Of a DNA stretch of 64,000 nt, positions 1 through 64,000 are shown piece by piece (position 1 is the first letter of the stretch; each line of letters begins with the position of its first letter). This stretch comes from Verrucomicrobiota bacterium. GTDB lineage: Bacteria; Verrucomicrobiota; Verrucomicrobiia; Limisphaerales; UBA9464. The notes beneath the pieces are model-generated. The model did not search any database. It saw only the letters and a program-made list of their open reading frames with translations, and had not been told where the DNA came from. Position numbers and translations under genes: made by a program. The stretch lies in the NCBI GenBank assembly GCA_016871615.1, contig VHCX01000010.1:1875-65874 (forward strand). The letters run 5' to 3'.

Positions 1-3000
1 CAGGATGTCCGCAGACGTCACGGCTTCGACCGTGACATCCTGGGGCTCCCGGTAATTGGCCGAGATGCGGCCCGAGCCGTTGAGCAGCGCCACATCCGCG
101 AGGTTGAACCAGCGGTTGTAGTCGTGCGAGGCGCCGCCACCGATGAGCAGCGTCTTGATGCCGTCGCCCCATTTGAGCGGCGCGGCGACCGGCTCGGCCT
201 GCGCCTGCTCGGGCCCCGCCGGGGCCCCCAGCTCGGCCGTGATGGCGAAGAGCGTCGGGGCGACCTCGTTGTCATAGCTCTCGAGCACCAGCTTCTGGAT
301 CACGCCGGGCTGGGTGATGTTCTTGGAGAGCCAGCGGATCTGGCCGGGACCCTTGGTCCAGCTCGGCAGGCCCTTCGAGCCGGTCACATCGGGCCGGCCG
401 CGGTAGTCGGCGACCTCCACGCCGTTCTTCAGGACGATCTCCTGGGTCGCACCGCCCTCGAACACCGCCGTGATCTTGAGCGCGTTGATCTTCTCGCCGA
501 CGGCCGGATACCCCCAGCCCGCCACGCCGCCCAGGAGGTGCAGCTTGGAGGCCGCCACACCGACCTTCAACTCCACCCGCTTGGGCAGGTTCTTGCGCGA
601 CCAGGAATCGGATGCGCCGCCCTTGAGGACCACCACGTTGGCCACGGCCTTCTCCGGGCTGATCACATCGAAGGGGATGTCCTCGACGCGCTTGAGCCCG
701 TAGCTGCGGAAGGTCACGGTGTCGTCCTCCTGCTCCGGCGTGATGTAGAGGCCGCGACCGCTGTTGGCGGTGAAGGCGCCGCCCAGGTCGAGGATGCGGA
801 AACGGGTGTCGTCGACCGTCATGTAGGCGAGCAGATCCCGGAGGGCCGCCGCGCCCAGCGCGTCGAAGCCCTCGGGCATGAGCGAACGGCCCGTGGACTT
901 GCGGTTGGCGATGTCGGACACACGCAGGGTGTGGTCGGAGGAGGCGTCGCGCAGGACCAGTTCCGAGGCGTTCTCACGCTCGATGATGCCGTCGAACTGG
1001 TCGCCCGACTTGGTCTCGACGCTGATGCTGATGAAGTTGGGCTCGACCACGCGGTTCGGGTCCACGATGTGGATCAGCAGGTCGGCGGCACCGTGGGCGC
1101 CCATGCCGTTGAGGTTCGGGGCCAGGTTGCGTCCCTCGCCTTTGTAGATGTGGCAGCCGGCACAGTTCGCGGTGAAGACCTTCTTGCCGTTGGCCACATC
1201 ACCGGGCTTCTCCACCTCGGGGCGCAGCTTGGCGATGAGGGCGTCCTTCTCCTTGGCCTCGGGGCCCTTCAGGTCGTCGATGATCTGCGTGGCGCGGGCG
1301 GCGATCTTGGCGTCACCATGGGTGCGCAGGCGGTGCAGCCGGGCGGGCCCCAGCAGCACCACGTCGATCTTGCGGGTGGCCAGCGCCTCGATGAACGCAG
1401 CCGACGAGTCGGCGCGCTTGAGCACCTGCGCGAAGGCCGTCTCCAGTTGACCCGGAGGCAACTGGGCGAACCGCTCGACCAGGGCCATTCCTCCCTCGGG
1501 CGCGGAACCCAGAGCCTCGATGAGCGACTTCTGGAGGCCCGGGCTGATGGCGGGGGTGACCAGCGAGGCGACCGACGGGATCACCGACGGCTCGATGTCA
1601 CGGACACCGATGAGGTTGGCCGCGATCTGGCCGCGTGAGGCGTCCGGGATCGACGCGTCGCGGATCTGGGCCGAGGCGGCCTGGATGGCGGGCTTGAGCT
1701 CGGCCGACAGGGCCGGGGCCGCCTTCCAGCGTGCCACGAGCGGCAACACCGAACCGGCGGTGTGCCCCGAGGCCAGGAGCGACTTCAGGGCGCCGAGGTT
1801 GGCCGCATCGAGTTCCGGCTGCAGGCGGGCCTCGAGGGCGGAGGACAGCGCCTCGAGGGCGGCGGCCTTGAGCCCGTCGGTGGCGGCAGGCTGGCGGGCG
1901 AGCAACTGCACCATCCGGCCGGCCAGGGCGGCATCCCGGCGATTGGCCACCAGGCGGGCCAGGTGCGGAACGTAACCGGCGACGAAGGCCGGATCCTTGG
2001 CGGCAAAGACCGCCTCGAGGAAGAGCAGCGGATCCTTGTCGGCGGCCCCGACCGCGGCGGACTCGAGCCAGCGGTCCTTGAGGTTGGGCCAGGCGGCCAC
2101 CACGGCGTCGGCCAACGCCCGGGAGGGCGGGAGCGAACCCGCGGACATCAGGGCGTTGATGCGCACGCGGCCATCGGGGTCGGAGAGGCGGTCGATCACG
2201 GCCTTCTCGGTCGTCTTGACCGGGTCGGAGTCGTTGGAGCGCAGGTTGGACGGATTGGCGGCAAGCTCAGTGGCGACGCGCAGGGCGTTCTTGCGAACCC
2301 ACGCCGAGGGATCGTTCAGCACCGCGGCGGCGGCCTCGTCCTGCCAGGGAACCGGCCCGTGCGAGGCGGCTACGCGGTAGAGCCAGAGGGCCTGGATGCG
2401 GGCCTCGGCCGGGGCCGAGGTATCGCCGATCAAGCTGCCAAGGCCCTCCAGCGCCGAGGCCAGCAGGGCGGGCTGCTCGATGAGCAGGCGGTTGGCCGTG
2501 GAGCGGACCCAGCCGTTGGGGTGGCTCAGGGCGGTGACCAGGGTTTCCGCGTCGTTGCGGTCGAGCCTGGCGGTCGGCAAGGCCTTGGCTTCCTGGTGCT
2601 GGATGCGCCAGATGCGGGTAAAGTGGTGGTCGCGGTCGGGACGCGCGGCGGCGTTTCGGGCACCGTGGGCCGGTCCGCGGGTGTCGTTGTGGACGGCGAT
2701 CTGGTTGTAGAGGTCGACCAGGTAGATGGCCCCGTCGGGACCGACACGGCTGTGGATCGGGCGGAACCAGTAGTCGGTGCTCGCGAGGAACTCGGTCTGC
2801 TTCCGGCCGTCCTCCTTGCGGCCCTGGTAGGTGGGGCCCTTCGGGTCGAGGAACTCGTGGTGGAAGAGCTGGCGGGTGGCCTCGCCCATGAAGAACGAAT
2901 ACCGCTCGGTGGCCGCCCACTTGGCCGGCCAGGCGCCGCCGTCGTAGATGGTCGCGCCCGCGGCCGCGGTCCAGGCGCCCACCCAGTCGATCTGCACGTA

Positions 3001-4644
3001 GGGCTGACGCTTCTCCTCGAAGGCCGGGTAGATCTTGTTCTCCTCGATGACGTTGAGGAACGACTTCATGCCCCCGACCTGGCCGCGGGCCAGGATCCTC
3101 TCGGGGATCACCACGTGGCAGATGGGCTCACCGCAGGTGGCCGTGGTGAAGAGGATCTCGTTGTCGGGGGCGATCTCGCAGCCCCAGGTGTTGCAGCCGC
3201 CGGCGGCGATCTGCTCCACGGCCGACCCGTCGGGCTTGAAGCGGTAGATGCCCGCGGCGATGTCGCCGAAGTCCTTGGATCCGTCGCCCGACTTCACGCG
3301 GCCGCGGGTGTAGCCGACCGATCCGTAGATCCAGCCGTCCATGCCCCAGCGGAAGTTGCTGATGACCGCGTGGGTGTCGAAGGTGCCCCAGCCGGTGTAC
3401 AGGGTCTCGACCTTGTCGGCCCGGCCGTCGCCGTTGGTGTCGCGGATCCACAGAATGTCCGGAGCCTGCGCCACGATCACGCCGTCCTTCCAGAACACCA
3501 GCGAGGTGGGCAGCTCGAGGCCGTCGGCGAAGAGGGTGCGCTGGTCGGCCACGCCGTCGCCATTGGTGTCCTCGAGGATGGAGATGCGGTCCAGCGGCTT
3601 GCGCGGCTGCTTGCCGCCGACCGGGAAGGCGGCGGGATTCTGGGCGCGGTTCCAGTAGGCCTTGAAGTCGTTCTTGTTCACGTCGCGACCGCCTGGGTAC
3701 TCGGGCGTCTCGACCACCCACAGGCGGCCCTTCTCGTCCCAGTCCATGGACATGATCTTCTCGGCCACGTTCTCGTCGGCCGTGAGCGAGACCTTGAACT
3801 CGGGATGCGTCTGGAAGGTCTTGACCGCCTCGGCCGCGGGCTTCGGGCCGCCGGCCGGGTACTTGAGCGAGGCGAGCTCCTCGGGCCTGCAGAACTCGTC
3901 GGCGTCGGCGCGCTTGCCGGCCCAGGCGATGCCGCGCAGCAGGATGGCCCGGTAGTGCGGCGTGTTGAACGAGTCGTATTCGTGGCCCGGGATGCTGACG
4001 AAGGCGCGGTACGGGGCCTTGCCCTCGGGCAGCGTCTTCTCGTAGGTCCACAGCTGCGGCCAGATGTTGAAGACATCGACGAAGCTCTGGGCCAGGACGT
4101 TCACATCCTCGGCCATGTCGAGGCGGTTGTAGACCTCGTCCTTCCAGTCGAAGTTAGACACGCCCTTCACGATCGGGTGCTCGGGGTTGACGAAGTAGAC
4201 CCCGACGTTGCCCTCATGCCACTGGGTCTTCTTGTCGCCGTCCCAGCGCCAGGCACCACCGATGATCTTCTTGCACCACTCGTGCTGGTCGCCGCTGACC
4301 ACGCCGTCGTGGACCACCACCACGCCGCCGCCGCGCGCCAGGAAGTGCTCGAAGCGGGCCCGCTCGTCGCCGGTGATCTTCATGCCGTCGGCGGCGTAGA
4401 TCACCAGCACGTCGGTGGCCTCGAGCTGGGCCGCCGTGGGGAATTCCATGGCACCGCTGGCGGTGACCCCACGTTCAGTGAGGAGCTTGGCCCATTCGCC
4501 CAGGAATCGGGGATGGTCGTGCTGGTCTGGGCCGTGGGTCTTGACGCCGCCGCGGATGAACACGCGGAGCGGGGCGGCATGGAGTCCGAGGGTGAGCGCC
4601 AACAAGGCCCACATCGGCAGGAGGTATCTCAGGAACGGTTTCAT
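1..4644 (-). CDS. Large secreted multidomain protein, C-terminus cut by the window edge: ThuA-like domain + membrane-bound-dehydrogenase-type repeat domain + HEAT-like repeats + PVC-type CxxCH heme-binding domain + start of a second ThuA-like domain
   Basis: Hand translation of the minus strand from ATG at 4644 (MKPFLRYLLPMWALLALTLGLHAAPL, signal-peptide-like) stays open to position 1 (4644 nt = 1548 codons). It is absent from the ORF track because no stop lies in the window. Motifs read: ThuA-like N-terminus (GGGVVVVHDG), DTNGDGVADQ and DTNGDGRADK repeats, heme site CAGCH, strong GC3 bias. Plus-strand ORFs 124..1638 and 1762..4908 are its antisense shadows. Confidence 0.85.
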   Translation of the reverse strand, partial: MKPFLRYLLPMWALLALTLGLHAAPLRVFIRGGVKTHGPDQHDHPRFLGEWAKLLTERGVTASGAMEFPTAAQLEATDVLVIYAADGMKITGDERARFEHFLARGGGVVVVHDGVVSGDQHEWCKKIIGGAWRWDGDKKTQWHEGNVGVYFVNPEHPIVKGVSNFDWKDEVYNRLDMAEDVNVLAQSFVDVFNIWPQLWTYEKTLPEGKAPYRAFVSIPGHEYDSFNTPHYRAILLRGIAWAGKRADADEFCRPEELASLKYPAGGPKPAAEAVKTFQTHPEFKVSLTADENVAEKIMSMDWDEKGRLWVVETPEYPGGRDVNKNDFKAYWNRAQNPAAFPVGGKQPRKPLDRISILEDTNGDGVADQRTLFADGLELPTSLVFWKDGVIVAQAPDILWIRDTNGDGRADKVETLYTGWGTFDTHAVISNFRWGMDGWIYGSVGYTRGRVKSGDGSKDFGDIAAGIYRFKPDGSAVEQIAAGGCNTWGCEIAPDNEILFTTATCGEPICHVVIPERILARGQVGGMKSFLNVIEENKIYPAFEEKRQPYVQIDWVGAWTAAAGATIYDGGAWPAKWAATERYSFFMGEATRQLFHHEFLDPKGPTYQGRKEDGRKQTEFLASTDYWFRPIHSRVGPDGAIYLVDLYNQIAVHNDTRGPAHGARNAAARPDRDHHFTRIWRIQHQEAKALPTARLDRNDAETLVTALSHPNGWVRSTANRLLIEQPALLASALEGLGSLIGDTSAPAEARIQALWLYRVAASHGPVPWQDEAAAAVLNDPSAWVRKNALRVATELAANPSNLRSNDSDPVKTTEKAVIDRLSDPDGRVRINALMSAGSLPPSRALADAVVAAWPNLKDRWLESAAVGAADKDPLLFLEAVFAAKDPAFVAGYVPHLARLVANRRDAALAGRMVQLLARQPAATDGLKAAALEALSSALEARLQPELDAANLGALKSLLASGHTAGSVLPLVARWKAAPALSAELKPAIQAASAQIRDASIPDASRGQIAANLIGVRDIEPSVIPSVASLVTPAISPGLQKSLIEALGSAPEGGMALVERFAQLPPGQLETAFAQVLKRADSSAAFIEALATRKIDVVLLGPARLHRLRTHGDAKIAARATQIIDDLKGPEAKEKDALIAKLRPEVEKPGDVANGKKVFTANCAGCHIYKGEGRNLAPNLNGMGAHGAADLLIHIVDPNRVVEPNFISISVETKSGDQFDGIIERENASELVLRDASSDHTLRVSDIANRKSTGRSLMPEGFDALGAAALRDLLAYMTVDDTRFRILDLGGAFTANSGRGLYITPEQEDDTVTFRSYGLKRVEDIPFDVISPEKAVANVVVLKGGASDSWSRKNLPKRVELKVGVAASKLHLLGGVAGWGYPAVGEKINALKITAVFEGGATQEIVLKNGVEVADYRGRPDVTGSKGLPSWTKGPGQIRWLSKNITQPGVIQKLVLESYDNEVAPTLFAITAELGAPAGPEQAQAEPVAAPLKWGDGIKTLLIGGGASHDYNRWFNLADVALLNGSGRISANYREPQDVTVEAVTSADIL

Positions 4645-4944
4645 GGCTTCGATCAAGGAAACGCCGACCACGGACGCTGGATCCGGCGAGCGCATTCGGA
4701 AGGAGGATTGACCCTTCCGCAAGAGACGACGGCAAGGCTGAAGCCGGCGATTGGGAACGTTGACCTAGTCGGAGCCTACCGGATCGCCGGGAATTGCGCC
4801 ATGCCTAGATGGCGGGCTGGCGTGGCAAGGTCCCGGGGTTGGCACCTCCCCCGCCCCGCGCCCCAGGGCGACCCATCGGTCTCGGGAATGCCCCGACGAA
4901 GCATTTGAAGCCCAGGCCGTCCCGGGCCACCATAACGGTCGTCC

Positions 4945-5568
4945 ATGACCGATTGCTTCGAGTTGCTCCAAGAACCCCGACGCCCCTGGCTTGACCCCGA
5001 CGCGCTGAAGGCGCGGTTTCTTGAGCGTTCGGCCGCGACGCACCCGGACCGGTTCCACGGGGCCCCCGAGGCCGAGAGGACCGCCGCCAACGCCCGTTCA
5101 GCGGAACTCAACGCCGCCTACAACACCCTCCGCGAGACCCGCGACCGGCTCTTCCACCTGTTGGAACTGGAGCGCGGGGCCCCGTCGCGGGACATCCAGC
5201 GCATCCCGGCGGGCACCATGGACCTCTTCGTGGAGATCGGGCACACCTGCCGCGATGCGGACGCCTTCCTGGCGGCCAACCCGGAAATCGAATCCCCGAT
5301 GCTGCGCCTTCAGCGGATGCGCCAGGCGCTCGAGTGGAGCGATCGCCTGATGGGTCTCCAGCGGCAGGTCAACGCACGGCGCGAGGCGATCGAGGCGGAC
5401 CTGAAGTCCATGAACGCGACCTGGGAGGTGACCCTGCCGCCGCCACCGTCGCCGGAGCGCCGCGAACGCCTGCCACTCGATGCGCTGGAGGAATCGGCGC
5501 GCGCCATGAGCTACGTGAGTCGCTGGACCTCGCAATTGCAGGAGCGCCTCGGGCACCTGGCCCGCTGA
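4945..5568 (+). CDS. HscB-like J-domain co-chaperone
   Basis: 207 aa. The N-terminus follows the HscB pattern (CFELLQ..., then HPD motif in SAATHPDRF), followed by a helical C-terminal half. No isc/suf genes are adjacent. Confidence 0.6.
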   Translation: MTDCFELLQEPRRPWLDPDALKARFLERSAATHPDRFHGAPEAERTAANARSAELNAAYNTLRETRDRLFHLLELERGAPSRDIQRIPAGTMDLFVEIGHTCRDADAFLAANPEIESPMLRLQRMRQALEWSDRLMGLQRQVNARREAIEADLKSMNATWEVTLPPPPSPERRERLPLDALEESARAMSYVSRWTSQLQERLGHLAR

Positions 5569-5649
5569 ATCGCGGCGGCCGGCCGCCGAGGGGCTGCCCG
5601 GAACCCCTGGAGGGTTTCCGGCCATGTGAGCCTGTCTGAAGCCAGAATC

Positions 5650-6216
5650 TCAAGCCGGCCCGGCACCCGCCACCGGGCGGGCCATGACATGGTCATCCAT
5701 CACGAAGCCTCCCCCGATGTCGTTCACCACCGAGCACTCGATGTCGAAACCCCGACGCCGGTAGCAGGCAATCGCGCGGGCGTTGGCCTTGTTGACGTTG
5801 AGGCGCACGCGCCGGCAGCCCAGGTCGGCGGCCGCGCGCAGCACGTGGTCGAGGAGCCGTCCGCCCAACCCCTGGCCTTGCACCTCGGGCAGCAGGTAGA
5901 GCTTGTGCAGGAAGAGCACCGGTCCCCCGGGCGCCGACCGGTCGCACGAGGTGGCCAGGTAACCGATCGGCACGCCGTCGCGGACGGGCCACTCGAACAC
6001 CACGCCGGACCGGAGGTCCTCGCGCAGGCGTTTGAGGGAATACATCCGCTCGAGCATGTAGTCGATCTGCCCGGGCGACAGCATCTCCGCATAGGAGACG
6101 GGCCAGATGCGCTGGGCCAGGTCGCGGACCTGCGGAAGATCCGCCTCGCCGAGGCGCTCGACCGGGATCGGCAGGGGATCGCCGGAGCCGGCCGCCCCGG
6201 TCGCCGGGGGGTTCAT
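5650..6216 (-). CDS. GNAT family N-acetyltransferase
   Basis: 188 aa. Acetyl-CoA binding signature read as VQGQGLGGRLL, C-terminal YRRRGF typical of GNAT. The start ATG overlaps the stop of the upstream gene (ATGA at 6213-6216). Confidence 0.85.
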   Translation of the reverse strand: MNPPATGAAGSGDPLPIPVERLGEADLPQVRDLAQRIWPVSYAEMLSPGQIDYMLERMYSLKRLREDLRSGVVFEWPVRDGVPIGYLATSCDRSAPGGPVLFLHKLYLLPEVQGQGLGGRLLDHVLRAAADLGCRRVRLNVNKANARAIACYRRRGFDIECSVVNDIGGGFVMDDHVMARPVAGAGPA

Positions 6217-7301
6217 GGTCGGACCTTGACGATCTCGACCCGGTTGGTCTGGGCCACGCCCAGTTCGAGCAACTCGGCGTTGACGAATAGATCGGTCCGC
6301 AGCGCCCGCTCGCCATCGATCGGGTAGGCCTTACGGGCCGCCGTGACATCAGACAGGGTGGCGATGTCGAGGGCCACGAGGTCGGCACCGAAGCGAAGTT
6401 CGTTGAGGGCGATGGTGTCGTGCAACCGGGCCTTGTCGTCACCCCGGACCTGCCCGACCAGCGCGTCGGTCACGCCGAAGGCCACCTTGGGCATGAGGTC
6501 GTCGAGGGCGCAGATCTCGGGCACGGCCTCCTCGGTTCGGCCCGGGTCGGACTCGAAGCGGTACATGTTGTCGACCGAGCCGAAGGCCAGCGACAGCAGG
6601 TGCCCGTAGATGCCGCCCGAATGGTGGGTGAGGATGGGAGTCACCGGGATGATGCGGGTCACCTCCTTGGTCAGGAGCCTCGAGACGTGGGAGCGCCTGC
6701 CGACGGCAAACCGGTCGCCCTTGCCGAACTCCAGATCACCAAACACCAACTTCCCCTGGACGGCCGACTCGTAGAACTGGAGGCCATCCCAACCGGCGTC
6801 GGTCGTGGCCACGCAGCGGATGCCCAACCGATCGGCCAGCGTCTGAAACCCGGATGCCTTGAGATCCCGGGCCTGCCGGTCCCAGATCACGATCTTCGAG
6901 GCGGATTGCCCGGATCGAATCAGGGAATCCACCAACGCCTCGACGACGGCCGGGCGGGTGCCGGTGAGCGCCCCGGGGGCCGAGAGCACCTTGAAACCCA
7001 CCACGTCGGTGGGCTGGACCCAGACCCTCCAGGCGGCCGTGAGATTGGTCTTGCCCGACAGGGCCATGAGTCCGCGATCCACCAGACCCCGCACGATCGA
7101 GGGTTCCGGGATGAAGGCCGAGGTGGCCCGAGCATCGGAGACGGAATGGATGCGGGCCCTCGGGAGATCCTTCGACGCGGCCGAGACCGTGACCGGAGCG
7201 TTGGGTGCGGCCGTGGTCCCGTCTGTCGCCGCAGCCAACCCGTCGGGACCGAGCCCGACCAACAGCCCACCGAGGGCGCACTTGGACACAAGACGACGCA
7301 T
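6213..7301 (-). CDS. DUF362-like domain protein with N-terminal signal-like segment
   Basis: 362 aa. The overall pattern (VGFKV core, ILTHHSGGIYG, FGADLVALD) matches my recollection of DUF362. The N-terminus MRRLVSKCALGGLLVGLG is hydrophobic. Translationally coupled to the GNAT gene. Confidence 0.55.
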   Translation of the reverse strand: MRRLVSKCALGGLLVGLGPDGLAAATDGTTAAPNAPVTVSAASKDLPRARIHSVSDARATSAFIPEPSIVRGLVDRGLMALSGKTNLTAAWRVWVQPTDVVGFKVLSAPGALTGTRPAVVEALVDSLIRSGQSASKIVIWDRQARDLKASGFQTLADRLGIRCVATTDAGWDGLQFYESAVQGKLVFGDLEFGKGDRFAVGRRSHVSRLLTKEVTRIIPVTPILTHHSGGIYGHLLSLAFGSVDNMYRFESDPGRTEEAVPEICALDDLMPKVAFGVTDALVGQVRGDDKARLHDTIALNELRFGADLVALDIATLSDVTAARKAYPIDGERALRTDLFVNAELLELGVAQTNRVEIVKVRP

Positions 7302-7645
7302 CGAACGCCCAGATCATGGCCCTTCCCGGGATGCGAGGCAAAGCACCGATGCAGCCCGTCCGAAGCGGACACCTGCCGGCTGCCGAAGTAGCGGTGGGTG
7401 CCGGAGCGGCACGGCGACGACGATTCGCCGACTTGCAGGCGAGGCTGGATTGAAGATTGCCCGAGGATCGCCCGCAGAATAGCCTCGCATCAGTTCCCAA
7501 AAGCATGGCCTCCCAAGGCGATTGTCCGCACCTGCGGCGGCGTCGGAAGGTCTTCACTCCGGGAGACCCTTGCCCGAAAAACCCGCCGACGACCGCCGCG
7601 GATCCCAGACACCTCCGCAGGCCACAGCGGATCCAGGAATCACCC

Positions 7646-8413
7646 ATGCGAACCTCACAAAACCCTTCCGCCGGCTTCACTCTCATCGAATTGCTGGTCG
7701 TGATTGCGATCATCGCCATCCTCGCCGGCATGCTCCTTCCGGCCTTGGCCAAGGCCAAGGAACGGGGCAAACAGATCTCCTGCCTCAATAACCAACGACA
7801 GGTGGGTCTGGCCCTGACGCTCTACGAATCGGACCACCAGAGGCTCCCGCCGAAGGCCTCGCAGGTGTTGGACTTCATGAACCCGAAAGCCACCGGCTGG
7901 AAAAACAACTGCCTCTACGCGATCTCGACCTACCTGCAGGGGGACCTTCGATCCAGCTCCAAGGTCTACATCTGTTCGTCGGCCAAGAAGGCGGACCCGG
8001 CGGAGATCCGGCCGACGGCGGTGAGTGCCGCCAGCTACCTGCCGAACTCGGTCGTGATGGAGCTGCCGATGAGCGTCATCCCGAACCCCTCCGACACGAT
8101 CTTCCTCCAGGAGTGCCTGTGGTTAGTGAGCTTCACCGCCCTGCGACCGGCCGTGGCATCGGACTTCGGCCTGGGGACCGCGACTCAGTACACCTATTGG
8201 CATGACGGAGACAGCGGCAAGAGCGAGCTCTACTCGAATGTGCACTCCTTCGGGGGCAACCTCGCCTTCGTGGATGGTCATGCGGAATACCGGAAGGCCA
8301 AGCAATTGCGCGCATGGCATTTCGGCCTCGCCGATGGAACGAGCGGCAAGGCCGAGGACACCCAGGCCCGCCCCAGCACCTCGATCTACCGGAGCGCCTT
8401 CAACAGCCCGTGA
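7646..8413 (+). CDS. Prepilin-type N-terminal cleavage/methylation domain protein with C-terminal H-X9-DG motif (pseudopilin-like, DUF1559-type)
   Basis: Internal ATG at 7646 within ORF 7457..8413 gives [39 protein letters not shown] (G/FTLIEL cleavage-methylation motif). C-terminal [12 protein letters not shown] fits H-X9-DG exactly. Confidence 0.85.
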
Positions 8414-8589
8414 ACCACCGGCGGGGAACCTCGGTCGCCGGAACAGGCACCGAATCGTGAGACGACTCCGGGAGCATCGCCCGTCCGGGAGCGCCCGAGG
8501 GTCAGGATGCCGCGAAAAGAAACGGGGCCGCCGACGCCGAAATGGATCGGCAAGGCATGTCGCGGGGCCGAGGAGGGAGTGGATGGGAT

Positions 8590-8632
8590 AAAAAAACCGG
8601 GGCGCCAGTCAGAGGATGACCGTACGCCCCGG
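8590..8632 (-). terminator. Candidate intrinsic terminator (minus strand)
   Basis: On the minus strand, stem CCGGGGCG (8632-8625) pairs with CGCCCCGG (8604-8597) and is followed by T7 (8596-8590). The 20-nt loop is longer than typical, so confidence is moderate. No annotated minus-strand CDS ends here. Confidence 0.4.
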
Positions 8633-8639
8633 GGAATAA

Positions 8640-9290
8640 TCAGAATCAGTTCAGTAGGACTTAGTGGAGATTCTGGGTTGTTGAACAACGACACCCCAGA
8701 AAACGAGCGATGCGTGAGTTTTGTGAGCCAACCGTCTCACGAGGGTGAGACGGTTGTAAGACGGTGATTTCATTTTTGGTCAAACCATCCGAATTGACAC
8801 GCTTGGTTCTACAACTCTTCGGATCCACAACTTTTCGGATTCTAGGCCCTTGGGAAATGAATTCCTGTGAGTTCGAAAAACCTAAGGTCTAAATCCGTGG
8901 GATTGACCGTTCTGTTTTGAAGCTGTTTTCTTCGGCATTCGAATTTATAACCAATGAATCTTTCCGAATTCCTCGTAAAACAACCGTAACAGAACGATCA
9001 CTGCGTGGCCGACCGGAATCAAATTATCTGATTCCGTCAAACCACGCTCCTAATTCTAAGCGTCAGGAATTCCAAGCACGACCAATTCCTAGCATCACCA
9101 ACTGACTCAAGCACCAAAACTTCAGTCCCGTCGGAAAGAGACGCTGCGCAATCGCCTTGGAAAGCCTTCCAAGGTAACCCCTTCGGCAGCCTCCAAACTG
9201 AGTCTCTTTCCAGACTTTCTGTCAAACGCGGTACAAAGAACGACCTCAGGTTAGCCGAGTTCTCCGTTCCGTCAAGGGCCGACTTCATTT
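8640..9290. other. Low-GC, ORF-poor, hairpin-rich intergenic island (candidate large ncRNA or foreign-DNA remnant)
   Basis: Counted GC is 27/60 for 8881-8940 and 21/60 for 8941-9000, versus 41/60 for coding line 9421-9480. No convincing ORF. Multiple perfect hairpins: 8729-8756 (12 bp), 9014-9036 (8 bp), 9065-9090 (7 bp), and the nested helices 9133-9211. Confidence 0.6.
9248..9275 (-). promoter_or_regulatory. Candidate sigma-70-like promoter reading into the low-GC island
   Basis: The minus strand reads TTGACG (9275-9270), a 16 nt spacer, then TAACCT (9253-9248). Same TTGAC(A/G)-N16/17-TAnnnT layout as the two plus-strand candidates at 28225 and 30321. Confidence 0.3.
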
Positions 9291-9412
9291 TTCGGCGGCG
9301 CCAAGCTCCCGGCGGTGATTTGGGTCCACTTGGTCCGGAGGCCGCACCTTGCGGGACTGACAACGGTGCCCGACTGGGCTTTCCTTGGGGGGAGCTCGAT
9401 GTTCCTCCTCCC

Positions 9413-9919
9413 ATGAACGCCCACGAGATCACCGCCTTCGCCCTGACCCTGCTGGTCATGCTCATCGGGTTCGCGGGGGCGATCCTGCCGGGGTTGCCCG
9501 GGACGCCGCTGATCGCGGTGGCGGCCCTGGCCCACCGGGGCTTTCTGGGGGATCGTGGAGCCTCGCTCTGGGTGCTGGTCACCCTCGTGGTCATGGCGGC
9601 CATCTCGTCGGCCTTGGATTTCGCGGCGGCCACCTACGGGGCCAAGCGCCTCGGAGCCACCTGGCGCGGGATGGCGGGTGCCCTCGTGGGCGGCCTGTTG
9701 GGATTGTGGTGGCCGCCGATCGGCTGGATCGCAGGCCCGTTGCTCGGGGCCATCGCCGGGGAATGGCTTGGCGGACGCCCTTGGAACGAGGCGGGCAACG
9801 CCGGTCTCGGGGCCGCGCTGGGCCTGATGGCGGGCACCGCCGTGAAGGTGGCCGGCGCCGGGGCCATGATCTGCCTCTGGGTCGTCCACATCCTGTGGAA
9901 GTCCTTCAACGCGGCTTGA
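9413..9919 (+). CDS. DUF456-like small membrane protein
   Basis: Internal ATG at 9413 of ORF 9320..9919. MNAHEITAFALTLLVMLIGFAGAILPGLPGTPLI and four hydrophobic, glycine-rich segments match my recollection of DUF456. Confidence 0.6.
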   Translation: MNAHEITAFALTLLVMLIGFAGAILPGLPGTPLIAVAALAHRGFLGDRGASLWVLVTLVVMAAISSALDFAAATYGAKRLGATWRGMAGALVGGLLGLWWPPIGWIAGPLLGAIAGEWLGGRPWNEAGNAGLGAALGLMAGTAVKVAGAGAMICLWVVHILWKSFNAA

Positions 9920-12878
9920 ACATCGGGCTGTCCGGGCGGCCATCCGACTCGAGGTAGGCCAGCAGGTCGAGCACGTCCTCGCGGGACCACGCCGAGAGCA
10001 ACCCCTCGGGCATCGACGAGACCTTGGAGGCGGCCCGCGACCGGATCTGCCCGGGATCCACGGTGACCCTGCGGTCCGCGAGGGCGTCCACCAGGACGAC
10101 GATCGCCGTGGGCGACTCCTCCAGCACCCGCCCGGTGACCTCCTGCCCGTCCTTGAGGCCGAAGGTGGTCGCCTGGTATTGCTCCGAGACCACCGCGCTC
10201 GGATCGACGATGGAGCGCCACAGGTCGGCCCGCGAATAGCGCTTCGACACCCCGGTCAACTCCGGGCCGGCCACGCCGCCGGCCCCTTGGAACCGGTGGC
10301 AGGCCGCACATTGGGACACGTGATACACCTGCTCCCCACGGGCGAAATTGCGCCCGGACAGGGGGCTCCCCAGGACATCGGCGAGGTCGTCGAACTTCCA
10401 GGTCCGGTTGCCCGAAGGCCGCCGCGCCGGTGCCGGGGTCGCCGGCGGCGTCGAAGCGCCCACGGCCGGGGGCGTCCCGGCCTTGCCGTTGAGGACCTGG
10501 GAAACCATCGCCTTGTCGGAGTCCGGCACGGCCGCAACGGCCCGCTGGCCGATGCGCTGCACCAGGGGTTCAAATCCGGAGCCGGTATTGGGTTGCTGGT
10601 CCACGTCGAGAAACCATCGGGAATAGGACGCCGGCAGGAAACCCAGTCCCGAGGGCCTCTGGCGGAACCAGGTGAAGTAACGCCGGCGCAGTTCCGGGGT
10701 CCAACCCGCCGTCATGCCCTGCAGCACGACCGTGTAGTGCAACTGTTCCTGCCAGGTCTTCGAGGCATCCCTCAGGTCGAGGATCTTCGGCACGGCCCCG
10801 CCATCGCCGAGGGCGACGAGCAGTTGGGAAAGCTCGCGGTTGCGTTCCCAATCTGCGGCCGGGAACTGCCGGCCCAGCTTCTCGATGGCCATCGGACGGA
10901 TGGCCGTCGGGATGCCGTGCCGGGCAAACGCCACCTCGATGACACGCAGCTTGGTCAGGAACGCCCCGGCATCGAGGGAATCGAGCGGCCACCGGCCCAG
11001 CGCCTGGAGCAGGGCCACCTGCTGCTTGGCATCGCCACAGCGGGCCAGGGCCAGCAGGGCGGTGAGACCGATGCGGGGATCCTCCTCGGCCAGGGCCTTG
11101 TCGGCCCAGGCGGCCACAGGCTGGCTCTCCAGCGCGATCCGGGCGGCATGCCGGATCAGCGGGTCGGGAGAGCCCAGGCGGGACCAACCCGAGGCGATCC
11201 AGGCCGGATCCACCCGTCCATGGGCGGCCTCGAGACGGCGGCGCTCGGCACGGGCCTCGATGGCTTGGGGGGAGGAGGCCACGCCGGACGATGCCGGGGA
11301 GCCGCCGCCGACATGGGTCAACCGGTACAACCCGGACTGCGTGCCACGCCCTCCGGTGATGCAGTAGAGCGCCCCGTCCGGTCCGACCTCCAGATCGGTG
11401 AGGTTCATCGCCTGCCCCTTGAAGATCGTCTCCACCCGGCCGGTGTAACCGGCACCCCGCTCCTCTAGGTGCACGGCGATCAGGCGCCCGAAGACCCAGT
11501 CCAGGCCGAAGAGGGCCTTCTGGTACCGAAAGGAGAACGCCGTTCCGCTGCCGGCGCGCAACCCGGTCGGCGACCCGATGCCGACGTCCACGACCGGGGC
11601 AACCGAGTCGGCATAGTAGTCGGGCCATTTGCCGGAGCCTTCCCGGTATCCGTGGTCGGAGCCGCTGATGAGGTGCTGGATGCGCGAGGGTCGGTACCAG
11701 GGCGTGCCCCAGTCCCGCTCATGATCCGAGTCGAACCCGAAGAGTTCGCCGTCGCCATGGAAGGCGATGCCGTAGGCATTGCGCTGGCCGATCGCGAAGA
11801 GGCGGGCATCCCGGCCGTCCCGGTCGACGCTCAGCACGAACCCGCCCGGTGGCTTGCGCCCGGCGCCGAATCCGTTGACATCCTCCTGGCGGGGCATGGC
11901 GAGATCCTCGGCATAATGGGCGGCCGGCGAGTTCGTCGACAGGTCGGTCGGCACGTCGGTGAAGTTGCCGGCCACGGCGTAGATCCGGTCGTCCGGACCC
12001 TTGGCGAGGGCATGGGGACCGTGCTCTCCGGCACTACCCTTCCAACGGTGCAGCACCTCGGTGGATTCGTAGGTGCCGTCGCCATCGGCATCCCGGATCC
12101 GGTACAGGTGATACCCCTCGGGCCCGCGCCCGTTAAGGTAGAGGGACCCGAAGGCGTGGAGGATGCCCATGGCGCCCCCGACCTGCGTCTGCAGGCGCTC
12201 CATCTTCGCGATCCGGCCCTGGTCGAGGGTCAACCGGAGGAGGGGCTCCGACCCCTGCGGGCTGACGATCAGGCGTCCCTGGTCGTCCCGGGTCATCGAG
12301 ATCCAGGAACCCTCACCCGGCCGGGCGCTGTGGACCAGTTCCAGGCGGAATCCCTCCTGGACCTGGATGGCATCGACCGGGGTGGCCACCGGATCGAGCG
12401 CGACGGGGCCCCAGGGAGCCGTTCCCGCCGGGCCGAGCAATTGCACGCGGGTCCAGCCCGACACCCCATCCGGAGAGGTCTCCCAGGTGCCGTCGCTGGA
12501 CAGGTCCACCCGCGGCGCATCGCGCATCAGGAACTCGATCCGGGCGAGGATGCCGGCGCCGCCCGAGCGGTTGCTGGCGCGGATCTCGAGCACGTTCTCA
12601 CCCCGGACCACCGACCGAATCTTGAAGCGCGAGGGTTTCTGCGAGGAGCTGTTGGCACCCAACCGCTGGCGGTTGATGGACACCTCCGCCTCGTCGTCGG
12701 CCGCGATCACCACCTCGCCACCCATGGCGCCCGGGGGCACGGTGAAGGTACGCCGGAAGAAGCGGGTCTCGTTCTCAGCGCCGGCCGGCCCCCAGATCCA
12801 CTGCGGCACCGATTGGGCCCGTAGTCCACCAACCCCAAGGACGACCGAGATGACCAAGGCAAGGAACCGAAGGCTCAT
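9906..12878 (-). CDS. Secreted membrane-bound-dehydrogenase-domain / HEAT-like / PVC-type CxxCH heme-binding protein (c-type cytochrome)
   Basis: ORF 9906..13043. The likely start is the internal ATG at 12878 (MSLRFLALVISVVLGVGGLRAQS signal peptide). Heme site CAACH, followed by a C-terminal segment similar to that of gene 1..4644. N-terminal lectin-like and propeller-like regions (DADGDG). Confidence 0.8.
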   Translation of the reverse strand: MSLRFLALVISVVLGVGGLRAQSVPQWIWGPAGAENETRFFRRTFTVPPGAMGGEVVIAADDEAEVSINRQRLGANSSSQKPSRFKIRSVVRGENVLEIRASNRSGGAGILARIEFLMRDAPRVDLSSDGTWETSPDGVSGWTRVQLLGPAGTAPWGPVALDPVATPVDAIQVQEGFRLELVHSARPGEGSWISMTRDDQGRLIVSPQGSEPLLRLTLDQGRIAKMERLQTQVGGAMGILHAFGSLYLNGRGPEGYHLYRIRDADGDGTYESTEVLHRWKGSAGEHGPHALAKGPDDRIYAVAGNFTDVPTDLSTNSPAAHYAEDLAMPRQEDVNGFGAGRKPPGGFVLSVDRDGRDARLFAIGQRNAYGIAFHGDGELFGFDSDHERDWGTPWYRPSRIQHLISGSDHGYREGSGKWPDYYADSVAPVVDVGIGSPTGLRAGSGTAFSFRYQKALFGLDWVFGRLIAVHLEERGAGYTGRVETIFKGQAMNLTDLEVGPDGALYCITGGRGTQSGLYRLTHVGGGSPASSGVASSPQAIEARAERRRLEAAHGRVDPAWIASGWSRLGSPDPLIRHAARIALESQPVAAWADKALAEEDPRIGLTALLALARCGDAKQQVALLQALGRWPLDSLDAGAFLTKLRVIEVAFARHGIPTAIRPMAIEKLGRQFPAADWERNRELSQLLVALGDGGAVPKILDLRDASKTWQEQLHYTVVLQGMTAGWTPELRRRYFTWFRQRPSGLGFLPASYSRWFLDVDQQPNTGSGFEPLVQRIGQRAVAAVPDSDKAMVSQVLNGKAGTPPAVGASTPPATPAPARRPSGNRTWKFDDLADVLGSPLSGRNFARGEQVYHVSQCAACHRFQGAGGVAGPELTGVSKRYSRADLWRSIVDPSAVVSEQYQATTFGLKDGQEVTGRVLEESPTAIVVLVDALADRRVTVDPGQIRSRAASKVSSMPEGLLSAWSREDVLDLLAYLESDGRPDSPMFKPR

Positions 12879-13165
12879 GCCGGAAATAGAACCCGTTCGC
12901 ACCGCACAACGAAAGCCCGGAAACGACCCCGGTGCGACCGCCAACGGGTCACCCCACCCGACGGACCCAGGCCCGGGCGCCTCCCGGGGGGGGGCCGCGA
13001 AGGCCCCGAAAAAACCTCTGGCAGGCCGCCGTGCCGATGTCATGCTCGACTCGTTGGTTCTCCAGAGGACCCTTCAACCGCCGCAACGACGTGAGGGGGG
13101 CCCTCGTTCCGGGATGCCCAAAAGGCCGACCGGTAGAGGAGGATTAGTTTGGTTGTTTGGGTTAG

Positions 13166-13193
13166 GCGGGCGCCGCAAGGCGCCCGCTTTTTT
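13166..13193 (+). terminator. Strong intrinsic terminator with no annotated upstream gene
   Basis: GCGGGCGCC (13166-13174), loop GCAA, GGCGCCCGC (13179-13187), then T6 (13188-13193). The nearest plus-strand CDS starts downstream (pgpA, 13292). The flanking upstream gene is on the opposite strand and diverges. Confidence 0.7.
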
Positions 13194-13291
13194 CCCGCCC
13201 AAATGCGGCCGATGGAGATGCCCCGGCCCGAGGAAATGCCCCGCTTTGACCGCGACAGGCCGGGGTCCAGGCGCCTAGGCTCCCATCCACG

Positions 13292-13798
13292 ATGCGACCT
13301 TCCGACCGGGGCACGCTGTGGCTGGCCGAGGGCTTCGGATCGGGCCGCCTGCGACCCGGTCCGGGAACCTGGGGCAGCCTCGTGGGCTGTTTCTGGGCCT
13401 ATGGTCTGCTGAAGCTGCCTCCGGGCGTGGCCGCCGCCGCCGCCGTGGGGGCGATCCTCGGGGCCGTGCCGGTCTGCACCCGGGCCGAATCCCTGCTCGG
13501 GCGGCCCGATCCCGGGTCGGTGGTCCTCGACGAGATCGTGGCGCTGCCGCTGACGCTGCTGCCGCTCCAGGCGGGAGTGCTGCTGGGATGGATTGCTCCA
13601 CGGGATCTCACCATCGCCGCCGCGGCCCCGTGGTGGGTGGCGGCCTTCCTCGTCTTCCGGGGGCTCGACATCGCCAAACCCTGGCCGATCGGCCCGCTCC
13701 AACACCTTCCCCGAGGATGGGGCATCGTGCTGGATGACGTTGCCGCTGGACTGATCGGCGGCATCCTCCTGCTCGTTGCCGCCCTGCTGCTGCGCTGA
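13292..13798 (+). CDS. pgpA: Phosphatidylglycerophosphatase A
   Basis: 168 aa. Motifs [29 protein letters not shown] and GWGIVLDD are all characteristic of PgpA. Confidence 0.9.
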
Positions 13799-13824
13799 AC
13801 CCCGCCTCCCAGACCCGACCGACC

Positions 13825-15258
13825 ATGCCCTCCCCGACCGCGTTCCGGTTCCCGAAACCCGCCACCGTGAAGACGGCCGAGGCGCTGCGCCAACGGTTCG
13901 CCGAATCGGGTCATCCGTTGCCCGTCGATGACCTGCCGCAGCCCAACGTGCTGGCCAGTCCCATCCCGGCGGGTCCGGGCCTCCCGAAGCCCATCGGCAA
14001 CCGGTGGGCCATCCTGCCGATGGAGGGCTGGGACGGCACCGGTGACGGTCGCCCCACCGACCTCGTCCGCCGGCGCTGGCAACGCTTCGGGCAGAGCGGG
14101 GCCAAGCTCATCTGGGGCGGCGAGGCCGTCGCGGTGCGACCGGATGGACGGGCCAACCCGCATCAACTCGTGCTCTCCGAGGCCAACCTGCCCGAGATCG
14201 AGTCGCTGCGCACCGGGTTGGCGGCCTCCCACCGGGAGCGGCACGGGACCGACCGGGACCTGCTCGTCGGCCTCCAGCTCACCCACTCCGGCCGCTTCGC
14301 CCGGCCCAACGACAAGACCCGGCTGGAGCCGCGAATCGCCTACCGCCATCCGCTGCTCGACGCCCGTTTCGGCATCACCGACGACCGCGCGATGCTGACC
14401 GATTCCGAGGTGGACGACCTCATCGCCGACATGGTCGCCGCGGCCGTGCGGGCCCGGCGGGCGGGCTTCGACTTCGTGGACCTCAAGCACTGCCACGGCT
14501 ACCTGGGCCACGAGTTCCTCTCCGCCGTCACCCGGCCCGGCCGCTACGGGGGCTCCTTCGCGAACCGGACCCGGTTCCTCACCCACCTGGTGGCCGGCAT
14601 CCGGCGCGATGCCCCAGGCTTGGCCATCGGGGTCCGACTGAGCCTCTTCGACAGCCTCCCCTACCAGAAGGGCCCCGACGGCACGGGAGTCCCGATGACG
14701 TGGTCCGGGCGCTACGTGCACGCCTTTGGCGCGAACCCGGAAAACCCGCTCGAGGCCGATCTGGGCGAACCCTTCGCCTTCCTGCAGTTGCTGGAGGACC
14801 TGGGCATCCGCCTGGTCTGCCTCACGGCGGCCAGCCCCTACTACAACCCGCACCTCCAGCGTCCAGCCATGACGCCACCGAGCGACGGCTACCTGCCGCC
14901 CGAGGATCCGCTGGTCGGCGTGGCCCGCCAAATCGAGGCGGTCGCGCAGGCCAAGGCGAGATTCCCGAACCTCATCATGGTGGGGTCGGCCTACACCTAC
15001 CTGCAGGAGTGGCTGCCGCACGTCGCCTCGGCCCAGGTGGCTGCCGGCCGCGTGGATTCGGTGGGCTTGGGGCGGATGGTTTTGAGCTACCCGGACCTGC
15101 CCGCCGACGTGCTCGCCGGACGCCCCCTGCAACGCCGCCAGGTCTGCCGCACCTTCAGCGAATGCACCACCGGTCCGCGCAACGGCCTGGTGAGCGGGTG
15201 CTTTCCGCTCGACGACTTCTACAAGAACCACCTGGATGCGGCGCGCCTGAAGGCCTGA
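13825..15258 (+). CDS. NADH:flavin oxidoreductase, Old Yellow Enzyme family
   Basis: 477 aa. [27 protein letters not shown] and [12 protein letters not shown] are typical OYE/2,4-dienoyl-CoA-reductase-like TIM-barrel motifs. Confidence 0.85.
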
Positions 15259-15444
15259 AGCCCCATCCGCACCGGTTGGCTCGCGTCGGAGAATTGCCCC
15301 ACTGGGTCGCCATGGCCCGATCGCGGGTGGAAGCCCTGGAAGCCCCGGCGGCCTGACCCTCCCGCCCCTGCCCTCGCAGCGGATGCGAATCCGGTGGCAA
15401 ATCCGCTGTCCTAAGCGGGCGCACCCGGGTACGACCTCCAGATC

Positions 15445-16401
15445 ATGCGCTGGATCCCCTCCCTCACCGCGATGCTCGGGTTGGCCTGCGGTCTGATCGG
15501 CAGCCACACCTCGGCCCGGGCCGAGACCCCGCTGGCCGTCCGGCTCGGGTACCCGGCCGACACCAGGCTCCTCATCGTCAACGGCGACGACTGCGGCATG
15601 TGCCATACGGCCAACCTCGCCACCATCGAGTGCCGCGAGAAGGGCCTGATGACCAGCGCGACCCTGATGGTCCCCTGCCCTTGGTTCCCCGAGATGGTGG
15701 ACTACGCCCGGAAGCACCCCGAGAAGGACTTCGGCCTGCACCTGACCCAGACCTCGGAATGGCGGTTCTACCGCTGGGGCCCGGTGGCCTCCCGGTCCGA
15801 GGTCCCGGGCCTGATCGACCCCGACGGATACCTCTGGCAGGCCGTGCAGCAAGTCGATGCCAAAGGGACTCCGCAGGAGGCCTACCTCGAGTCGCGCGCC
15901 CAGATCCGCACGGCCCTCGCCGCCGGCGTCGATGTCACCCACCTCGACTCCCACATGGGCACGCTCCAGCTCAACGCCGCCTACGTGGAGCAATACCTCA
16001 AGCTGGCGGTGGAGTTCGACCTGCCGGTCCGCATGGCCTCCCAGGCCACGCTGGAGAAGATGGGCGGACCCGGCCAACGGGCCGCCTTCGCCGCCCAGGG
16101 CATCGTGTTCCCCGACGACTTCGTCTACGAGGACCTGAAGGACGAGCCCAAGGACGTGAAAGGCTTCTGGATGCGGAAGCTGGCCAGCCTCAAGCCGGGC
16201 GTCACCGAGCTTTACATCCATGCCGGCATGGCCACCGACGAGTTGAAGGCCGTCACCGGCAGCTGGAAGACCCGCACCGAGGAATTCGAGGCCTTCACCC
16301 GCGACGCCGACCTCAAGGCCCTGGTGGAACGCGAGAAGATCGTCCGCATCGGCTGGCGGCCGCTGCGCGAGCTCCAACGCCGCGAGGGCAAGGGCCGCTG
16401 A
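15445..16401 (+). CDS. ChbG/HpnK (YdjC) family polysaccharide deacetylase, secreted
   Basis: 318 aa. Signal peptide, NGDDCGM...N near the N-terminus, and THLDSH motif. Confidence 0.8.
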   Translation: MRWIPSLTAMLGLACGLIGSHTSARAETPLAVRLGYPADTRLLIVNGDDCGMCHTANLATIECREKGLMTSATLMVPCPWFPEMVDYARKHPEKDFGLHLTQTSEWRFYRWGPVASRSEVPGLIDPDGYLWQAVQQVDAKGTPQEAYLESRAQIRTALAAGVDVTHLDSHMGTLQLNAAYVEQYLKLAVEFDLPVRMASQATLEKMGGPGQRAAFAAQGIVFPDDFVYEDLKDEPKDVKGFWMRKLASLKPGVTELYIHAGMATDELKAVTGSWKTRTEEFEAFTRDADLKALVEREKIVRIGWRPLRELQRREGKGR

Positions 16402-16439
16402 GCGCGGACTCCACGATCGTCGCCCGGAGCCTCCTCCCG

Positions 16440-18416
16440 ATGCCGGAACCCCAGCGCAAACCCGGTTACAATGCGGCCCTCGATGGCCTGCGGGGCATCG
16501 CCATCCTGGGGGTCTGGCTCTTCCACCTCCACCCGCCGCTGCTGCCTGGCGGATTCCTCGGGGTCGACGCCTTCTTCGTGCTGTCGGGGTTTCTCATCCA
16601 TGGCCTCGTCACGGCCGACCTCGAGTCCGGCCGATTCTCCTTCCGGGAGTTCTACCTGCGCCGGGTGCTTCGGCTGCTGCCCAACGCCGCGCTGACGCTC
16701 TTCGCCACGTTGGTGCTTTGGAACCTGTGCCTGCCCCCCAATTCCGCCATCCAACCGGGGCTGCACGGGCTCTTCACGCTGGCCAACTTGTCCAATGTCT
16801 TCGTCTGGCGACACCTGGGCAGCTACTGGGGCGATGCCGCCGAAAGCGCGCCGCTGACGCATTTCTGGAGCCTGGGCATCGAGGAGCAGTTCTACCTGTT
16901 CTTTCCGGCCTGGGTCTTCGTGCTGCACCGGCGCCGCTGGCTCAACCTGGGCACCCTGGCCGTGCCCGCGATCCTCAGCCTCGCCCTCTGGATCCATGGC
17001 TCGCGACACCACCCTTCGGGAACCTTCTACCTGCTCCCCACCCGGGCCTGGGAACTCCTGCTCGGAGCGGTGGCGGCCCAGTGGTTTCGGTCGTCGGCCC
17101 GAGCCCGGAACCTCCCGCCAGCCGTCGGGTGGGTCGGCCTGGCGATGCTGCTGGGCAGCCTGGTGGTGGTGCCGCATGCCGATTCGTCGCTGGGGGCCGT
17201 AGCCCTGATCCCGACGGTCGGTGCCGCCGGGGTGTTGGCGAGCCTCCGCGATCCGGCCCACCTCCTGACCCGGGCGCTGTCGTGGCCCGCCCTGGTCGGA
17301 CTGGGGCTGAGGTCCTATTCGCTCTACCTCTGGCACTGGCCCCTGATCGTGCTGGGCCGACTCCTGGCCAACGACCACGACTGGCCCGAGACGGCCGGTG
17401 CCGCGGCCGGCGGCGTGCTGAGCCTGTGCGCGGCCTGGGTGGCTTACCGACGGGTGGAAACCCCCTTCCGCGACGCGCGCTGGCCTCGTCCCCGGCGATT
17501 GGCCTGGCTCGCCACCGGGCTGGCCCTCACCGCGGCCCTGTGCGGGCTGTCCTGGCGTCGTCAGGCTCCGGTGGATCCGCTGGGACGATTCGATGCCATG
17601 ACCTTCTCGGGTCGCCTCTACGATGGCTCGAGTCCCCAGGATCCACGCTGGAGCGAAGCGCCCCGCTACTGGGGTTGCCGCATTCCCGTTCCGCCGGCCG
17701 ACCAGCCGCCGGAGCCGTGGCGCACCGGCGGGATCCGCCCCTCGGGCCAGACGGCGACGCCCCGCGTGGTGGTCATGGGCAGTTCCCACGCCCTGATGTA
17801 CTCGAAGCTCATCGACGACCTGTGCCGCGAACGCCGCCTCCCGGTCTCGTTCCTCGGCGCGGGCAATGGCATCCCGGCGTTGTTCCTCAACACGGGCAGC
17901 GCGCTCTTCCCGAATCGACAGGACGGCGCGGCGTTCGACGAGGCCCGGCGGCGTTGGTTGCGCGAGTGGCGGCCGGAGACGCTCTTCGTGGTCGACCGCT
18001 GGGACGCCTGGGCCGACAAGGACCTGGAACGGGATCTCGCGACCTTCCTCGAGGAGGTCTCCCCCTGGGTGGGTCGGGTGGTCCTGGTGACGCAGGTTCC
18101 CGTGCTGCGCATCGGCGAGAAGGAGAACCTCCGCGCCGGGGTGCACTGGCGACGCGGGGGGGCTGAGGAACTGCCGCGCATTTCGGCCGACGCGCGGGAA
18201 CCGTACCGACGGCAGAGCGAGCGGATCCTGCAACGGATGGCGGAGCGGTTCCCGAAGGTCCGAATCGTGGACAGCGCCTCCCGGTTCCGGCGGGACGACG
18301 GATCGGTGCGCTATGCCGAGGGCCGCCGGTTCTTCTACACCGACGACGACCACCTCAACGACACCGGCGCAGCGGAGGTCGCCGACCTCTTCCGCAGCCA
18401 CCTGCCGGGCCGTTGA
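16440..18416 (+). CDS. Acyltransferase family 3 (OafA/YrhL-like) membrane protein with C-terminal SGNH-like domain
   Basis: Internal ATG at 16440 of ORF 15600..18416. LDGLRGIAILGVWLFH, FFVLSGFLI, HFWSLGIEEQFY, SLYLWHWP, and multiple TM segments. The soluble C-terminal half ends with DDDHLNDTG. Confidence 0.85.
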   Translation: MPEPQRKPGYNAALDGLRGIAILGVWLFHLHPPLLPGGFLGVDAFFVLSGFLIHGLVTADLESGRFSFREFYLRRVLRLLPNAALTLFATLVLWNLCLPPNSAIQPGLHGLFTLANLSNVFVWRHLGSYWGDAAESAPLTHFWSLGIEEQFYLFFPAWVFVLHRRRWLNLGTLAVPAILSLALWIHGSRHHPSGTFYLLPTRAWELLLGAVAAQWFRSSARARNLPPAVGWVGLAMLLGSLVVVPHADSSLGAVALIPTVGAAGVLASLRDPAHLLTRALSWPALVGLGLRSYSLYLWHWPLIVLGRLLANDHDWPETAGAAAGGVLSLCAAWVAYRRVETPFRDARWPRPRRLAWLATGLALTAALCGLSWRRQAPVDPLGRFDAMTFSGRLYDGSSPQDPRWSEAPRYWGCRIPVPPADQPPEPWRTGGIRPSGQTATPRVVVMGSSHALMYSKLIDDLCRERRLPVSFLGAGNGIPALFLNTGSALFPNRQDGAAFDEARRRWLREWRPETLFVVDRWDAWADKDLERDLATFLEEVSPWVGRVVLVTQVPVLRIGEKENLRAGVHWRRGGAEELPRISADAREPYRRQSERILQRMAERFPKVRIVDSASRFRRDDGSVRYAEGRRFFYTDDDHLNDTGAAEVADLFRSHLPGR

Positions 18417-18426
18417 TCGTGCGGGG

Positions 18427-19437
18427 TCACACCCGTGAGCCCGGCCCGGTCAGCAGGGTCAGGGACCGGCGAGCCACCTCGAAGCGCACCGGACTGGTCC
18501 CCAGGAGCTCGCCATCGAAGGCCAGGGGTTGCTCCGGATCGGCCGACACCTCCAGCCACCGGCCCCGGAAGAAGCGCACCTTCCGGTGACGGACATGGGT
18601 GCCGCGCAGGAGGCGCACGAACTGCAGGGCCAACTCCAGGCGGCCCACCGCCTCGATGAGAGTCAACTCCATCAGGCCGTCGGTCATTGAGGCCCCGGGG
18701 CCGATGCGCATGAGTCCGCCGCCGGCGAAGGGCGCATTGCCGGCCAGGGCCACCACGGCGTGGGGCAGCACCTCCTGGCCCTCCTCTGATCGAACCCTCA
18801 ACACCGGAGGCCGGAACGAGAACAGCGCCCGGAAGAACCCCGCCGAGTAGCACCAGCGGGGACCGAACCAGCGGACGGTGGCCGGCGTGGTCCGCCTCAG
18901 GAGTTCGCCCACGAATCCCACCCCACCGAAGAGGATCGCGTGGCGGACCATTTCCAGCGATTCCCCGCCGGGGCCCGTTCCATCGGCCCCCTCTCTGCGG
19001 AGCCAACTCACACGGATCGTGTCGAGGGTCACGGGCCGGGGCTCGAGGATGGCCCGGAGAGCCGCCTCATCGTCGGGCAGGCCGGCTCCGGACACGCCGA
19101 CCAATTGGGCGATGTCGTTGCCGCGGCCGAAAGGGGCCACCGCCAGCGCCACGCGAGAGCCTCCGGCGATGAGCCCACTGGCCACCTCATGCACCGTGCC
19201 ATCCCCGCCGGCGGCGATCACGCAGTCGAATCCGGCCGATGCGACGACTTCCCTCCGGGCCAACTCCACCGCGTGGCCGGGTCGCTCGGTGACCCGCACC
19301 TCGCAACGCACCCCGCCTTGGGCCAACCGGTCCAGGAAACGCTCCAACCGCAACGCCTGCTCCCGGGAGGAGCCCGAGGCCGGGTTCCGGATCAGCAAGG
19401 CGGTTCGAGGCGAGGCACTCATGACCAGCCCCCGCAT
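18427..19437 (-). CDS. Diacylglycerol kinase family lipid kinase (YegS/BmrU-like)
   Basis: Lies within ORF 18427..20637. ATG at 19437 overlaps the trmB stop by 1 nt (an alternative ATG is at 19422). Motifs ALLIRNPASG and AAGGDGTVHEV. Confidence 0.8.
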   Translation of the reverse strand: MRGLVMSASPRTALLIRNPASGSSREQALRLERFLDRLAQGGVRCEVRVTERPGHAVELARREVVASAGFDCVIAAGGDGTVHEVASGLIAGGSRVALAVAPFGRGNDIAQLVGVSGAGLPDDEAALRAILEPRPVTLDTIRVSWLRREGADGTGPGGESLEMVRHAILFGGVGFVGELLRRTTPATVRWFGPRWCYSAGFFRALFSFRPPVLRVRSEEGQEVLPHAVVALAGNAPFAGGGLMRIGPGASMTDGLMELTLIEAVGRLELALQFVRLLRGTHVRHRKVRFFRGRWLEVSADPEQPLAFDGELLGTSPVRFEVARRSLTLLTGPGSRV

Positions 19438-20039
19438 CAGCGCCGCACCCAGGTCGCGTGCCGGGTCTGGATTCCCTCGGCATTGAACAACCGCTCGAAA
19501 TCGGTCTTCACCTCCAGCAGGCCCTCCGGCTCCCGGCCGGCGACGAAGTGCTCCGAGGCCCCGTGGAAGACCTCCAGCATCTGCTCGAAGTACGAGGCGT
19601 CGTCGGTCCGGCAATGGAAACGACCGCCCGGTCGCAGCGCCTTGGCGGCCAACGCCGCGAAGGCCGGGTTGATCAACCGCCGATGGTGGTGCCGCTTCTT
19701 GGGCCAGGGATCGGGAAAGTACACGTGGAGGGCCGAGAGCGAGCCCGGAGGGATCATCCAGTCCAGCAGGTAGGTCGCCTCCAGGCGAAGGCCCCGGAGA
19801 TTTCCCAACCCGAGGCGGCGCCCCTTGCGGTCGATCTTGCGAAGGCGTCCGAACAGGCGCTCGACCCCGAGGAAATTGCTCCCGGGATGGGCCTCGGCGT
19901 ACCGGAGCAGGAAGGACCCGTCGCCCGCCCCGAGCTCCAACTCGACCGGGGCCCCGTTGCCGAAGAGGGCCGGGAAATCGAGCCGGCAGAGGATGTCGGG
20001 CCGGATGAGGATCGAATCGGGCAACAGGTCGGACGCCAT
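19437..20039 (-). CDS. trmB: tRNA (guanine-N7)-methyltransferase
   Basis: Internal ATG at 20039 of ORF 19437..20264. Motifs ELGAGDGSF and FPDPWPKKRHHHRR. Confidence 0.9.
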   Translation of the reverse strand: MASDLLPDSILIRPDILCRLDFPALFGNGAPVELELGAGDGSFLLRYAEAHPGSNFLGVERLFGRLRKIDRKGRRLGLGNLRGLRLEATYLLDWMIPPGSLSALHVYFPDPWPKKRHHHRRLINPAFAALAAKALRPGGRFHCRTDDASYFEQMLEVFHGASEHFVAGREPEGLLEVKTDFERLFNAEGIQTRHATWVRR

Positions 20040-20188
20040 GACGACCCCGGCACGGTAGGCGCCATCGACCCTCGGAGGAAGGCCGGTGTTGCCAAGCCCA
20101 CCCCCCTTTCCCCAGCCCCCCCGACTGTCCCTGTTGAGCCCCATCACGAGGGTTGCCTTCCGAAGGCCTTCGTCGAACCTTGGCATCG

Positions 20189-21310
20189 ATGAATCGTCTC
20201 CTCGCCTGCCTGCTGCTGCTGGCCTGCGGTCTTGACCGGGTCCATGCCGCCACGGCGACGTCATGGCCGATGTTCCGCGGTGATCCCGCCCAGAGCGGCG
20301 TCAGCCCGGCGCGCCTGCCGGACAAACCCGTGCTCAAGTGGCGCTTCAAGACCGGCGGCCCCGTCAGCGCCACCGCGGCCATTGTCGACGGCGCCGTCTT
20401 CATCGGATCGGCCGATTCCAACGTGGTCTGCCTCTCGCTCGCCGACGGGACCCGGGCATGGAGCTTCCAGACCGGCGGGGCGGTCGAGGCCTCCCCGCTG
20501 GTCCTCGACGGCCGCGTGTACATCGGCGACACGCTGACCAATTTCTTCGCCCTCGACGCTAAGACCGGGACCAAGGTCTGGAGCCGGGGGTTCGACGACA
20601 AGATCAAGAGCAGCGCCAACTGGATCCCCGGCACCAACGGCGGCGGGGCCCAGGTGCTCGTCGGCGGGTATGACTTCCGCCTCCACAGCTTCGAGGCCGG
20701 GACCGGGAAGTCGAACTGGGTCTACGAGACGGGCAACTACATCAACGGGTCGCCGGCCATCTCCCGGGGGCGGACGGCCTTCGGCGGCTGCGACGCCATC
20801 GTCCACGTGGTGGATGTCGTCTCCGGCCGCAAACAGCGCGAGATCGAGGCCGGGGCCTACATCGCCGCCTCGGGAGCGATGGAGGGCAACCTGCTCTTCG
20901 TGGGCCACTACGAGAACGAGTTGCTCTGCGTCGACGTCGAGGAGGGACGGATTCTCTGGAAGTACCGCGACCGGGCGTTCCCCTTCATGTCGTCGCCGGC
21001 GGTGACGGCCGACCGGGTGCTCGTCGGAAGCCGCGACAAGCGCCTGCACTGCGTGAACCGGGCCGACGGGAAGGCCGTGTGGACCTTCCAGACCCGGGGC
21101 AAGGTGGAGAGTTCGCCCGTGGTGGCCGACGACCGCGTGGTCGTGGGCTCCGATGACGGCCGGCTCTACCTCGTCTCGCTGGCCGACGGCACGGAGCGGT
21201 GGACCTACGACCTGGGCCAGCCGGTGCAGAGCTCGCCGGCGGTGGTCGATGGCCATGTCGTCATCGGTTGCGACGACGGCCACGTGTACTGCTTCGGAGC
21301 GCCGCGTTGA
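20189..21310 (+). CDS. Secreted PQQ-like beta-propeller repeat protein (BamB-like fold)
   Basis: Internal ATG at 20189 (MNRLLACLLLLACG signal). Repeated units of the form ...G.V.SSPAV.DG.V..G..DG.l..l....G...W. Confidence 0.75.
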   Translation: MNRLLACLLLLACGLDRVHAATATSWPMFRGDPAQSGVSPARLPDKPVLKWRFKTGGPVSATAAIVDGAVFIGSADSNVVCLSLADGTRAWSFQTGGAVEASPLVLDGRVYIGDTLTNFFALDAKTGTKVWSRGFDDKIKSSANWIPGTNGGGAQVLVGGYDFRLHSFEAGTGKSNWVYETGNYINGSPAISRGRTAFGGCDAIVHVVDVVSGRKQREIEAGAYIAASGAMEGNLLFVGHYENELLCVDVEEGRILWKYRDRAFPFMSSPAVTADRVLVGSRDKRLHCVNRADGKAVWTFQTRGKVESSPVVADDRVVVGSDDGRLYLVSLADGTERWTYDLGQPVQSSPAVVDGHVVIGCDDGHVYCFGAPR

Positions 21311-21380
21311 CAGGCGGCCCCGTCGCCCGCCCTCTCCTGGACGCCGCCATCCCACCCCCCTGCAGGACCACCCTCCTCCG

Positions 21381-23641
<2,261 letters not shown>

Positions 23642-23709
23642 ATCCCAGACCACGCCTCCGGATGAACCCCAGGACTAACCCAAGAACCAATCCGACCCTT
23701 CCACCTCCC

Positions 23710-25125
23710 ATGAAAAAGCTCCTGCTCCTCCTTTCCTGCGCCCTGCTGGTCTTCACGGCCATCGACGCCCAAGCCGCCGATCCCAGCATCGAGGAACGTC
23801 TGGCCGACCTTGAGGCCTACGTCAACAACGGTGCCCGGGCAACCGCCGGCAACACCAACTACTCCAGCAAGATCGCCGGACCCGGCCCGGGTCACAATGC
23901 CTGGCAGATGACCTCCACCGCCCTCGTGCTGTTCATGACCCTGCCGGGTCTGGCGCTCTTCTACGGCGGCCTCGTCCGCCGCAAGAACGTGCTGTCGGTG
24001 CTGGCCCAGTGCATGGGCATCGCCGGACTGGTCACCATCCTCTGGTGGGCGGTCGGGTACAGCCTCTCCTTCGGTTCGGGCAACGCCATCATCGGCGACA
24101 CGGCCTACGCGATGTTCAAGGGCGTCGAACCGGGCAATGTCGGAGCCGGCTACCACTGGATCAGCGACTCCATGTGGGCCATGTTCCAGCTCACCTTCGC
24201 CATCATCACCCCGGCCCTCATCATCGGTGCCATCGCCGAGCGCATGAAATTTCTGGCGGTGCTGGTCTTCGTGGCCCTGTGGATGTTCGCGGTCTACTTC
24301 CCCTTCGCCCACATGGTGTGGTCCACCACCGGTCTGATGTGCGGCCCGCTCAACAAGGACGCGGCCATCAAGGCGATCGATTTCGCCGGCGGCACCGTGG
24401 TCCACATGACCTCCGGATGGAGCGCCCTGGTGCTCTGCATCATCCTCGGCAAGCGCAAGGGATTCGGCCGTGAGCCGATGAGCCCGCACTCCATGACCCT
24501 CTGCATGGTCGGCACGGGCATGCTCTGGGTCGGCTGGTACGGGTTCAACGCGGGCTCCGCCCTCGGCGCCGATGCGATCGCTTCCAACGCCTTCACCACC
24601 ACCACCCTCGCGGCCGCGACCGCCGGGTTCGTATGGCCGCTGATCGAGTGGATCACCCGGGGCAAGCCGAGCGTGCTCGGATTCTGCTCGGGCATCGTGG
24701 CCGGCCTGGTGGTCATCACCCCCGCGTGCGGTTTCGTCACGGCCGGGTCGGCGGTGCTCATCGGCATCTTCGCCGGCGTGGTTCCCTACCTCGCCTGTTC
24801 CTTCCTCAAGAAGATGATTGGTTATGATGACGCCTTGGACACCTTCGGCGTGCACGGCGTCGGCGGCAGCCTTGGGGCCATCCTCACCGGCCTGCTGGCC
24901 GACGAGAAAGCCAACTCGGTGCTCGGCAAGGGCGGCATGGACCTGCTGCCCGGGCTGATGGGCAACCAAATCAAGGCCGTGGCTCTGACCATCGTCTGGA
25001 GCGTCGTGGCCACCGCCATCATCGCCTTCATCGTCAAGGCAGTCGTCGGCCTGCGCCCGACCGAGGAGGTCGAGGTCAACGGTCTGGACCTCGCCGAGCA
25101 CGGCGAGGAAGGCTACCACGGCTGA
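23710..25125 (+). CDS. amtB: Ammonium transporter
   Basis: Internal ATG at 23710 (signal peptide MKKLLLLLSCALLVFTAIDAQA). Amt signatures FAGGTVVHMTSG, WYGFNAGSA and FGVHGVGG. Confidence 0.95.
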   Translation: MKKLLLLLSCALLVFTAIDAQAADPSIEERLADLEAYVNNGARATAGNTNYSSKIAGPGPGHNAWQMTSTALVLFMTLPGLALFYGGLVRRKNVLSVLAQCMGIAGLVTILWWAVGYSLSFGSGNAIIGDTAYAMFKGVEPGNVGAGYHWISDSMWAMFQLTFAIITPALIIGAIAERMKFLAVLVFVALWMFAVYFPFAHMVWSTTGLMCGPLNKDAAIKAIDFAGGTVVHMTSGWSALVLCIILGKRKGFGREPMSPHSMTLCMVGTGMLWVGWYGFNAGSALGADAIASNAFTTTTLAAATAGFVWPLIEWITRGKPSVLGFCSGIVAGLVVITPACGFVTAGSAVLIGIFAGVVPYLACSFLKKMIGYDDALDTFGVHGVGGSLGAILTGLLADEKANSVLGKGGMDLLPGLMGNQIKAVALTIVWSVVATAIIAFIVKAVVGLRPTEEVEVNGLDLAEHGEEGYHG

Positions 25126-25173
25126 GGAGTGTCGGGGAGCTACCAGATCTTCCCCGACCACCCGCCCACCTCG

Positions 25174-25204
25174 AACCGCGCCGGGTTTCCGGCGCGGTTT
25201 TTTT
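25174..25204 (+). terminator. Intrinsic terminator after amtB
   Basis: CCGCGCCGG (25176-25184), loop GTTT, CCGGCGCGG (25189-25197), T7 (25198-25204). Confidence 0.8.
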
Positions 25205-25264
25205 GTCGATGGACGGCCTCGCTGGCGGCGTCGCCCTGCAGAGCGTCACACCGGGGCGCAGGCC

Positions 25265-26113
25265 TCAGGCCCCCACCTCGATGACCAGGGCCGTGGTGTT
25301 GTCCCGGCCGCTGCCGGCGATGGCCGCGTCGACCAGCCGGCGACCCAAGTTCCCGATCGGGGCCGCAGGACCACCGGTCCCGGCCAGTTCCAGGAGGTGG
25401 GCGTCGTAAAGACCATCGATCAGGCCGTCCGAACAGACGAGGAACCGGTCGCCCGGCTTGCAGGGGATGCGGCCGATCTGGGGGTCGATGAACTGGTTGG
25501 AACCGCCGAGGGCCTTCTGGAGCAGGTGGCGACGGGGGTGGCTCCGGGCCTCGCGCTCGTTGATCCGCCCCTGGCGGAGGAGCCAGCCCACGTAGGTGTC
25601 GTCCTCGGTCAACTGGCGGATCGACCCGCCGCCCGCGGGCAGGTGGTAGATCCGGCTGTCGCCCACATGGGCGAAGTGAACGGCGTCGGGCGAGAACCAA
25701 CAGAGACTCAAGGTGGTCTCCATGCCCCGGCATTCCTCGTAGCTGGCACCCAGGTAGACGAGGGCCGCATGGATCTCGCGGAAAAGCGCCTGCAACAGCG
25801 TGCCCGGGGCGACCGACCCCGGACCTGAGGCGGGTTTTCGGAATCCCATCGGGAGGATGCGGGGCACCTTCTCGACGGCCATCCGGCTGGCCATCTCCCC
25901 GGCCTGGGCTCCGCCCATGCCATCGCTGACGGCGAAGACGAAATCGGCGGTCTGCAGCGACGATTCGCCCTCGCGGCCCAGCCGCTCGAGGTCCTCGCGG
26001 TTGAACCTCAGGCCGACGAAGGCGTCCTCGTTGTTGGCGCGGATTTTCCCACGGTCGGAGCATCCCGACCAGCGGACCCGGCGGATGGCCGGTTCTGGGG
26101 AGTCGTCAGGCAT
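25265..26113 (-). CDS. PP2C-family Ser/Thr protein phosphatase
   Basis: Lies within ORF 25265..26485. ATG at 26113 (alternative at 26125). Motifs DRGKIRANNEDAF, AVSDGMGG, VGDSRIY, CSDGL and DNTTALV. Confidence 0.9.
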   Translation of the reverse strand: MPDDSPEPAIRRVRWSGCSDRGKIRANNEDAFVGLRFNREDLERLGREGESSLQTADFVFAVSDGMGGAQAGEMASRMAVEKVPRILPMGFRKPASGPGSVAPGTLLQALFREIHAALVYLGASYEECRGMETTLSLCWFSPDAVHFAHVGDSRIYHLPAGGGSIRQLTEDDTYVGWLLRQGRINEREARSHPRRHLLQKALGGSNQFIDPQIGRIPCKPGDRFLVCSDGLIDGLYDAHLLELAGTGGPAAPIGNLGRRLVDAAIAGSGRDNTTALVIEVGA

Positions 26114-26534
26114 CAGGGGTTCCATGCATGGGTTCCGGGCGGGCAACCGGGGCCTGCTCCGGCTCGAGGAGGGTCGAAAACTCGAAGTCGATGACGCAGA
26201 AGCGGCCATCCTTCTGCCGGTAGGTGACGTTTCGGGCGTCGGCGTCGTCGTGGTGGACCCCGAAGGCCTCCAACTCGGCGAACAACCCCTGCAGCCGTTC
26301 GGCGTCGAGGTGCTGAACCCTTTGACCACAGTTGGTCGTGACGATCTGCGGCAGCGCCGGATTGGCCTCGAGCAGGCGGGGGACGAAAGGACACCCGCGC
26401 CGCTCGAGGTGCTGGAGCACGCGCACCTCGGTCTCGAAACGGCGCAGGGCATCGGCTCCATGGTAGGCCTTGATGACCCGTCCATCGAAACTCAGGTAGA
26501 CGGACGAGCGCAGCGTGTCCTTGACCTTGAGCAT
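26106..26534 (-). CDS. Minimal protein-kinase-like protein (RIO/Bud32/Kdo-kinase-like core, about 142 aa)
   Basis: Internal ATG at 26534 of ORF 26106..26693. Kinase landmarks in order: VIKAY (Lys), FETEVRVLQHL (helix-C Glu), hinge IVTTNCG, catalytic loop HDDADARN (HxDxxxxN), and IDFE (DFG equivalent). The protein ends about 20 aa later. Its 3' end overlaps the PP2C start by 8 nt. Confidence 0.6.
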   Translation of the reverse strand: MLKVKDTLRSSVYLSFDGRVIKAYHGADALRRFETEVRVLQHLERRGCPFVPRLLEANPALPQIVTTNCGQRVQHLDAERLQGLFAELEAFGVHHDDADARNVTYRQKDGRFCVIDFEFSTLLEPEQAPVARPEPMHGTPDA

Positions 26535-26811
26535 GATTGCCGGCTGGAGGCTAACCCCGGCACGCAGCCCCGCCAAGCAGACGCGATGACCGTCGCGCAA
26601 ACCCGGATTGCCCCGTGGGGCCCCGGGTTCAAGGGATCTCCGGCCATTCAACGGCCGATGCGAGGAGTGGTGGTTTTTGACCACCATGATCACCAGGCTG
26701 CAGTCCTAAGGACCCTTCGGTGTCAAAAAAAGCATGCGATTTTGGGACATCCACCTAGGATGTCGCCCGATCTCGGCCCAATCCCCCAAGGGATCCACGG
26801 CGGTCACACGA

Positions 26812-26827
26812 TGGCACCCACCCTGCT
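26812..26827 (+). promoter_or_regulatory. Sigma-54 (-24/-12) promoter candidate upstream of the type II glutamine synthetase gene
   Basis: TGGCAC-CCACC-CTGCT has correct GG/GC spacing. It lies 53 bp upstream of the ATG at 26880. Confidence 0.45.
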
Positions 26828-26879
26828 GTTTTGACCCGCTGCACCGGGACGTTTCGTTGCAGTCATCACCATTCACACC

Positions 26880-27908
26880 ATGGCAAAATACAAACTGGAA
26901 TACATCTGGCTGGACGGTTACCAGCCAGTCCCCAACCTCCGCGGCAAGACCCAGATCAAGGACTTCGAGAGCTTTCCCAAGCTCGAGAAGTTGCCGCTCT
27001 GGAACTTCGACGGCAGTTCGACCCGTCAGGCCGAGGGCCGAAGCTCCGATTGCGTGCTCAAACCCGTGGCCGTGTTCCCGGACACCACCCGGAAGAACGG
27101 CGCGCTGGTGATGTGCGAGGTGATGATGCCGGACGGCGTGACTCCCCACCCGTCGAACACCCGCGCCACGATCCTCGACGACCCCGGCGCCTGGTTCGGC
27201 TTCGAGCAGGAGTATTTCCTCTACAAGGACGGCCGTCCCCTCGGCTTCCCTCCGGGCCTGGACAACTTCCCCTACCCGCAGGGCGAGTACTACACCGGCG
27301 TCGGATACCGCGCGGTCGGCGACATCGCCCGCGAGATCGTCGAGGAGCACCTCGATCTGTGCCTGGATGCCGGCATCAACCACGAGGGCATCAACGCCGA
27401 GGTGGCCAAGGGCCAGTGGGAGTTCCAGATCTTCGGCAAGGGCTCGAAGACCGCGGCCGACCAGGTCTGGATCGCCCGCTACCTGCTCATGCGCCTGTGC
27501 GAAAAGTACGGCGTCGACGTGAACTTCCACTGCAAGCCTCTCGGCAAGGACGTGGACTGGAACGGTTCGGGCATGCACTCCAACTTCTCGACCACCTACA
27601 TGCGCGAGAAGGGCGGCAAGGAGTACTTCGAGGCCCTTATGGCGGCCTTCGACACGTACAAGAACGAGCACATCGCGGTGTACGGCCCGGACAACCACCT
27701 GCGACTGACCGGCCTGCACGAGACCCAGTCGATCGACAAGTTCAGCTACGGCGTCGCCAACCGCGGCGCCTCGATCCGCGTGCCCCACAGCTTCGTCAAC
27801 AACGGCTACAAGGGCTATGTCGAGGATCGCCGCCCGAACTCTCAGGGCGACCCGTACGCCATCGCCAGCCGCATCCTCCAGACCATCGCGACGGTTCCGA
27901 CGCCGTGA
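26880..27908 (+). CDS. glnII: Glutamine synthetase, type II (eukaryote-like GSII)
   Basis: 342 aa. MAKYKLEYIWLDG..., FDGSSTRQA, GFEQEYFL, NAEVAKGQWEFQ, NGSGMHSNFS and NRGASIRVP are typical GSII motifs and length. Confidence 0.95.
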   Translation: MAKYKLEYIWLDGYQPVPNLRGKTQIKDFESFPKLEKLPLWNFDGSSTRQAEGRSSDCVLKPVAVFPDTTRKNGALVMCEVMMPDGVTPHPSNTRATILDDPGAWFGFEQEYFLYKDGRPLGFPPGLDNFPYPQGEYYTGVGYRAVGDIAREIVEEHLDLCLDAGINHEGINAEVAKGQWEFQIFGKGSKTAADQVWIARYLLMRLCEKYGVDVNFHCKPLGKDVDWNGSGMHSNFSTTYMREKGGKEYFEALMAAFDTYKNEHIAVYGPDNHLRLTGLHETQSIDKFSYGVANRGASIRVPHSFVNNGYKGYVEDRRPNSQGDPYAIASRILQTIATVPTP

Positions 27909-27968
27909 ACCGGCGGTCCCGGTGCCGGCACCCGCCGACGCCGGGCCTTCCACGACAGACCTTCCAAA

Positions 27969-27993
27969 CCCGGGCTCACGCCCGGTTTTTTTT
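27969..27993 (+). terminator. Intrinsic terminator after glnII
   Basis: CCGGGC (27970-27975), loop TCAC, GCCCGG (27980-27985), T8 (27986-27993). Confidence 0.75.
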
Positions 27994-28224
27994 GGTCCCC
28001 ACCTCCACCGGTGCCGCCCACCACCACCTGCAGCCCGACCGACCGGAACCTCGACCCGGAACCTTGCCGGACGGATGGAGGGTCCGGTCCGCATCCGCCT
28101 TCGAAGGTTGCTCGGAGATCCACGGTTTTCAGACTTGACTATAAAACCATTTTGATCTTGGCACCCACCCCGGAACGCCCTTCCACCCCCTCGGCAATCG
28201 TCCGGCGGAAATCGGACAAATGCG

Positions 28225-28252
28225 TTGACACACCCGGTCGACTGCCTAGAGT
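28225..28252 (+). promoter_or_regulatory. Candidate sigma-70-like promoter of the pseudopilin-like gene
   Basis: TTGACA (28225-28230), 16 nt spacer, TAGAGT (28247-28252). It ends 35 bp upstream of the ATG at 28287. Confidence 0.35.
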
Positions 28253-28286
28253 CTCCCGCACCGTAAGCCCTAATTCACACAAACCT

Positions 28287-29048
28287 ATGAATCGTCTCCG
28301 CAAACAACGTCTTGGCGCTTTCACGCTGATCGAGTTGCTCGTCGTCATCGCCATCATCGCGATTCTGGCCGGCATGCTCCTTCCTGCACTGGCCAAGGCG
28401 AAGGCCCGTGCCAACCGCATCTCCTGCGTCAACAACCTCAAGAACATCGGTCTGGCCTTCCGCACCTTCGCGGTCGACTTCGGCGGTGCCTACCCCTGGC
28501 AGGTCGATCCCGCCCAAGGCGGCGTCGCCCTGCCCAACGCCACGGCGGCGGGAGTCATCGCCGGCACGATCTCCAACAACGTGACCGCTGCCTTCGCTGC
28601 CGTGTCCAACGAGCTGAGCACCCCGAAGATCGTGGTCTGCCCCTCGGACGGCAGCCGCTTCACGGCCTCCAACACCTGGGTCGGCGTGATGCGTCTGGCC
28701 ATCGCCAACAACCAGAAGGTTTCGAGCTACTTCCTCGGCACCACCGCGACCGAGGAGCAGCCCCAGAGCATCCTCGGTGGCGACCGCAACATGACCAACG
28801 GCATCCCCGAAGCGCAGCTCGCCACCAAGCACATCACCTTCGCGAACCCCGACGCCAACGGTGGCATCGCTCCGGCGGTCCTGAACAAGATCGGCTACAC
28901 CAGCACGATCCACCAGAACGCCGGCAACGTGCTGCTGGGTGACGGTTCCGTGCAGCAGGTTTCCTCGGGCCGCCTCCGCGACCAGGTCCGTGACGCCGCC
29001 GCCAACTCCGGTGCCCAGAACTTCCTGTTCCCGGCCGCCGGCAACTGA
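28287..29048 (+). CDS. Prepilin-type N-terminal cleavage/methylation domain protein with H-X9-DG motif (pseudopilin-like)
   Basis: Internal ATG at 28287 of ORF 28011..29048. [31 protein letters not shown]; C-terminal [12 protein letters not shown] fits H-X9-DG. Confidence 0.85.
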
Positions 29049-29080
29049 GACCGATCTCCGGAAGTTTTTCTTCCAAGCCC

Positions 29081-29114
29081 AAGGCACCCCAATACGGGGT
29101 GCCTTTTTTCTTTT
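29081..29114 (+). terminator. Intrinsic terminator after the pseudopilin-like gene
   Basis: AAGGCACCCC (29081-29090), loop AATAC, GGGGTGCCTT (29096-29105), then TTTTCTTTT. Confidence 0.8.
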
Positions 29115-29249
29115 CCTCCAACCGTCTCGAGCGCGCATCCCGGAGAACCACCGGCAGAGTTGGAGGAATTGCGCCGCCCTCCCGTCGGGCCATGGTTCCG
29201 CTTCGGCCTCCCACCGCTTCGGCCTCCCATGACCCGCCACCCACCCGGG

Positions 29250-30218
29250 TCAGCCCCCCTCGGTCTGCGACAGGTCGTGGAGGATGTCATCCAGGCTCCG
29301 GGTGGGCCGGAACCCGGTGAGGGATGCCAGCAACTCAAGGTTCGGGCGCCGGTGGCGCATGTCCTCGAAGCCCGGCCCGTAGGCCGCCTCGTAGGGAATG
29401 AACTCGATGGCCGAGCTCGAACCCGTCGACCGGATCACCCGCCGGGCCAACTCGCCGATCTCCACCGACTGATCGTTGCCGACGTTGACGACGCGACCCA
29501 GGGCTTCCGGGCAACGCATCAGGCGCCACACCGCCTCCACCGAGTCGGCCACATGGCAGAAGCACCGCGACTGGCGGCCGTCCCCGTGCACCTGGAGAGG
29601 GCGTCCAGCCTGCGCCGCCTCCACGAAGCGGGGTATGACCATGCCATAGGCCCCGGTCTGGCGGGGGCCCACCGCGTTGAAGAAGCGGACCACCCGGACC
29701 GGGACGCCACGCTCGCGCAGGTAGGCCATGCCGAGGAACTCGTCCATCAGCTTCGAGCAGGCGTAGCTCCACCGCGGCTTGACCGACGGACCGATCAACA
29801 GGTCGTCCTCCTCGGAAAAGGCCGGCTTGGAGCTTTTCCCATACACCTCGGAGGTGGAAGCCAGCAGCACGGAAGTCCGCCCCCGGGCGGCGGCCTCGAG
29901 CAGCGCCTCGGTCTCGCCAAGGTTGGTCCGCAGCGTCCGCAGCGGCGACTCCATCACCCGCCCGACCCCGACGACCGCCGCCAGGTGCACGACCATGGAG
30001 GCCCCCTCGACCAGCGATCCGAGGTCCGGACATTCGGAGACCTTCGCCTCGATGAGGGAGAACCGCGGATTGCCGAGGGCCCGACGCAGGTTCGAGCGCG
30101 ACCCGGTGGACAGGTCATCCACCGCAACCACCCGCTCGCCGGCCTCCAGCAGACGATCGATCAGGTGCGAGCCGATGAAGCCCGCGCCTCCGGTCACGAC
30201 AATGGGGTTGCTGTGCAC
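29250..30218 (-). CDS. NAD-dependent epimerase/dehydratase (UDP-sugar epimerase/decarboxylase-like extended SDR)
   Basis: Lies within ORF 29250..30998. The homologous region begins at GTG 30218 (VHSNPIVVTGGAGFIGSHL). YACSK (YxxxK) is present. The start codon is uncertain because there is no in-frame ATG nearby. Confidence 0.8.
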   Translation of the reverse strand: MHSNPIVVTGGAGFIGSHLIDRLLEAGERVVAVDDLSTGSRSNLRRALGNPRFSLIEAKVSECPDLGSLVEGASMVVHLAAVVGVGRVMESPLRTLRTNLGETEALLEAAARGRTSVLLASTSEVYGKSSKPAFSEEDDLLIGPSVKPRWSYACSKLMDEFLGMAYLRERGVPVRVVRFFNAVGPRQTGAYGMVIPRFVEAAQAGRPLQVHGDGRQSRCFCHVADSVEAVWRLMRCPEALGRVVNVGNDQSVEIGELARRVIRSTGSSSAIEFIPYEAAYGPGFEDMRHRRPNLELLASLTGFRPTRSLDDILHDLSQTEGG

Positions 30219-30320
30219 CCGTTGAGCTTGAAGGGAACGCGTCCGGAAATGAAGCCCGCAGCGAGTCGAACGGCGATCCCAAGAATTGCCTTCTGACCGG
30301 AGAATCGCGGGACAATCCCG

Positions 30321-30349
30321 TTGACACCCCGGAACCCGATTCCTAGCGT
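30321..30349 (+). promoter_or_regulatory. Candidate sigma-70-like promoter
   Basis: TTGACA (30321-30326), 17 nt spacer, TAGCGT (30344-30349). It ends 17 bp upstream of the ATG at 30366. Confidence 0.3.
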
Positions 30350-30365
30350 TTCCCAACTCAATCCT

Positions 30366-30785
30366 ATGTCCGAAAACACGCCTCCGGTCAATCCGCCCGC
30401 TGCCGCCGAACCCCCGAAGACGGCCGAGGCGTCCGGCCAGAAGAAGCAGACGGTCCGCATCAGCCTGCCGCCGAAGCCGGCCGGTGGCCCGTCGATCCGG
30501 GTCCCGGCCGCGGCGGCTCCGTCCCCCGCCCAGGTCGCTGCTCCGGCGACTCCCGCCGTGCCGGCGCCTGCGGCGGCTCCCATGGCTGCCGCGCCCGCCG
30601 CTTCCCCGGCCGCCAAGGCCGCCGCCGCGCCCGCAGGGGCCGCCGCCAAACCGGCTGCCGCCGCCCCGGCAGCCCGCCCGGCCGCCAAGTCGGCCAGCCT
30701 CAGCGGCCTGGACCTCGGCTTGGCCTTCGCCACCATGGTGCTCGGCATCGCCGCCGTGGCCGTGCAGTTCTTCGTAGCCAACTGA
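30366..30785 (+). CDS. Hypothetical Ala/Pro-rich protein with a single C-terminal transmembrane segment
   Basis: ATG at 30366 within ORF 30321..30785. 139 aa, low complexity (PAAAAP repeats), a short basic motif [13 protein letters not shown], and a C-terminal hydrophobic helix [23 protein letters not shown]3-rich codons. It fills an otherwise empty gap upstream of trxA. Confidence 0.45.
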
Positions 30786-30813
30786 GATCCCCGGGGCTTC
30801 CTTCCTACGCATC

Positions 30814-31149
30814 ATGGCCGCCGCCAACATCGTCACCGCCACCTCGCAGAACTTCCCCACCGAAATCCTCGCTTCCGGACAGCCGGTGCTGGTGGATTTC
30901 TGGGCCGAGTGGTGCGGTCCCTGCAAGATGATCGCCCCGGTGCTCGACGAACTCGCCACCGAGTACGCCGGCAAGGCGAAGATCGCCAAGGTCAACATCG
31001 ACGACCATCAGGACCTCGCCGGGCAGTTCGGCATCCGGGCCATCCCGACGCTGCTGCTCTTCAAGGGCGGGCAGGTCGTGGAGCAGGTCGTCGGCCTGAA
31101 GTCCAAGAAGGACCTCAAGGCCAGCCTCGACCGGGCCATCGGGGGTTGA
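30814..31149 (+). CDS. trxA: Thioredoxin
   Basis: 111 aa with active site WAEWCGPCK. Confidence 0.95.
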
Positions 31150-31166
31150 CTCCGCCCCATCGGGCG

Positions 31167-31202
<36 letters not shown>

Positions 31203-31440
31203 TCAGGACCTGGTCCTGTCCGGGGCGTTGTCGGGAGACTCCCGTGACACCTCCATGACAATCCCATGACACTCCATGATCTGGGCGCGCGGGTTCATCC
31301 CCGGACCCGACCGTTCTGATCCTCCCTTCGGACGGATTCAATCGTCCACTACCCGAGCCCTGCGGGTTGCCGCGATCCGAGGGATCTTCCCCATCCAGAT
31401 CTCCGGAAACCTGGGCGTCTTGTGGTTTCCCTCCGGCCCC

Positions 31441-32343
31441 TCAGAGAGCGCCATTGTCGATGAGACGGGTCCTTCCGACGAACACGGCCAGCACGATCCG
31501 GCAGCCCCGCCGAACCCACTCGACCGGCCTCAGGGTCTCTGGTTCGATGAACTCGACGTAATCGAGCCGGGCGTCGGGACAGGCGCCCACGAGGGCCTCG
31601 ACCCCACGCCGGAGCGCCTCGGCCGGCACCCCGGCAGGGGACCCGTCGGACGGCTTCGATCGCCCCATCGGGCGGGCCTTTCGGACCTCCCGGCGCGCCC
31701 ATTGCTGGGCCCGCCACAGCACGGTGGCCTGGGCGCGTTCGGCGGGTTGCAGGTACCGGTTGCGCGAACTCATCGCCAGGCCGTCCGACTCCCGGGTGGT
31801 GGGTGCGACCACGATGCGGATCGGGAACTGCAGGTCCTTCACCATCCGCCGGACCACGGCCGCCTGCTGCCAGTCCTTGGCCCCGAACACCGAAACCTCA
31901 GGCAGGACGCAATGAAACAGTTTGGCGACCACGGTGGTCACCCCCCGGAAGTGGGTGGGGCGGGAGCCTCCCTCCAGGCCCCGGGTGAGCCCCTCCTCGA
32001 CCACGTAGGTCGTGTATTCGCCGGCATCCCGACCCGCGTACATGTCGGCATCGGTGGGTGCGAAGATCACGTCCACGCCGGCCTCGCGGCACAGGCGGCA
32101 ATCCTGGGCGAAATCCCTCGGGTATTTGGAAAGGTCCTCGGTCGGCGCAAACTGGGTGGGATTGACGTAGATGCTCAGGACCACGATCCCGCGATTGCCA
32201 ACCTGACGCCGCGCTTCCCGGACGAGGCTCAGGTGGCCTTCATGCAGGTACCCCATCGTGGGCACGAAGCCGACCCGGAGACCCTGCCTCTGCCACCGTT
32301 GGGCCTCGCGTTGCATGGTCCGGGGAAAGCGGAGGATGCGCAT
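31441..32343 (-). CDS. panC: Pantoate--beta-alanine ligase
   Basis: 300 aa. Motifs PTMGYLHEGHLSL and FGAKDWQQ. Confidence 0.95.
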   Translation of the reverse strand: MRILRFPRTMQREAQRWQRQGLRVGFVPTMGYLHEGHLSLVREARRQVGNRGIVVLSIYVNPTQFAPTEDLSKYPRDFAQDCRLCREAGVDVIFAPTDADMYAGRDAGEYTTYVVEEGLTRGLEGGSRPTHFRGVTTVVAKLFHCVLPEVSVFGAKDWQQAAVVRRMVKDLQFPIRIVVAPTTRESDGLAMSSRNRYLQPAERAQATVLWRAQQWARREVRKARPMGRSKPSDGSPAGVPAEALRRGVEALVGACPDARLDYVEFIEPETLRPVEWVRRGCRIVLAVFVGRTRLIDNGAL

Positions 32344-32504
32344 GAGCCAAGCGTGGTCGCGGGGGCGCGAAGTTCAAGCCCCTGCAAGCCGCATGGAATG
32401 GCCGACCCCGGCCGGCCGGAGCCTCAACGCCCCCGGTGGGAGGAGGCCCCGGGCTCCGGCGGCGCTTGTCGGCCCTGCGGAGCCGGCTATCCTCCGACTC
32501 CGAC

Positions 32505-33320
32505 ATGACTCTGGAGTTCCACAAGATGAGCGGGGCCGGCAACGACTTCATCCTGCTCGACAATCGCAACGCCCGCATCGTGCTGACTCCGGAACAGGTG
32601 GCCCGGCTGTGCCACCGACAATTCGGCATCGGGGCCGACGGGCTGATGCTCCTGGTCCCGAGCGTCACCGGGAAGGCCGACTGGGCCTGGCGCTTCTCCA
32701 ACTCCGACGGGTCGGATGCGGCGATGTGCGGCAACGGTGCGCGGTGCTTCGCGCGGTTCATCCAGCGCGTCACCGGCTGGACGCGGCCGACGGTGAGCTT
32801 CGAGACCGCCGCCGGGGTGATCACCGCCGAGTTCCAGGGCGAGCGGGTGACCATCAACCTCACGGCCCCGCATGACCTGCGCCTGTCCGAGACGGTGACG
32901 ACCCGCACCGGGGCGATCGAGGTGCACTCGATCAACACGGGCGTGCCGCACGCCGTGGTCTTCGTGGACGACGCCGACCAGGCGATGGTCCAGGAGCGCG
33001 GCGCCGAGCTGCGCTGGCATGAGCACTTCAAGCCCAAGGGGACCAACGTCAACTTCGTGCAGGTGCTCGGCCCGGGACGCCTCCGGGTGCGCACCTACGA
33101 GCGCGGGGTCGAGGGCGAAACCCTCGCCTGCGGCACCGGGGTGACCGCCAGCGCATTGATCGCCTCCCGGTTGCGGGGTTTCGCCTCCCCGCTGCGCCTC
33201 CAGGTCCAGAGCGGAGACGAGTTGAGCGTCTCGTTCCAGACCGATGCCCACGGAGGATTCTCCGACGTCCGGCTCGGCGGGCCGGCGACCTTCGTCTTCG
33301 AGGGCCGGATGCTGATCTGA
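32505..33320 (+). CDS. dapF: Diaminopimelate epimerase
   Basis: Internal ATG at 32505 of ORF 32436..33320. Motifs SGAGNDF, MCGNGARC and ACGTG. Confidence 0.95.
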   Translation: MTLEFHKMSGAGNDFILLDNRNARIVLTPEQVARLCHRQFGIGADGLMLLVPSVTGKADWAWRFSNSDGSDAAMCGNGARCFARFIQRVTGWTRPTVSFETAAGVITAEFQGERVTINLTAPHDLRLSETVTTRTGAIEVHSINTGVPHAVVFVDDADQAMVQERGAELRWHEHFKPKGTNVNFVQVLGPGRLRVRTYERGVEGETLACGTGVTASALIASRLRGFASPLRLQVQSGDELSVSFQTDAHGGFSDVRLGGPATFVFEGRMLI

Positions 33321-33350
33321 GCACGGCTGCGCTCCGGCGTCGGGCCGTTC

Positions 33351-35454
33351 CTACGGCGAAGGCTCCGGGGGAGAACGCTCCGGGGGTGATGACGACTTCG
33401 GCGAGGGCGGCGGCGGCCGCAGCAGCAGGTGCGAATGGTCCATGGTGGCCGGGGTGCGGGCGAAGCCGAAGCGCCTCGGTTCGATGATCTGGGCGGCGTC
33501 CTCTCCTTCTCGAACCAGATACGCCGCATCCACCCTCGGTACCTTCACCGTCTGCCGCGTGCGGCTGCCCGGCCAGTCGATCTCGATCGCGCTCACCTCG
33601 GTGGCCTTGCCCAGACCGATCTCCAGCCGCAAGGGATTGGCCCCGAAGCTCCCGCCGGTGTTGCCCGTCCGGTGGATGACCCGCTCGCCCTCCGGGCCCC
33701 GGCACCGCACCCGGATCCGCGTGCCGATGCCCGACCGGTTCGCCTGCCGCCCCTCCAGCCTCAGCTGGATCCAATGGTTCCCGTGGCCCGGGTTCTCCAG
33801 CAGCACGTTCGGGTACTGGTCGCCGTGGTAGGCACCCCCGAGGTCTTCGTACACGTCCTGGTCGCCGTCGTTGTCGAAATCCGCGAAGGCCACCGCGTGC
33901 CCCTTCTGCAGCGTGCCGAACCCGCCGCGGGTCGTGACATCCTGGAAGCGCCGCCCGCTGTCGTTCCGGAACATCCGGTTGGGGATGAGCGTGTCGAAAT
34001 TGGGATCGCCGGTGCCGAGGTAGAAATCCAGCCAGCCGTCGTTGTCGAGGTCGCCGAAGTTCGAGCCCATGGCGTGCAGCACCCGGTCCAGCCCGACGAC
34101 CTTCGACACGTCTTCGAAGGTGCCGTCGCCCCGGTTGCGGTAGAGCCGGGACCGCTCGGCCGGGCTGGCCATGCCCAACAGGTCGGCCACCACCTCGCCC
34201 ACGGTCCGGATGCGGTAGCCGGCCACGAAGAGGTCCTCGAACCCGTCGTTGTCGTAGTCGAAGGACCAGCAGGGGAAGGTGGATCGCTGGCCGGTCACCC
34301 CCGCCGCCTCGGCCACCTCGGTGAAGCCCCAGCGGGCCTTCTCGGTGGCCGTGGAGGGTTTCGGGCCGTCGTTGTGGAAGAGCAGGCTCCGGCCGTCCTG
34401 CACCGACAGGAAGAGGTCCGGCCGGCCGTCGTTGTCGTAGTCGGCATGCACGAGGTTGAGTCCGCCAGTCAGGCCCTCGAGGCCCACCTCGCGGGTGCGC
34501 TCCTCGAACCGGCCGTTCCCCAGGTTGTGGAAGAAACGCATCGGGTCCGAGAGCCCGATGGACGACGTGACGACATCGAGCAGGCCGTCGCCGTCGAAAT
34601 CGTCCACGGCGACCCCACCGTAAAGCTCGGTGCGGGCGAGGCCGACGTTCGGCCCGACGTCGAGGAAGCGCCCGAAGTCGTGGTCCGAGCGAAAGACGTG
34701 GGTGGGGATGAGCCACTGGGGGGGGAACCTGGTCGGGATACTCCCCGAGGGTCATGTGGGCCACATTGAGCAGCCAGCGGGCGGACAGGTTGTCGGGATG
34801 GCGAGCCAGCAGGTTGGTGAGCACCGAGCGGGCCAGCAGGGAATCATCCCGGGTCCGATAGATGCCGCCGCCCCGCAACGGCATCAGGCAGGAGTCGGCG
34901 TTGTGGTTGCTGAGGCAGTTGGCCAACTCGCCGCGGCGCAGGTGACACAGGGCCTCGCGGAGCGACAGGTTGATGTCGTTGGCGTCGATCATCGGCATGC
35001 CGAGGGACCCCGCCAGCGACCGGACGCGCCGCACCTCGTCCAGCGCCTCCCCGAGGCGATTGGCCTGAAGCAGTTCCCCGGAGAGCAGGAATCTCGTCTG
35101 GAGCTCCTCCTCCGGAGAGGGGTGCTGGAGCAGAGCCCGCTGGTAACTCCCGATGCGGCCGGGATTAAGGAACCGGTTCTCCATGGGGTCGGCCCGCTCG
35201 ACGAAATCCGCAAGCCGTCGCGCCATCTCGAGCGTACCCGGCCCACGGGGATCCCGGGGAAGTTCGGCCGGCACCGGTACCGGCACCGGCCCGGGCCCGG
35301 GTGCCTGGGCACGGAGCGCCCACGCCACGACCAGCGCCAGGACCACGATCAACGGATCCCGGATCCTGTCCCGGGAGGATGGGCGGAGGTCTGCGCCGCC
35401 AATGCGGGTATCCGTCGCTTCCAGAAGGACATCGGACGAGGGATCGGCTCGCAT
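33351..35454 (-). pseudogene. CRTAC1-family protein (N-terminal helical/TPR-like region + FG-GAP/VCBS repeats + ASPIC/UnbV C-terminal domain), reading frame broken at a G8/C8 homopolymer
   Basis: The N-terminal ~243 aa are read from ATG 35454 (ORF 33049..35454 frame). The rest is read in the frame of ORF 33351..34607, which extends upstream as PPQWLIPTHVFRSDHDFGRFLDVGPNVGLARTELYGGVAVDDFDGDG. The two frames meet at the run of 8 G (34718-34725). The span is 2104 nt (1 mod 3); removing one G gives ...EYPDQVPPQWLIPTH... and a 700-aa product. Confidence 0.8.
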
Positions 35455-35644
35455 GGATCAGGGACCGGGAACCGCCCACGAATGAGTTCGAGGGGACCCG
35501 GACCCCGTTTTGGTAAACACTCGTCAACTTATTTACAATTGCAGGTTTACATTTGTCATCTTTTGCGGACCTCTCCAGGCCCCGTCATGAGCCCGGGAGA
35601 GGGTGTTGTTTTTCCGGATTCCGGCGTACGGTCGCTCCATCCGC

Positions 35645-38600
35645 ATGAACCGACCGATTCGATCCCTCTCCGCGCCGGCGATGCTGGTGGTGGGCATCTT
35701 CCTGATGATCCTCGGCATCGCCGCGATGGCGTGGTGGTCGCAGCGCGCGTCGAACGACGACACCCAGTTCGCCGCGCACATGAACGCGGGCCGCGGATAC
35801 CACTCGGCCGGCGACGCCCGGCGCGCGATCGAGTCGTTCCGCGCGGCCCTGACGATGAATCCGGCCAACCCGGACGTGCACCTCAACCTGGCCAACGCCT
35901 TCCTGCTGGCCAACCAGCCGTCCGAGGCCCTCGTCCACGCCCGGCAGGCGCTGCAGGTGGAACCGGGCCGTGGGGCGGCCCACTACCTGGCCGGATGTTC
36001 GCACCTCCGGCTCGGGGCCCACTCCAATGCCGTGCAGTCCCTGACCGAGGCCAAGCAGGCGGACCGGACCCTCAACACGGTGAGCTTCCAGCTTGGGCTG
36101 GCCTACGCGGGCTGGGGCCGGTTCGCCGAGGCGGCCGAGCAGTTCGTCGAGGTCCTCGAATTCGACAAGGACCACCCGTCGGCGCACTACCAGCTCAGCC
36201 AGGCGTACCTGCGGCAGGGGGCGCGCGAGCAGGCGGCGGCGGAACTGGCCGAGCATCAGCGCATCTCGGCCGGCAAGCCCCAGGCCGCCGACAACCCGTC
36301 GCTGTTCGAACGCTGCAAATACACCGAGATCCTCGCCCCCTTCGCCCTCGAACAGCCCGAACCGGATCCCGTGGCCATCCGCTTCGCCGACGACACCGCG
36401 CGCGCCTTCGGGCCGGAGGCCGGTCGCCTGAGGGGACCCTTCGGACTCTTCGACCTCAACCGTCGCGGCTGGAACGACGTGCTGCTGCCCGACGACCAGG
36501 GAGGCCTTCACCTGCTTTGGAACTCCAACGCCACCTTCTCCGCCCGCACCGATCCGCTGCCGTCGGCCGTCGGGGCGGTCCAGGACATCGTGGTGGGGGA
36601 CCTGAACAACGACCGGTACGACGACGCGATCGTCGTGGGCACGGAGGGGTCCCAGTTGCTGCGGTTCGCCACCAACGGGTTCATCACCGACGGCACGGCC
36701 CTCGGGGGCCTGCGGGCCGTGAAGGCGACCGGGGCGGCCCTGGGCGACATCGACATCACCGGCAAGCTGGCCCTGCTGGCGACCACTCCGGAGGGGCGCC
36801 TGCGGGCCTTCACCAACTTCGGCACGGCGATCTTCCGCGAGCGAAAGCCCGGTCCGGCGGGGGACGGCTTCGACGTGACCGGTGTGACCTCGGTGACGAT
36901 CGACGACTGGAACAACGACGACCTTCCGGACGTGCTGCTCACGCGCCGGGGCGAGCCCCCGTGGGTGCTTTCGAACCAGCGACGCGACGGCCTGGCCGCA
37001 GGGACGCAGCCGGCCGACTGGCCGGTGGCCCGTTGCCTGGCGACCGGCGACCTCAACAACGACCTGCGGGCCGACGTGGCCCTCGTCACCGAAGCGGCGA
37101 TCGCCATCCACCTGGGCGGCCTGCGCGACCCGCTGCGGATTCCCGCCCGCAAGAATGGCATCCGGGCCCTCCGGGCACTGGATTACGACAACGACGGCTG
37201 GCTGGACCTCGTCGGCTGGGGCACCGACGGCCTGCGCATCTGGCGCAACCGGGGGCGCCGCGGGTTCCACGAGGAGACCACCGCGCTGGGCCTCGGGGAA
37301 TGGTCTGGCGCGTCGGTGCGGCACGCGGCGTTCGCCGACTTCGACCAGGATGGCGACATCGACGTCCTCATTGACCTCGACGGCCGCGGCGTGCGCCTCC
37401 TGCGCAACGACGGCGCCCACGTCAACGGCCTGGTGAAGTTCCGCCCCATCGGCAACCGCTCCAACTTCAGCGGGATCGGCCTGCGCATCGAGCTCAACGC
37501 AGGCAACTGGCGGGCCGTCCGAAGCGTGCAGCGCAAGCCGGTGGAGATCGGCGTGGGCCGGCACAAGGACCTCGAGACCGTCATCGCCCGATGGGCCGAC
37601 ACCCAGCCGCTCTTCGGCGTCGGGCCTCACCCCAGGCAGGTCGTGGACCTCATCGAACCGAAGAACCCCACGGGTTCCTGCCCCTACCTCTACGCGTGGG
37701 ACGGCACCCGGTTCCGGTTCCTGACGGACATCCTCAGCTCCGCTCCGGTGGGCCTGCCCTCCCGGCCGGGCCACAACATCGTGGCCGACCCGCGCGAATG
37801 GGTGGCCCTCGGAGGCACGGCCGACTTCGTGCCGCGGCAGGGGCGCTACACGGTGCAGCTGACCGAGGAACTGAGGGAGATCCTCTATCTCGACGAGGCC
37901 CGCCTCGGCTGGGTGGACATCCCGCCGGGAACCGAGGTCCATCCGACCAGCAAGCTGGTGCCCGGCCCGCCCTTCCCGAAGCACGGGCTCCGGGTGCTCT
38001 CGGGCCGCCTGCCGCTGCGCTCGGCCCGCTCGGGCGAGGGGGTGGACCTGACCGCGACGCTGGACCGGGAGGACGGGCAACGTTTCTCGCCGCGCCTCCG
38101 GGCCCCCCAGCTGCGGGGACTGGCCGAGCCCACGTCGGTGATCCTCGACTTCGGTCCGCTGCCCGACGCACCGGGCCTGACCCTGGCGCTCAGCGGTTGG
38201 CTGCGCTTCGGCGGAGGCATGGCCAACATCGCCGGCAGCCACGATCCCGAACTGCCCTTCCCCTTCCCCAGGCTGGAGGCGGAGACGGCCCCGGACCGCT
38301 GGGAACCCCTCCCGAAGGTGGTGGTCGGCGCGCCGGCCGGGCGCACCAAGACCATCCTCGTGTCGCTGGGCTCCGGCCAATTGCCGGCAGGCACCCGGCG
38401 GCTGCGCCTGAGCTACGCCTTCGAGCTGCACTGGGACCGCATCGCGCTGTTCACGGGGAATCGCCCGGCGGAGGCGGCAAGCCTGGCGCCGACCTCCACC
38501 GACCTGCACTGGCACGGGTACGGGGAGTTCGCGCCGACGGGACCCTCGGATCCGCTCACCCCGATGCACGACACGGTACGCCAGCGGCCTCCGTGGCGGA

Positions 38601-39025
38601 TCACCCCGAGCGGGTGGGCCACCCGTTACGGCCCGGTGGATCTGCTGCTCGCGGCCGAGGACAACGGGCTGGTCACCGTGGCGGCCGGAGACGGGTTGAC
38701 CCTCGAGTTCGCCGCCGGGGCGCTGCCGGCGGTCCCGGAGGGACTGGAGCGGCGTTTCTTCCTGTGGACGGTCGGCTGGAACAAGGATGCCGACTACCAT
38801 GTCGCGGCCGGCGACCGGATCGATCCCCTGCCCTGGCACGGGATGGACGACGATCGACATGGGGTCGAGGCCCGTCCGGCATTCCCGAGCGACACCCTGC
38901 ACCAGCGCTTCAACACCCGCTGGGTGGGTCCCTTGAATGCCCACCGGTTGGAGGCCCGACGCCCAGGATCACCCAAGGGTGGTGGAACCGGTGGCGGCGA
39001 AACCCTCTCCGGATCGGGACGCTGA
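35645..39025 (+). CDS. TPR + FG-GAP/VCBS repeat + ASPIC/UnbV-like protein with a long uncharacterised C-terminal region
   Basis: Internal ATG at 35645 (MNRPIRSLSAPAMLVVGIFLMILGIAAMAWW membrane anchor). TPR-like region, repeated D.(N/D)(N/D)DG..D motifs (LDYDNDGWLDL, FADFDQDGDIDV), and a GIGLRIEL ASPIC-type segment. These are followed by about 480 aa starting at CPYLYAWDGTRFRFLTDIL that I cannot assign. Confidence 0.8.
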   Translation: MNRPIRSLSAPAMLVVGIFLMILGIAAMAWWSQRASNDDTQFAAHMNAGRGYHSAGDARRAIESFRAALTMNPANPDVHLNLANAFLLANQPSEALVHARQALQVEPGRGAAHYLAGCSHLRLGAHSNAVQSLTEAKQADRTLNTVSFQLGLAYAGWGRFAEAAEQFVEVLEFDKDHPSAHYQLSQAYLRQGAREQAAAELAEHQRISAGKPQAADNPSLFERCKYTEILAPFALEQPEPDPVAIRFADDTARAFGPEAGRLRGPFGLFDLNRRGWNDVLLPDDQGGLHLLWNSNATFSARTDPLPSAVGAVQDIVVGDLNNDRYDDAIVVGTEGSQLLRFATNGFITDGTALGGLRAVKATGAALGDIDITGKLALLATTPEGRLRAFTNFGTAIFRERKPGPAGDGFDVTGVTSVTIDDWNNDDLPDVLLTRRGEPPWVLSNQRRDGLAAGTQPADWPVARCLATGDLNNDLRADVALVTEAAIAIHLGGLRDPLRIPARKNGIRALRALDYDNDGWLDLVGWGTDGLRIWRNRGRRGFHEETTALGLGEWSGASVRHAAFADFDQDGDIDVLIDLDGRGVRLLRNDGAHVNGLVKFRPIGNRSNFSGIGLRIELNAGNWRAVRSVQRKPVEIGVGRHKDLETVIARWADTQPLFGVGPHPRQVVDLIEPKNPTGSCPYLYAWDGTRFRFLTDILSSAPVGLPSRPGHNIVADPREWVALGGTADFVPRQGRYTVQLTEELREILYLDEARLGWVDIPPGTEVHPTSKLVPGPPFPKHGLRVLSGRLPLRSARSGEGVDLTATLDREDGQRFSPRLRAPQLRGLAEPTSVILDFGPLPDAPGLTLALSGWLRFGGGMANIAGSHDPELPFPFPRLEAETAPDRWEPLPKVVVGAPAGRTKTILVSLGSGQLPAGTRRLRLSYAFELHWDRIALFTGNRPAEAASLAPTSTDLHWHGYGEFAPTGPSDPLTPMHDTVRQRPPWRITPSGWATRYGPVDLLLAAEDNGLVTVAAGDGLTLEFAAGALPAVPEGLERRFFLWTVGWNKDADYHVAAGDRIDPLPWHGMDDDRHGVEARPAFPSDTLHQRFNTRWVGPLNAHRLEARRPGSPKGGGTGGGETLSGSGR

Positions 39026-39320
39026 GCCCGGAGGAGCCCCATCCGGCCGTCTTCGGGGAGCGAGGGTCCGCCGACAACCCCGGCAGGAACGCCGGGCCGG
39101 AATCCCTGGCCCGACGGTCACCGATGGGGCCGAGGGCTAGGGTAAAGGACGAGGGCCACGGCGAGGGCCGGGGTCGAGGTCGAAGGCATGTGCCGAGGGC
39201 CAAACCGGGCTCGTGGTTGCCCCGTGATTCCGCTTGGGCCCGCCAGAATCCGCACTGATCCCGGGGTGGCTTCGTCGCGGTTCCCGGGCGGCCAGCCCGA
39301 CGGCTCAGGACTCGGATGGA

Positions 39321-39701
39321 TCAGGACTCCACGGCGCTCAACTCTACGGGCTCGACACGGACCCCTTGCTTCTTGAGCCACTGCACCCCGGCGGCGATCT
39401 CGGAGGCGGTCCCCTCGATCTCCAGGCACACGATGCCGACCACGTCGGTCACGCTCGCCTGCCGGATGCTGGTCACCAACTGGAACTGGTGGCCCAGACG
39501 CCAGATGACCGGAGACTTGATGCGCTGCGGCGGGTAGGTGAGCCAGAAGCGGGCGGTGGTGGTGGCCGTCGCGACGTTCCGGGCCGTGTCGCCGGCGCGG
39601 GTGACCCGGGTCCCGCGGGTCCGCGGCGCGACGCCGGACTTCGTGCGGGTCGTCTTGCCGGAGGCGGGAGGCCGTGGAGCCTTGGAGGATCGGGGAGGCA
39701 T
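39321..39701 (-). CDS. NIL-domain protein with a basic disordered N-terminus
   Basis: 126 aa. The C-terminal ~75 aa (FWLTYPPQRIKSPVIWRLGHQFQLVTSIRQASVTDVVGIVCLEIEGTASEIAAGVQWLKKQGVRVEPV) fit the NIL/ferredoxin-like ACT-type domain as I recall it from MetN C-termini. Confidence 0.6.
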   Translation of the reverse strand: MPPRSSKAPRPPASGKTTRTKSGVAPRTRGTRVTRAGDTARNVATATTTARFWLTYPPQRIKSPVIWRLGHQFQLVTSIRQASVTDVVGIVCLEIEGTASEIAAGVQWLKKQGVRVEPVELSAVES

Positions 39702-39770
39702 GGTCGGAGTGCGTGTCGGACTCGTGTCTCGAGAAGGATGGCCGCTGTCGCCATCGCCATCGGCCGCGGT

Positions 39771-40046
39771 TCAGCCCCCGGCGATGGCCGGGATGATGCT
39801 GATCTCGTCGCCGTCCTTGATGACGGTCGCCTGGTTATCGAGGAAGCGGATGTCCTCCTCGTTGACGTACACGTTGACGAACCGCCGGACCTCGCCCTTC
39901 TCGTCGATGAGGCGCTCGGCGATCCCCGGGAACTGGCCCTGGAGTTCGGCGATCGCACCGGCGACGGTGCCGGGCTTGACCTGCACGACTTCGACATCGT
40001 GTGTGAGCTTGCGGAGCGGCGTGGGGATGCGGACTTGGACGGCCAT
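39771..40046 (-). CDS. MoaD/ThiS-family ubiquitin-like sulfur-carrier protein (C-terminal GG)
   Basis: Internal ATG at 40046 of ORF 39771..40139. 91 aa; MAVQVRIPTPLRKLT...FVNVYVNEEDIRF...LKDGDEISIIPAIAGG ends in Gly-Gly. Confidence 0.75.
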   Translation of the reverse strand: MAVQVRIPTPLRKLTHDVEVVQVKPGTVAGAIAELQGQFPGIAERLIDEKGEVRRFVNVYVNEEDIRFLDNQATVIKDGDEISIIPAIAGG

Positions 40047-40368
40047 AGGATCGTGGTCGGACGTGAGGCCCCAGAGAATCCGGGAAACCCCGCCCTTGGC
40101 AAGAACGCTGTCGGGACCATGAACCACGCGTAAACACATTTTTGGGGACCTCGGTCGGGCACTCCGAGCCGGAAGAGAGCGGATTGGCGTCCGAACCTCC
40201 TACGAAGCGCCGTGCGCTACATCGAAGAGTTGGCACAGGGCTTGAGATCTCAACCCAGCGGGGCGGAAGAGAACCCCATCGTTTCTTACGCGTGGATTTT
40301 GGCGGGAGAACCGCCGCGCGCGCGTGCGGGCGAAGCGCAGGCCCTCCTCCCGGGAGACGTCGGCGCCT

Positions 40369-41658
40369 TCAGGCGGCGATGGCGGCGGCAGTCCCCACCG
40401 CAGGCTTGGGGGCGCCGTAAGGCAACTCATCGGGGATCGCAGTGTAGCGCGAGAAGGCCTCAAACATCGCGGAGAAGTCCTTGTTCACGTCACCCGAGAG
40501 GCAGTCGGTCAGGGCATCCGCGAGGTCCGGTCGGCCCTCGGTGACCGTCTTGAAGCTCACGTTCGGATCGTAGAAGGCATACACCAGCTTGCGCATGTTC
40601 TCGATGCTCTGCCGGGTGATCCGGCCGTACTCGGTGAAGCGCGCTGGGGAGACGTCGCCGGCCTCCAGAGCCTCGTGGATCGCGTCGGCGGCCGCCACGC
40701 CAGTCTTGAGCGCGATCATGAGCCCGCTGGAGAACACCGGGTCGAGGAACCCGACAGCGTCTCCCACGAGCACCAGCCCGGTGTCGGCGCAGTGCTCGGA
40801 GCGGAAGGTGTATTCGGCCGTGAGCCAGTACTGGTCGCAGACCCGACCCGTGGACAGGTGGTCCTGGATCCACTGGTTCTGCCCGATCTCGCGCTGGAAG
40901 ATGGCCTCGGGATCCTTGAGCCCTCCGCGGGTGAGGTATTTGCCGTCGGCGACCACGCCCACGCTGATCCGGTTGTTGTGCTGGGGGATGTACCAGAACC
41001 AGCCCTTGTCGGGCACGAAGGCCACCGTCGTGCCGCCCTCGTCGATGCCCGGGTCCCGCTTGGCGCCCTCGTAGTAGGTCCAGACGGCCACCTTGTTGAG
41101 CTTGGGGTCGCCGCGCCGCCAGGCGTTGCGGGTGGCGGCGATGGCCTCGCGCCCCGTGGCATCCACGGTCACCGACGCCCGTACCTCCATCTCGCCGTGC
41201 TCGCGGGAGTCCACCCGGACCCCGCGGTACGCGCCGGAGTCGTCCTGGATCAACTCGGTGACCTTGGACTCCTCCCAGACCTCGACACCGTGGTCACGGG
41301 CGTTCTCGAGCATCATCTGGTCGAACTCGCTGCGAAGCACCTGCCACGACTGGGCGACGGTGTCCCGGTCGTAGCGATTGAAGAAGTAGAATGGCTGGGA
41401 AGCCCGACCCGACGGGGCCACGAACTGCACCGAGTACTTCTTCATGAAGCACGACTGGCGGAGTTTCGGGATCATGCCGATCCGCTCCAGCGCCGGGTAG
41501 GTGAAGGGGATCATCGACTCCCCGATGTGGTAGCGGGGGAACCTCTCCCGCTCGATGACCAACACCCTGCGCCCGTGCTGGGCCAGGGCCGTCGCGGTGG
41601 CACATCCGGCCGGGCCGGCACCGATGACCACCACCTCGAAATCCTTCAGGGTTTTCAT
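40369..41658 (-). CDS. FAD-dependent oxidoreductase of the flavin-dependent halogenase family (tryptophan-halogenase-like)
   Basis: Internal ATG at 41658 of ORF 40369..43143. 429 aa. GAGPAGC (GxGxxG), GESMIP, candidate Lys in FMKKYSVQF, GWFWYIP (WxWxIP) and FLDPVFSSG (FxDPxFSxG). Confidence 0.7.
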   Translation of the reverse strand: MKTLKDFEVVVIGAGPAGCATATALAQHGRRVLVIERERFPRYHIGESMIPFTYPALERIGMIPKLRQSCFMKKYSVQFVAPSGRASQPFYFFNRYDRDTVAQSWQVLRSEFDQMMLENARDHGVEVWEESKVTELIQDDSGAYRGVRVDSREHGEMEVRASVTVDATGREAIAATRNAWRRGDPKLNKVAVWTYYEGAKRDPGIDEGGTTVAFVPDKGWFWYIPQHNNRISVGVVADGKYLTRGGLKDPEAIFQREIGQNQWIQDHLSTGRVCDQYWLTAEYTFRSEHCADTGLVLVGDAVGFLDPVFSSGLMIALKTGVAAADAIHEALEAGDVSPARFTEYGRITRQSIENMRKLVYAFYDPNVSFKTVTEGRPDLADALTDCLSGDVNKDFSAMFEAFSRYTAIPDELPYGAPKPAVGTAAAIAA

Positions 41659-41753
41659 ACGTAGGCGTACTAAACGGTGCCCCATCTCTACCCCATCGGC
41701 GGCGACTTGCAAGTGGCGGGTTGGCGGAGTCGGCAACGTCCCCGGAAACGAAG

Positions 41754-41777
41754 GCGCCGCCGTGCAAACGGCGGCGC
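41754..41777 (-). terminator. Possible terminator hairpin downstream of the FKBP gene
   Basis: GCGCCGCCG / CGGCGGCGC 9-bp stem with a 6-nt loop, 43 nt past the stop at 41820. The trailing U-tract on the minus strand is weak (CTTCGTTTCC). Confidence 0.3.
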
Positions 41778-41819
41778 AGGCGGGGACCCCGGGAGTTGGT
41801 CTGGACCGGGATCCGGATT

Positions 41820-42752
41820 TCAGGGCTTCGGGGCCTCGTTCCTCTTCTTCTGCTCGGCGGCCTCCTTCTGGAGACGCTCGGCGTCCGACGACTTGATGAC
41901 CTCGATCTGGGCTCCCTTCTTGAGCTCCTCGGCGCTGGGCACCTTGATGATGTCGCTGGTGGCGGCGCCTTCGGGCAGGGGCGGGGCAACCTGCGGCTTC
42001 ACCGACAGCAGCTCGACCTCGAAGACGAGGGTCGAGTGCGGGGGGATTTTCGGAGGGGAACCGTTCGGGCCGTAGGCCAGCTCGGAGGGGATGACCAACT
42101 GGTACTTGGACCCCACCTGCATGAGCTGGAGACCCTCGGTCCATCCCTTGATCACGCGGTTGAGACCGAAGCTGGCCGGCTGTCCACGCGTGATGGAGCT
42201 GTCGAACTCGGTGCCGTCGATGAGCGTCCCGCGGTAGTGGACCTCGACGATGTCGTCGCCCTTGGGCTGGGCGCCCCGGCCGGTCGTGAGCACCTTGTAC
42301 TGAAGGCCGCTCGGCGTCGACTGGACGCCCGCCTTGGCCTTGTTGGAAGCCAGGAACAGCTCGCCGTCGACCTTGGCCTTCTCGCCGTCCTCCTTGCGCT
42401 TCTCCTCGGCCTTCTTGCGCAGCTGGGTGGTGTAGTTGCGCAGGATGATGTTGGCCTCGCCGTCGGTGATCAGGGTCGGCTTGCCCCGGAGCGCCTCGGA
42501 GAAGGCCTTGATGATCACCTCGGGATCGTGCTCGTAGTTGCCCCGTGACAACTGGCGCTTGATGTCCCCGACGAGCAGCACGCCCATGGCGTAGCTGTGC
42601 TTCTCGAGTTCGGTCTTGAACTTGCCCTCGCCGGGATCGGCGGCGGCGGAGCCGGGCCCGGAGGCGGTGGACGAGGCGGTGGCGGCGGTGTTCTGGCCCA
42701 GGGCCGAACCCACGAGGACACCGGACAGAAGGACGATCGATAGTGTTTTCAT
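41820..42752 (-). CDS. FKBP-type peptidyl-prolyl cis-trans isomerase (FkpA/Mip-like), secreted
   Basis: Internal ATG at 42752 (MKTLSIVLLSGVLVGSALGQ). N-terminal dimerisation-like helix region, then an FKBP core with YRGTLIDGTEFDSS, VIKGWTEGLQLM and IPPHSTLVFEVELL. Confidence 0.9.
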   Translation of the reverse strand: MKTLSIVLLSGVLVGSALGQNTAATASSTASGPGSAAADPGEGKFKTELEKHSYAMGVLLVGDIKRQLSRGNYEHDPEVIIKAFSEALRGKPTLITDGEANIILRNYTTQLRKKAEEKRKEDGEKAKVDGELFLASNKAKAGVQSTPSGLQYKVLTTGRGAQPKGDDIVEVHYRGTLIDGTEFDSSITRGQPASFGLNRVIKGWTEGLQLMQVGSKYQLVIPSELAYGPNGSPPKIPPHSTLVFEVELLSVKPQVAPPLPEGAATSDIIKVPSAEELKKGAQIEVIKSSDAERLQKEAAEQKKRNEAPKP

Positions 42753-43042
42753 GTCTGCCTGCGAACTCCGACCCGGGCGCAACGGCGTGTTCCGGGACGG
42801 ACGATTGGGGGTCTTGGTACCAGCCCGCCGTGCGGAAGTCGAGCCCAAGCAGGGCAGCGCGCATCCAACGGCATGCGTGCAGACCTGGGAGCCTGAGCGC
42901 GGCCCACCACACCCCGCCAAGACCGCCGGATGCGTCCGCGCTGCGGTCCAGCCTTCCAGGTGGCCTTCCGGGTGGCCGACCCCGACCGGAAGAGCCCGCG
43001 CCGGATTGCCTTGGCCGGCGGGTCAGGCGAGGTTCCCGGCCG

Positions 43043-46000
43043 ATGTCGATGAACCTCCGCAGGTCGATCCGGGGCGAGGGGGCCCGCACGACGGCGCGGG
43101 GCGCCCTCGCCGGATTCCTCCTCGGTCTCCAGTGGCTAGGCAATCCGGGCGCCGGGGTGGCCGCCCCGATCGAGGTGACGTCCTCCCGGGACCTTACCTT
43201 CCGCGGCGGCCGGACCTACCTCGTCGCCGGACCGGTCCGGCTCGAGGGCTCGGTGCGCTTTGAACCGGGCTGCGTGATCAAGTTCCTGCCAGGCCGCTCG
43301 GCGGGCCTCGCCCTCGCGCCCGGGGCAAAGGTGGCCTGGGAGGCGCGCCCCGAGGCGCCGATCGTCTTCACGGCCTCGGACGACGACTCTGTGGGAGAAG
43401 CGGTGGCCGGATCGACCGGCACGCCGTCGGCCGGCCCCTACGCCGAGGTCGCCCTGTCGGTGGAGGGGACGGGCCCCGGTGCACCGGTGCAGCGCTGGAG
43501 CGATTTCCGCATCTCCCATGCCCGGGTGGCCCTCCGATGGACCCGGGCATCGGCCGCGCTGTGGCATTTCCAGGTCCAGCGCTGCGGCGTCGCAATCGAG
43601 GCCACGGACAGCACCCTGTCGCTGCGCAACGGCCTGATCCACCGCGTCGATGCGGCCTTCAGCGACCTGACGGGCAGCCCGGTCGACGGCCAGCAACTCA
43701 CGGTGGCCCGAGCCGCGGTGCTGCACCGGCGTCCCTCCGGATCGCCCCTGACCCTGCTGCGATGCATCATCGGCGAGGTCGCCGATCCGTCGGGGTTCAT
43801 CCATCCGGCACCCGAGGGCCAGCCCAACGCCGTCCTCCCGGCATCCGTCACCAACGCCTTCGTCGAGGCGGCCGGGTCGCTCTACCTGCCCCTGGGCAGC
43901 CGTCGTGTGCGCCCCGGCTTCGGCCATGCCCTGATGGATCCGGAACTGGCGGCCGCCCTGCCGGACATGACGGTGCTGCCCCCGGAACCCCTCCCGCCGT
44001 GGGTGGATCGCCCCCTGTATCTGTCCCCGAGGCCGATCCGAGACCGGGCGCTCGCCGAGGCCGGGGGGCTCAACCCGGTCAAGCTTGGCTTCCACCACTG
44101 GCCGATCGACCACTGGGCCGAAGGGGTCACCGTGAGCAACGCCCCGGTCACCGTCGCGCCCGGCACGGTGGTCCGCGAGGCCCCGGGCCGCGGTTTCCGG
44201 TGGATCGGCACGGCGACGCTGCGCCGCGAAACGGAACCGACGGAGACATCGGCCCTCCCGAAGTCCCGCCCCGTCCCGGGCCGGGGAGACCGCGACCGGG
44301 ACGGCCGCACGGACCTCGACGAGGCCGTCGACGGGACCGATCCGGACGATCCCTCCAGCGTGTGGCCGCGCACCCTGGCGGTGTTGGGCTTCGATGCCGG
44401 GAACTTCGCCACGGACGAGGGGGTCCCGCCGCTGCCTGGGTCGAACGCGGATCGCGAACCGTCCTTCGACCGTTCGGCGGGGGGGTTCCACCGGGTCGGC
44501 CAGGCGCTGCGCTACCCGCTGGTCTCCCGACAGGGAGGGCTCAGCCGGACCAACCTGCTTCCCCGGCACGGCTCGGTGAGCCTCGACTACTGGCCGGACT
44601 GGTTCGGGGGACGACCGGGCGATGCCCCGGGAGCCGAGTGCGTGCTGCTCGAGGCCCCGGGCCTGCGGTTGGCCATCGACGCGGCCGGCCGGCGCCTCGG
44701 CCTCACCCGGATCTCCGCGACCCACGAGCAGACCGTGTGGTCGCCACTGAGCCGACCGGCCTCGCAGGACCCGCAGGCGACCGGTCGCGCCCCGTGGCGA
44801 CTGCAGGCCTCCTTCGGGGAGGAGACCTTCGACGGGGTCGCCCGGCAATCCCACACCCGCACGCCCCAGGCGGCGGGGGATCCGCCGGCCTTCTCGGTGG
44901 GCAATTCCATGGACGGACAGTCCCCGGCGCTTGGGCGGATCGACCGCATGATCCTGCGCAATCACCTCCTCCCCGGCACCCCGGGGCACCCGGGACCGCT
45001 GCCGGGAACCCCCCGGACCTCCCACCGCCCGCTGGAGGGCGACCCGGAGGAGCGGATCTGGGCCGAATCGCTGGCCACCGGCGTCCGGCTGAGATTCCGG
45101 CGCGACTGGGAAGGGGACTGGACGTCGGGCGTCGGTCGGTACCCCATCGAACGACGGCAGGTCGAACCCACGCCGACCGTCTGGGAGGTCATCACCCGGG
45201 ACGCCCGCACCTCGGTGTACGACGACACGGGCGCGTCCCCGGGCCGGACCTACGCCTACCGCGTCCTTCGCAACGGCCGGCCGCCCCTGGAGGTTTGCGC
45301 GGCGCACGATACCCCGCCCCCCGCCGACCGGGGACGGGTGCTCCTGCTCGTCGACGAAACCCTCGCCGACCGCCTGACCCCGGCCCTGGCCCGTCATCGT
45401 GCCGACCTGATCGCCGACGGCTGGGAGGTCGTGCAGCACCGGGTGCCCCGCCATGTGGACGCCGACCTGCAGGATTTCGATTGCCGCCGCTACGACGCCG
45501 AGGCGCTCCCGCGCAACCGGACCCACCTGCTGGCCATCCGGGCCCTGATCCGCCGCGAGCACGAGGCCCATCCCGGCCGACCCCTCGTGGCCGTGCTCAT
45601 CGGGCACCCCACCATCCCGCAGAGCGGCTGGGCCGCCGAAGATGGCCACGTGGGCTGCGACGACCCTGCGGGCATCCACCTTGGGGCCTGGCCTGCCGAC
45701 CTCTTCTACGGCGACCTCACCGGAGCCTGGACCGACACCCGGTCGTTCCGCACCGGATGTCCGGATTGCGCCCGCAGCCAGTGCACCTATTGCATCCTCG
45801 GCAACGAGCCCGGGGATGGGCGCTGGGATCCCAACGACCTGCCGCGTGAACCCGACGGGAGCCCAGGGCGCATCGAGGTGCCCATCGGCCGCATCGACTT
45901 CGCCCGGCTGTCCCATTTCGACAGCCGGTTCGCCGGCCTCAAGGGATCCCCGAGGAACGCCGCCGACGTGGAGGTCGCCCTGCTGGAGCGCTACCTCGAC

Positions 46001-46858
46001 AAGGCCTGGCGGTATCGCCGCGGCCTGCTGCCGTTCCTCGACTCGGCCATCGGCTACGCCAACGCCGTGGCGCCGCTCGTCGACCGGAACCTGCTGCACA
46101 TCCTGCCCCGGCTGGCCCCGCACGAGCCCGTGTCGGCGACGACGTGGACTTCCGACCTCTTCCACGACGGACCCCGGGTGCGGTGGGGATTCCAGGCCGA
46201 CTATTCGCATTTCGGGGTGCTGGGCATGACCGGCGCAGCCAAGGCCGGGCACAGCCACTTCGCGAAGAACGTGGCATGGCGGCGCCCCGGCGACGTGCCC
46301 CGCGTGGCCTTCCTCTTCGCCTTCGGCTCGTTCCTGGGACAGTGGTACAGCGGCTACGGCGAGGATTTCCTGCGCATCTGTCTGGCGGCCGAGGACGCCG
46401 TCCTGCTGGCGGGCACCGCCCACTCGCGCACCCCGTGGGCCACCGACCGGGTCCATGCCGGGGCGCCGGTCCACACCCTGCTCACCGACACGGCCGAGCG
46501 CAGTCCGTCGGTGAATGTGCGATTGACCTACCTGCTGGGGGACCCCTGCCTGCTCGAGCACCCGTTGACCGCGCCGACTGGCTTCACCGCCCGGTCCATG
46601 GGGCCGGCGGTCGAGGGAGCGGTCGAACTGTCCTGGACCGCCTCGTCCGAGGCCGACCTGGGCTACCGCATCGACGAGGCTCCATCGGCCGATGCCGCCA
46701 CCTGGACGGTGGTGCGCGACCTGCCGGCCGGCACGAACCGCCTGCGTCTCGGGGCCGATGCCCGCGGCAAGACCTTCCGCCTCCGGGGCCTAGGCTCGGT
46801 CACCAACGGGTCCGGTCGGCACCGACAATGGACGGCAGCCTCGTGGGCCACGCCATGA
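43043..46858 (+). CDS. Large secreted hypothetical protein (beta-helix-like N-terminus, thrombospondin-type-3-like Ca-binding motif, FN3-like modules, C25/gingipain-like-layout region)
   Basis: Internal ATG at 43043 of ORF 42743..46858; 1271 aa. DRDRDGRTDLDEAVDGTDPDDPSS motif. Two FN3-like stretches (YAYRVLRNG; VELSWTASSEADLGYRI). A region from RVLLLVDETLADRL through LIGHPTIPQSGW, DLFYGDLTG and PIGRIDF resembles the peptidase C25 layout by eye. Confidence 0.7.
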   Translation: MSMNLRRSIRGEGARTTARGALAGFLLGLQWLGNPGAGVAAPIEVTSSRDLTFRGGRTYLVAGPVRLEGSVRFEPGCVIKFLPGRSAGLALAPGAKVAWEARPEAPIVFTASDDDSVGEAVAGSTGTPSAGPYAEVALSVEGTGPGAPVQRWSDFRISHARVALRWTRASAALWHFQVQRCGVAIEATDSTLSLRNGLIHRVDAAFSDLTGSPVDGQQLTVARAAVLHRRPSGSPLTLLRCIIGEVADPSGFIHPAPEGQPNAVLPASVTNAFVEAAGSLYLPLGSRRVRPGFGHALMDPELAAALPDMTVLPPEPLPPWVDRPLYLSPRPIRDRALAEAGGLNPVKLGFHHWPIDHWAEGVTVSNAPVTVAPGTVVREAPGRGFRWIGTATLRRETEPTETSALPKSRPVPGRGDRDRDGRTDLDEAVDGTDPDDPSSVWPRTLAVLGFDAGNFATDEGVPPLPGSNADREPSFDRSAGGFHRVGQALRYPLVSRQGGLSRTNLLPRHGSVSLDYWPDWFGGRPGDAPGAECVLLEAPGLRLAIDAAGRRLGLTRISATHEQTVWSPLSRPASQDPQATGRAPWRLQASFGEETFDGVARQSHTRTPQAAGDPPAFSVGNSMDGQSPALGRIDRMILRNHLLPGTPGHPGPLPGTPRTSHRPLEGDPEERIWAESLATGVRLRFRRDWEGDWTSGVGRYPIERRQVEPTPTVWEVITRDARTSVYDDTGASPGRTYAYRVLRNGRPPLEVCAAHDTPPPADRGRVLLLVDETLADRLTPALARHRADLIADGWEVVQHRVPRHVDADLQDFDCRRYDAEALPRNRTHLLAIRALIRREHEAHPGRPLVAVLIGHPTIPQSGWAAEDGHVGCDDPAGIHLGAWPADLFYGDLTGAWTDTRSFRTGCPDCARSQCTYCILGNEPGDGRWDPNDLPREPDGSPGRIEVPIGRIDFARLSHFDSRFAGLKGSPRNAADVEVALLERYLDKAWRYRRGLLPFLDSAIGYANAVAPLVDRNLLHILPRLAPHEPVSATTWTSDLFHDGPRVRWGFQADYSHFGVLGMTGAAKAGHSHFAKNVAWRRPGDVPRVAFLFAFGSFLGQWYSGYGEDFLRICLAAEDAVLLAGTAHSRTPWATDRVHAGAPVHTLLTDTAERSPSVNVRLTYLLGDPCLLEHPLTAPTGFTARSMGPAVEGAVELSWTASSEADLGYRIDEAPSADAATWTVVRDLPAGTNRLRLGADARGKTFRLRGLGSVTNGSGRHRQWTAASWATP

Positions 46859-46997
46859 AGCCGCCTCGTGGGGCCACGGCCCGCACCGGGACCCGGGGCG
46901 AGGGTCCGGCAGGTTTCAGGCTGGAAGGATTGGCCTTGAACCTGCTATTTACGTGCAGCTTCCATGGGATACCGGTTTTCCCCGCCTCGATCTTGCC

Positions 46998-49568
46998 ATG
47001 AAAACGTTTCACCTCGGATGGGTTCTCTGGTTGGCCTTGGGTCTCGGATCCACCCTCCGGGCCGAGAGCCCGGACATCCTGTCGCTGACTTGGTCGGAGG
47101 GGCGACCCTCGCTGGAGTTCCGGTTGCTGCCGTCGATCTCCGAGTACCGGGTCCGCAGCGGTTCCACCCCGTCGGCGACCGGACCCGGTGCAACCGTGGT
47201 GCCCGGCGACCAGGCGGGCAACCGATGGACCGCCGGGGCCGCCGCGGGCGGAGACTCCGGCTTCTACCGGATGGAGGCCGTGCCGTTGCCCTCGGAGACC
47301 GTCCGGTCGGGCGCCCTGCTCCACCGGATCGCCTATGGCCCGACCCCGGACGACCTCGACCGACTGGCCGCCCTGGGCACCGACGCCTACCTGGAGGAGC
47401 AACTGGCTCCGGAGACGATCTCCGAGGAGCTCGACCGGGTCCCGGACACCGGTCCGGTGTGGCGCAAGGTCACCCTCACCGGCACCGGATCCTCCTCCAC
47501 GCTCTACGTCTACCTCAGCGGCGCGGGCGACGCCTACCTGGATGATTTCCGCCTCGTGGCCGGCCCGACCGACAACGGCGTCGCCACCAACCTCATCGCC
47601 AACCCGGGCTTCGAGCAGCCGTTGGCCCCCGCGAACTGGACAACCACCACCAACACCGCCAACTCGGCCAGGACGACCGACTTCGTCCGTTCCGGCAACG
47701 CCTCCTACCACCTCGTGCAGGTGGCCGCCGGAAGCACCGGCACCGACGCGCTGGTGCAGACCCTGCCCACGACGCTCAACGCCAACGCCACCTACACGCT
47801 GAGCTTCTGGTACCTGGTGCAACCCTCGCGGCTGCAGCTCACCGTGCGGCTCAGCGGCAGCGGCATCTCGCTCACCGTGCCGCTCCAGGGCGACGCGGAG
47901 TCGCCGGCCCCCTACCACGCCCGGCTGCAGGAGGGCACGGCGGGCATCGGCGACCTGCGGGCCTGGCACGTGCTGCATGCCGTGCAGTCCAGACGCCAGT
48001 TGGCGCAGGTGTTCCAGCAGTTCCTCGAGAACCACTTCGTCACCGAATACTCCAAGAGCCTCACCTACTTCGACGAGCGGGCCGGCCTGCCCTACGCCTG
48101 GTCCGGGCCCGAGGCGACCCGGCAGGAGTTCAAGGAGAACCTGCGGTGGCGGCGGGCGTTCCTCGACCCGAAGTGCACCTTCCACGACCTGCTCCGGATC
48201 AGCGCCGAGAGCCCGGCCATGATCATCTACCTCGACACGGTGCTCTCGAGGGGCGACGTCAGCACCACCACCAAGACCAACCGGATCGCCAACGAGAACT
48301 ACGCCCGCGAGCTGTGCGAACTCTTCGCCTTCGGCGTGGACAACGGCTACGATCAGGTGGACATTGAGCAGATCTCGCGCGCCTGGACCGGATGGACCGT
48401 CGAGCTCTTGGCCACCAACCAGGCCGCCAACCCCTTCGCGCCGCGCACGACGGTGCTCATCAACCCGGGCCTGACCAACGCCACCGAGCGCAACAGCGTC
48501 ACCAACCTGGCGGGCCTCTGGTCCTTCCGGTACCGCACCGACCGGCATGACTCGCGGGTGAAGTGGATCTTCCACGAGCACGACGCCCAGGGAAACATCC
48601 TGACCAACACGCCCAAGACGGTCCCCGCGCGCTTCGGCCCCCCGTGGGCCGGCCGTCCCTACGGCCTCCGGCTCAACAACGGATCGACCACCAACGGCAT
48701 CCAGGACGGCTACCAGATCCTCCGCCACATGGCCGACCAGCCCTTCACCCAGGAATACCTGGCGGTGAAGCTCTGCCGCCTGCTGGTCCACGACGACTTC
48801 CACCATGGCTACGACTTCACCGATGCCGAGTCGACGCCCGAGGAGGCGCTGGTCAAGGCCTGCATGCTGGCCTGGGAGAACCCGCCGAACGGCGGCCCCA
48901 AGGGGCAGATGCGCGAGGTGCTCCGGGTGATTCTGCGGAGCGACCTGTTCCGGGAGGCGCGGACGGCCTCCGCCAAGGTCAAGACACCGCTGGAGTTCGC
49001 CGTGTCGGCGATGCGCGCCTTCCGGGCGGCCAAGCCGGACGGCTCGCGGACATCAGTCACCGACGCGCCGGTGCTGGTCGCCTCGGGCGGTCTCCTGGAC
49101 CGCGCCGGCCGCATGCGGCTCTTCGACCGCGCCGACCCCGACGGCTACGCCGAGGACGCCGGCGGCTGGATCAGCGCGGGCACCCTGTCGGAACGGCTCC
49201 GCTTCGTGCAGTCCCTGGCCCTCGCCGGCTCGGGCCTCACCACCGGCACCGGGGTGCGCAGCAATCCCGACGCGATGGGAGCCAACCGGATCGACCCGGC
49301 CGGCCTCGTGGCGCTGCGGCTTGGAACCGACCGTAGCCGATCGGCCGAGGCGGTGACGGACCTGCTGCTGCGCCTGCTCTTCCCGTCGGAGGGCGCAGGC
49401 AACCTCGGCGGGTATCGGGCCTTGGGCATCCGGTTCCTCAACACGGCGGACAATGGCAGCACAGCCTCGGCCTTCGCCACCCTCACCCCGGGCACCCGCG
49501 ACCACGATGCCCGCATCCGGGGCCTGGCCGCCCTCCTGTTGAGCACGCCGCGCTTCCAGGAACAATGA
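46998..49568 (+). CDS. DUF1800 family protein, enlarged by an N-terminal FN3-like module and a CBM4/9-like insertion
   Basis: Internal ATG at 46998 (MKTFHLGWVLWLALGLGSTLRAES). DUF1800 hallmarks LLHRIAYGPTPDDL, FLENHF, NENYARELCELFAFG and PFTQEYLAVKLCRLLV. The inserted segment NPGFEQPLAPANW...YTLSFWY is CBM-like. Confidence 0.8.
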   Translation: MKTFHLGWVLWLALGLGSTLRAESPDILSLTWSEGRPSLEFRLLPSISEYRVRSGSTPSATGPGATVVPGDQAGNRWTAGAAAGGDSGFYRMEAVPLPSETVRSGALLHRIAYGPTPDDLDRLAALGTDAYLEEQLAPETISEELDRVPDTGPVWRKVTLTGTGSSSTLYVYLSGAGDAYLDDFRLVAGPTDNGVATNLIANPGFEQPLAPANWTTTTNTANSARTTDFVRSGNASYHLVQVAAGSTGTDALVQTLPTTLNANATYTLSFWYLVQPSRLQLTVRLSGSGISLTVPLQGDAESPAPYHARLQEGTAGIGDLRAWHVLHAVQSRRQLAQVFQQFLENHFVTEYSKSLTYFDERAGLPYAWSGPEATRQEFKENLRWRRAFLDPKCTFHDLLRISAESPAMIIYLDTVLSRGDVSTTTKTNRIANENYARELCELFAFGVDNGYDQVDIEQISRAWTGWTVELLATNQAANPFAPRTTVLINPGLTNATERNSVTNLAGLWSFRYRTDRHDSRVKWIFHEHDAQGNILTNTPKTVPARFGPPWAGRPYGLRLNNGSTTNGIQDGYQILRHMADQPFTQEYLAVKLCRLLVHDDFHHGYDFTDAESTPEEALVKACMLAWENPPNGGPKGQMREVLRVILRSDLFREARTASAKVKTPLEFAVSAMRAFRAAKPDGSRTSVTDAPVLVASGGLLDRAGRMRLFDRADPDGYAEDAGGWISAGTLSERLRFVQSLALAGSGLTTGTGVRSNPDAMGANRIDPAGLVALRLGTDRSRSAEAVTDLLLRLLFPSEGAGNLGGYRALGIRFLNTADNGSTASAFATLTPGTRDHDARIRGLAALLLSTPRFQEQ

Positions 49569-49618
49569 CCCGCCGTCCGGCAACCGCCCCTCCCCCGACA
49601 CCGACCCGTCCTCCGACC

Positions 49619-51235
49619 ATGAACACGCCGCAGATCCTCACGCGCCGCAGTTTCCTGAACACCGCCACCGGACTGGCGGCCACGGCCGCGCTCAGCTCGC
49701 TCACCGACGTGCCGCTCTTCGTGCAGAAGGCCCTGGCCGAGGGCACCCTCGGGAAGCCCGACGCCAACGGCCGGGTCAAGAAACTGCTCTTCATTTTCCT
49801 GCGCGGGGCCAACGACGGGCTCAACTCGGTCATCCCCCACGGCGACGACGCCTATGGCCCGAAGATCCGCGACAACATCGCCATCCCGGTCGATCCGGCC
49901 CAGGGCTGGAATGTCCGGGGCAAGGCCCTCGTCCCCGAGGCGGGCCCCACGGGAGCCGCCTTCGCCTACCCGTTCTCGCTGCCGATGGGCAACGGATTCG
50001 CCGGCCTGCACCCGGCGCTGAAGTTCCTCGTGCCCGTGTACAACGCCGGCGAGCTGGCGGTGATCCACCGCGTGGCCTACCCGCAGCAGTCCCGCTCCCA
50101 CTTCGATTCCCAGGCCTACTGGGAGACCGGGGCGCCGAGGGCAACCATGGTCAAGGATGGCATGCTCTACCGGGCGATGGTGGAGTCGGGGCGGCCCGGC
50201 CGGAACTCGCTCACGGGCGTGTCGTTCCAGAACTCGCTGCCGCTGCTCCTGCGCGGTTCGCGTGCGGCGATGACCAACCTGTCGGACCCGACCCGCTACG
50301 ACTTGCTGGGCGTGCCCAACACCGCCGACGGCAACACCAAGGCGGCCCGCGCCCTGGAGGCGGCGACCGGGGCGGCCTTCCCCGGCAAGGCCAACCGCGA
50401 CCTGCTCCAGCAGCAGTACGAGAACATGCGCCGCACGCTGGAGATCTTCGCCGGCATCGACTTCAGCGAGACCGGCAACACCTTCGTCGACGGCGACACC
50501 ACCGACGGCAACAGGCCGTATCACCTGTTCCCGACGACCAACGCCAAGAACGGGGCCGGGCCGTCGGGGACGACAAACCCGGGCTACGTGGTGCCGGCCT
50601 CGTCCTACGGGTACTTCAACCAGCTCAAGTCGGCCGCTCTGGTGCTCAACAAGACCGACGCGCTGGTGGCCGGCACGCAGATCGACGGCTGGGACACGCA
50701 CAGCAACCAGGGCGGGGTCACCGGGGCCCATGCCAACCTGCTGCAGCGGGTCGGGTGGTCGATCTACGCGCTCCGACAGTACTTCCGCCGCCACGCCGAA
50801 CAGTGCCGCTGGGAGGACCTCGTGGTCGTGACCCTCTCGGAGTTCGGCCGGACGACCATCGAGAACTCCGACAACGGCACCGACCATGCCGAGGCGAGCG
50901 TGATGTTCGTCGCCGGCGGCGGGGTGAAGGGCCTCAGGACCGACGCCACCGGCAAGGTGGCCCGGAGCGGCGTCTTCAACTGCGGCCCGTCGGACCCGGT
51001 GCCCTGGCAGACCGGCATGAATGGCTCGATGTTCCAGAGCACGGGCCGCTACCTGCAGCGGGCGACCGACTTCCGCTCGGTGATGGGCAAGCTCGTCCGG
51101 GACCACCTCGGGGCCACGCAGGAGCAGCTCGACCGGATCATCCCGGGCTATGCCGACCCCAGCCAAGGCCTCAAGTCGGGCGGCATCCAGGCCCAAGACA
51201 AGGTCCGTGTCACCGGCGAACCCGACCTCGTCTGA
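49619..51235 (+). CDS. DUF1501 family protein (sulfatase-fold, Tat signal)
   Basis: ORF 49565..51235. ATG at 49619 gives a typical twin-arginine signal, MNTPQILTRRSFLNTATGLAATAAL. An alternative ATG at 49565 overlaps the DUF1800 stop (ATGA). Motifs LRGANDGLN, GWDTH, SEFGRT and GTDHA. Confidence 0.85.
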   Translation: MNTPQILTRRSFLNTATGLAATAALSSLTDVPLFVQKALAEGTLGKPDANGRVKKLLFIFLRGANDGLNSVIPHGDDAYGPKIRDNIAIPVDPAQGWNVRGKALVPEAGPTGAAFAYPFSLPMGNGFAGLHPALKFLVPVYNAGELAVIHRVAYPQQSRSHFDSQAYWETGAPRATMVKDGMLYRAMVESGRPGRNSLTGVSFQNSLPLLLRGSRAAMTNLSDPTRYDLLGVPNTADGNTKAARALEAATGAAFPGKANRDLLQQQYENMRRTLEIFAGIDFSETGNTFVDGDTTDGNRPYHLFPTTNAKNGAGPSGTTNPGYVVPASSYGYFNQLKSAALVLNKTDALVAGTQIDGWDTHSNQGGVTGAHANLLQRVGWSIYALRQYFRRHAEQCRWEDLVVVTLSEFGRTTIENSDNGTDHAEASVMFVAGGGVKGLRTDATGKVARSGVFNCGPSDPVPWQTGMNGSMFQSTGRYLQRATDFRSVMGKLVRDHLGATQEQLDRIIPGYADPSQGLKSGGIQAQDKVRVTGEPDLV

Positions 51236-51331
51236 GCCGGGTCCACGGGAGGTGCAAAGCCATCCCGTGCCCGCGCAAGAAAAGGCCGGGGTGGGCTTGA
51301 AATCCCCGGGGCGTCGGCGGACAACACCGGC

Positions 51332-52768
51332 GTGACTTCGATCAAGTTCGGCACCTCCGGCTGGCGCGGGCTCATCGCCCGGGACTTCACCTTCGAGAAC
51401 GTCCGCTTTGCCGCGCAGGGCATCGCGGACCACCTGCTCGAGGAACTCAAGGCGGCCGGAGATTCCGCCGGCTCCCAGAAGCCCGAAGTGGTCATCGGTC
51501 ACGACACCCGGTTCCTGGGGCGCGAGTTCTCGCTGGCCGTGGCCGAGGTGCTGGCCGCCAACGGGTTGGTTCCCCTGCTCTGCCAGCGGGATGCGCCGAC
51601 GCCGGTCATCGCCCACACCATCCGGGTGCGCAAGGCCCTCGGCGGCATCAACATGACCGCCAGCCACAACCCGGCCGAATACCAGGGCCTCAAGTTCAGC
51701 GTCTCCAACGGCGCGGCCGCCCCGCCCGAGGTTACCCGTCGCATCGAGGCCCACATCCGGCACCGCCAGGAATCGGGCTGGACCTTCCAGGCCGGGCTTG
51801 TCGGTTCCTTCCGCTGCAAGGAGATCGATCCCGCGCCGGCCTACCTTAGGCAGATCCGCAAGCAGATCGACTTCGCCGCCATCAAGAAGGCCAAGCTCAA
51901 GATCGCCATCGAACTGATGTACGGCACCGGGCGCGGATACCTCGACACGCTGCTGGAGGACGACGGCGGGGCCAGGGTGGTCCGCTTCCACGACACGTTG
52001 AATCCCAGCTTCGGCGGGCATCATCCGGAACCCAACGCCGAGGGCATGGCCCCGGCCCGCGAAGCCATCCTCGCCGGCAAGGCCACGCTGGGGCTCGGGC
52101 TGGACGGCGACGCCGACCGCTTCGGCATCGTGGATCGCGATGGCACCTGGCTGACCCCCAACCAGATTCTGGCCCTGGCCCTCTACCACCTGAAGAAGAA
52201 CCGGGGCTGGACCGGCGCGGTGGTACGCACCGTGCCCACCAGCCACCAGGTCGACGCGGTGGCCGAACTGCTGGGCGTCCGGGTGCATGAGACCCCGGTC
52301 GGCTTCAAGTACATCGGAGCCCTCATGGAGTCCGAGCCCATCATCGTGGGCGGTGAGGAATCCGGAGGCCTCAGCGTGAAGGGGCATGTGCCCGAGAAGG
52401 ACGGCATCCTCGCCTGCCTGCTCATGGCCGAGCTGGTTGCCACCGAGAAGAAGCCCTTGATGAAGATCCTGGCCGACCTGGAGAAGAAGACCGGGGAATT
52501 CCACACCACGCGCATCAACGTGGCCATCCCGCCCCACCAGAAGGAGGCGCTGCTGCACCGTCTCTCGGGCGGCCTGGACAAGGTCGGTACGGCCAAGGTC
52601 GAGCAGTTCATCACGACCGACGGCTTCAAGTTCGTGCTGCCCAACCGCGAGTGGGTCGCCTTCCGCGCCAGCGGCACCGAGCCGTTGATCCGCTGCTACA
52701 TCGAGGCCAAGTCGGCCGCCCAACTCAAGAAGCTCGAGAAGGCCTGCCGGGCCCTGCTGCTGGCCTGA
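51332..52768 (+). CDS. Phosphoglucomutase/phosphomannomutase family (alpha-D-phosphohexomutase)
   Basis: 478 aa, GTG start. Motifs FGTSGWRG, active-site TASHNP, metal loop DGDADR, and GGEESGG. Confidence 0.9.
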   Translation: MTSIKFGTSGWRGLIARDFTFENVRFAAQGIADHLLEELKAAGDSAGSQKPEVVIGHDTRFLGREFSLAVAEVLAANGLVPLLCQRDAPTPVIAHTIRVRKALGGINMTASHNPAEYQGLKFSVSNGAAAPPEVTRRIEAHIRHRQESGWTFQAGLVGSFRCKEIDPAPAYLRQIRKQIDFAAIKKAKLKIAIELMYGTGRGYLDTLLEDDGGARVVRFHDTLNPSFGGHHPEPNAEGMAPAREAILAGKATLGLGLDGDADRFGIVDRDGTWLTPNQILALALYHLKKNRGWTGAVVRTVPTSHQVDAVAELLGVRVHETPVGFKYIGALMESEPIIVGGEESGGLSVKGHVPEKDGILACLLMAELVATEKKPLMKILADLEKKTGEFHTTRINVAIPPHQKEALLHRLSGGLDKVGTAKVEQFITTDGFKFVLPNREWVAFRASGTEPLIRCYIEAKSAAQLKKLEKACRALLLA

Positions 52769-53107
52769 TCCGGAGCGGGTTCCGTCGGCCACCCGCCGCG
52801 TCCGGGATCTAGGGGGGCTTCGACCTGCTCACCCCCGGTTCAGCCTCCCGAATCGAGCCTTCCGCCGCCCGCCCGCCGTCGTCCGGATCCCGCGTCCACC
52901 GGCCCGCCGGCCCGCCCACCGATAATCTCCTTGCCGCGCGGAGAGCGCCGTGACTGCATCACCAACCTTCCCGATGAATCAGGCGCTTGGAGCATCGTCG
53001 TGCCCGCAGCCCGTTGTCCGGACCTGTCGACGGGTCCTGCCCGACGGCGTGCCGGGAATGCGCCCTGACCTCGGGAGTCAACCCTCCCCCAGAAAACCCG
53101 CCCACCC

Positions 53108-54025
53108 ATGATCCGGCACCGCATCGATCGTCGTACCGCCCTCAGAACCCTCGCCGCCGGCGCGGCCCCGGTGGTCGTGTCGGCAATCCTGCCAGGCCGG
53201 GCCCTCGCGGCCGCCGCCAAGCGCCGCCTGATCTTCACCGAGTACGGCAAGGGCCCCAACCGGTTCCTCGAGCTCGACGGCGACGGGCGTCCGGTCTGGG
53301 AGCACCGGCCGCCAAGCACCACCGTGATCTTCCAGGTGCTGCCCAACGGCAACCTCCTCTTCGGGTACGGCGGCCAGCCCACCGGCGTCCGCGAGATCAC
53401 CTCACGGGGCCGGCCCGTCTTCGACTACGTGAGCAGCTCGCACCAGGTCTTCGGCTGCGAGCGCCTGCCCAACGGCAACACGCTGGTGGCCGAACAGGGC
53501 CCCTGCCAGGCCCGCGAGGTCGACCCCGAGGGAAAGACCGTCCGGATCACGCCGCTGACCACGAAGGGCGAGGGCTTCCACCTCCAGGTGCGCAACGTCC
53601 ACAGGCTCCCCAACGGCAACATCCTGGCCGCCCACGAGGGCGAGGGGGCCGTGCGCGAGGTGGATCCGCAGGGCCGGGTGGTCTGGGAATACACCGGGGT
53701 GACCAACACCGGCGAGGCCCAGCGGCTTCCCGACGGCAACACCCTCATCTGCTGCGGCACCCAGAAGCGACTGATCGAGGTCACCCCGGACCGGAAGATC
53801 GCCTGGGAGTTCCGGGCCGAGGACGCGCCGGAAATGAACCTCACCTGGGTCTCGAGCGTGCAGCGTCTCAAGGGCGGCAACCTGCTGGTCGGCAACTTCC
53901 TGCGCGGCCAGGAGGGCAAGGGATCCCACGCCTTCGAGATCACCCGCGCCGGCAAGGTCGTCTGGAAGTGGGACGACCACGCCCTCATCCGTTCCCTGAC
54001 CACCGTCCGGGCCCTGGGAGAGTGA
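53108..54025 (+). CDS. Tat-exported beta-propeller repeat protein (function unknown)
   Basis: 305 aa. MIRHRIDRRTALRTLAAGAA twin-arginine signal. Repeated LPNGN(L/T/I)L blades with W(E/K)(H/Y/F/W) strands. Confidence 0.55.
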   Translation: MIRHRIDRRTALRTLAAGAAPVVVSAILPGRALAAAAKRRLIFTEYGKGPNRFLELDGDGRPVWEHRPPSTTVIFQVLPNGNLLFGYGGQPTGVREITSRGRPVFDYVSSSHQVFGCERLPNGNTLVAEQGPCQAREVDPEGKTVRITPLTTKGEGFHLQVRNVHRLPNGNILAAHEGEGAVREVDPQGRVVWEYTGVTNTGEAQRLPDGNTLICCGTQKRLIEVTPDRKIAWEFRAEDAPEMNLTWVSSVQRLKGGNLLVGNFLRGQEGKGSHAFEITRAGKVVWKWDDHALIRSLTTVRALGE

Positions 54026-54054
54026 ACCCTCCGGACCCTCGGAACCCAATCCCC

Positions 54055-55035
54055 ATGCCGACCGTCGCCATCACCGACCACACCTTCCCGGACCTCGACC
54101 TCGAGGCCGCCGTGCTCCGGCCCGCCGGGGTGGACATCGTCTCGCTGAAGGAGAGGCATCCGCCCGCCGAGACGGCCGAGCTGGTCCGGGAGGCCGACGC
54201 GGTCATCACCCAGTTCGCCGCGATCGACGCCACCGTCATCGGGGCCATGTCACGGGCCCGGGCGATCGTGCGCTACGGCATCGGCTACGACAATGTCGAC
54301 GGCGCCGCGGCACGGGAACGGGGCATCCCGCTGTGCAACATCCCCGACTACTGCATCGACGAGGTGGCCGACCAGACGCTGGCCTTCCTGCTGGCCCTCA
54401 CGCGGCAGGTCGTCCCCAACACGCTGGCCGTGCGGGCCGGGCGCTGGGGCCTGGCCACGCCGCTGGCCTCGATGGCAGCCCTCAGGCACCTCACGGTGGG
54501 GGTGGTCGGCTTCGGGCGCATCGGGCGCGAGGTCGTCCGGCGGTTGCTGGCCTTCCGCGCCAGGGTGCTGGTTTACGACCCGGTGGTCGCCCCGGCCGAG
54601 ATCACCGCGGCGGGCGCGGAGCCGGTGGCGGCACTGGGCGACCTGCTCGCACAGGCCGATGTCGTCACACCCCACTGCCCCTCCAACCCGGCGACCCGCC
54701 GCCTGTTCCATGCCGGGACCTTCGCGGCCATGCGGCCGGGGGCGCTGTTCATCAACGTCGGCCGGGGTGACCTGACCGACAGCGCGGCGCTCACGGCGGC
54801 CCTGGAATCGGGCCACCTCGCCGGGGCGGCGCTCGACGTCTTCGACCCGGAGCCCATCCCGCCGGGCCACCCGATCCTCTCCATGCCGCAGGTCGTGCTC
54901 GCCTCGCACATCGCCTCGGCGAGCCCGCCGGCCGTGAAGACCCTGCGCGAGACGGCCGCCCGCATCGCCCTGATGGCGGTGCGCGGCGAACCGCTGCCCA
55001 ACATCGTCAACGGCGTCGCGCCGGTGCCGCGGTGA
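54055..55035 (+). CDS. D-isomer-specific 2-hydroxyacid dehydrogenase family protein
   Basis: Internal ATG at 54055 of ORF 52987..55035. Motifs GVVGFGRIGREV, NVGRGDL, ALDVFDPEP and SHIAS. Confidence 0.9.
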   Translation: MPTVAITDHTFPDLDLEAAVLRPAGVDIVSLKERHPPAETAELVREADAVITQFAAIDATVIGAMSRARAIVRYGIGYDNVDGAAARERGIPLCNIPDYCIDEVADQTLAFLLALTRQVVPNTLAVRAGRWGLATPLASMAALRHLTVGVVGFGRIGREVVRRLLAFRARVLVYDPVVAPAEITAAGAEPVAALGDLLAQADVVTPHCPSNPATRRLFHAGTFAAMRPGALFINVGRGDLTDSAALTAALESGHLAGAALDVFDPEPIPPGHPILSMPQVVLASHIASASPPAVKTLRETAARIALMAVRGEPLPNIVNGVAPVPR

Positions 55036-55065
55036 CGCTGGGCCCCCCTCCCGATCCGACCCACC

Positions 55066-56148
55066 ATGAAGCCCGAAACCACGACCCGCCGATCCTTCCT
55101 CACCGCCCTGCCTGCGCTGGCCGCCGCCCCGGTGCTGGCCCGCGACTACGGCCCGGGCGCGCCGCCGGTGCGCTACCCCGAGCCTGACGTGATCGCCCTC
55201 GACAAGGCCTTCGACAAATACCGGATCGGCTCGGCCCCCATCGAGCGCCTGCACACCGGCATGTACTGGGCCGAGGGACCCGCCTGGAGCGGGCAGGGTG
55301 GATACCTGGTGTGGAGCGACATCCCGAGCGACGTGCAGCACCGATGGCTGCAGGACGACGGGCGGGTCACCACGCTCCACAAGCCGGCCGGCCATAGCAA
55401 CGGCAACACCTTCGACCGGCAGGGCCGGCAGGTTTCCTTCGAACACGGCCATCGCCGCGTGGTGCGCTACGAACCGGATGGCGGCCTGACGGTGCTCGCG
55501 GACAAGTTCGACGGAAAACCCTTCAACGCCCCCAACGACGGCGTCGTGCATCCCGACGGCAGCGTGTGGTTCACCGACCCGGGCTACGGGAGCCTCGGCA
55601 ACTACGAGGGCAACAAGGGCGACCTGCTGCTCAAGGAGGCCGTCTACCGCATCGATCCCGGCGGCAAGGTCGAGAAGGTCACCGACGAGATCTTCAAGCC
55701 CAATGGGTTGTGCTTCTCCCCCGACTACCGGCGGCTCTACGTGGCCGACACCGGATCGACGCACTACCCCGAGGCGCCGAAGAACATCAAGGTCTGGGAA
55801 GTGGACGGGACCCGCCTGCGGAACGGCCGGGAGTTCGCCTCGATGGCGATGACCTTCCCCGGGACGTCGGGGCCCGACGGCCGCCCACCCCGGAAGGTGG
55901 CCGGCCTCGCCGACGGCATCCGCTGCGACAAGGACGGCAACCTCTGGTCCAGCGCCGGCTGGGTGGGCGAGGGGTATGACGGCGTGCACATCTTCTCACC
56001 CCAGGGGCAGCGCATCGGCCAGATCGTGCTGCCCGAGGTGTGCAGCAACGTATGCTTCGGCGGCCCCCGGCGGAACCGGCTGTTCATGACCGCCAGCCGC
56101 AGCCTCTACGCCGTCCACGTCGAGACCCAGGGCGCCCACTGGTGCTGA
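55066..56148 (+). CDS. SMP-30/gluconolactonase/LRE family protein with Tat signal
   Basis: 360 aa. TTRRSFLTALPALAAAP signal, EGPAW, NGNTFD, PNDGVVHPDGSVWFTDP, PNGLCFSPD and ADGIRCDKDGNLW. Confidence 0.9.
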   Translation: MKPETTTRRSFLTALPALAAAPVLARDYGPGAPPVRYPEPDVIALDKAFDKYRIGSAPIERLHTGMYWAEGPAWSGQGGYLVWSDIPSDVQHRWLQDDGRVTTLHKPAGHSNGNTFDRQGRQVSFEHGHRRVVRYEPDGGLTVLADKFDGKPFNAPNDGVVHPDGSVWFTDPGYGSLGNYEGNKGDLLLKEAVYRIDPGGKVEKVTDEIFKPNGLCFSPDYRRLYVADTGSTHYPEAPKNIKVWEVDGTRLRNGREFASMAMTFPGTSGPDGRPPRKVAGLADGIRCDKDGNLWSSAGWVGEGYDGVHIFSPQGQRIGQIVLPEVCSNVCFGGPRRNRLFMTASRSLYAVHVETQGAHWC

Positions 56149-56159
56149 GATCCCCGCCG

Positions 56160-57716
56160 ATGCCCACACCCGGCACGAGCATGGCGACGCCCACGCCGGA
56201 ATCACCGGAGGAAAAGCCCTCGTCATCGCGCATGCTCGAGTCGCCCGATGTGATCCTCGTCGGCAGCGGAATCATGTCGGCGACCCTGGCCGTGATGCTG
56301 GCCCGCCTCGACCCGACGCTCCGCATCCAGGTGCTGGAGGCCTCGCCGGGCCTTGCTCGGGAGGCCTCGGACGGATGGAACAACTCGGGCACGGGTCACG
56401 CGGGCGTCTGCGAGCTGAGCTACACGCCCGAGCGGGACGCTCTCGGCCGGGTGCCCATCGGCAGGGCGCTGCGCATCTTCGAGCAGTTCGAGCATTCGCG
56501 GCAGTTCTGGGGCGGCCTGGTCGCCGAGGGCATCCTGGAGGCGGCGGACGGGTTCATCCATCCGGTTCCGCATCTCTGCTTCGTTCGCGGTGATCACGAC
56601 GTGGACTTCCTGCGCGCGCGGCACGAGGCGATGCGGGGTCACCACTTCTTCCGGGGCATGCGCCTGACGACGGACCCCGGGGAGATCGCCGCCTGGGCGC
56701 CGCTGGTGATGGAGGGCCGAGCCCCGGGACCTGTCGCGGCGACGCGCGGGGAAGGCACCGAGATCGACTATGGTCGCCTGGCCCGGGGGCTTTGCGGCTG
56801 GCTCTCGCGGCAGGGTTCCTGCGGGGTGGCGTCCGGGCGCCAGGTCACCCGTCTGCGACGCGGCCCCCGGGGGTGGCGGGTCTCGTCCCGCTGCGCGGCC
56901 ACGGGGGAGGAGTGCGAGCAGACCGCGCGGTTCGTCTTCGTCGGCGCCGGCGGCGGCAGCCTGCCCCTGCTCCAGTCGGCCGGCCTGCCCGAGGCCGCCG
57001 GACTGGGCGGTTTCCCGATCGGCGGCCAGTGGCTGGTATGCGACGATCCCGACCTTTGCGCGCGCCACGAGGCGAAGGTCTACGGCGCCACGCCACCCTC
57101 CTCGCCCAGCCTCGGGGCGGGCCATCTCGACCTGCGGCGGATGGGCGGCCGACGGCACCTGCTCTTCGGTCCGTTCGCGTCGTGGACCACGCGCTTCCTG
57201 CGGCACACCGGCGGGTGGACCGACCTGCCGGCATCGATACGGCCCGGAAATCTCCCGGCCCTGCTGCGCACCGCCGTGCGCAACCGCCACCTCGTCCGAT
57301 ACCTCGTCTCGCAGGGGCTGCAGGGCATGGAGTCCCGCCTCGCCGCGCTGCGCGAGTTCTTCCCCGCGGCCCGGGCGGGGCAGTGGCGCCTGGTGGAGGC
57401 GGGCATCCGGGTGCAGGCCATCCAACGGGCCGACCGGGGCGCGCTGCACTTCGACACCGAGGTGCTCTCGTCGGCCGACCGATCCGTCGCCGCACTGCTG
57501 GGCGCGTCGCCCGGGGCGTCGGTCTCGGTCAACATCGCCCTCGAGGTCGTCCGCTCCTGCCTGCCTCACCTCCTCTCCGCCCCGGGTGGCGCGGAGCGCA
57601 TGCGCCGGCTGTTGCCCACCTTCGACCAGGACCTCTCGCTGCCCGTCAACGCGGACCTCTTCGAGCGGACCTCCCGGGAGGCCGGGGAGCGCCTCGGACT
57701 GTCGCCCCGACCATGA
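56160..57716 (+). CDS. mqo: Malate:quinone oxidoreductase family FAD enzyme
   Basis: Lies within ORF 56040..57716; start at ATG 56160 (alternative at 56181). Motifs DVILVGSGIMSATLAVML, WNNSGTGHAGVCELSYT and LLGASPGAS. Confidence 0.8.
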   Translation: MPTPGTSMATPTPESPEEKPSSSRMLESPDVILVGSGIMSATLAVMLARLDPTLRIQVLEASPGLAREASDGWNNSGTGHAGVCELSYTPERDALGRVPIGRALRIFEQFEHSRQFWGGLVAEGILEAADGFIHPVPHLCFVRGDHDVDFLRARHEAMRGHHFFRGMRLTTDPGEIAAWAPLVMEGRAPGPVAATRGEGTEIDYGRLARGLCGWLSRQGSCGVASGRQVTRLRRGPRGWRVSSRCAATGEECEQTARFVFVGAGGGSLPLLQSAGLPEAAGLGGFPIGGQWLVCDDPDLCARHEAKVYGATPPSSPSLGAGHLDLRRMGGRRHLLFGPFASWTTRFLRHTGGWTDLPASIRPGNLPALLRTAVRNRHLVRYLVSQGLQGMESRLAALREFFPAARAGQWRLVEAGIRVQAIQRADRGALHFDTEVLSSADRSVAALLGASPGASVSVNIALEVVRSCLPHLLSAPGGAERMRRLLPTFDQDLSLPVNADLFERTSREAGERLGLSPRP

Positions 57717-58480
57717 TCACCCTCGACGACCGGATCGCCCTGGTTACCGGTGCCGGCTCCGGCATCGGGGCCGCCATCGCCGCATGCTTCGCCCAGGCCG
57801 GGGCCTTCGTCCATATCTCGGATCTCGACGAGGCGGCCGCCGAGGCCACGGCCGGGTCGCTCCGGGCTGCGGGACACCGGGTCGAGGCGCTGCGACTCGA
57901 CGTGGCCGACGAGGCGGCCTGCCTCGCGGCGGCCCGCCGGGTCGAAGAGCGTTCCGGCCGGTGCGACGTGCTGGTCAACAACGCCGGCGTCGGCCATGTC
58001 GGCACCGTGCTCACCACCGGGACGGACGATCTGGACCGCCTCTGGAAGGTCAACGTGCTGGGGCCGCGCCACCTCTCGCGGGCGGTGCTGCCGGGCATGC
58101 TCGAACGCCGGCGGGGCTCAATCATCCACATCGCCTCCATCGCCGGCCTGATGGGCATGGAGGCGCGCTTCGCGTACACCCTCTCCAAGCATGCCGTGGT
58201 GGGCATGACCCGCTCGATGGCGATGGACCTCGGCACGACGGGGGTGCGCGTGAACTGCATCTGCCCGGGCCGGGTGCGCACCCCCTTCGTCGACGCCATG
58301 CTCCGGCAGTACGCCGATCCCGCCGAATACCTCCGCCAGCTCGAGTCGCCCCACGCCATGAAACGCATGGCGGCCCCGCCGGAGATCGCCTCGGCGGCGC
58401 TGTTCCTCGCCAGCGATGCGGCTTCCTTCGTCACCGGAAGCGCCCTGACCGTGGACGGGGGCTACACGGCGGGCAAATGA
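57713..58480 (+). CDS. SDR family oxidoreductase
   Basis: 255 aa. The ATG overlaps the mqo stop (ATGA). Motifs TGAGSGIG, NNAG and YTLSKHAV (YxxxK). Confidence 0.9.
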   Translation: MITLDDRIALVTGAGSGIGAAIAACFAQAGAFVHISDLDEAAAEATAGSLRAAGHRVEALRLDVADEAACLAAARRVEERSGRCDVLVNNAGVGHVGTVLTTGTDDLDRLWKVNVLGPRHLSRAVLPGMLERRRGSIIHIASIAGLMGMEARFAYTLSKHAVVGMTRSMAMDLGTTGVRVNCICPGRVRTPFVDAMLRQYADPAEYLRQLESPHAMKRMAAPPEIASAALFLASDAASFVTGSALTVDGGYTAGK

Positions 58481-59880
58481 CCGACGCACCGCCGGACCAC
58501 CCCTGCCCCAACCCCATGAGCCACCGGACCCACGATCTGCCGTCGGCCCCCGCCGGGTCCGGGATCGATGTGCCCGCCCTGCGCCGCAAGGTGGCCTGGC
58601 GCATCCTGCCCCTGGTGATCGTGCTCTACCTGGTCGCCTACCTCGACCGGGCCAATGTCGCCTTCGCCAAGCTGCGGATGGGCCGCGACCTCGGGTTCTC
58701 GGAGGGGGTCTTCGGGTTCGGCATCGGCGTGTTCTTCATCGGCTACCTGTTCCTCGAGATCCCCGGCGCGCTCCTGGTGGAACGCTGGAGCGCCCGGAAA
58801 TGGTTCTCCCGCATCCTCATCACCTGGGGACTCATCTCGGCGGGCATGGCCTTCGTGAAGACGCCCGGGCAGTTCTACTGGGCAAGGTTCCTGCTGGGCG
58901 TGGCCGAGGCGGGATTCTTTCCCGGCATCATCGTCCACTTCTCGCACTGGTTCGTCCAGCGGGAGCGCTCCCGGGCGCTGTCGTGGCTGCTGGTGGCCGT
59001 GCCCTTCAGCATGGCCGCGGGCGCCCCGGTCTCCTCGCTGCTGCTCGACACCGACTGGCTGTCGCTGGCCGGGTGGCAGTGGATGTTCATCGTGGAGGGC
59101 CTGCCTGCGGTGCTGCTCGGGGTGATGGTGCCGTGGTGCCTGACGGACCGCCCCCGCGACGCCCGCTGGCTGAGCCCGGCGGAACGGGACCACCTCGAGG
59201 GCGAACTCGCCGCCGAGGCGACCGCGAAGGCGGCCGGAGGCCGATTGGGCGTCTGGCAGGCGCTCCGGTTGCCCGGGGTCTGGCTGCTGGTGCTGGCGGT
59301 GACCATCGGCAACAGCGGGGGCTACGCGCTCACCTTCTGGCTGCCCACCACGGTCAAGAACCTGTCGGGCGGCTCAGACCGCCTGACGCTGCTCTGCAGC
59401 GGACTCTACTACGCCTGCGGCATCGTCAGCGTGCTGGTCTCCGGCCGCTCGGCCGACCGCACGGGCGACCGCAAGTGGCACGCGGCCGGAGGGATGATGG
59501 CGACAGGCGTGTTCCTGCTGGGCAGCACCCTGCCCGGTCAGGGCTTCGCCGCGCAGATGGGGTGGCTCTGCCTCACGGCGCTGGCCGCCTTCTTCTGGAT
59601 CGCGCCCTTCTGGACGCTGCCCTCCCTGACCCTCGGCGCCTCGGCCGCCGCCGCGGCCACCGGACTGATCAACATGGGCGCGAACCTCGCCGGATACGCC
59701 GGCAACCATGTCACCGGCTGGCTGCGCGCCAATGGTGCCGGCGAGACGCAATGCCTTCACTTCCTGGCCGCCTGCTTCATCCTCGGCGGCGCGGTGCTCA
59801 CACGGGTGCGGGTCGTGACCAGCCCGGCCCACCCGGCCCCGGGGACGACCGCCGACACTCCGAAATCCGACCCCCGATGA
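58477..59880 (+). CDS. MFS transporter (anion:cation symporter/ACS-like)
   Basis: 467 aa. The ATG overlaps the SDR stop (ATGA). Twelve hydrophobic segments, YLDRANVAFAKL, and FLLGVAEAGFFPG, typical of the ACS subfamily. Confidence 0.85.
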   Translation: MTDAPPDHPCPNPMSHRTHDLPSAPAGSGIDVPALRRKVAWRILPLVIVLYLVAYLDRANVAFAKLRMGRDLGFSEGVFGFGIGVFFIGYLFLEIPGALLVERWSARKWFSRILITWGLISAGMAFVKTPGQFYWARFLLGVAEAGFFPGIIVHFSHWFVQRERSRALSWLLVAVPFSMAAGAPVSSLLLDTDWLSLAGWQWMFIVEGLPAVLLGVMVPWCLTDRPRDARWLSPAERDHLEGELAAEATAKAAGGRLGVWQALRLPGVWLLVLAVTIGNSGGYALTFWLPTTVKNLSGGSDRLTLLCSGLYYACGIVSVLVSGRSADRTGDRKWHAAGGMMATGVFLLGSTLPGQGFAAQMGWLCLTALAAFFWIAPFWTLPSLTLGASAAAAATGLINMGANLAGYAGNHVTGWLRANGAGETQCLHFLAACFILGGAVLTRVRVVTSPAHPAPGTTADTPKSDPR

Positions 59881-61865
59881 CCGACGCCGACCGGACCTCG
59901 CCCCTCGCACTCTACCGCACCATGCTCGTCATCCGGCGTGTCGAGGAGCGCCTGGCACGCTCCCACCGGCTCGGGCTCATCCACGGGGCCTGCCATACCT
60001 GCGTCGGCCAGGAGGCCATCGCAGCGGCGGTCTGTGCGCATCTCGGGCCGGACGATCCGATCTTCAGCACCCACCGGGGCCACGGACACGCGCTGGCCAA
60101 GGGGGTGGACCCGGGGGCAATGGTGGCCGAGCTCTACGGCCGCGAGACCGGATGCTCGCGGGGCCGGGGGGGCTCGATGCACCTCTTCGCCCCCGAGGTG
60201 GGCCTGATGGGCACCAGTGGCATCGTGGGGCCCTGCATCCTGCAGGCGGCCGGCGCGGGCTACAGCTCGCTGGTCCTGGGAGACCAGCGCGTGTCGGTGG
60301 CCTTCTTCGGCGACGGCGCGGTCAACAATGGCGCCTTCCACGAGGGGCTCAACATGGCGTCGATCTGGCGGCTGCCGGTGCTGTTCGTCTGCGAGAACAA
60401 CCAGTTCGCCACCGAGGTGCCGTTCGCGTCCGTCACCGGCAACCCCGGCGTGGCGGAACGCGGCGCCGCCTACGGTCTGCCGTCGGTCTCCCTGGACGGC
60501 AACGACGCGCTGGCGGTCGAGGCCGCGGTGCGCGAGGCCGTGGCCCGGGCCCGGTCCGGCGGCGGCCCGACGCTCCTCGAGTGCCGGACCTACCGGACGC
60601 GCGCCCATGCCGAGGGCATGGGGGACTTCACCTACCGCACCCGTGCCGAGGTCGACGCCTGGAAGGAGCGTTGCCCCATCGCCCGCCTGCGCGCCGTGCT
60701 GCTCGACCGCAGGCTGGCCGACGAGACGGGTCTCGTGGCCCTCGAGCACGAGGTCGAGGCCCTCGCCGAGGCCGCGCACGCATCCGCCGAGGCGGCTGCC
60801 GCGCCGGCCCCGGAGGGGGCGACCACCCACGTCGTGGCCGGTCCGCGGCCGGGACCGCCCCGAGAGGCCCCCGGGACCGGACCCGGCACCCGGGAACTTC
60901 CCTTCGCCCGGGCCACGCTCGAGGCGCTGTCGACCTCGATGTCGCAGGACCCGCGGATCTTCGTGCTTGGCGAGGGGATCGGCGCGCGCGGAGGCAATTT
61001 CGCCACCACCAACGGACTGTTCGCCGCGCACGGACCGGTCCGGCTCCGCGACACGCCCATCTGCGAACGCGGCTTCGTGGGCCTGGCCTGCGGGGCGGCG
61101 ATGACCGGGACGCGTCCGGTGGTCGACTTCATGTTCGCCGACTTCGTGCTCGATGCGGCCGGCGAGATCATCAACCAGATCGCCAAGATGCGGTACATGA
61201 GCAGCGGGCGCCTGGGCATGCCCGTGGTGCTGCGCGGCTGCATCGGCATCGGCCACTCGGCCGCGACGCACCACAGCGGCAGCTACTATTCGATGTACGC
61301 CCATTTCCCGGGCCTCAAGGTCGTCGTGCCCTCCACCCCCCGCGACGCCAAGGGGCTCCTCCGGACGGCCCTGACCGGCGACGACCCGGTGCTCTTCCTC
61401 GAGCACCGCGAATTGATGGGACTCAAGGGCCCCGTGCCCGAGGAGGACTACTCGATCGACTTCGGAAAGGCCTCGGTGGTCCGCCCGGGACGCGACATCA
61501 CGGTCGTGGCCCTGGCGCTCATGGTCCACCGGACCCTCGAGGCCTGCCGGGTGCTCGAGGCGGAGGGGATTTCGGTGGAGCTCATCGACCCGCGCACGGT
61601 CGCGCCGCTCGATGTCGGGACGATCCTCGACTCGGTGGCCCGGACCGGCCGGTTGCTCATCGTGGACGAGGACTTCGCCCACTGCGGCATCGGTGCCGAG
61701 ATCGCCGCCCGGCTGGCCGAACACGGATTCGACGATCTCGATGCCCCGATCCGCCGGCTCAACGGAAGCCCCTCGCCCACCCCGTACAGTCCCTCGCTCG
61801 AGGCCGCCGTCGTCCCCGACGTCCGGGGAATCGCCTCGGCCATCCGCGACCTCTGCGCCGAATAG
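59877..61865 (+). CDS. 2-oxoacid (acetoin/pyruvate/branched-chain type) dehydrogenase E1 component, alpha and beta subunits fused
   Basis: 662 aa in one frame. The ATG overlaps the MFS stop (ATGA). The alpha part has the ThDP motif GDGAVNNG...CENNQF. A Pro/Gly-rich linker (PAPEGATTHVVAGPRPGPPREAPGTGPGT) follows. The beta part has IFVLGEGIG, DTPICERGF and IDPRTVAPLD. Confidence 0.9.
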   Translation: MTDADRTSPLALYRTMLVIRRVEERLARSHRLGLIHGACHTCVGQEAIAAAVCAHLGPDDPIFSTHRGHGHALAKGVDPGAMVAELYGRETGCSRGRGGSMHLFAPEVGLMGTSGIVGPCILQAAGAGYSSLVLGDQRVSVAFFGDGAVNNGAFHEGLNMASIWRLPVLFVCENNQFATEVPFASVTGNPGVAERGAAYGLPSVSLDGNDALAVEAAVREAVARARSGGGPTLLECRTYRTRAHAEGMGDFTYRTRAEVDAWKERCPIARLRAVLLDRRLADETGLVALEHEVEALAEAAHASAEAAAAPAPEGATTHVVAGPRPGPPREAPGTGPGTRELPFARATLEALSTSMSQDPRIFVLGEGIGARGGNFATTNGLFAAHGPVRLRDTPICERGFVGLACGAAMTGTRPVVDFMFADFVLDAAGEIINQIAKMRYMSSGRLGMPVVLRGCIGIGHSAATHHSGSYYSMYAHFPGLKVVVPSTPRDAKGLLRTALTGDDPVLFLEHRELMGLKGPVPEEDYSIDFGKASVVRPGRDITVVALALMVHRTLEACRVLEAEGISVELIDPRTVAPLDVGTILDSVARTGRLLIVDEDFAHCGIGAEIAARLAEHGFDDLDAPIRRLNGSPSPTPYSPSLEAAVVPDVRGIASAIRDLCAE

Positions 61866-61877
61866 CCCCGCCCCGCC

Positions 61878-63143
61878 ATGCCCACGGAAATAAGTCTCCC
61901 CCGCCTCGGTTGGTCCATGGAGGAGGGCCGCTTCGTCGCCTGGCTCCGCAAGGACGGCGACCTCGTCCCGGAGGGCGAACCCCTCTTCACGGTCGAGGGC
62001 GACAAGGCCACCCAGGATGTGGAGGCCCTCTCCGCAGGGGTCCTGCGGATCGCCGCCGACGGCCCGGCCGAGGGCGACACCATCGAGGTCGGGCGGGTGC
62101 TGGGGTGGATCCTGGCACCCGGGGAATCGATCCCGACGACCGGCCCTGCCGGGACCGGGGCGACGGCCGCGGCATCCTCCGCGACCGCGCCGACTGCGCC
62201 GACCGCGCCCACAGCGCCGACCGACGGGCTGACCACGGATGCCCCCTCGGAGTCGCCGGCCCGGGCTCCCTCCAGCCCCGGACCTTCCGAGCGGCCTCCA
62301 GCCTCCCCCAGAGCCCGACGGGCCGCCCGGCAGCATGGCATCGACCTGGCGACCTTGAGCCCGACAGGTCGGGGAGGTCGCCTGCGCGAGCGGGACGTGC
62401 TCACGGCCGCTACCGGACGAGCCGATCCCGGGGAGATCCCCGGTGCGCCGCAGGGGTGGACATCCGTGCCAACGCCTCCGATGCGACGGATCATCGCCGC
62501 CCGCCTCGTGCAGGCGCGGCGTGAGACCGTGCCCGTGACCCTGACGGCCCGCGCCGACGCGACCGCCCTGATGGCCCTGCGACGACACCTCAAGTCCGAG
62601 GCCGCACCGGGCGAATCGGCACCCACCCTCAACGACCTGCTGCTCAAGCTCACGGCCGAGGCCCTGAGCCTTCATCCAATGATCGCCGCGGTCTGGGCCG
62701 AGGATCGGCTGCTCCTGCCCCGCTCGATCCACCTCGGCCTGGCCGTGGACACCGAGGCGGGGCTTCGGGTGCCGGTCGTCCGCGACGTCGGCACCTCGAC
62801 GCTCGAGGAGATCGCCGCCGCCACCCGGCGCCTCATCGCCGAAGCCCGGTCCGGGCGCATCGCCCCGGCCGACCTGCAGGGAGGCTGCTTCACCCTCACC
62901 AACCTCGGATCCCTCGGCATCGAGGCCTTCACCCCGGTGCCCAATCCGCCCGAGTCGGCCATCCTGGGAGTGGGAACGATCGTCCGCGACGTCGTGGCCC
63001 TCGAGGACGGCGGCTTCGTCGCCCGCGAGCGCTTGACCCTGAGCCTGACCTTCGACCACCGCGTGAACGACGGGGCCGCCGCCGCCCGGTTCCTGCAATC
63101 CCTCCGCGGATTGATCGAGAACCCACCTTTCCCCATCCCCTGA
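61878..63143 (+). CDS. Dihydrolipoamide acyltransferase (E2 component)
   Basis: 421 aa. Lipoyl domain VEGDKATQDV, Ala/Pro/Thr linker with (APT)x4, subunit-binding domain ARRAARQHGIDLATL, and catalytic DHRVNDG. Confidence 0.9.
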   Translation: MPTEISLPRLGWSMEEGRFVAWLRKDGDLVPEGEPLFTVEGDKATQDVEALSAGVLRIAADGPAEGDTIEVGRVLGWILAPGESIPTTGPAGTGATAAASSATAPTAPTAPTAPTDGLTTDAPSESPARAPSSPGPSERPPASPRARRAARQHGIDLATLSPTGRGGRLRERDVLTAATGRADPGEIPGAPQGWTSVPTPPMRRIIAARLVQARRETVPVTLTARADATALMALRRHLKSEAAPGESAPTLNDLLLKLTAEALSLHPMIAAVWAEDRLLLPRSIHLGLAVDTEAGLRVPVVRDVGTSTLEEIAAATRRLIAEARSGRIAPADLQGGCFTLTNLGSLGIEAFTPVPNPPESAILGVGTIVRDVVALEDGGFVARERLTLSLTFDHRVNDGAAAARFLQSLRGLIENPPFPIP

Positions 63144-63156
63144 AACCCGATCCCCG

Positions 63157-63939
63157 ATGACCGTCCCACTCCACGATCAAGTCGCCCTCGTCACCGGTGC
63201 CGCCGGGGCGATCGGGCAGGCCATCTGCGCCTCGCTTGCCGCCAACGGCGCCCGGGTGTTCTGCGCCGACATCGACCTCGAGGGTGCCCGGCGCCTCGCC
63301 GCCGGACTGCCCGGGGCGACGGCCCTCCGCATGGACGTCACCGACGAGGCCGAGACCGCCGGCGGGGTCGAGCGGATCGTCTCGACGCACGGCCGCCTCG
63401 ACCTGCTCGTCAACAACGCCGGGATCAACACCATGGCCCATCGGGTCAACATCGACACGTTCCCCGCGGAGGAATGGGATCGCATCCTGCGTGTGGACCT
63501 GACGGGCCCCTTCCTCGTCAGCCGGGCCGCCGCCAAACCCATGCTCGCGAAGGGCTCGGGCCGCATCGTCAACATCGCCTCGGTGCTCGGCCTGGTGCCG
63601 GCCCGCCTGCAATGCGCCTACACCGCCGCCAAGGCCGGCCTGGTGAACCTCACGCGCACCATGGCCATCGAGCTGGGATCAAAGGGCGTGCTCACCAACT
63701 GCATCGCCCCAGGCTCGATCCTGAGCGAGGGCACACGGAAGTTGTTCTACGGTCCGGACGGCACGTTCAACGACCGGGTCCAGGCCATGCTGTCGCATGT
63801 TCCGCTCGGCCGGCCGGGCCGACCCGAGGAGATCGCCCACACCGTGCTGTTCCTGGCCGCGCCCGGAAGTTCCTACATCAACGGCGCGGTGATCCCGGTG
63901 GATGGCGGCTGGATCGCCGGATACTCCCGCGATTTCTGA
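63157..63939 (+). CDS. SDR family oxidoreductase (acetoin reductase/3-oxoacyl reductase-like)
   Basis: 260 aa. Motifs TGAAGAIG, NNAG and YTAAKAGL (YxxxK). Confidence 0.9.
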   Translation: MTVPLHDQVALVTGAAGAIGQAICASLAANGARVFCADIDLEGARRLAAGLPGATALRMDVTDEAETAGGVERIVSTHGRLDLLVNNAGINTMAHRVNIDTFPAEEWDRILRVDLTGPFLVSRAAAKPMLAKGSGRIVNIASVLGLVPARLQCAYTAAKAGLVNLTRTMAIELGSKGVLTNCIAPGSILSEGTRKLFYGPDGTFNDRVQAMLSHVPLGRPGRPEEIAHTVLFLAAPGSSYINGAVIPVDGGWIAGYSRDF

Positions 63940-64000
63940 ACGCCCGTCCGCGGACAGGCTCCGGGCCGTCGCGGGGAAGCCCTCAGGCCAACACATCGTG

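Follow-up and report, generated by a model that had tools for sequence, protein, structure and literature searches.

A putative long non-coding RNA with a conserved core and fast-evolving AU-rich insertions in freshwater Verrucomicrobiota

The low-GC island at 8590-9290 of the 64,000-nt stretch of Verrucomicrobiota DNA analyzed here (the window) is probably the gene of a non-coding RNA (ncRNA) of approximately 650 nt, a reading to which we give a probability of roughly 70%. The RNA would be read from the minus strand and belong to an uncatalogued family of freshwater Verrucomicrobiota in which a core of approximately 200 nt is interrupted by AU-rich hairpin insertions. A preliminary description of this DNA had proposed a minus-strand ncRNA of this length between a promoter and a terminator, and that model is supported by the conserved positions of promoter and start, compensatory changes in the terminator, a strand signal from G-U pairs, and the lack of an Rfam match. 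The bracketing elements have stood, whereas the picture of the RNA between them had to be refined: only approximately 200 nt are conserved, and the low-GC bulk consists of lineage-specific, fast-evolving expansions.

The compositional anomaly is sharp. In 200-nt windows, GC content is 0.42-0.46 at 8700-9100 and approximately 0.69 around it. Over the whole 64 kb, 300-nt windows have a mean GC of 0.692 (sd 0.041), and all those below 0.56 are confined to 8501-9350, with a minimum of 0.437, approximately 6 sd under the mean; the GC drop pointed out earlier at 8590-9290 is thus the sole low-GC stretch at this scale. The ORFs inside the island are short (31-62 amino acids only), in agreement with the earlier view that none is convincing, and none of 8 island ORF translations matched Pfam at E≤1, on which ground a decayed protein gene was rejected. 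The ORF 9037..9633 (minus) is, as had been noted, antisense to the DUF456 gene, which we confirmed at 9413-9919 (plus; E = 1e-29). Gene callers leave the gap empty in 10 population contigs and 3 relatives; the source-lake samples include the Lake Tanganyika series 3300020220 and 3300020578. A replication origin was also considered and rejected, since the island has neither a DnaA-box cluster nor a cumulative GC-skew minimum: it contains one DnaA box with 2 mismatches, and the only two sites in the window with at most 1 mismatch lie outside it.

We compared the island with approximately 60 related loci, all from uncultured Verrucomicrobiota MAGs or metagenome contigs, and a search pattern derived from invariant 3' columns led to 31 species-level genomes. 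The loci have in common the same promoter, an internal block (GGACUGAAGUUUUGG) and a 127-nt 3' domain, all in conserved positions, and most also contain a conserved RNA 5' end (GUUCUUUG). The promoter-like element of the window lies at 9248-9275 on the minus strand and, as read from the sequence, consists of TTGACG (9275-9270), a 16-nt spacer and TAACCT (9253-9248), exactly at the coordinates first proposed for it. In essentially all relatives with enough upstream DNA, the pattern TTGAC[AGT]-N16/17-TAnnnn is found equally far from the RNA 5' end, with unrelated spacers, and it is because of this conserved position that we take the promoter to be real. A generic sigma-70 consensus scan did not call it because the -10 hexamer TAACCT matches the consensus at only 3 of 6 positions. 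This poor match to sigma-70 counts against the 652-nt RNA model. In most related loci, the sequence GTTCTTT begins 6-7 nt downstream of the -10 element; in the window it opens the conserved 5' end GUUCUUUGUACCGC (9228-9241, minus). We infer from this arrangement that transcription would start at approximately 9241 and yield a single long transcript ending at 8590 (approximately 652 nt).

At the other end, the terminator (H2; 8590-8632, minus) is formed by a hairpin of 15 bp with one bulge and the loop UCCUC (8632-8597) and a run of 7 U (8596-8590), again precisely where it had been placed. Across 39 distinct sequences, 100% of the alignment cells of this stem are paired; two pairs show double compensatory changes, two others G-U/A-U or C-G/U-G switches, and a divergent member of the family (L083, 'Pedosphaera sp.' GCA_009695405.1) adds one further compensatory change. 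The U-run is interrupted in many relatives (TTTTGTTT), and in most loci a second terminator-like hairpin follows H2.

The terminator is part of the 127-nt 3' domain (8589-8715, minus), which is nearly 100% identical across loci and carries strong covariation. A covariance model built for it (R1) scores 149.5 bits on the window and finds one match per locus. The domain is approximately 94% identical to that of three loci (L012, L013, and L014) whose DUF456 proteins are only approximately 74% identical to that of the window. Upstream of the tail lies hairpin H1 (8671-8701, minus), a covarying stem with the conserved loop region GUCGUUGUUCAAC. The preliminary description had suggested a covariation test on an alignment of relatives, and the signal proved strong in both H1 and H2. 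In H1, 5 of 10 pairs are changed on both sides, 94% of the cells are paired, and none of 500 shuffles reaches the observed score. For H1 and H2 together, 97.7% of the cells are paired, with 101 double-changed cells compared to 34 in shuffles; neither any of 500 shuffles nor any slid structure reaches the observed values, which come from a model-based alignment that leans towards structure by construction, used here because alignment with MAFFT alone misregisters H1 in one subclade. G-U pairs in H1 are present only when the minus strand is read, which fixes this as the RNA strand.

Between H1 and the terminator, all columns of 8633-8667 (minus) are invariant across 22 lineage representatives. 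They comprise CCACUAAGUCCUAC followed by the A/U-rich single-stranded tail UGAACUGAUUCUGAUUAUUC, which lies directly 5' of the terminator; with the terminator stem, approximately 80 nt of the RNA are invariant. Two long-range pairings are predicted to close the core. In P1, GUUC at the 5' end pairs with the invariant GAAC of the 3' tail in the minimum free energy (MFE) folds of the short forms and of L083; in a clade with RNAs of 420 nt, the partner of the tail is not GUUC but CAGAGUU, another 5' segment close by. In P2, the internal block of the window (GGGACUGAAGUUUUGG; 9114-9129, minus) provides the 5' strand, and the ACU.AGUCC motif at 8655-8665, within CCACUAAGUCCUAC, the 3' strand. P2 is predicted in nearly all short forms, and imposing it on the window RNA costs 0.9 kcal/mol. 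Both pairings recur when approximately 20 short forms are folded independently by MFE, in the consensus structures of RNAalifold and in L083, where both strands of P2 have changed yet still pair. The support for P1 and P2 is mainly conservation and thermodynamics, with little true covariation. The internal block is identical over 17-18 nt to that of two related loci (L036 and L040), and the sequence on either side of it is unalignable. A block that stays 100% identical amid unalignable sequence argues that it belongs to the same RNA as its 3' partner; its conservation otherwise makes no sense.

What separates these conserved parts varies greatly. Across the family, the RNA is predicted to measure anything from 166 to 808 nt, with short forms of 166-256 nt in other lineages. 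The length differences arise at two fixed sites, one between P1 and P2 and one in a peripheral hairpin (Ha), with a combined length of approximately 60 to approximately 680 nt. In the window, the first site holds variable segment 1 (9130-9227, minus), a long imperfect hairpin of approximately 98 nt (GUCUGGAAAGAGAC...GUCUCUUUCCGAC) that contains the perfect palindrome CCUUGGAAGGCUUUCCAAGG; this segment is absent or very short in the short forms and reaches approximately 545 nt in L036. The second site holds variable segment 2 (8719-9113, minus), approximately 395 nt of low-GC, multi-hairpin sequence (GC 0.42-0.47) that forms the core of the island as an expanded Ha and is unalignable to any other clade. 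In every long form, the variable segments have a GC content of 0.32-0.47, in genomes of 0.57-0.69, and C is the rarest base of their sense strand in 7 of 7 lineages. Their divergence is approximately 3-fold to more than 20-fold faster than that of the flanking DNA, and between clades they are unalignable: all alignable variable sequence is lost between genomes whose neighboring proteins are still 87%-90% identical.

These segments are nevertheless predicted to fold. The 652-nt RNA has an MFE of -238.7 kcal/mol, far better than that of dinucleotide shuffles (z = -4.97), in line with the density of hairpins remarked on earlier. The two variable segments of the window taken together (512 nt) give a sense-strand z of -6.3, and the variable regions of 7 independent lineages give -2.4 to -6.3, with antisense folding clearly weaker in 5 of the 7. 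In the 420-nt clade, most pairs of the variable region are kept through G-U/A-U/G-C switches, and 7 pairs are double-changed. The motif enrichment described for the island is also real: GGAAT/ATTCC occurs 8 times (1.7 expected; none of 500 shuffles reaches 8) and TCCGAA/TTCGGA 4 times (0.8 expected; 2 of 500 shuffles). Variable segment 2 contains 16-nt tandem units, and two genomes with 99.8% identical flanks differ in the number of copies of 14- to 15-nt tandem units, indicating that the segments grow partly by tandem duplication of 14-16 nt. Within subclades, the inserts diverge gradually (72%-99% identity).

The same contrast is seen within the population. Variable segment 2 has 34 segregating sites in 398 nt (8.5%) and variable segment 1 has 4 in 97 nt, and there are none in the conserved internal block or in 129 nt of the 3' domain. 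For comparison, third codon positions reach 0.38%, approximately 20-fold below variable segment 2, and the remainder of this intergenic gap 0-0.6%. Predicted paired positions hold 25 of the 38 variable-region SNPs, which is not a depletion, and only 9 of these 25 preserve the pair; individual hairpins of variable segment 2 are therefore weakly constrained, and its particular MFE model should not be trusted. The level of polymorphism goes beyond simple relaxed constraint; another process is also acting, such as hypermutation, quasi-palindrome template switching, allele exchange or diversifying selection. Adenine-specific mutagenesis of the kind produced by diversity-generating retroelements was rejected, because the SNP spectrum is ordinary in our reading of the allele list (approximately 22 transitions and 16 transversions, of all base types) and there is no reverse transcriptase nearby. 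We think it doubtful, but worth stating, that the AU-rich hypervariable parts are not junk and serve as a functional module that diversifies on a scaffold of invariant RNA. They could, for instance, present a fast-evolving surface for recognition or decoy in conflicts between host and phage or between strains; alternatively, hypermutation and allele exchange could be programmed at this locus, with the 100%-identical core blocks serving as recombination arms. Such a module would account for the 20-fold polymorphism, the loss of alignability and the retained sense-strand folding, and, if true, would be the non-coding equivalent of hypervariable loops in proteins.

The near absence of sequence constraint in the variable part, together with its very high polymorphism, also bears on how much of the island is transcribed. 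The 3' domain is the sole long block conserved everywhere, and a weak TTGACC-N18-TTACAA motif is present at approximately 8784-8755, so that one may picture only a short RNA of approximately 130-200 nt, made from an unrecognized promoter near 8720-8790, and regard the low-GC DNA upstream as a spacer that is untranscribed or irrelevant, such as decayed sequence or the AT-rich upstream part of a promoter. We consider this unlikely, because every long form keeps the distal promoter and the GTTCTTT start beyond the insert, whatever the length of the latter. Moreover, the block upstream of variable segment 2 that pairs with the 3' domain remains invariant, no proximal promoter is conserved between lineages or called in the window, and the excess of sense over antisense folding in most lineages points to selection at the RNA level. 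The long ncRNA with inserted segments is our preferred reading of the island.

The position of this ncRNA relative to its neighbors suggests a different role, that of a cis-regulatory leader, riboswitch or attenuator controlling read-through into a downstream operon of a DUF362-like gene and a GNAT acetyltransferase. Throughout the larger clade, the RNA always precedes the DUF362-like gene by 100-400 nt and reads in its direction (108 nt in L015), an arrangement held across relatives with 52% to 97% protein identity; in a second clade, too, the next gene after the RNA is conserved and co-directional. However, the window and L036 have a pilin-like gene of opposite orientation between the RNA and the DUF362-like gene and yet an unchanged RNA core. 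What lies downstream also depends on the clade (the DUF362-like protein, an unrelated 470-amino acid protein, or a convergent aldo/keto reductase), and the same co-directional family does not recur beyond the DUF362-like clade. Furthermore, the terminator is strong, nearly invariant and mostly backed by the second terminator-like hairpin, and the consensus folds show no alternative anti-terminator pairing; nor did a non-systematic look at the MFE and consensus folds show another pairing of the 5' arm of H2. A leader function is therefore quite unlikely. The conserved neighbors, DUF362-like/GNAT and DUF456 in one clade and an RlmI-like methyltransferase, BacA, the aldo/keto reductase and the 470-amino acid protein, which has no assigned identity, in others, gave no functional clue when compared across clades. 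Regulation of neighboring genes by base pairing was rejected: for the DUF456, DUF362-like, pilin-like and cytochrome c genes, taken from as many as four genomes, the duplex energies of their translation initiation regions with four conserved RNA segments were within background.

A GC content 25 points below that of the genome, richness in perfect palindromes, and presence and length that vary between lineages are features that foreign or mobile DNA would also have, either a MITE-like palindromic element or a decayed, horizontally acquired gene inside or beside the small RNA gene. We regard this origin as very unlikely. There is no second copy in the 64 kb and no similarity, in a distant-mode search, to 72,556 plasmids or 50,697 phage records; the RNA is absent from viral contigs (IMG/VR), and the island ORFs carry no Pfam signal. 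The dispersed copies and similar insertions between genomes that characterize MITEs were found neither in the window nor among the clades compared. Neither sequence similarity nor any enriched k-mer links the inserts of one lineage with those of another, and this speaks against a single family of elements; the gradual divergence and local tandem duplication of the inserts indicate growth in place and not repeated insertion. A sponge in the manner of CsrB or RsmZ, whose hairpins with a repeated motif (GGA or UUCGGA/GGAAU) would titrate an RNA-binding protein in a copy number tuned by expansion, would fit the variation in RNA length and hairpin number, the length changes through tandem duplication and the over-represented window motifs, but is highly improbable since GGA (ANGGA), which such RNAs carry in many copies and preferentially in hairpin loops, is not enriched (14 observed, 14.3 expected), no 5-mer enrichment across the 7 lineages exceeds that expected from 1024 tests (best combined z = 3.7), and the window motifs are mostly the two arms of palindromic stems and not loops.

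The ncRNA belongs to no catalogued family that we could find. With the 4227 covariance models of Rfam 15, there were no matches across the whole window at gathering thresholds, a search that the preliminary description had recommended, and nothing meaningful at 8350-9500 at a permissive E≤10. At that same permissive level, the island and two short forms gave chance-level matches only, many on the wrong strand, the best being Collinsella-1 on the antisense strand (17.8 bits, threshold 35). On 14 related loci, Rfam found only two tRNAs in L015, away from the element. ARAGORN found no tRNA or tmRNA. The earlier failure to match classic RNA families by eye is thereby borne out, also for the short relatives, and literature searches returned no relevant description of a Verrucomicrobial small RNA of this kind.

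Comparison with known RNAs places the family close to, but not within, several classes. Like CsrB, RsmY and RsmZ, it is a variable-length ncRNA with many stem-loops and an intrinsic terminator at its end, but it lacks their defining repeated GGA loop motif and has no Rfam match to them. With GOLLD, ROOL, OLE and HEARO it shares a length of 600-800 nt, an origin in lake metagenomes and a function that is not known, yet in those RNAs the large structure is conserved and covarying, whereas here approximately 200 nt are conserved and the bulk is hypervariable; their Rfam models matched neither the window nor the 14 related loci. Like 6S RNA, it is small, single-copy, housekeeping-like and very highly conserved in sequence, but it has no long closing stem or central bubble and ends in a terminator hairpin, and the 6S model (RF00013) did not match the short forms even at E≤10. 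In gene layout it resembles trans-encoded Hfq-type small RNAs such as SgrS and RyhB, which are likewise stand-alone genes with their own promoter, a Rho-independent terminator with 7 U, an A/U-rich single-stranded stretch directly 5' of it and exposed conserved loops as possible seeds. Terminator features of this kind are described for Hfq-type small RNAs in PMC5558911 and PMC4509938, and the run of at least 7 U named in the former is present after the 15-bp hairpin (8632-8590). The A/U-rich region before the terminator (GAACUGAUUCUGAUUAUU) does not vary, and most MFE and consensus folds leave it unpaired; some pair a portion of it with the 5' end to form P1. However, the window RNA is much longer than Hfq-type small RNAs (652 nt, 166-808 nt in the family), its approximately 80 invariant nt, terminator stem included, go far beyond a seed, and its core is a closed three-way junction. 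A scan for the Hfq YKHAI motif in the window and in the locus DNA of the relatives found nothing credible (64 kb of this genome covered).

For the variable segments, the nearest parallel is the intervening sequences (IVS) in helices 25 and 45 of bacterial 23S rRNA, one of which measures 428 nt in Coxiella (PMC4990558). Both are lineage-specific, variable, lower-GC stem-loops at fixed peripheral helices of a conserved RNA, and in both presence and length vary between close relatives. The family shows the fixed peripheral site, the sporadic presence and length, and, in the 7 lineages folded (z = -2.4 to -6.3), the extended stem-loop of such expansion segments. It differs in that the host is a small regulatory-type RNA with two insertion sites, the inserts contain no ORF, and growth by short tandem duplication is seen.

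Altogether, we propose that 9241 to 8590 on the minus strand would be a stand-alone gene for an ncRNA of approximately 652 nt, an expanded member of a small-RNA family. In this model, the 5' end would pair with the 3' tail (P1) and GGACUGAAGUUUUGG with CCACUAAGUCC (P2), closing a three-way junction, from which the peripheral hairpin Ha and then H1 with its invariant GUUGUUCA loop would extend; the invariant A/U-rich single-stranded tail and the almost invariant terminator hairpin with its UCCUC loop would complete the core. This core would be the functional part, and most likely acts in trans through its exposed loops and tail, as a regulatory RNA or as a partner in an RNA-protein complex. Variable segments 1 and 2 would be insertions at the two places where the structure permits them, one between P1 and P2 and the other in Ha, co-transcribed with the core, folded into long hairpins and grown in part by 14- to 16-nt tandem duplication. 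Under little sequence constraint, they would drift to an AU-rich, C-poor composition and, by analogy with the IVS of 23S rRNA, they may be trimmed by RNase III.

The blank left by gene callers at a conspicuous compositional anomaly now has a probable explanation, and model R1 can be used to annotate the family. To our knowledge, almost no regulatory RNAs have been characterized in Verrucomicrobiota. The core is approximately 100% identical across lineages whose flanking proteins are only 50%-75% identical, a degree of constraint that is usual in RNAs working with conserved cellular machinery, and the family is therefore a concrete entry point into the RNA biology of an abundant freshwater phylum. 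It also suggests that a small RNA can carry rRNA-like expansion segments of up to four times its own size, which evolve several-fold to more than 20-fold faster than their surroundings and yet stay folded and AU-rich in genomes of 60%-69% GC. These segments would make a natural model for how insertions arise and are tolerated in structured RNAs, and for what determines the composition of unconstrained transcribed DNA in high-GC genomes.

The low-GC island noticed in the preliminary description is real and exceptional for the window, in which GC content averages 0.692 (sd 0.041, 300-nt windows): all 300-nt windows below 0.56 GC fall within 8501-9350, with a minimum of 0.437, and a 200-nt profile gives 0.42-0.46 across 8700-9100. 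The island lies inside a gene-free gap of 999 nt flanked by a prepilin-type N_methyl/DUF1559 gene (7646-8413, plus strand) and a DUF456 gene (9413-9919, plus strand). As that description held, there is no convincing ORF: those inside the island encode just 31-62 aa and none of 8 translations matched Pfam at E<=1, on which ground a decayed gene was rejected. Both signals proposed to bracket a minus-strand transcript were found precisely where that description placed them, a promoter-like element (TTGACG, 9275-9270; 16-nt spacer; TAACCT, 9253-9248) and a terminator made of a hairpin (8632-8597) and a U7 run (8596-8590). The corresponding 652-nt RNA (9241-8590) folds at -238.7 kcal/mol (z = -4.97 vs dinucleotide shuffles). 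The suspected motif excess was borne out (8 copies of GGAAT/ATTCC vs 1.7 expected and 4 of TCCGAA/TTCGGA vs 0.8 expected), the copies being mostly paired arms of palindromic stems. At gathering thresholds an Rfam search of the window gave no match, and at E<=10 none that was credible, in line with the earlier failure to recognize a known RNA; no Rfam 15 model matches any family member examined, and tRNA or tmRNA identity was rejected since ARAGORN found neither in the window. Cumulative GC skew (1-64000) climbs to a peak near 4.8 kb, forms a plateau as far as about 12 kb and declines steadily over the remainder. The turning region overlaps the RNA locus, but this change may merely reflect gene orientation. 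A replication origin was rejected because the window has no DnaA-box cluster.

Relatives were traced from DUF456 homologues of falling identity to their contigs, which are MAG or metagenome contigs of uncultured Verrucomicrobiota (loci denoted by L). At least 23 metagenome contigs encode an identical DUF456 protein; they share the window's gene order, and their 1-kb gap, 97-99% identical among them, is likewise left uncalled. These contigs are therefore a population sample, for the most part from Lake Tanganyika judging by the JGI sample series. Loci L012-L014 (DUF456 protein approximately 74% identical) retain the order DUF362-like, GNAT, gap, DUF456, cytochrome c, with gaps of 1.1-1.45 kb that each contain a low-GC stretch. 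BLAST against these relatives, a check proposed earlier, revealed a single shared block, window 8590-8709 (approximately 94% identity over 115-120 nt), and no similarity in the rest of their gaps. L015 (DUF456 protein 64% identical) also has the conserved block; its gap measures just 462 nt and lacks a long low-GC segment. A 21-base pattern drawn from the invariant block retrieved 31 species-level genomes, all Verrucomicrobiota MAGs except one doubtfully assigned bin, and a second, non-overlapping pattern retrieved 31 metagenome contigs; both patterns were absent from IMG/VR viral contigs. A covariance model of the 127-nt 3' domain (R1) detected a single copy in each locus; the one in the window lies at 8589-8715 on the minus strand (149.5 bits; no other match). 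With filters off, R1 also detected a divergent member (L083, 115 bits) in 'Pedosphaera sp.' GCA_009695405.1, adjoining a DUF362-like gene 52% identical, and none in DUF456 or DUF362-like loci more distant than this one. The closest genome match to the window RNA and DUF362-like gene (91% protein identity), L029 (JBIKMQ010000070.1), is deposited as 'Candidatus Chromulinivoraceae bacterium', all other carriers being labelled Verrucomicrobiota, and several lake MAGs bear the label 'Akkermansia muciniphila'; such labels seem to be mistakes in binning or naming. The N_methyl/DUF1559 gene (7646-8413) stands between the RNA and DUF362-like genes solely in the window's population and L036; its absence from relatives at 74-83% identity indicates a recent lineage-specific insertion adjoining the RNA terminator. 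L013 (~4620-4800), L014 (~2850-3000) and L012 (~4960-5090) have 6-10 tandem copies of an 18-nt repeat (GGGACAGGCTCCNCCCAA) in the stretch that separates the hairpin downstream of the RNA from the DUF362-like gene start, with different copy numbers in L013 and L014. Because its period equals six codons, it may encode an N-terminal repeat of the DUF362-like protein rather than being non-coding.

Gene layout was compared across all loci with enough upstream DNA. Every one of them has a promoter of the form TTGAC[AGT], a 16-17-nt spacer of unrelated sequence and TAnnnn, and after 6-7 nt comes a conserved 5' start, GTTCTTT in most lineages. Variable segment 1, the block GGACTGAAGTTTTGG (mid block), variable segment 2 and the 127-nt 3' domain follow in this order, with the terminator at the end. 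The common layout indicates that the promoter in the window is not a chance match but that of the family. Predicted RNAs measure 166-256 nt in several lineages and 418-440, 454, 492, 552-561 or 623-658 nt in others, the longest being those of L036 (808 nt) and L079 (790 nt); at 652 nt, the window RNA is among the longest. In most relatives a second GC-rich hairpin with a U-run lies 5-10 nt past the RNA terminator in the same orientation, forming tandem terminators (e.g., L013 ~4900-4935; L015 ~4610-4640), and no second hairpin of that form is present in the window. A cis-acting leader of the DUF362-like operon would agree with the orientation in one clade, but it fits neither the window, L036 and the other clades nor the tandem terminators. 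The idea that only a short RNA is made, starting at a proximal promoter, conflicts with the conservation of both the distal promoter and the mid block. Short-form loci carry an extra conserved element 75-150 nt ahead of the sRNA promoter, TTTGAACA(A/T) ... CCGTCTGCAT ... GTTCTTTGGAAG (L015 ~4860-4990, minus strand; L022 ~2270-2400 and L024 ~1870-2000, plus strand; also L025, L045 and L021), which is absent 5' of the window's promoter (9276-9412). The GTTCTT(T)GGAAG box recurs as the RNA 5' end and as 15-nt tandem units within the L036 variable segment; it might represent a binding site for a regulator or the remnant of an internal duplication. In one short-form clade, a gene for a conserved protein of approximately 470 aa lies directly 3' of the RNA and is co-directional with it (L024 2227-3768, plus; L050 3728-5140, minus; L043 2304-3716, minus; L062 5035-6525, plus); the protein is 82-96% identical among the four loci and has no Pfam match at E<=1e-4.

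Covariation, which the preliminary description suggested testing, was assessed on 39 distinct 3' domains in a model-based alignment, and 0 of 500 shuffles reached the observed score. Standard pairs occupy 97.7% of pair cells, vs 86.5% in shuffles and at most 45% in slid structures, and both sides have changed in 101 cells (34 in shuffles). A structure-independent, MAFFT-only alignment likewise gave 0/500, with one subclade out of register. Hairpin H1 (8701-8671, minus strand; conserved loop GUUGUUCA) has double changes in five pairs, e.g., UA/GC/CG and AU/GC/GU/CG/UA. The terminator hairpin H2 is 100% paired, with double changes at two pairs and wobble switches at two, and L083 adds another compensatory change (G-C to A-U). 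The U-G and G-U pairs exist only when the minus strand is read, which settles the strand. Two long-range helices, P1 and P2, recur when about 20 short forms are each folded on their own (MFE) and in RNAalifold consensus structures of the short forms and the 420-nt clade. P1 is predicted to pair the 5' end with the invariant tail (GUUC/GAAC or CAGAG/UUCUG), and P2 the mid-block GGACU..AGU with ACU.AGUCC of the invariant CCACUAAGUCCUAC, closing a three-way junction with a peripheral hairpin (Ha) and H1. Both show little covariation because they are nearly invariant; in L083, 6 of the 14 bases of the P2 3' strand and several mid-block bases are changed, and the fold still keeps P1, P2, Ha, H1 and H2. 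When P2 is imposed on the window RNA, at a cost of 0.9 kcal/mol, variable segment 1 (9227-9130) folds as a single long hairpin lying between P1 and P2, and variable segment 2 (9113-8719) as a branched expansion of Ha.

The low-GC segments are present in all long forms (GC 0.32-0.47 vs 0.57-0.69 for the genomes), and C is the rarest sense-strand base in 7/7 lineages examined. Between clades they cannot be aligned. This includes the window and L036, which share 87-90% identity in their DUF456, pilin-like and cytochrome c proteins and whose mid block is 18/18 identical amid the unalignable segments. Within subclades they diverge gradually (72-99% identity) and faster than their surroundings: flanks and variable part are 99.8% and 90.9% identical in L036/L079, 97% and 70% in L044/L059, and 95-96.5% and 83% in L013/L044. 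In sliding-window comparisons the RNA region ranks first or joint first among the outliers, with divergence of the adjoining non-coding DNA also elevated in L044/L059. Across nine population contigs, segregating sites number 34/398 nt (8.5%) in variable segment 2, 4/97 in variable segment 1, 0/129 in the 3' domain and 0/14 in the mid block, compared with 1/176 and 0/137 in the two remaining parts of the gap and 8/2131 (0.38%) at third codon positions of six flanking genes. Between L036 and L079 there are about 22 substitutions, and 14-15-nt tandem units have changed in copy number three times; the window has 16-nt units at 8805-8836 and 9068-9101. Population SNPs in the variable segment fall in tight clusters, with 2-4 adjacent or near-adjacent changes on one haplotype (L005/L007; 8893-8896, 9024-9030, 9072-9075), as expected of multi-base events (template switching at quasi-palindromes) or imported alleles rather than independent point mutations. 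A DGR was rejected on the population variant data. The variable segments fold above shuffles on the sense strand in 7/7 lineages (z = -2.4 to -6.3), the antisense strand being clearly weaker in 5/7. Wobble switches keep most predicted variable-region pairs in the 420-nt clade, with double changes in seven. In the window population SNPs are not depleted in predicted stems, where the pair is preserved in 9 of 25 cases vs 19% expected at random, and all haplotypes fold at -230 to -244 kcal/mol; foldedness and composition are thus maintained, and single pairs only loosely. A CsrB-like sponge should carry a repeated motif, but none was found, and no 5-mer enrichment is common to the lineages. The single copy, the lack of database matches, the absence of shared sequence among inserts and their gradual growth in place all contradict an origin as mobile or foreign DNA.

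Altogether, the locus is chromosomal and single-copy; its promoter and terminator are conserved, its structure covaries and is strand-specific, its core is invariant, and its two insertion sites are filled by fast-evolving, folded, AU-rich sequence. That it harbors a real structured-RNA gene is very probable, and we put the full reading, in which the island is a co-transcribed expansion of that RNA, at roughly 70%. A single RNA would be transcribed from approximately 9241 to 8590, have its function in the core and act in trans. Approximately 80 nt are invariant, the terminator stem and UCCUC loop among them, across lineages whose proteins are 50-75% identical; this is more than a base-pairing seed needs and suggests that the RNA also contacts a conserved protein or machine. 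A drift of weakly constrained transcribed DNA towards an AT-biased mutational equilibrium could account for the AU-rich, C-poor make-up of the segments. Relaxed constraint alone leaves their excess polymorphism over the other non-coding parts of the gap unexplained; slippage and template switching at tandem or quasi-palindromic repeats, allele exchange via the identical core blocks, or diversifying selection may contribute. The A/U-rich tail and seven-U terminator resemble the Hfq-binding module of enterobacterial sRNAs (PMC5558911, PMC4509938). For the island, the closest analogy is with 23S rRNA, whose intervening sequences (e.g., PMC4990558) are stem-loops of variable sequence and lower GC that sit at fixed peripheral helices, are tolerated because the core is undisturbed and are excised by RNase III. 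Literature searches found no published description of such an RNA. A stand-alone bacterial small RNA gene is a known kind of object; this RNA family appears to be new, and hypervariable expansion segments several times the size of the core are unusual for stand-alone bacterial small RNAs.
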